Assembly: GCA_038727095.1 (NCBI GenBank)
Contig: JAVYWK010000041.1
Span: 1-13,282, forward strand
Length of the DNA: 13,282 nt
Direction: 5' to 3'
From: Thermofilaceae archaeon
Lineage (GTDB): Archaea; Thermoproteota; Thermoprotei; Thermofilales; Thermofilaceae
Shown: positions 1 through 13,282 of the stretch, piece after piece
How the letters are laid out: the number at the start of each line of letters is the position of its first letter
Position numbering within the stretch: position 1 is the first letter of the stretch
Notes under the pieces: model-generated
What the model was told of the DNA's origin: nothing
The model's input: only the letters and a program-made list of their open reading frames with translations
Database searches by the model: none
Made by a program: the position numbers and the translations under genes

Positions 1-108
1 GGCGGCTCGGGCCGCCCCCGGGCGCCCCGGGGGGGGGCTCCGGGCCCGTTAGAGCTTCGCTGTTACTGGGGGGCGCGCCGGCGCGCGGGGCTCCCGGGCT
101 GCCCGGGA
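1..108. repeat. Cluster of GC-rich short inverted repeats/palindromes (may continue beyond the window edge)
   Basis: GGCGGC(1-6)/GCCGCC(11-16); CCCCGGG(16-22)/CCCGGGG(26-32); perfect palindrome GCGCGCCGGCGCGC (73-86); TCCCGGGC(92-99)/GCCCGGGA(101-108). Confidence 0.6.
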
Positions 109-122
109 TTGGGGCCTGGTTC

Positions 123-294
123 CGCTTCAACTGTTTCAGCTCCCTTGAGGCTGCGGCTCCTGCTGCTTCCCTCACTTCGCACGCTTAACTCCGATGCTTC
201 GACTCCGATGCTCCGCTCGGCTGCCGCTGCTTTCGCGCTGAACTGTAACCGCTTAACGCCGCTCAAAGCTGCCGAGAAGTACTGCGCTTAACGC
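123..294. repeat. Dispersed short direct repeats CGCTTAAC(GC) plus a tandem ACTCCGATGCT duplication
   Basis: CGCTTAAC at 182-189, 250-257 and 285-292 (the last two extend to CGCTTAACGC, 35 bp apart). Variants: CGCTTCAAC 123-131, CGCTGAAC 236-243, CGCTCAAA 260-267. ACTCCGATGCT at 188-198 and 202-212. Confidence 0.55.
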
Positions 295-540
295 TCCCCA
301 GCCCCTTGCGGGGGTTTGGGGTTTCCGGTTGTGCCGGCCCCCCGCATCCCTCCGCCCTGGATGAAGCTCTCGCGGAGGGAGGGCGTACGGTAGGGAGCGG
401 ATGGGGGTCGGCATGGTTGCGGAGACCCCCACAACCCTCCGATGGGGGCGGGGGGAGGAAAAGGCCAAACAGCTGGGCGCAGTTGAGCCCGCCCCTCCGA
501 GGGGGATCCGGGCTCTGCCCGGTGAAACCCGGAGGGGGGC
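294..540 (+). other. Long imperfect stem-loop (294-457) plus a second structured domain (475-540) overlapping the tnpB 5' end
   Basis: Nested stems: CTCCCC(294-299)/GGGGAG(452-457); GCCCC(301-305)/GGGGC(445-449); GGGGTTTCCG(318-327)/CGGAGACCCC(420-429); TGCCGGCCCCC(332-342)/GGGGGTCGGCA(403-413); TCCCTCCGC(347-355)/GCGGAGGGA(372-380). Second domain: GAGCCCG(485-491)/CGGGCTC(509-515) enclosing CCCCT/AGGGG. Confidence 0.6.
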
Positions 541-1870
541 AGCAACCCCCAAGGCACCGTCTAAAAACTTTGGGGACGGGGAGTGGGGGTACAGGGTCTT
601 CAAGGTGAAGTTGAACAGAGGGTTAAGGAGGGCTCTCATTATACTTTACAACAGGATTATGAACCGGGATCCAACGCTGCCAAAAAGTATCTACTACTAC
701 ATCGAGAGCTGGGAGGCGGTTTTCGCCAACGCCTTCAGCCTGCGGCGGAAGGCGGGGAAGAGGACGCCGCCGCGACCACCACCGTACTTCCTTTTGGTCA
801 AGTTCATCAAGGATGGGAAGAGGATCCACGGCTCAGACGGCGCCCCGGTCGTGGTCGACATAGACCGGGGGGAGCTTCGGATCCCCTGTGTGGGGATCCG
901 GATCCCCCTAACGCCTTCACTGCTCAGAGTTCTTCAAGAGGAGCTTACCTTACAGCCTAAGCCTCAATTCGTACTCCTGCTCCGGTACAACGGGAAGCTC
1001 CGAATAGTGGCGAAGCGGTCGCCGCCTCAGTGGAGGCTCGAGCCTCCGGTTCGGGTGATCGGAATCGACGTGAACAGCCGCTACGGTCTCACCGTTACAA
1101 TCTTCGACATCAAGAAGGACGGAGTTAGGATGGCGAAGAGCCCTCTCCGTTTCAAACCGCCGAACGATACCCTTTACCTGGCAGAAGCGAGCGTGCTCAG
1201 GAAGATTTCACGAGGCCTGCCGCCAACCCCGCCTAGGAACGCCACCGAGGAGAAGCGCAAGCTCTGGCAGTGGGCCCTGGAGAGGGTGAAGGAAAAGGAA
1301 AGGAGGACTGGGGCTTTGACGACAGAAAGAGCCGATCGCCTCCGTCGTCAGTTAGAGCAGGCAACGAGGATAGCGAGGCAGCGCTGGGCCCGAAAACTGC
1401 TGGGAGAACTCCGACAGCTTATCCGCGAGGCGGGAGGTAGGGCTGTCATCGCGGTCGATAACCCTGATCCTAATTCCTTAAGGAACAGTTCCCTCCAGAA
1501 AACATATTTAAGTGCAACGAAACTCATCGAGGATCTATGCCGATACGAAGGGGCCCTCTACCGGAGCGTGCGGGCTTCCGGTAGGAGGTGCCCGCTATGC
1601 GATCGGTTCTGTGAGGAGATAGAGCACCGATACTACCGGTGCAGCCACTGTAGCGTTGTTTTCGACCGCGACTACGGCGCTTCGTTCAGAGCAGGCCTTA
1701 TTGTTCTACCACCGGCACTCGCCGACATGCTCAGGGGGTGGCTGAGGAAGCACCCCCGAGCTTTGGCACCCAACTACGGCAACGGGCCCCAACGAACCCC
1801 ACCTCCGGGCCCCACTTCCTGGGACACCCCGGGGCACTCCCGGGGCGCTCTCGGGGGCCCGCGCGCGTGA
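401..1870 (+). CDS. tnpB: TnpB-family RNA-guided endonuclease-like protein (RuvC + zinc ribbon), divergent
   Basis: N-terminal WED-like strand YRVFKVKL; RuvC-I VIGIDVN (D223); Arg-rich bridge helix; RuvC-II VIAVD (D353, normally E); zinc ribbon CPLC..CSHC (C397/400/414/417); RuvC-III FDRDYGAS (D424); low-complexity Pro/Gly tail overlapping the structured RNA. Start could be ATG 401 or 413. Confidence 0.85.
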   Translation: MGVGMVAETPTTLRWGRGEEKAKQLGAVEPAPPRGIRALPGETRRGAATPKAPSKNFGDGEWGYRVFKVKLNRGLRRALIILYNRIMNRDPTLPKSIYYYIESWEAVFANAFSLRRKAGKRTPPRPPPYFLLVKFIKDGKRIHGSDGAPVVVDIDRGELRIPCVGIRIPLTPSLLRVLQEELTLQPKPQFVLLLRYNGKLRIVAKRSPPQWRLEPPVRVIGIDVNSRYGLTVTIFDIKKDGVRMAKSPLRFKPPNDTLYLAEASVLRKISRGLPPTPPRNATEEKRKLWQWALERVKEKERRTGALTTERADRLRRQLEQATRIARQRWARKLLGELRQLIREAGGRAVIAVDNPDPNSLRNSSLQKTYLSATKLIEDLCRYEGALYRSVRASGRRCPLCDRFCEEIEHRYYRCSHCSVVFDRDYGASFRAGLIVLPPALADMLRGWLRKHPRALAPNYGNGPQRTPPPGPTSWDTPGHSRGALGGPRA

Positions 1871-2123
1871 AGGAGGGTCCACTCCCTGGCCCGGTTAGGC
1901 CCAGACCGAGCTGGGAATCCCCCTCCGGGACGCGCTCCGGCGACGGGGCGCTGAAAGGAGGGGGTGTAGGCCGCTGCCGAGGGCCGCTGAAGGCGGTGGC
2001 GGCCGACCCCATGACACCCACCCCGGTCACCCGCGGCCCAAAACCGCGGAGGCCGGAAAGCGGGCCCCTCGAGGCCGAAAAGGCCGAAGAGGGGAGATGT
2101 GCACCAGGCGCGGAACCAATTGG
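1781..2123 (+). ncRNA. Putative omegaRNA/reRNA (TnpB guide scaffold) overlapping the tnpB 3' end; last ~15-20 nt would be the guide
   Basis: Successive stems: CGGGCCCC(1806-13)/GGGGCCCG(1854-61); CCCCGGGG(1827-34)/TCCCGGGG(1838-45); CCCAG/CTGGG(1900-1915); CCCCCTCC(1919-26)/GGAGGGGG(1957-64) enclosing CGCTCCG-GCGA-CGGGGCG (GNRA loop); GGCCGCTGCC(1969-78)/GGTGGCGGCC(1995-2004, tandem G.U); CCGCGG(2031-36)/CCGCGG(2044-49); terminal hairpin 2065-2094. Position matches the known location of TnpB omegaRNAs. Confidence 0.6.
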
Positions 2124-2130
2124 TTTATAT
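2114..2130 (+). promoter_or_regulatory. TATA-box-like TTTATAT overlapped by palindrome AACCAATTGGTT, upstream of yjbQ
   Basis: The only AT-rich stretch before yjbQ; TTTATAT at about 2124-2130, ~40 bp upstream of GTG 2170; perfect 12-bp palindrome at 2114-2125. Confidence 0.45.
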
Positions 2131-2169
2131 CCGCTGTAAGCGGATGGGCTGGGCGAGCGGCTCGCTGCG

Positions 2170-2592
2170 GTGAGGATCTTGAAGGTCTATTTCAAGGAGG
2201 TAATTGTAAGGACGCAAAAGAGGCGTGAGCTGGTAGATATCACTCACGAGGTTGAACACGCAGTCGATGCAAGCGGAATCAGCAACGGGTTATGCCTTGT
2301 TTTTGTCCCGCATGCTACAGCCGCCGTAGTGGCGAACGAGCATGAGAAGGGTTTAATGAACGATATTTTGAGAAAGCTAGAGGAGGAGTACCCAATCAAT
2401 GGGGAATGGGAGCACAACTTGATCGACGATAATGCAGCTGCGCACCTCGCTTCCGCGTTCATTGGGTCTGCGAGGGTTTTCCCGGTAAAGGACCGCAGAC
2501 TCGTTCGAGGAACCTGGCAGAACATCTTCTTAGTCGAACTCGACGGACCACGCTCTACCCGAAGAATCTTAGTGGAGGTGATGGGGGAGTGA
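2170..2592 (+). CDS. yjbQ: YjbQ/UPF0047 family protein (secondary thiamine-phosphate synthase family)
   Basis: Motifs VDIT, PHATAAVVANE, HN..DDNAAAHL and GTWQNIFLVELDGPR; 140 aa. Confidence 0.93.
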   Translation: MRILKVYFKEVIVRTQKRRELVDITHEVEHAVDASGISNGLCLVFVPHATAAVVANEHEKGLMNDILRKLEEEYPINGEWEHNLIDDNAAAHLASAFIGSARVFPVKDRRLVRGTWQNIFLVELDGPRSTRRILVEVMGE

Positions 2593-3515
2593 GCCTGGAA
2601 GTGGTCCTCGTTGGACACATCGTGATTGACACCATTGTGAAGGGGATGAGGAGGTGGCAAAGCTTGGGTGGAACTGTTGTCTATGGAGCCTTTGCCGCGT
2701 TAAGGCATGAAGCTAAACCCTCTATAGTGTCTAAAGTCGGGGAGGACTTCCCGGACGAGTACTTTCTCTTCTTATCGCGGAACGGCATCGACTTGTCTAA
2801 CGTCAGAGTCGTTAGGGCGACAAGAACGACACGCTTCAAGCTCACTTACAGAGACAGTACGAGGGAGCTTACTCTTCAGTCTAAGGCAGAAGACATTACG
2901 GCTTACGACGTCGAACTCATTAACCTGGACGGAAAGATCGTCATAGCGGGCCCTGTGATCGGTGAATTGGCGCCAAGCATTCTTGAATTTATTCATTCGA
3001 GAGCCGCGCTAACGGCTGTCGATTTGCAAGGCTACTTAAGAACGGCTAAGGTGAAGGGTGAGGTGAGGCTTTCACGTAGTGAAGCAGCAGTCAAGGCTCT
3101 CGAGAGCGCTGACATCGTCCACGCAGACGCGGACGAAGCAGGCGTATTGACGGGTCTTGAACCGCATAACGCGGCAGCATGGATCGTGAGTAGAGGCCCT
3201 AAAGCCGCGCTTGTTACTATGGGAAGCGAGGGCGCTTACGTGGCAACAACTGACAGGGTTCTCTTTGTGCCCTCCCTTGAACCTTCACAGGTGGTTGATA
3301 CAACGGGGGCAGGCGACATTTTCCTAACGATTTTCACAGTCGAGTACGCACGCGGGGCATCTATAGAGGAAGCTGCTGCAATGGCAGCGGCTGCTGTATC
3401 GTTCCGCGTTGAAAGGCACGGATTCGATAGTCTACGTGAACGTTGGATCGTTAGAGGTAGAGCTCAGAGGATATTGGACGGTATACGAACTGTTGCTGTT
3501 CAAAGCAAAAGCTAA
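2589..3515 (+). CDS. PfkB/ribokinase-family carbohydrate or nucleoside kinase
   Basis: N-terminal VLVGH..IDT and LGG motif, SKVGED, VTMGSEGA and the PfkB signature DTTGAGD; GTGA overlap with yjbQ. Confidence 0.9.
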   Translation: MSLEVVLVGHIVIDTIVKGMRRWQSLGGTVVYGAFAALRHEAKPSIVSKVGEDFPDEYFLFLSRNGIDLSNVRVVRATRTTRFKLTYRDSTRELTLQSKAEDITAYDVELINLDGKIVIAGPVIGELAPSILEFIHSRAALTAVDLQGYLRTAKVKGEVRLSRSEAAVKALESADIVHADADEAGVLTGLEPHNAAAWIVSRGPKAALVTMGSEGAYVATTDRVLFVPSLEPSQVVDTTGAGDIFLTIFTVEYARGASIEEAAAMAAAAVSFRVERHGFDSLRERWIVRGRAQRILDGIRTVAVQSKS

Positions 3516-3546
3516 ATTTTGCTACTTGAACCCTATGCTCATGGAC

Positions 3547-3942
3547 ATGAAAACCGTTTTCACGGAGAAGGCTCCAAAACCAATCGGCCCTTACTCACAA
3601 GCGGTCGTAGCCGGGAATATGGTATTCGTTTCGGGGCAGATCGGCATTGACCCTATAAGCGGAAAACTGGTGGAGGGAGGAGTTCGTGAGCAAGCGAGAC
3701 AGGCCCTGTCAAACCTGAAGGTCATCTTAGAAGCTGCCGGATGCGTGATGGACAATACCGTTCTAACAATCGTATTCTTGAAGAATATGCAAGCGTATCG
3801 AGAGTTCAATGAGGTTTACTCAGAGTTTTTCAAAACACCTCCAGCTAGAGCTGTAGTTGAAGTCAGTGATTTACCTGCAGGTGCAGAAGTAGAGGTTCTA
3901 GCGATCGCTTTTAAGCCCACCAGATCTGAAAAGGGGGGTTAA
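3547..3942 (+). CDS. ridA: RidA/YjgF/UK114 family enamine/imine deaminase
   Basis: APKPIGPYSQAV, FVSGQIG, FNEVYSEFF, PAR (catalytic Arg) and LP...VEV motifs. The start is likely ATG 3547 (or 3541/3535), not the 3409 in the ORF track. Confidence 0.92.
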   Translation: MKTVFTEKAPKPIGPYSQAVVAGNMVFVSGQIGIDPISGKLVEGGVREQARQALSNLKVILEAAGCVMDNTVLTIVFLKNMQAYREFNEVYSEFFKTPPARAVVEVSDLPAGAEVEVLAIAFKPTRSEKGG

Positions 3943-4557
3943 ACCCCTCATTCTTACTTCGTTGAGGAGCCCTCTCCAGCCTCTCTCCGTGAGAATTTCT
4001 AAAACTTTCTCCCAGTCGAAGTGTATCAGCAGGAGCATTATAACGATGAAGAGTATTACGGAAGCTACCAATTCTGTTAAAATATTACTGCTAATCATTG
4101 CTACAATAGAACCGGTGTACGCCGTAGCCGTTGATAGCACGATTTTACCGGCCGCTAGTCCTAGAAAGAGCTTCAGTGCGTCATACTTCATCAGCCCCAG
4201 GGGTATCACAATGACGTCATCAGGAGATGGCGTAACTGAGAAGAGGAAGGCAGCAAGAGCCCCGTAGTTCTTCAGCATCTTACCTAGCCTCTCGTAGCGC
4301 TCCGCTTTCTCCTTACTCATAAGAGTTCTTGCACCTCTACCCAGCGTGTAAGAAACCATTTTTCCAACGGCACCTCCAAGACCACTAACAACGCCAATTA
4401 GTATAGGGTTCGCACCAGGTATTCTGAGAGCGTAAAAGTACACGATCGCAAGGTAAGGGACTGGTATGAAGGGGACCAGATTGCCCAGCGCTGATGCTAG
4501 GAAAATTCCGGGGTATCCTCCGATAAACCTCAAGACATCGCGCAGCTGTAGTACCAT
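3898..4557 (-). CDS. DedA/VTT (SNARE-associated) family membrane protein
   Basis: Multiple hydrophobic segments; PFIPVPY; G..G....Y.LGR; FLFSVTPSPDD...IPLGLMKY re-entrant motif typical of archaeal VTT-domain proteins. Confidence 0.85.
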   Translation of the reverse strand: MVLQLRDVLRFIGGYPGIFLASALGNLVPFIPVPYLAIVYFYALRIPGANPILIGVVSGLGGAVGKMVSYTLGRGARTLMSKEKAERYERLGKMLKNYGALAAFLFSVTPSPDDVIVIPLGLMKYDALKLFLGLAAGKIVLSTATAYTGSIVAMISSNILTELVASVILFIVIMLLLIHFDWEKVLEILTERGWRGLLNEVRMRGLTPLFRSGGLKSDR

Positions 4558-4585
4558 AGCCTATTCGTAGAGCTGTTCCTACCGC

Positions 4586-4599
4586 CTTAAGTATTTTTT
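4586..4599 (-). promoter_or_regulatory. BRE/TATA-like element for the DedA gene
   Basis: The minus strand reads AAAAAATACTTAAG ~30 bp upstream of ATG 4557. Confidence 0.4.
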
Positions 4600-4834
4600 G
4601 TTACCCCTATTCCTGCTTAATAACAACGAGCTTTTTCTGCAGGCAGTCCAAATAAGATGCGGCCTGGCCTTTTTTGGCTGCGTACGCCGTCATGAATAGA
4701 TGGGTACCCGTTTTTCACCGGTCGAAGCTGTCCTAATATCTGCCGATGTTACTGTGTAACAGAAATGCACAAAAAGTGTTAACGCGGGGGTTTATTGCTG
4801 GTAGTAGCGAATCCAGGCAGCCAGGGGTGTGCAT

Positions 4835-5062
4835 GTGTACGAGGTTGCTGTGAAGGAGGTAGAAAAATCGTTTAGAATTTCGGAGGAAGTTAAAAAGAGA
4901 TTGTTAGGTATCTCTCCCAAGCTCTTATCGAAGATGAGGAGAGAAGCTGTCGATTGCCCAGTGCTCGGAAGAGAGGTGCCGTTTATCGAATGCTACGTTT
5001 GTCCTAACTTCCTCAGGAGAGTTAGGGGCTTCGTCCACTGCAAGGGACTTCCATTACCATGA
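4835..5062 (+). CDS. Small basic 4-Cys putative metal-binding protein (hypothetical)
   Basis: CPVLG...ECYVCPNF...VHC pattern; SD-like GGGGTG (4824-4829) fits GTG 4835 (GTG 4829 is the alternative start); ATGA overlap with the next gene. Confidence 0.8.
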   Translation: MYEVAVKEVEKSFRISEEVKKRLLGISPKLLSKMRREAVDCPVLGREVPFIECYVCPNFLRRVRGFVHCKGLPLP

Positions 5063-5886
5063 GTCACGAGAGGATTTTGGAAGACCCCTTCTACAAGCTA
5101 GAGGATGAGAGTCTTTCCGAGCTTTTAGCTAAAGCTATTAACTTGTTTGAAACCGAATGTTCTTTGATCGAGGTGGAGGGTGGCTCCGTGCTGGTCGTGG
5201 GCGACACGCATGGCGACGTGCTGTCCTCAATGAGGGCTTTTAGTATTGAGGCTGAAAGGTACGTTTTTCTCGGAGATTACGTTGATCGCGGACCCCACCA
5301 GCTGGAAAACATGGTCTTCCTACTAGCAAGGAAGCTTGAGCAGCCCGATAGAGTCTATCTACTCAGAGGGAACCATGAGTCTCCAATTACGAACATGTAC
5401 TACGGCTTTCTCGATGAAGTGACATGGCGGTACGGACCCCAAACGTATAGACTCTTCGTTGAGGTCTTCTCACGTCTTCCCTACGCAGCGCTCATTAACA
5501 GCACGATCCTAGCGGTTCATGGGGGTATAGCCACTACGTTGAAATCGCTAGGCGATTTACAGAGCTTACCGAGGCCCGATGAGATCCCCGAGAACTGGAC
5601 AGCCTTTGAGGTTCTCTGGAACGACCCAAGCGAACACGTACAGGGTTTTGCGCCGAGCCCGCGAGGTTATGGAATATTCTTGTTCGGTAGAGACGCCTTC
5701 GAAGCATTTGCTGAGGCTACAGGCGTTCGACGCATGCTAAGGGCTCACGAATATTTCCCAGAGGGTATCCACGAGTACTTTGACGGTAAGGTTGTCTCAC
5801 TGTTTTCCTGCCGTTACTACCCTGAGGCGACTCCGAAAGGTTTGCTACTAACTTCGAGAGCTCAAAGAGACGTGGTGCTGACCTAA
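5059..5886 (+). CDS. PPP-family Ser/Thr protein phosphatase (calcineurin-like metallophosphoesterase)
   Basis: GDTHG, GDYVDRG, LRGNHE, HGG, LWNDP, RAHE and LFS..Y: the full set of PP1/2A/2B-type motifs. Confidence 0.93.
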   Translation: MSHERILEDPFYKLEDESLSELLAKAINLFETECSLIEVEGGSVLVVGDTHGDVLSSMRAFSIEAERYVFLGDYVDRGPHQLENMVFLLARKLEQPDRVYLLRGNHESPITNMYYGFLDEVTWRYGPQTYRLFVEVFSRLPYAALINSTILAVHGGIATTLKSLGDLQSLPRPDEIPENWTAFEVLWNDPSEHVQGFAPSPRGYGIFLFGRDAFEAFAEATGVRRMLRAHEYFPEGIHEYFDGKVVSLFSCRYYPEATPKGLLLTSRAQRDVVLT

Positions 5887-6531
5887 GTGCTGAGCAATAA
5901 GCGTTATCGTCGCACCTACGGCGAACCCCCCTACATGGCTCCAGGCTGCTATCATCAGTGGCAGCCTTAGGCTCACCACCCCTATTGCCACTTGGTATAC
6001 GAACCAGATGAAAACAAAGTAGCGAGCCGGCACCTTCAACATAATTATGTAGTAAAAGGGGACCAGCGTCAGTATCCTGGCATGCGGATAGAGGAGAATG
6101 TAAGCGCCCACAATGCCGGAGATAGCTCCCGAAGCCCCTATCAGCGGAACCGCTAGTTGAGTTACGAGAGCCTGAGGCGGAAGAAGGAACAGCGAAACGG
6201 TGTGCAGTAGGGAGCCCGCGATGCCGCTGAATAGGTACAGGACGAAGAATTGCAGTGTACCGAACCTGTCCTCCACGCTCCTTCCGAAGATGAACAGGAA
6301 TAACATGTTGCCGATAAGATGCGCAGGATCCCCGTGGAGGAAGAGGGAGGTTAGGAGCGTCTCGAGCCTCGACACTTCAAGAAGGTAGATCGGCTTGAAG
6401 CCGTTCTCCAAGATCACTCGTTCGAAGCCAGCCGCGAGCGAGTACGCGAACGCTACCACGTTGGATGCTATCAGTAGCGGTGTAACGATTGATCGGCTCC
6501 TCCGCCGCACGTCGTCTCCAATCGGTAGCAC
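5848..6531 (-). CDS. Rhomboid family intramembrane serine protease
   Basis: SLFLHG..HLIGNMLFL, GASG (catalytic Ser) and AWSHVGGF (catalytic His). The likely start is GTG 6531 (MLPIGD, typical N-terminus); the upstream extension to 6738 overlaps the opposite gene. Confidence 0.92.
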   Translation of the reverse strand: MLPIGDDVRRRSRSIVTPLLIASNVVAFAYSLAAGFERVILENGFKPIYLLEVSRLETLLTSLFLHGDPAHLIGNMLFLFIFGRSVEDRFGTLQFFVLYLFSGIAGSLLHTVSLFLLPPQALVTQLAVPLIGASGAISGIVGAYILLYPHARILTLVPFYYIIMLKVPARYFVFIWFVYQVAIGVVSLRLPLMIAAWSHVGGFAVGATITLIAQHLGQHHVSLSSRS

Positions 6532-6546
6532 GGGTGGAAGGTGCGA

Positions 6547-6562
6547 CAAGAATATTATACTG
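6547..6562. promoter_or_regulatory. Candidate bidirectional TATA element shared by the rhomboid and cmk-like genes
   Basis: AATATTATA (6551-6559) sits centrally in a 49-bp gap, ~22-30 bp from both GTG 6531 (-) and ATG 6581 (+). Confidence 0.55.
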
Positions 6563-6580
6563 TTGCTAGCATCAACCCCC

Positions 6581-7141
6581 ATGGACAAGCCGACGGTTCT
6601 AATCGCCGGGCTTCTGGGCTCTGGTTGTACCGCTTCGGCCTTAGAGCTAGCGAAGCTAACGAGCTTAACAATCGTGAACAGTGAGAGTATAATTAGGGAA
6701 ATTGTTTCAGAGAAGAGGGTCCCATACACGCTTCTCATCGAGATGGCTAGGGATGGCGAAGTAGATCTAGAAGATCTTGTAAGGAGTATAGCGCTCGATT
6801 ACGTGAGAGAGGGTGGTGTCATTATCGAGGGTAGAACAGCCCTTATGCTTCTCGATCGTCCAGCACTGCTGAAGGTTTTCCTGTACGCTGACAAGAAAGT
6901 AAGGGTAGAAAGGGTTGCCAAGAGGAGGGGGCTCAGCTTAGAAGAGGCAGAAAGGGAGATTGAGGAGAGCGACGAGGATAGAAGAAGGCTCGTCGAGAAG
7001 CTTTTCAAGAGGAGTTTCATGGATCCTTCACTGTACGACTTAATATTGAACACGACAGAGCTGTCGTATGAGGACGTAGCGCGACTGCTCAACGACCTGA
7101 TTAGATGGAAGCATACAGTGGCGACTGTAGCTAAAAAGTAA
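6581..7141 (+). CDS. Cytidylate kinase-like protein (archaeal CMP kinase fold), atypical Walker A
   Basis: TVLIAGLLGSGCT P-loop; VIIEGR; LKVFLYA...RVERVAKR; DEDRRR; YDLILNT. The start is ATG 6581 rather than 6395. Confidence 0.85.
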   Translation: MDKPTVLIAGLLGSGCTASALELAKLTSLTIVNSESIIREIVSEKRVPYTLLIEMARDGEVDLEDLVRSIALDYVREGGVIIEGRTALMLLDRPALLKVFLYADKKVRVERVAKRRGLSLEEAEREIEESDEDRRRLVEKLFKRSFMDPSLYDLILNTTELSYEDVARLLNDLIRWKHTVATVAKK

Positions 7142-7220
7142 AATCCTTTATGTTTCAAATATTTTATATTTTATGTTTAGCTATGTAGAAATATTAGCTT
7201 TTAAGTTCTTTCTTTAAAAC
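7142..7220 (+). terminator. AT/T-rich tract: probable oligo-T terminator of the cmk-like gene and/or promoter for a downstream unit
   Basis: Runs such as TTTTATATTTTAT, TTTTTAAG and TCTTTCTTTAAAA immediately follow the stop codon at 7141. Confidence 0.35.
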
Positions 7221-7255
7221 TTCTAACACACTTCGAGTGTTGGTGTGGTTACCGC

Positions 7256-7581
7256 ATGAGAGTGTATCTTCTCCGCCATGACCGTACTCATGCCACGGTC
7301 CGCGCAGTACTTACTCTCAGTTTCCCGGATTATCGGGAAGGCTGGCCCATCCCTTGAGATCCGCGCCCGAGGTCAGAGTAGGGGTTAATGGGTTGCTTTT
7401 CCTGTTTTTCTCTACCCTTCGGTCTTGTTTACAGCTCTCGTTAGCTTTCATCGTAGGGTCAAACAGGTATGTTGGAACGGCAGGTAGGACACCGGTAAAA
7501 CTTATCCTTTCCTTTTTCCCATTTCCATGGCCGTTCGAGAGGACCGATAAGCGGCCCCAGACTATTAGTAGAGTAATTTAA
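7256..7581 (+). pseudogene. Possible decayed or frameshifted histidine phosphatase (phosphoglycerate mutase family) remnant
   Basis: ORF 7256-7357 reads MRVYLLRHDRT...REGWPIP* (RHG-like N-terminus). The -1 frame ORF 7354-7581 contains FFSTLRSCLQL (weakly SxLxRCxQT-like). SD-like GGTGTGG lies upstream. Confidence 0.3.
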
Positions 7582-7582
7582 G
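7574..7582 (+). promoter_or_regulatory. TATA-like element for the pyrK-pyrC-pyrD operon
   Basis: TAATTTAAG lies 22-30 bp upstream of ATG 7604, consistent with a leaderless transcript. Confidence 0.45.
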
Positions 7583-7603
7583 GGGACTCGTAATAGGCCT
7601 TTG

Positions 7604-8395
7604 ATGTACATCTACGCTACTGTACTGCGCGTTGATCGAGTTTGCGAGGACATTGTAAGCTATGATCTACAGCTTGAGAAAACTCTCGCCTCTAAGCCTG
7701 GGCAGTACATCATGCTGTGGTTACCTCGCGTAGGTGAGATACCGTTAAGCGTGATGCTTGATGAGGGCAAGAAGATACGGCTTCTCGTCGCCCGGAAAGG
7801 AAGGGTTACAACCTACATGCATAGCAACGTTAGACCGGGCTGTAGGCTCTTCCTGAGAGGGCCGCTGGGGCGGGGCTTCACGCTCGAAGTTGACAAAGCA
7901 TTAGTCGTTGGGGGCGGAGTTGGTGTTGCACCACTGGTGTATCTCTGCAAGACGCTGCGGGAGCGCGGGGCACGCGTCACAGCAGCCGTAGGCTTCAGGA
8001 GCTCGAAATGCACCCCGCTCATCAATTGCCTATCTAACTACGCGGTCGAACTCCACGTAGCGACGGAGGATGGAAGCTTGGGGGTCAGGGGTACAGCTGT
8101 GGATTTGGCGGCAGAATTGATCGGGAGGGGCGATTACGACATCGTTTATACCTGCGGGAATGAGCGCATGATGAAGCAAGTTGTTGAGCTTGCTCTGAGA
8201 AATGGCATGAGGGTTGAAGCGTCTCTTGAAAGGTTAATCAAATGCGGTATGGGAATCTGCGGTACGTGCGCGTTAGAGCCTCAGGGGCTCAGAGTCTGCT
8301 TTGAGGGCCCCGTTTTCGACGGCAATACTCTGGCGGAAGTTGAAGACTTTGGAAGGTGGTGGCGGAATGGCGCGGGAAGAAAGATCCCAATATAA
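7604..8395 (+). CDS. pyrK: Dihydroorotate dehydrogenase electron transfer subunit
   Basis: PGQYIMLW, EIPLSV, RGPLGRGF, VGGGVGVAP, TEDGS.G..G, YTCG...MM and the [2Fe-2S] motif CGMGICGTC...VCFEGPVF. TTG 7601 is an alternative start. Confidence 0.93.
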   Translation: MYIYATVLRVDRVCEDIVSYDLQLEKTLASKPGQYIMLWLPRVGEIPLSVMLDEGKKIRLLVARKGRVTTYMHSNVRPGCRLFLRGPLGRGFTLEVDKALVVGGGVGVAPLVYLCKTLRERGARVTAAVGFRSSKCTPLINCLSNYAVELHVATEDGSLGVRGTAVDLAAELIGRGDYDIVYTCGNERMMKQVVELALRNGMRVEASLERLIKCGMGICGTCALEPQGLRVCFEGPVFDGNTLAEVEDFGRWWRNGAGRKIPI

Positions 8396-9722
8396 CTTAG
8401 ATCTAGTTGTCGCTGGCAAACTGTACCTCGATGGAGGGCTTGTAGAGGCGGCCGTAGGAGTTGAGCGAGGTAAGATAGTGTGGGTTGGCAAGCCCTCTCT
8501 CGCCCCCCATGCTGAGATGCGCATCGATGCTGGCGAAGGGATTATCGTGCTCCCCGGAATGGTCGATATCCACGTCCACATGAGGGATCTCAACGAATCC
8601 GAGAAGGAGGACTGGTTCACTGGTACACTTTCTGCATTGGCAGGGGGGGTAACCTTTGTCGCTGATATGCCGAACAATAAGCCTCCTGCGCGCACAGTAG
8701 AGGTGCTTCATATGAAAGAGGCGGAAGCCTCTGGGAAGGCCGTCGCCGACTACGGCTTCTACGTTGGATTGCCGAGTACAAGCAGCGAGCTAGTCCGTGC
8801 TGCAGACTTCGGAGTTGTCGGTTTAAAGCTGTACCCTGAGGACCTTCTGAACGAAAGCCTAGTTCCAACCCTGCGGTATGCCGCCACCCTCGGCCTCGTA
8901 GTAGTCGCACACGCTGAAGACCCCATCCTTCTGCGAGCTGCCAGCACGTTGGAGAGGAAGGACTTCACCACTCACGGGAGAGTGAGGCCTCCCGCAGCTG
9001 AAGCTTCAGCCGTACGCAAACTGGCACACTTAGCTCGGCGGATCGGTTTCCGGCTCCACTTCACCCACGTTAGCTCGGTTGAGGGGTTGAAAGCTGCGTT
9101 AAAGGCCAAGCTAGGCTTAGGTGCCACAATTGACACAGCGGTGCACTACCTCTTCCTTAGCGGGGAGGTTACGAGAGAGCTTAGAGGATTAGCGAAAGTA
9201 AACCCACCGTTAAGGGGAGAAAGAGATGTTACCATGCTGCGGAAGGCTTTGAAGGCAGGGCTTCTCGACGCGGTGATCACTGACCATGCCCCCCACACTC
9301 TCGAAGAGAAGCTGGGTCAGGACTACGACGCCGTCTCACCCGGCTTTCCCGGTCTTGAGCTCTGCCTCCCGCTCCTCTTAACTCTAATCGCTGAGGGGGA
9401 GGCCCCGCTCCGTACCTTGGATTTGTACTCCAGCCATCCAGCGGATATACTGGGCGTACCAAAGGGTAAGATAGAAGTTGGAAAGGATGGGGACTTGGTA
9501 TTCGTAAACACTAAAGAAAAATGGGTGGTTAGGGGTTCTCACCTTAAGAGTAAGGCGAAGTACACACCTTTCGAAGGCTTCGAGGTACGTGGAAGGATCG
9601 AAAGAGTGTTTGTCAGAGGCACCTTAGCTTTCGATGGGGGTGAGCTTCTGGTCGAGAAGGGTTTCGGGAGGAGGTATCTCCCAGGCAGGAGGGGTGAGCA
9701 TCATGGGTTACGTGAACCTTAG
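8367..9722 (+). CDS. pyrC: Dihydroorotase (amidohydrolase, type I)
   Basis: PGMVDIHVHMRD, AGGVT..DMPN, HAED, HVSS, KVNPPLR, TDHAPH and KYTPFEG motifs; located between pyrK and pyrD. Start ATG 8367 follows GGAAGGTGG. Confidence 0.92.
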   Translation: MAREERSQYNLDLVVAGKLYLDGGLVEAAVGVERGKIVWVGKPSLAPHAEMRIDAGEGIIVLPGMVDIHVHMRDLNESEKEDWFTGTLSALAGGVTFVADMPNNKPPARTVEVLHMKEAEASGKAVADYGFYVGLPSTSSELVRAADFGVVGLKLYPEDLLNESLVPTLRYAATLGLVVVAHAEDPILLRAASTLERKDFTTHGRVRPPAAEASAVRKLAHLARRIGFRLHFTHVSSVEGLKAALKAKLGLGATIDTAVHYLFLSGEVTRELRGLAKVNPPLRGERDVTMLRKALKAGLLDAVITDHAPHTLEEKLGQDYDAVSPGFPGLELCLPLLLTLIAEGEAPLRTLDLYSSHPADILGVPKGKIEVGKDGDLVFVNTKEKWVVRGSHLKSKAKYTPFEGFEVRGRIERVFVRGTLAFDGGELLVEKGFGRRYLPGRRGEHHGLREP

Positions 9723-10611
9723 CGTAAAGGTAGCCGGTCTTCAGCTGAAAAACCCCATTATAGTAGCTTCAGGGGTTCTTGGGGTCAGCCTAGGGCTCAT
9801 GAGGAGAGCCGAGGAAGCAGGCGCGGCTGCGATTACGCTCAAAACTACGACGCTTGAGGCCAGGGAGGGCTACCCGAATCCCGTTTTATATGATCTAGGC
9901 TACGGCGTTGTAAACTCCATGGGCCTGCCTAACCCCGGAGCAGAGGAAATGGGTTTTCTCATAAAGGAGGCAAAAAGGGTAATCGAGGTACCGCTCATCG
10001 CAAGCATTGGAGCTTCATCGCCTAAAGAGGCGGAAAAGATCGCTGAGAATCTGTCTTCAGCTGACGCTTTTGAAGTGAATGCAAGCTGCCCCCACGTAAA
10101 GGGTTTAGGCGCCGAGCTGATGGCTGATCCGGAGGCCGTAGCGGCTATAACAAATGTTTTGAAAAATTTCAGGCTCCCCGTCTTTGTAAAGCTCTCAGCG
10201 CACGGTGATTGGCTTAAAGTAGCCAGTAAAGCCTTAGGTGCCGGGGCAGATGGTTTCGTGGCAATTAACACGCTCAAGGCGATGTTAATAGACGTGAGAG
10301 CAAAGTGCCCAGTGCTAGGCGGAGTTTACGGGGGGCTTTCGGGACTCGCCATTCACCCAGTGGCTGTTCGCGTCATTTACGAGCTTCACCGCGAATTCCC
10401 GGACGTGCCTCTTGTAGGCGTGGGTGGAGTTGAAACATGGCTTCAAGCTGTGGAACTGCTCCTCGCGGGGGCTTCTGCAGTGGGTGTTGCTACGGCACTG
10501 CGAAAAGGTTTTGTCGTGATTAGCGAGATTGTGGAGGGGATTCGTGACTACTTAGCTGGGGAGGGATTCACCAGCGTTGACGAGATTATCGGCCTTGCCC
10601 ACCGCTGTTAA
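9703..10611 (+). CDS. pyrD: Dihydroorotate dehydrogenase catalytic subunit (class 1B)
   Basis: KNPIIVASG, NSMGLPNPG, EVNASCPH (catalytic Cys), VFVKLS, INT, GGLSG.AIHP and GVGGV motifs; SD-like GGGGTGA before ATG 9703. Confidence 0.94.
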   Translation: MGYVNLSVKVAGLQLKNPIIVASGVLGVSLGLMRRAEEAGAAAITLKTTTLEAREGYPNPVLYDLGYGVVNSMGLPNPGAEEMGFLIKEAKRVIEVPLIASIGASSPKEAEKIAENLSSADAFEVNASCPHVKGLGAELMADPEAVAAITNVLKNFRLPVFVKLSAHGDWLKVASKALGAGADGFVAINTLKAMLIDVRAKCPVLGGVYGGLSGLAIHPVAVRVIYELHREFPDVPLVGVGGVETWLQAVELLLAGASAVGVATALRKGFVVISEIVEGIRDYLAGEGFTSVDEIIGLAHRC

Positions 10612-13264
10612 CCCCACTCGCACCGTTAGTCACTGCAACTGCGTTAACGAGCTTCATGAGCCTCTCACGGAACCGCTGCATCATGGCTCTCTTATCCTCC
10701 ATTAGAACCACGTCACTCAACCCTTCAAGTACGATGTTGTAAGCGAAGGGTGAAGGTACGCTTAGGGGCAGTAGCTCCACTACCTTTATCCTGTTCCTCT
10801 CCACATTGAAGAGAACTTCTTTTGCATGCTCGATGTCCATGTAGTCCTCTAGAATCTCCCGGTAGGCCTCCTTGAGGACGGGGAACTCTTCGCCTAGCTC
10901 CATTACGATTTTCAATAGCGTTTGAGCGCTAAGCTGCTGTCGCTCGACGCTGATCTCGTGTCCTTTATAGTTCCTCAGCACCATCAACGCGCGAGATGCC
11001 ACGTGTCTGAACCTCCTCCTCAAGAGCTCGGTATTCACCAAAGCCCTCTTCAGCAGCATAGCCAGCTGAGCGCTGCTGAGATCCTTTAGAGTGACGGGGG
11101 GTTCCACACCCGGGGGGTAAATAAGAGCGAAGCCGTTGTCATGCACGGCTACGCCAACGTTTACACCAGCTTTTAGTGCGGCTAGGTAAGCTAGAGCCCG
11201 GGAGAGAGCATCGTTTGTCCTGCGGCCGAAGAGGGTGTGGAAAACATGATACGTTCGCCCTCTTTCATCCACGTATCTTTCGACGAGGATTACCCTGTGA
11301 GAGGGGTACTCGCTAACCCCCAGTGCCTTGAGGAATTCGTACATCTCTACGAAGTACTCGTAGATTGCTTCTGCAGCGTTGCGATCCGTGTGGCAGCTTC
11401 TGATAATGTACGAGATTATCTCCTCCTTTGGCTTGCCAATCTCAAGCCACTTGAAGATCCTCCCCCTGAACTCCCCTATCTTCAGCGCTAGGTCGTAGCT
11501 GAGGGGCAGCATTTCTGAGAACCAGCTCGGGATGGTTGGTTTAAGGTCGAAGGCCGGCTTCACTTTAGCCTTACTACCGCGAGATTCAACGAATTCGTAG
11601 ACTTTACCTCCAAGTATGAAGCGGTCCCCAGGAATCAGCCTTTCTAGGAACTCCTCCTCAATGTTGCCAACATACTTGCCGCTAACCGTGTAAACCTTGA
11701 CATCGACTTCGTCCGGTATTGTTCCCACATTCAGCGTGTAGATCACGCGCGCGTACTTACCTCTTCTCCCGAAAACCCCCTCCCCCTCATCGAGCCATAT
11801 CTTCCCGTAAACTTTGTGGGTTTCCAGTGCCTCGAATTTGCCTGAAAGGTACCTGAGGACGTTCAAGAAATCGCTGAGGGGTAAATCACGGTAACAGTAG
11901 CTACGCCTAACGAGATTGTACGCTTCAGCAATACTCCACTTACGCTCGATAGCCATGCCCATCAGGTGCTGCGCCAATACGTCCAGCGCGTTGCGGGGGA
12001 TTCTGACCTTATCGAGGTGGCTCCTGTAAGCCTCCTTCACCATCACCGCTACTTCAACAAGGTCGTCGCGGTCAACGCAAACAAGCCTCCCCCTGATTGT
12101 ATCGTGAAGCCTGTGCCCGCTCCTACCAATCCTTTGTAGGCATCGGGTTACAGATTTAGGCGATCCCACCTGCAGGACTACATCGATATAACCGATATCG
12201 ATCCCAAGCTCGAGGGAAGTCGAGCTTACAACAGCTTTAAGCTGCCCCGCTTTCAGCTTCTCTTCCACCTCGTGCCTGATGTTCCTGGAAAGCGAGCCGT
12301 GGTGCGCCATGATCTGTGACTCGTCAAGCCCGCCTTTCTCCTTCCCAATCAGCTTCAAGTGGAAGACCACCCTCTCCGTCCCGCTACGCGTATTCGTGAA
12401 GATTAGCGACGTCCTGTACCGCATTACAAGATCGTAAAGGGTTTCGTAGAGTTTCCCCTGCAGCACCCCTGATGGAGTGTGAATAAGGTCAGAGACGGGT
12501 GCGATCACTTTGATATCCTTCCTCTTAACGTAGCGCGCGTCCACTATCACGCAGTCCCTAGGCTTGCTATTATCAAACCCCACAAGGAATTGGGCAACTT
12601 CCTCGAGGGGGTTTATCGTAGCGGAAAGCCCGATGCGCACAAAGGGGCGGCCCACGAGCTCCTGAAGCCTCTCCAGGCTTAGACTGAGGTGCACTCCGCG
12701 CTTGCTCTCAGCCAAGCTGTGGATCTCGTCGACTATAACCCACCTAACGCTCCGGAGTAGTTCTCTGAACTTCGGTGCGACGAGGACGATCGATAGCGTC
12801 TCAGGAGTAGTAATTAGTATGTGGGGCGGCTTCCTCAGCATCTTCTGCCTATCGTTGGCTTTAGTATCGCCAGTCCTAACCGCATGCCTTATCTCTGGCA
12901 GCTCGATTCCCCTCTCTGCTGAAAGCTTCCTTATCTCCTCTAGCGGCTCCTCCAGATTCCTGTAAATATCATTGTTCAGGGCTCTCAGCGGAGAGACGTA
13001 TACGGCGTGGATGCCGTTCTCGAGCCTGCCCTCGAAACCCGCCTTGATCAGCTCGCTAAGTACAACCAGGAAAGCGGTAAGAGTCTTTCCCGTACCCGTG
13101 GGGCTGGAGATGAGGACGTTCTTTCCCTCATAAATCGGGACGATGCCCAGCTTCTGCGGAGGCGTCAAATCCTCGTACTTTGTGTTAAACCACTCAGCCA
13201 CGAGCGGGTGCAGAAGCTGTAGGACCTCCTCCTTGCTGTACTCCCGTGTAGCGTACTCAATCAT
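10586..13264 (-). CDS. lhr: Lhr-like ATP-dependent SF2 helicase (archaeal Lhr)
   Basis: SPTGTGKT, YVSPLRALNNDI, ILITTPE, DEIH, GLSAT, HHGSLS, SLELGIDIG, QRIGRSGHR and the Lhr-specific LDVLAQH and GTIPDE motifs; 892 aa. Confidence 0.95.
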   Translation of the reverse strand: MIEYATREYSKEEVLQLLHPLVAEWFNTKYEDLTPPQKLGIVPIYEGKNVLISSPTGTGKTLTAFLVVLSELIKAGFEGRLENGIHAVYVSPLRALNNDIYRNLEEPLEEIRKLSAERGIELPEIRHAVRTGDTKANDRQKMLRKPPHILITTPETLSIVLVAPKFRELLRSVRWVIVDEIHSLAESKRGVHLSLSLERLQELVGRPFVRIGLSATINPLEEVAQFLVGFDNSKPRDCVIVDARYVKRKDIKVIAPVSDLIHTPSGVLQGKLYETLYDLVMRYRTSLIFTNTRSGTERVVFHLKLIGKEKGGLDESQIMAHHGSLSRNIRHEVEEKLKAGQLKAVVSSTSLELGIDIGYIDVVLQVGSPKSVTRCLQRIGRSGHRLHDTIRGRLVCVDRDDLVEVAVMVKEAYRSHLDKVRIPRNALDVLAQHLMGMAIERKWSIAEAYNLVRRSYCYRDLPLSDFLNVLRYLSGKFEALETHKVYGKIWLDEGEGVFGRRGKYARVIYTLNVGTIPDEVDVKVYTVSGKYVGNIEEEFLERLIPGDRFILGGKVYEFVESRGSKAKVKPAFDLKPTIPSWFSEMLPLSYDLALKIGEFRGRIFKWLEIGKPKEEIISYIIRSCHTDRNAAEAIYEYFVEMYEFLKALGVSEYPSHRVILVERYVDERGRTYHVFHTLFGRRTNDALSRALAYLAALKAGVNVGVAVHDNGFALIYPPGVEPPVTLKDLSSAQLAMLLKRALVNTELLRRRFRHVASRALMVLRNYKGHEISVERQQLSAQTLLKIVMELGEEFPVLKEAYREILEDYMDIEHAKEVLFNVERNRIKVVELLPLSVPSPFAYNIVLEGLSDVVLMEDKRAMMQRFRERLMKLVNAVAVTNGASGVNSGGQGR

Positions 13265-13282
13265 ACCTCACTGCCCACGTGA

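Follow-up and report, generated by a model that had tools for sequence, protein, structure and literature searches.

We propose, tentatively and with somewhat less than even confidence, that a long rod-like hairpin (HP1) at the start of a tnpB-like gene in a Thermofilaceae archaeon acts in cis as a fold-back that hides the start codons of the gene and limits translation of TnpB, as the leader of IS200 tnpA does. The hairpin lies near the beginning of the stretch of DNA that we analysed (13,282 nt, hereafter the window) and would belong to the 5' leader of an IS200/IS605-like element of Thermofilaceae that carries TnpB only. A transcript holding both arms would form a rod that is stable at growth temperature, and since this rod would bury the ATG at 413 together with a G-rich Shine-Dalgarno-like tract and clamp the ATG at 401, initiation would be blocked or kept very low and TnpB translation held down, the repression being either constant or specific to read-through transcripts that enter from outside the element. 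Two points in this reading are inferences: a common transcript for both arms, and a reduction of translation by the fold. A "translational lock" was among the roles suggested in an earlier note on this DNA, and we adopt it as a reasonable reading, given that the start codons are enclosed and that the pairing appears to have been selected in two relatives; HP1 would then be a further instance of a mechanism already described, rather than a new RNA partner. The features referred to below are collected in Table 1.

Table 1 Coordinates of HP1, the tnpB-like ORF and neighbouring features (window positions unless a locus is named)
Feature	Position	Strand	Remarks
HP1, long rod-like hairpin	294..457	+	64 bp, 7 of them G.U; RNA and DNA folding, shuffles, window scan
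HP1 inner part	318..430	+	Common to the P0021-type relative; main stem 318-345 / 397-429
HP1 apical loop	~359-366	+	
HP1 small apical stem	367-379	+	
tnpB-like ORF	401..1870	+	489 aa (485 aa from ATG 413)
ATG 401	401..403	+	Most Thermofilum homologues have their "MG.." start at this point of the alignment; internal loop of HP1 3' arm
ATG 413	413..415	+	Start in the database gene call (P0002); fully paired in HP1 3' arm
GGGGGU, Shine-Dalgarno-like	403..408	+	4 nt before ATG 413; pairs with 337-342
Three exact CGCTTAAC copies	182, 250, 285 (182..292)	+	Last copy ends 1 nt before HP1
N-terminal extension hairpins	458..600	+	HP2 ~487-540, HP3 ~545-590
GC-rich structured 3' region	1795..2110	+	Overlaps the ORF end; expected omegaRNA position
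RSNS8 5' module sites	L001 2687-3003; L002 2716-3033, 612-956; L003 3250-3483; L004 1681-1865		

Folded as RNA, the + strand of 294-457 forms a single long hairpin with a minimum free energy (MFE) of -108.9 kcal/mol, a value that none of 200 dinucleotide shuffles reached (mean -85.4, sd 4.92; z -4.78). Its pairs comprise 47 G-C, 10 A-U and 7 G.U, in agreement with the one long G.U-containing hairpin that the earlier note had described by eye from the letters, and the three pairs singled out there, T323.G424, G337.T408 and T306.G444, are all present in the MFE structure. The fold remains significant with DNA parameters (-51.7 kcal/mol, z -4.11, 0/200 shuffles as good), and of 875 windows of 170 nt spanning the whole 13.3 kb, none deviates more strongly after correction for GC than the one at 286-455 (residual z -4.58). 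A sliding z-score scan with windows of 120 nt misses HP1, because one such window cannot hold both arms.

Folding of both strands against dinucleotide shuffles, a check proposed together with the hairpin, revealed that the - strand of 294-457 folds too (-91.5 kcal/mol, z -4.03, again with 0/200 shuffles as good), and because this fold is significant as well we describe the region as an imperfect DNA palindrome, which folds on both strands with the + strand favoured. The suggestion that the arms pair only on the + strand is therefore wrong in its "only", while the preference it pointed to holds: the + strand is the more stable by 17 kcal/mol, and all seven non-Watson-Crick pairs favour it, since the partner table contains no A.C opposition, the mirror-image defect, in the symmetric loops of HP1. 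This bias fits single-stranded DNA of the top strand equally well as RNA. A short hairpin competing with the rod, likewise suggested earlier, exists within 294-323 but is marginal (-18.1 kcal/mol, z -1.99, 7/200 shuffles as good). With nearest-neighbour parameters extrapolated to high temperature, HP1 is still predicted at -37.6 kcal/mol at 85 C and -25.1 kcal/mol at 95 C, which makes the proposed role as a thermosensor unlikely.

The gene that HP1 overlaps encodes a divergent but intact nuclease of the TnpB family, with a TnpB/Cas12f fold according to Foldseek, so that its designation as tnpB was correct. The protein has no match in Pfam at 1e-3, its score against PF07282 being 19.3 bits, under the cut-off of 26.3; all 28 of the 28 aligned family members match PF07282 at E<=0.01. 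The RuvC D-E-D triad (D223, E383 and D424) and the CxxC...CxxC zinc ribbon (C397, C400, C414 and C417) are invariant in these 28 aligned sequences, and the family profile matches TnpB-like chains in the PDB with E-values from 2.7e-5 to 1e-3. An AlphaFold (AF2) model of the protein (pLDDT 80.5, pTM 0.72), when compared with the PDB by Foldseek, has Cas12f, TnpB (8h1j, E 9.6e-9; 8iaz) and Fanzor as its top matches, with E-values ranging from 3e-9 to 1e-5 and TM scores of 0.3-0.45. The 79 database relatives, where their source is named, are almost all labelled Thermofilum, Thermofilaceae or Infirmifilum, and the record of one of them, P0004, is labelled Sulfolobales.

The folded core of TnpB begins at residue 63 (nt 587) with a strand at E63-69, and residues 1-60 (nt 401-580), which are encoded by the 3' arm of HP1 and the hairpins downstream of it, are predicted to be disordered (pLDDT ~33). 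In P0003 and P0004 this N-terminal stretch is 72% and 68% identical to that of the window, compared to 65% and 61% for the whole proteins; a disordered N-terminus that is conserved at least as well as the core would fit a constraint acting on the nucleic acid. The N-terminal extension carrying the 3' arm of HP1 is rare: when residues 1-62 were used as a protein query, it was found in only three clusters, namely P0002 (the protein of the window itself), P0003 and P0004.

Both candidate start codons lie in the 3' arm of HP1, as had been noted from the sequence. Of ATG 401, the A and T belong to an internal loop of 3 nt and only G403 takes part in a pair. In ATG 413, which is aligned with the starts of P0003 and P0004 and with the first Met of P0021, the three positions are engaged in A-U, U.G and G.U pairs. 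The GGGGGU tract between them resembles a Shine-Dalgarno (SD) sequence, and HP1 therefore has the arrangement by which a repressor stem-loop is recognized, namely an SD and/or a start codon within the stem-loop. For the rod to act on translation, its 5' arm must be part of the transcript. We found no TTTAWA on the + strand in 1-2100 and no TATA box before the tnpB ATGs, the interval 294-400 included; 8-mers with 6/8 A/T occur only twice in 1-558, at 129 and 241, both upstream of HP1, and none lies inside 294-558. Host genes in the 13.3-kb window do have such TATA-like boxes. Since no TATA-like tract separates the beginning of HP1 from the ATGs, a transcript holding the tnpB ATGs probably holds the 5' arm too. 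One point against the fold-back reading is that many mRNAs in crenarchaea are leaderless, and a transcription start site at the tnpB ATG would exclude the 5' arm from the transcript.

The mechanism has a precedent in IS200, where the left-end inverted repeat (nts 69-138) gives rise to a stem-loop in the tnpA leader; with the SD hidden in this structure, 30S subunits are kept from binding and translation is repressed (PMC4513863). HP1 resembles this Salmonella / E. coli system in belonging to the same IS superfamily, in being a left-end repeat that would fold in an mRNA leader, and in burying a G-rich SD (AAGGGGGU in IS200, GGGGGU in HP1). The IS200 structure differs in that it controls tnpA, in bacteria, through a repeat of ~70 nt and together with an antisense RNA and Hfq, whereas HP1 precedes tnpB in an archaeon, is a rod of 164 nt with a coding 3' arm, and has the start codons themselves paired, its repression being predicted. 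A related principle is the fold-back inhibition of IS10 and IS50, in which transcripts from outside the element hold both halves of the repeat and hide the start, while the element's own, shorter transcript does not. HP1 departs from this in that no internal promoter is visible, there being no TATA-like tract in 294-400; in distant relatives from the RSNS8 metagenome-assembled genome (MAG), a TATA box does lie just upstream of a 46-nt hairpin that bears the start codon.

Signs of selection on the pairing itself were sought in protein records that read through HP1, the nucleotides of the relatives being inferred from their amino acids, and the case for covariation draws on two sequences, P0021 and the 33-residue part of P0084. 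P0021 is a 5'-partial TnpB, 60% identical to that of the window, whose N-terminus aligns across frames (frameshifts allowed) to window 172-430 with a score of 86.3, whereas 60 shuffles averaged 38.8 and reached 63.6 at most; in this alignment, ATG 401 corresponds to the point at which most Thermofilum homologues begin with "MG..". In the main stem, 25 pairs are covered on both sides, of which 21 require no change and two carry compensatory changes (324:423 from T-A to C-G, and 334:411 from C-G to G-C), with one further pair keepable via a synonymous site and one lost at a helix end. In six slid registers, used as a control, not a single change kept on both sides was obtained. The apical part of HP1 (347-396) has no alignment with P0021, from which the second hairpin and the basal 3' arm (431-454) are missing as well. 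By hand reading, the 5' side of P0021 is also shorter, by ~19 nt, and both basal arms therefore appear to come and go together.

The second sequence, P0084, is a 78-residue fragment encoded on the opposite strand, where a Thermofilum contig of 2.8 kb ends, and was the one fragment, with nothing else, returned by protein searches with P0081, the opposite-strand ORF across HP1. It covers nt 301-399 of another copy, that is, the 5' arm. Eight nucleotide changes are forced by its residues: four fall within the 21 unpaired positions, three turn U.G into C-G (306, 329 and 330), and one breaks the loop-closing pair. Together, P0021 and P0084 give thin but positive signs that pairing in HP1 has been under selection. 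A one-arm test over six N-terminal types did not discriminate: 17 pairs were retained, 16 were lost, and slid registers performed equally well or better. P0003, of which the 3' arm only is covered, differs there at several paired sites.

More remote copies were collected by a scan of genome contigs, in which 26 stretches matched and four loci (L001-L004) were kept, all from one MAG and with TnpBs 34-37% identical to that of the window; none of the four has nucleotide similarity to the window leader (1-700), and a blastn search of 170-620 against plasmids and phages gave no match. In the RSNS8 MAG, a 5' module of ~320 nt is common to L001 and L002 (81% identity). It contains a TTTATAAA box, followed at a distance of 29 nt by a conserved GTG/ATG, and this start codon lies within the 46-nt consensus hairpin mentioned above. 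The module precedes two distant tnpB genes and also occurs without tnpB. At L002 612-956 it is joined to a right-end-like sequence matching L002 4263-4444, a combination that resembles a MITE/PATE, which would transcribe omegaRNA directly. At L004, a highly structured stretch of ~1.2 kb with 72% GC (1866-3043) lies between the promoter module and a frameshifted tnpB and ends in a near-perfect hairpin of 130 nt (z -5.77), which begins exactly where the homology to L001 stops. We considered this hairpin as a family-wide parallel to HP1 and rejected it: for P0040, P0041, P0045 and P0052, slid registers do at least as well as the true one, with 3-4 pairs certainly broken in each and 0 compensatory changes.

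These observations bear on an alternative that we regard as unlikely, in which HP1, or its basal extension and the downstream hairpins, is neutral or selfish DNA: a GC-rich palindromic insertion or expansion without a role for tnpB, of MITE-like origin or arising by replication slippage, and tolerated in a disordered N-terminal leader. The predicted disorder of the encoded peptide would agree with this, as would the L004 hairpin, given its start at the end of the L001 homology and its lack of conservation in relatives. The leaders of archaeal TnpBs in this family are, judging from their alignment, modular, with ~130 nt in the type A leader (window, P0003, P0004) that are absent from types B and D, and the 18-19 residues encoded by nt 503-559 are identical in P0034, a protein only 39% identical overall, which suggests a moving or recombining module. 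What speaks against neutrality are the two compensatory and three wobble-to-Watson-Crick changes in the inner stem, the presence of all seven wobbles on one strand, and an ORF that has stayed open through the module in three lineages 61-65% identical.

As to the module itself, the region 458-600, between the rod and the TnpB core, folds with -73.6 kcal/mol (z -3.4, 1/200 shuffles as good), and the loop of HP3 holds the only AT-rich tract of the leader (TCTAAAAA, 560-567). The HP2 region at 503-559 encodes the invariant GIRALPGETRRGAATPKAP, which is identical in P0003 and P0004 and of which 18 residues are identical in P0034; this pattern resembles that of a module whose nucleotide sequence has been conserved or exchanged. 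Just upstream of HP1 lies the cluster of CGCTTAAC copies, to which a copy with one mismatch at 236 can be added. Elsewhere in the 13.3 kb, CGCTTAAC has one exact copy, at 7744 on the - strand, and the N-terminus of P0021 suggests similar motifs in its own leader. The cluster could represent a binding site, or else a repeat resembling a target site.

A palindrome of this kind could also act as DNA. In this alternative, which we consider quite unlikely, HP1 is a single-stranded palindrome of the top strand, part of the left end, and serves either a Y1 TnpA supplied in trans or the replication or repair of the end. IS200/IS605 elements need palindromes at their left and right ends that act as ssDNA hairpins (PMC4615843). 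HP1 resembles the TnpA-bound hairpin of such left ends in being a top-strand-favouring palindrome in the left part of a TnpB element, and its significance under DNA parameters and its strand bias both fit such a role; the contig of another MAG, moreover, ends inside HP1 (P0084), as expected for a repeated element. The hairpins that TnpA binds are, however, far smaller than 164 nt, and HP1 differs from them further in apparently not being subterminal. The sequence remains similar to P0021 and P0084 over at least 45-120 nt upstream of HP1, to ~nt 172-193, and because the similarity of relatives continues upstream, HP1 appears not to stand at the element end; that it takes the place of the short subterminal hairpin normally present there is not supported. 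A left boundary at ~nt 300, suggested by P0084, was dropped, since weak similarity extends in the gapped alignment as far as nt 193. The right end of the element is probably close to 2114-2125, where the palindrome AACCAATTGGTT immediately precedes the TTTATAT box of the following gene. A blastn search of 1-700 against the window found only itself, and thus no hairpin related to HP1 near the right end, and the 13.3-kb window contains no tnpA. Imperfect inverted repeats do link 10-107 with 1827-1866 (70-78% identity over 18-27 nt), which may reflect chance in GC-rich DNA or may be left over from an inverted copy.

The 3' end of the gene is structured in the way expected of an omegaRNA, in line with the earlier description: 1780-2125 folds with -191.3 kcal/mol (z -2.41), the GC content of 1795-2110 is 0.71-0.76, and the ORFs of homologues stay similar up to nt 2071, with C-terminal tails that vary in frame. 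We regard 1795-2110 as probably the omegaRNA scaffold, on the evidence of its composition, fold and position. A further proposal, that HP1 forms the other half of this scaffold, found no backing, as the best duplex between 294-600 and 1795-2110 (-260.2 kcal/mol) is equalled by 157/200 shuffles, so that 5'-3' RNA pairing between these regions gives no signal above shuffles, and HP1 belongs to no Rfam family. At the gathering score Rfam has 0 matches, and at E<=5 on 1-2200 only four chance matches were obtained, none of them HEARO and the best being a miRNA (E 1.7); tRNA and tmRNA genes were likewise not found. The comparison with the 5' omegaRNA (HEARO) of IscB and IsrB holds in so far as a large structured region lies 5' of the ORF of an RNA-guided nuclease. 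HP1 differs in having no Rfam match, in accompanying a protein with a TnpB/Cas12f fold and a structured 3' region, and in overlapping the ORF start; its 3' arm being part of the ORF, it is not a separate upstream RNA gene as in those systems.

Two readings that give the 5' RNA a function of its own are affected by these results. One, to which we assign a low probability, is that HP1 is a functional 5' RNA, whether a processed small RNA, an RNA bound by TnpB (for autoregulation or as a second RNP component), or a cap-like stem that protects against 5'-3' decay. The rod is predicted to be very stable at 85-95 C and favours the + strand, and in IS200 the 5' end of tnpA is reported to be processed to a structured regulatory sRNA (10.1101/2024.06.26.600842). 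Against this stand the complementarity to the 3' omegaRNA region, which does not go beyond chance, the lack of an Rfam family, the overlap of the 3' arm with the ORF, and its narrow distribution, the 3'-arm extension being present only in P0002, P0003 and P0004, while P0021 keeps the inner arm and P0084 the 5' arm. The other reading, for which we see only a slim chance, takes HP1 as a second RNA module, a 5' rod processed from the tnpB transcript that would serve as a TnpB-bound feedback operator or a trans-acting sRNA, giving an element with functional RNA domains at both ends. The cis-acting fold-back remains the explanation we prefer.

Cas12 descends from TnpB, which is itself a compact genome editor. 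To our knowledge, how expression of TnpB is restrained in native hosts has been little studied, and hardly at all in archaea; a full-text search, with subscription journals outside its coverage, found no literature on a tnpB 5' hairpin or on Thermofilum TnpB. In practical terms, expression of these Thermofilum TnpBs would be best attempted with the leader and the first ~60 residues omitted. If the fold-back reading is true, translational locking of the IS200 type would occur in tnpB and in hyperthermophiles as well, in the form of a rod that survives 85-95 C.

Follow-up and report, generated by a model that had tools for sequence, protein, structure and literature searches.

The locus analysed here, from a hot-spring Thermofilaceae archaeon, encodes a TnpB-like protein in which an Asp occupies the RuvC-II position. 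TnpB, Cas12 and Fanzor proteins are described as D-E-D nucleases, of which the known exceptions relocate the Glu residue. The stretch of DNA analysed (referred to here as the window) comprises 13,282 nt and represents a whole contig, the start of which falls inside an upstream module of the element. The TnpB-like ORF at positions 401–1870 of the + strand was borne out as a gene for a protein of 489 aa (designated here as P0001), as an earlier note on this DNA had claimed. The features of the locus are listed in Table 1.

Table 1. Features of the TnpB-like element and its surroundings in the window
Feature	Position	Strand	Basis
3' part of ~0.9-kb GC-rich, ORF-poor upstream module, up to the start codon	1..400	+	Similarity to copies L003/L004
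TnpB-like gene	401..1870	+	Predicted structure (mean pLDDT 82, pTM 0.76), fold match
D223 codon (RuvC-I, motif GIDVN)	1067..1069	+	Residue 7 of 9 of predicted strand 217–225, near its C-terminal end
D353 codon (RuvC-II position, motif VIAVDNPD)	1457..1459	+	End of predicted strand 348–353; Asp in place of canonical TnpB Glu
Zinc ribbon/TNB, CPLC (397–400) to CSHC (414–417)	1589..1651	+	Motif positions, conservation
D424 codon (RuvC-III, motif FDRDYGAS)	1670..1672	+	Start of predicted helix 423–435; usual Asn missing
Element right end, putative structured omega-RNA-like scaffold, ends in GGCGCGGAAC	1907..2116	+	Shared terminus, covariance model
First host bases past the element, putative guide of a read-through RNA	2117..2140	+	Homology to G014 empty site from 2115–2117
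Host gene, UPF0047 family, outside the element	2170..2592	+	Family match

Predicted fold and domain architecture

Structure prediction yielded a structured core (residues 61–460) flanked by termini predicted to be disordered (residues 1–59 and 463–489). Foldseek matched the model to AsCas12f (8j12), ISDra2 TnpB (8h1j) and ISFba1 TnpB (8iaz) with a probability of 1.0 (E 5e-9 to 1e-8), while VIA superposition of ISDra2 TnpB (8h1j) aligned 297 residues (Z 12.8, rmsd 6.3). The modelled protein displays the WED-REC-RuvC-TNB fold of TnpB/Cas12f. In the VIA alignment, residues 61–440 span residues 1–378 of the 8h1j chain end to end, and the core is therefore equal in size to that of ISDra2 TnpB, contrary to the suggestion that the REC region is short. 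An insertion of 20 aa (GLPPTPPRNATEEKRKLWQW) had also been proposed; this was upheld for GLPPTPP only (residues 272–278; 7 aa), which was found in 13 of 45 homologue rows, while residues 279–291 were filled in 44 of the 45 rows (position 282 in 34) and do not represent an insertion. The GLPPTPPRNATEEKRKLWQW segment was modelled at a pLDDT of >90.

Comparison with family models was indicative of considerable sequence divergence. PF07282 matched P0001 with 19.3 bits, below its cut-off of 26.3, PF01385 was not among the Pfam matches and an NCBIfam search returned no family. Many homologues of P0001 carry a precomputed PF07282 match, and a profile of the P0001 family retrieved only 238 representatives at E<=1e-3 in 1.84 billion.

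Conservation of an Asp residue at the RuvC-II position

The outer Asp positions of the Asp-Glu-Asp triad typical of TnpB are occupied by D223 and D424, and RuvC-II reads VIAVDNPD with D353 as the middle residue, as previously noted; the triad is hence not the typical one. In two PDB profile alignments, D353 was paired with the RuvC-II Glu of VENP (9j09) and of AVEDL (9yyg). This position still holds a carboxylate, by which the chemistry may be kept. The Asn of the RuvC-III DxNAA motif is replaced by Gly (DYGAS), position 426 being G, A, C, M or D in 45 of 45 rows, and Asn is absent throughout the clade described below. No acidic residue is found in VRASGRR, the linker that leads from strand 5 to the zinc ribbon and into which the alternative Glu of the Fanzor ApmFz2 (E467) aligns in a profile alignment, and no conserved Glu column was observed in the clade, in agreement with the claim that a compensating Glu is missing. 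E383 and E406 were considered as replacements and rejected: the former is invariant in close kin but occupies the Y/H of a W-Y/H-G motif in distant members of the D clade, and the latter is located inside the zinc ribbon, outside the linker into which E467 aligns.

Among 45 close homologues, D223 was conserved in all, D353 and D424 in 44 each and the zinc-ribbon Cys residues in 44–45, the sole natural Glu at RuvC-II being that of P0057. In a tree of 54 rows, 49 formed one deep Thermoproteota clade (RuvC-II: Asp in 46, Glu in one and Ser in two), with Glu-bearing rows basal to the D clade; D223 was Asp in 48 of the 49 clade rows. Only D153 (in the WED domain), D223, D353 and D424 represent columns that are at least 80% acidic in these 49 rows, the last three being the only conserved acidic columns of the RuvC region. 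Further catalytic residues are missing from the two Ser-bearing rows, and joint loss of triad and zinc ribbon was seen only in two degenerate rows (P0044 and P0203). Comparison of the L003 and L004 copies (pS 0.378 versus pN 0.146 in the core) is indicative of purifying selection on the protein core. A private decay mutation at D353 is ruled out by the 44 of 45 homologues, the clade tree and this selection.

Based on these comparisons, P0001 is assigned to a deep, Thermoproteota-restricted branch of TnpB/Cas12f with a D-D-D triad. The phylogeny thus answers the question, raised in the earlier note, of whether the Glu-to-Asp change is clade-wide, and its proposal of a divergent thermophile TnpB clade also holds, the clade being restricted to thermophiles, with the change fixed clade-wide and no compensating Glu.

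Glu-to-Asp changes often reduce activity in other enzymes of the RNase H-like type, and the chemistry of P0001 could be altered by its Glu-to-Asp change combined with the missing RuvC-III Asn. P0001 might then be active in a different manner, with the shorter Asp and the missing Asn shifting metal geometry towards nicking, a preference for Mn or high temperature, or a loss or gain of collateral activity relative to D-E-D TnpBs. The nickase and altered-chemistry options of the earlier note would be special cases of an active enzyme. Published work on Fanzor and TnpB, in which trans-cleavage is controlled by where the RuvC-II carboxylate sits and how bulky it is (PMC10530073; bioRxiv 10.64898/2026.06.23.733943), is in line with such a shift. 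The natural Asp-to-Glu reversion in P0057, also counted in its favour, shows that both residues are interchangeable here. However, the substitution is conservative, and in sequence data an enzyme of this kind would look the same as one that performs ordinary double-strand cutting. Alternation between DDD and DDE is common among RNase H-like enzymes, which weighs against altered chemistry. This reading is considered rather unlikely.

Element distribution, insertion sites and transposase search

Matches were found in 7 of 23 family genomes, in multiple copies. The window copy has an empty site in the sister genome G014. For the L003 copy, the two flanking sequences directly adjoin one another in G014, G011 and G013, with ~66 nt between them in G012. 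At both empty sites (2/2), the host sequence at the left junction reads CGAAG or CGAGG, and all five left junctions read C-Y-G-A-R-G-G (5/5). CGAGG is also found after the right end of the L003 copy, the left boundary differs in other copies and no sharp left boundary was definable in G020. Right-end flanks differ at each copy and carry scars, with a 32-nt tandem target duplication in one case and a host deletion of 726 nt in a second. Miniature derivatives consist of the left end joined to the right end. These observations are indicative of an IS200/IS605-like, TnpB-only insertion sequence that is polymorphic between sister species. The copies are old (40–47% aa identity within the window's own genome, G000; 75–84% nt identity in G018 and G020), and recent activity is therefore unsupported.

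As claimed previously, no tnpA is present in the window, which says little, as the contig that the window represents in full begins inside the element. Searches for Y1 TnpA (PF01797) returned no matches in G000 (92% complete) and five further genomes, and none for serine TnpA (PF00239) exceeded the cut-off in five genomes; controls were positive in both cases. The designation 'solo' is accordingly retained, with TnpA found neither in full copies nor in the six genomes searched, and the TnpA link that characterizes IS200/IS605 or IS607 TnpBs was not observed in these genomes. These searches yielded no candidate enzyme for the movement of the element. We consider it quite unlikely that the element spreads and persists in hyperthermophilic archaea free of TnpA, with the nuclease and the right-end RNA as its sole machinery; the flank scars would then mark places that the element itself had cut and that were repaired, and the shorter Asp an adaptation to heat or metal that changes cleavage.

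The lack of a transposase in six genomes, together with the missing canonical Glu and DxNAA Asn, would also suit a catalytically dead, RNA-guided DNA binder that acts as a TldR-like regulator, an option put forward in the earlier note. Yet the three carboxylates and the four Cys residues are kept across a deep clade, which is unexpected unless catalysis is needed, the protein core is under purifying selection, and rows that lost one catalytic residue have lost others too. Moreover, the gene belongs to a mobile element with a guide-RNA-like end of its own, and is multi-copy, patchy and insertion-polymorphic, with a different right-end flank at each copy, rather than fixed beside a target operon. 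A dead binder is thus judged to be most improbable.

A structured right end with a putative guide RNA

Between-copy DNA conservation starts near position 1808, within the part of the ORF that encodes the predicted disordered C terminus. The terminus GGCGCGGAnC is common to nine copies with unrelated flanks, which diverge right after it. A covariance model of the right end (R1) found 31 copies in three genomes; paired cells amounted to 89.3%, compared with 42–52% in slid controls, and 16 pairs showed changes on both sides, compared with 8.0 +/- 1.9 in shuffles (0/500 reach 16), figures that are biased towards structure, as the alignment was fitted to the model. In G020, six tnpB-like genes were followed by a model match ~80–130 nt downstream on the same strand. 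R1 found no match in 14 loci of other subfamilies (G013, G014, G018, G022 and G004), and its whole-genome zeros are weak, as scoring often covered just 111 of the candidates; by eye, the right end in G013 also contains CCCATGAC and GCGCGG-AAC motifs. Rfam returned nothing for window positions 1–2600 and just one sub-threshold match (SorX) for loci L002–L005.

The predicted structure and the sharp boundary between scaffold and guide are those of a candidate omega-RNA at the right end. By analogy with other TnpB systems, the host bases that follow the element would act as the guide.

In RNA library X15, contigs covered positions 1613–1829 and 1946–2026, and none covered 958–1305; these contigs do not represent evidence of transcription, given that the right end occurs in several copies and that carried-over DNA may contribute.

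Upstream module and neighbouring genes

Window positions 1–604 share 77–79% identity with the L003 and L004 copies. The 0.9-kb upstream module was considered as a conserved RNA and rejected, as G000 was the sole genome out of 23 in the family to contain it. The left part of the G000 copies contains a small conserved ORF on the reverse strand, of which the shorter G020 element (~1.7 kb) retains just a remnant. No Pfam match was found in any of its eight copies, nor a match among PDB sequences at E<=10, and Atlas returned unnamed viral clusters only; its AF2 model reached a pLDDT of 68.7. An AbrB/MazE identity is thus unsupported by the Pfam, PDB and Atlas searches.

Synteny suggests a contig join that would link the window copy to a defence-type island of 11 kb. 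This apparent join and the small ORF would be expected if P0001 were part of a domesticated or addiction-type module (toxin–antitoxin-like or defence-linked), kept by the host or a larger island rather than acting as a transposon helper, and an archaeal MazE/RHH–TnpB toxin–antitoxin idea has been published (PMC10691335). The small ORF, however, is without family or fold assignment, lies on the opposite strand and is dispensable in G020, while the published MazE/RHH branch, which has a RuvC-III His and lacks the zinc finger, is unlike P0001, and the join to the island rests on synteny, not on assembly. Such a module is regarded as very unlikely.

Proposed function

P0001 is probably an active, RNA-guided D-D-D nuclease that works as an ordinary TnpB, i.e. 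a conservative variant. The comparisons above establish the fold, the residue equivalence, the conservation in the clade, the purifying selection, the sharp, structured right end, the insertion polymorphism and the lack of a TnpA match in six genomes. RNA binding, RNA-guided cleavage and catalytic competence of the Asp are inferred. P0001 would bind an RNA made from the right end of the element, with a scaffold at ~1907–2116 and a guide part read from the flank 3' of the element, and would cut matching DNA beside a short motif, with metal ions held by the three Asp residues. The element would insert 3' of a CGARG-type motif.

If this reading is correct, the clade would show that compact hyperthermophile proteins (~380-residue core) tolerate an Asp in the canonical RuvC-II position, where it has been fixed for a very long time. 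It would offer a natural test of how the length of the carboxylate affects the metal geometry, the optimal temperature and the balance between cis and trans cleavage, properties that matter for editors and diagnostics. Insertion-polymorphic elements that lack TnpA also bear on how TnpB-only elements move.

Comparison with known systems

Literature searches found no paper that linked TnpB with Thermofilum and, among the titles listed, none of relevance to TnpB with DDD; in one of these texts, the term appears solely within a cited reference.

Archaeal RHH/MazE–TnpB pairs resemble the present element in their patchy archaeal spread, a long 3' untranslated region and, in the G000 copies, a small neighbouring ORF. 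In those pairs the partner is described as a recognised AbrB/MazE or RHH protein, encoded upstream on the same strand (Altae-Tran et al. 2023, PMC10691335), while the small ORF here is divergently oriented, without a family match and dispensable in G020. The RIIIr-4 branch, which includes the RHH/MazE-associated TnpBs, is described with a RuvC-III His and a missing zinc finger (PMC10691335).

P0001 resembles TldR proteins in its TnpB fold and in being accompanied by a guide-like RNA. TldRs are nuclease-dead, have lost catalytic residues and remain immobile next to a fixed partner gene, whereas P0001 keeps all three carboxylates and its element is mobile. Inactivated TnpB derivatives are described as having lost catalytic residues or RuvC-III (PMC10691335).

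The Fanzor/TnpB2 and RIIr branches are similar in that the canonical Glu has been lost clade-wide in proteins that otherwise look active, and some RIIr branches are reported to be nearly exclusive to archaea (Jiang et al. 2023; Altae-Tran et al. 2023). In the RIIr/Fanzor descriptions, a Gly or Pro occupies the canonical position and a second Glu ~45–50 residues downstream takes over (PMC10691335; PMC10530073). P0001, which keeps an Asp carboxylate at the canonical position and has a linker without Glu, differs from this rearranged RuvC-II type.

Relative to typical TnpBs, such as SisTnpB1, which uses D187/E271 (PMC11579290), P0001 differs in its RuvC-II Asp, the missing DxNAA Asn, its great sequence divergence and the lack of a Y1 TnpA in six genomes. 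It is nevertheless like ISDra2 TnpB (IS200/IS605; 8H1J/8EXA) and typical TnpBs in its predicted WED-REC-RuvC-zinc-ribbon fold, its core size and its RuvC-III DRD, and the element is like theirs in its structured, guide-RNA-like right end, where scaffold and flank are sharply separated. It may also share their insertion on the 3' side of a short motif in host DNA with no obvious target duplication.

Conservation of an Asp residue at RuvC-II

The TnpB-like protein P0001 is encoded in a Thermofilaceae assembly (G000) of 1.86 Mb (52 contigs, 92% complete), of which the window represents one entire contig (C41). The motif positions in the earlier note were shown to be exact: GIDVN (D223), VIAVDNPD (D353), CPLC from 397, CSHC from 414 and FDRDYGAS (D424). 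A word-indexed search with P0001 returned 79 clusters, nearly all Thermofilum, Thermofilaceae or Infirmifilum MAG proteins, carrying the names 'zinc ribbon domain-containing' or 'transposase'. Among 45 aligned homologues, Asp was present at position 223 in all 45, at position 424 in 44 and at position 353 in 44, the remaining protein (P0057) having Glu at 353. Each of the four zinc-ribbon Cys residues was found in 44-45 of these 45 homologues, and the Asn of DxNAA in none. Four G000 paralogues, 40-47% identical to one another, all possess the RuvC-II Asp.

When 1.84 billion representatives were searched with a profile, no more than 238 proteins reached E<=1e-3, and 50 reached E<=1e-30; the P0001 branch is narrow and very divergent. 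Farther full-length matches keep Asp in the alignment (e.g. VVIDVPSD and IIVDDVPD), and a handful of distant matches with canonical-looking motifs (IFEDLNEK and VLEDLNRD) exhibit Glu; the named distant members originate from Thermoproteota and Thermoproteus MAGs. In a maximum-likelihood tree of 54 rows (quick search, LG+G4), a clade of 49 rows was shown to carry Asp in 46, Glu in one and Ser in two, the Ser rows also having lost other catalytic residues. Glu-bearing rows were basal to this clade, one of them (P0227) being off by one column in the tree alignment. The Glu-to-Asp change, for which a phylogenetic check had been proposed, is thus clade-wide, among both the close homologues and the clade rows.

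Predicted structure and search for a compensating Glu

Pfam analysis of P0001 yielded a Cas12f1-like TNB match at residues 376-428 (19.3 bits, below the 26.3 cut-off), and an NCBIfam search yielded no match. An AlphaFold2 model based on 45 homologues (mean pLDDT 82, pTM 0.76) was confident for residues 61-460, with residues 1-59 and 463-489 predicted to be disordered. Foldseek comparison of this model with the PDB identified AsCas12f, ISDra2 TnpB and ISFba1 TnpB, each with a probability of 1.0. Alignment to ISDra2 TnpB (8h1j) using VIA-align (Z 12.8, rmsd 6.3, 297 aligned) matched residues 61-440 of the model to chain residues 1-378; the P0001 core therefore equals that of ISDra2 TnpB in size, and the short REC region proposed previously is not supported. 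In the model, strand 217-225 carries D223 close to its C-terminus, strand 348-353 terminates in D353, and helix 423-435 has D424 at its start, which are the places expected of the RuvC-I, -II and -III residues in an RNase H fold. Furthermore, comparison of the family profile with PDB sequences placed the Asp of the VvD motif opposite the Glu of VENP (9j09) and that of AVEDL (9yyg). D353 would represent the second metal ligand.

Fanzor and TnpB2 have Gly or Pro at the position of the canonical Glu, and a Glu ~45 residues downstream substitutes (E467 in ApmFz2, E323 in TvTnpB; PMC10530073, PMC10691335). Profile alignment to ApmFz2 placed E467 opposite the linker that connects strand 5 with the zinc ribbon, which in P0001 reads VRASGRR, with no acidic residue. 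E383 is invariant among close kin, but corresponds to the Y/H of a W-Y/H-G motif in distant Asp-bearing members and is therefore not a catalytic substitute. Across the 49 clade rows, no conserved Glu column was found, in agreement with the earlier claim that a compensating Glu is lacking, and the only columns at least 80% acidic were D153 (WED domain), D223, D353 and D424. The proposal that P0001 is a nuclease-dead binder is disfavoured because exactly the three carboxylates are what is conserved across the clade.

An Infirmifilum-type subclade (P0053, P0054, P0060, P0066, P0071 and P0084) retains Asp at RuvC-II and exhibits a two-residue linker insertion with Glu (P-E-N-N-V-S-G-K) at the Fanzor/TnpB2 alternative-Glu place.

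Element ends and coding constraint

When copies of the element were compared as DNA, the flanks were more conserved than the gene, with window positions 1-604 and 1808-2118 being similar to other copies. In three G000 copies (L002, L003 and L004), upstream similarity extends ~1 kb further, and the window contig therefore begins within the element. Nine copies share the terminus GGCGCGGAnC, at 2116 in the window, followed by complete divergence. Eight right ends yielded a consensus structure of 44 pairs and a covariance model, which matched 8 sites in G000, 7 in the sister genome G014 and 20 in the family genome G020, where six tnpB-like genes are followed on the same strand by a match ~80-130 nt beyond the end of the aligned gene. 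In 31 aligned right ends, 89.3% of cells were paired, compared with 42-52% with partners slid, and 16 pairs were changed on both sides, compared with 8.0 +/- 1.9 upon shuffling (0/500 reaching 16), in an alignment that was fitted to the model and is thus biased toward pairing. Right-end matches outnumber tnpB-like genes (20 versus 7 in G020, 7 versus 1 in G014; loci L027-L055), indicative of many gene-less right-end or miniature copies. Miniature derivatives consisting of left and right ends were found at C21, C1 and L005.

Between the left end and the gene is a GC-rich module of ~0.9 kb that contains no long ORFs. G000 copies share 77-91% identity across this module, far above the 40-47% amino acid identity of the paralogues bearing it, and none of the 22 other family genomes searched contained it.

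For the closest G000 pair (L003/L004), pS was 0.378 and pN 0.146 in the core, compared with 0.143 and 0.213 in the first 60 codons, where no purifying selection was seen in this pair; the N-terminal tail is therefore conserved as DNA, not as protein. This predicted disordered tail is ~40 residues longer than in compact G020 copies, which have only 17 codons ahead of GFRVF, a start codon homologous to that of P0001 and a TATA-like CATAAATAGGG ~35 nt upstream.

Coordinates of the element and associated features
Feature	Location	Strand	Remarks
TnpB-like ORF (P0001)	window 401-1870	+	489 aa
Region encoding N-terminal 60 residues	window 401-580		
GC-rich module	window 1-400		
GC-rich module	L003:2980-3900	-	
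Small ORF, left part of element	L003:3971-4147	+	strand opposite tnpB-like gene
Small ORF, examples of further copies	L004:3996-4169; L006:2365-2532		
32-nt tandem repeat	L003:1130-1200		G000 contig C3
Element replacing host sequence	L004:1203-4335		
Host sequence in G014	L076:259-984		726 nt
Defence-type island	G000 contig C25:15873-27312 (L078)		11 kb, inferred join to window start

Insertion sites and transposase content

Protein matches were present in 7 of 23 family genomes, mostly several in each (13 in G013, 13 in the complete genome G018 and 7 in G020). The L003 copy represents an insertion of 3,165 bp, the flanks of which adjoin in three sister genomes (G014, G011 and G013) and are ~66 nt apart in a fourth (G012). 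For the window copy, G014 sequence to the left of the site aligns with contig C25 as far as 15872 and that to the right aligns with the window from 2115; this empty-site junction at 2115 recurs in one contig from metagenome DNA run X1. In both of the empty sites inspected, the host sequence at the left junction was CGAAG or CGAGG, and C-Y-G-A-R-G-G was observed at five left junctions, which would fit a target-adjacent motif of the IS200/IS605 type. Other copies, however, begin at a different internal point, and in one copy CGAGG is repeated after the right end. No Y1 TnpA (PF01797) match was found in G000 or in five other family-carrying genomes, two of which are single-contig assemblies (99% complete), and the serine recombinase family gave no match above cut-off in five genomes; control genomes were positive.

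Immediately after the L003 right-end terminus, a 32-nt host stretch, single in the G014 empty site, occurs twice in tandem with one mismatch, and the stop codon of the adjacent host gene arises where the two copies meet. At L004, the element stands in place of a 726-nt host coding segment, which G014 retains and which occurs nowhere else in G000; this is an insertion accompanied by an adjacent deletion.

Neighbouring island and small ORF

Synteny with G014 suggests that the window element is the right part of a ~13.7-kb insertion, across a contig join that is inferred, not assembled. Such an insertion would start with a left-end-like fragment, followed by a defence-type island with genes for an nSTAND3 NTPase, a HerA-like ATPase and a type IIG-like restriction-methylase, the last divided between two ORFs.

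The small ORF is present at eight further places in G000, with a core of ~58 aa (consensus EALEAF..AGL.PGSIAFTRGEGRAVLIQLRGGWLKAY). Its frame is open at nine of ten matched places, the C21 copy being disrupted, and differences among eight aligned copies favour the third codon position (317/268/484). Searches of families, the PDB and predicted folds gave no assignment, or no confident one in the case of fold.

Comparison with known TnpB systems

Judged by its fold, its conserved triad and zinc ribbon, the structured right end and the way copies insert, P0001 is most likely an RNA-guided nuclease of the TnpB type that belongs to a TnpB-only insertion sequence. Its chemistry may be altered (nicking, collateral activity, or a preference in metal or temperature), which would be the interesting outcome, since RuvC-II carboxylate geometry controls trans-cleavage (PMC10530073; bioRxiv 10.64898/2026.06.23.733943).

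In the literature searched, no paper names a D-D-D TnpB or a Thermofilum TnpB. Altae-Tran et al. 2023 (PMC10691335) describe RuvC-II alterations in eight large branches and two major clades, and state RIIr-6 and RIIr-8 to be nearly exclusive to archaea; an RIIr-type label of this kind may already cover the Asp-triad clade. The thermophilic, archaeal SisTnpB1 is canonical (D187/E271; PMC11579290), and the closest known relatives of P0001 are typical TnpBs, such as ISDra2 TnpB.
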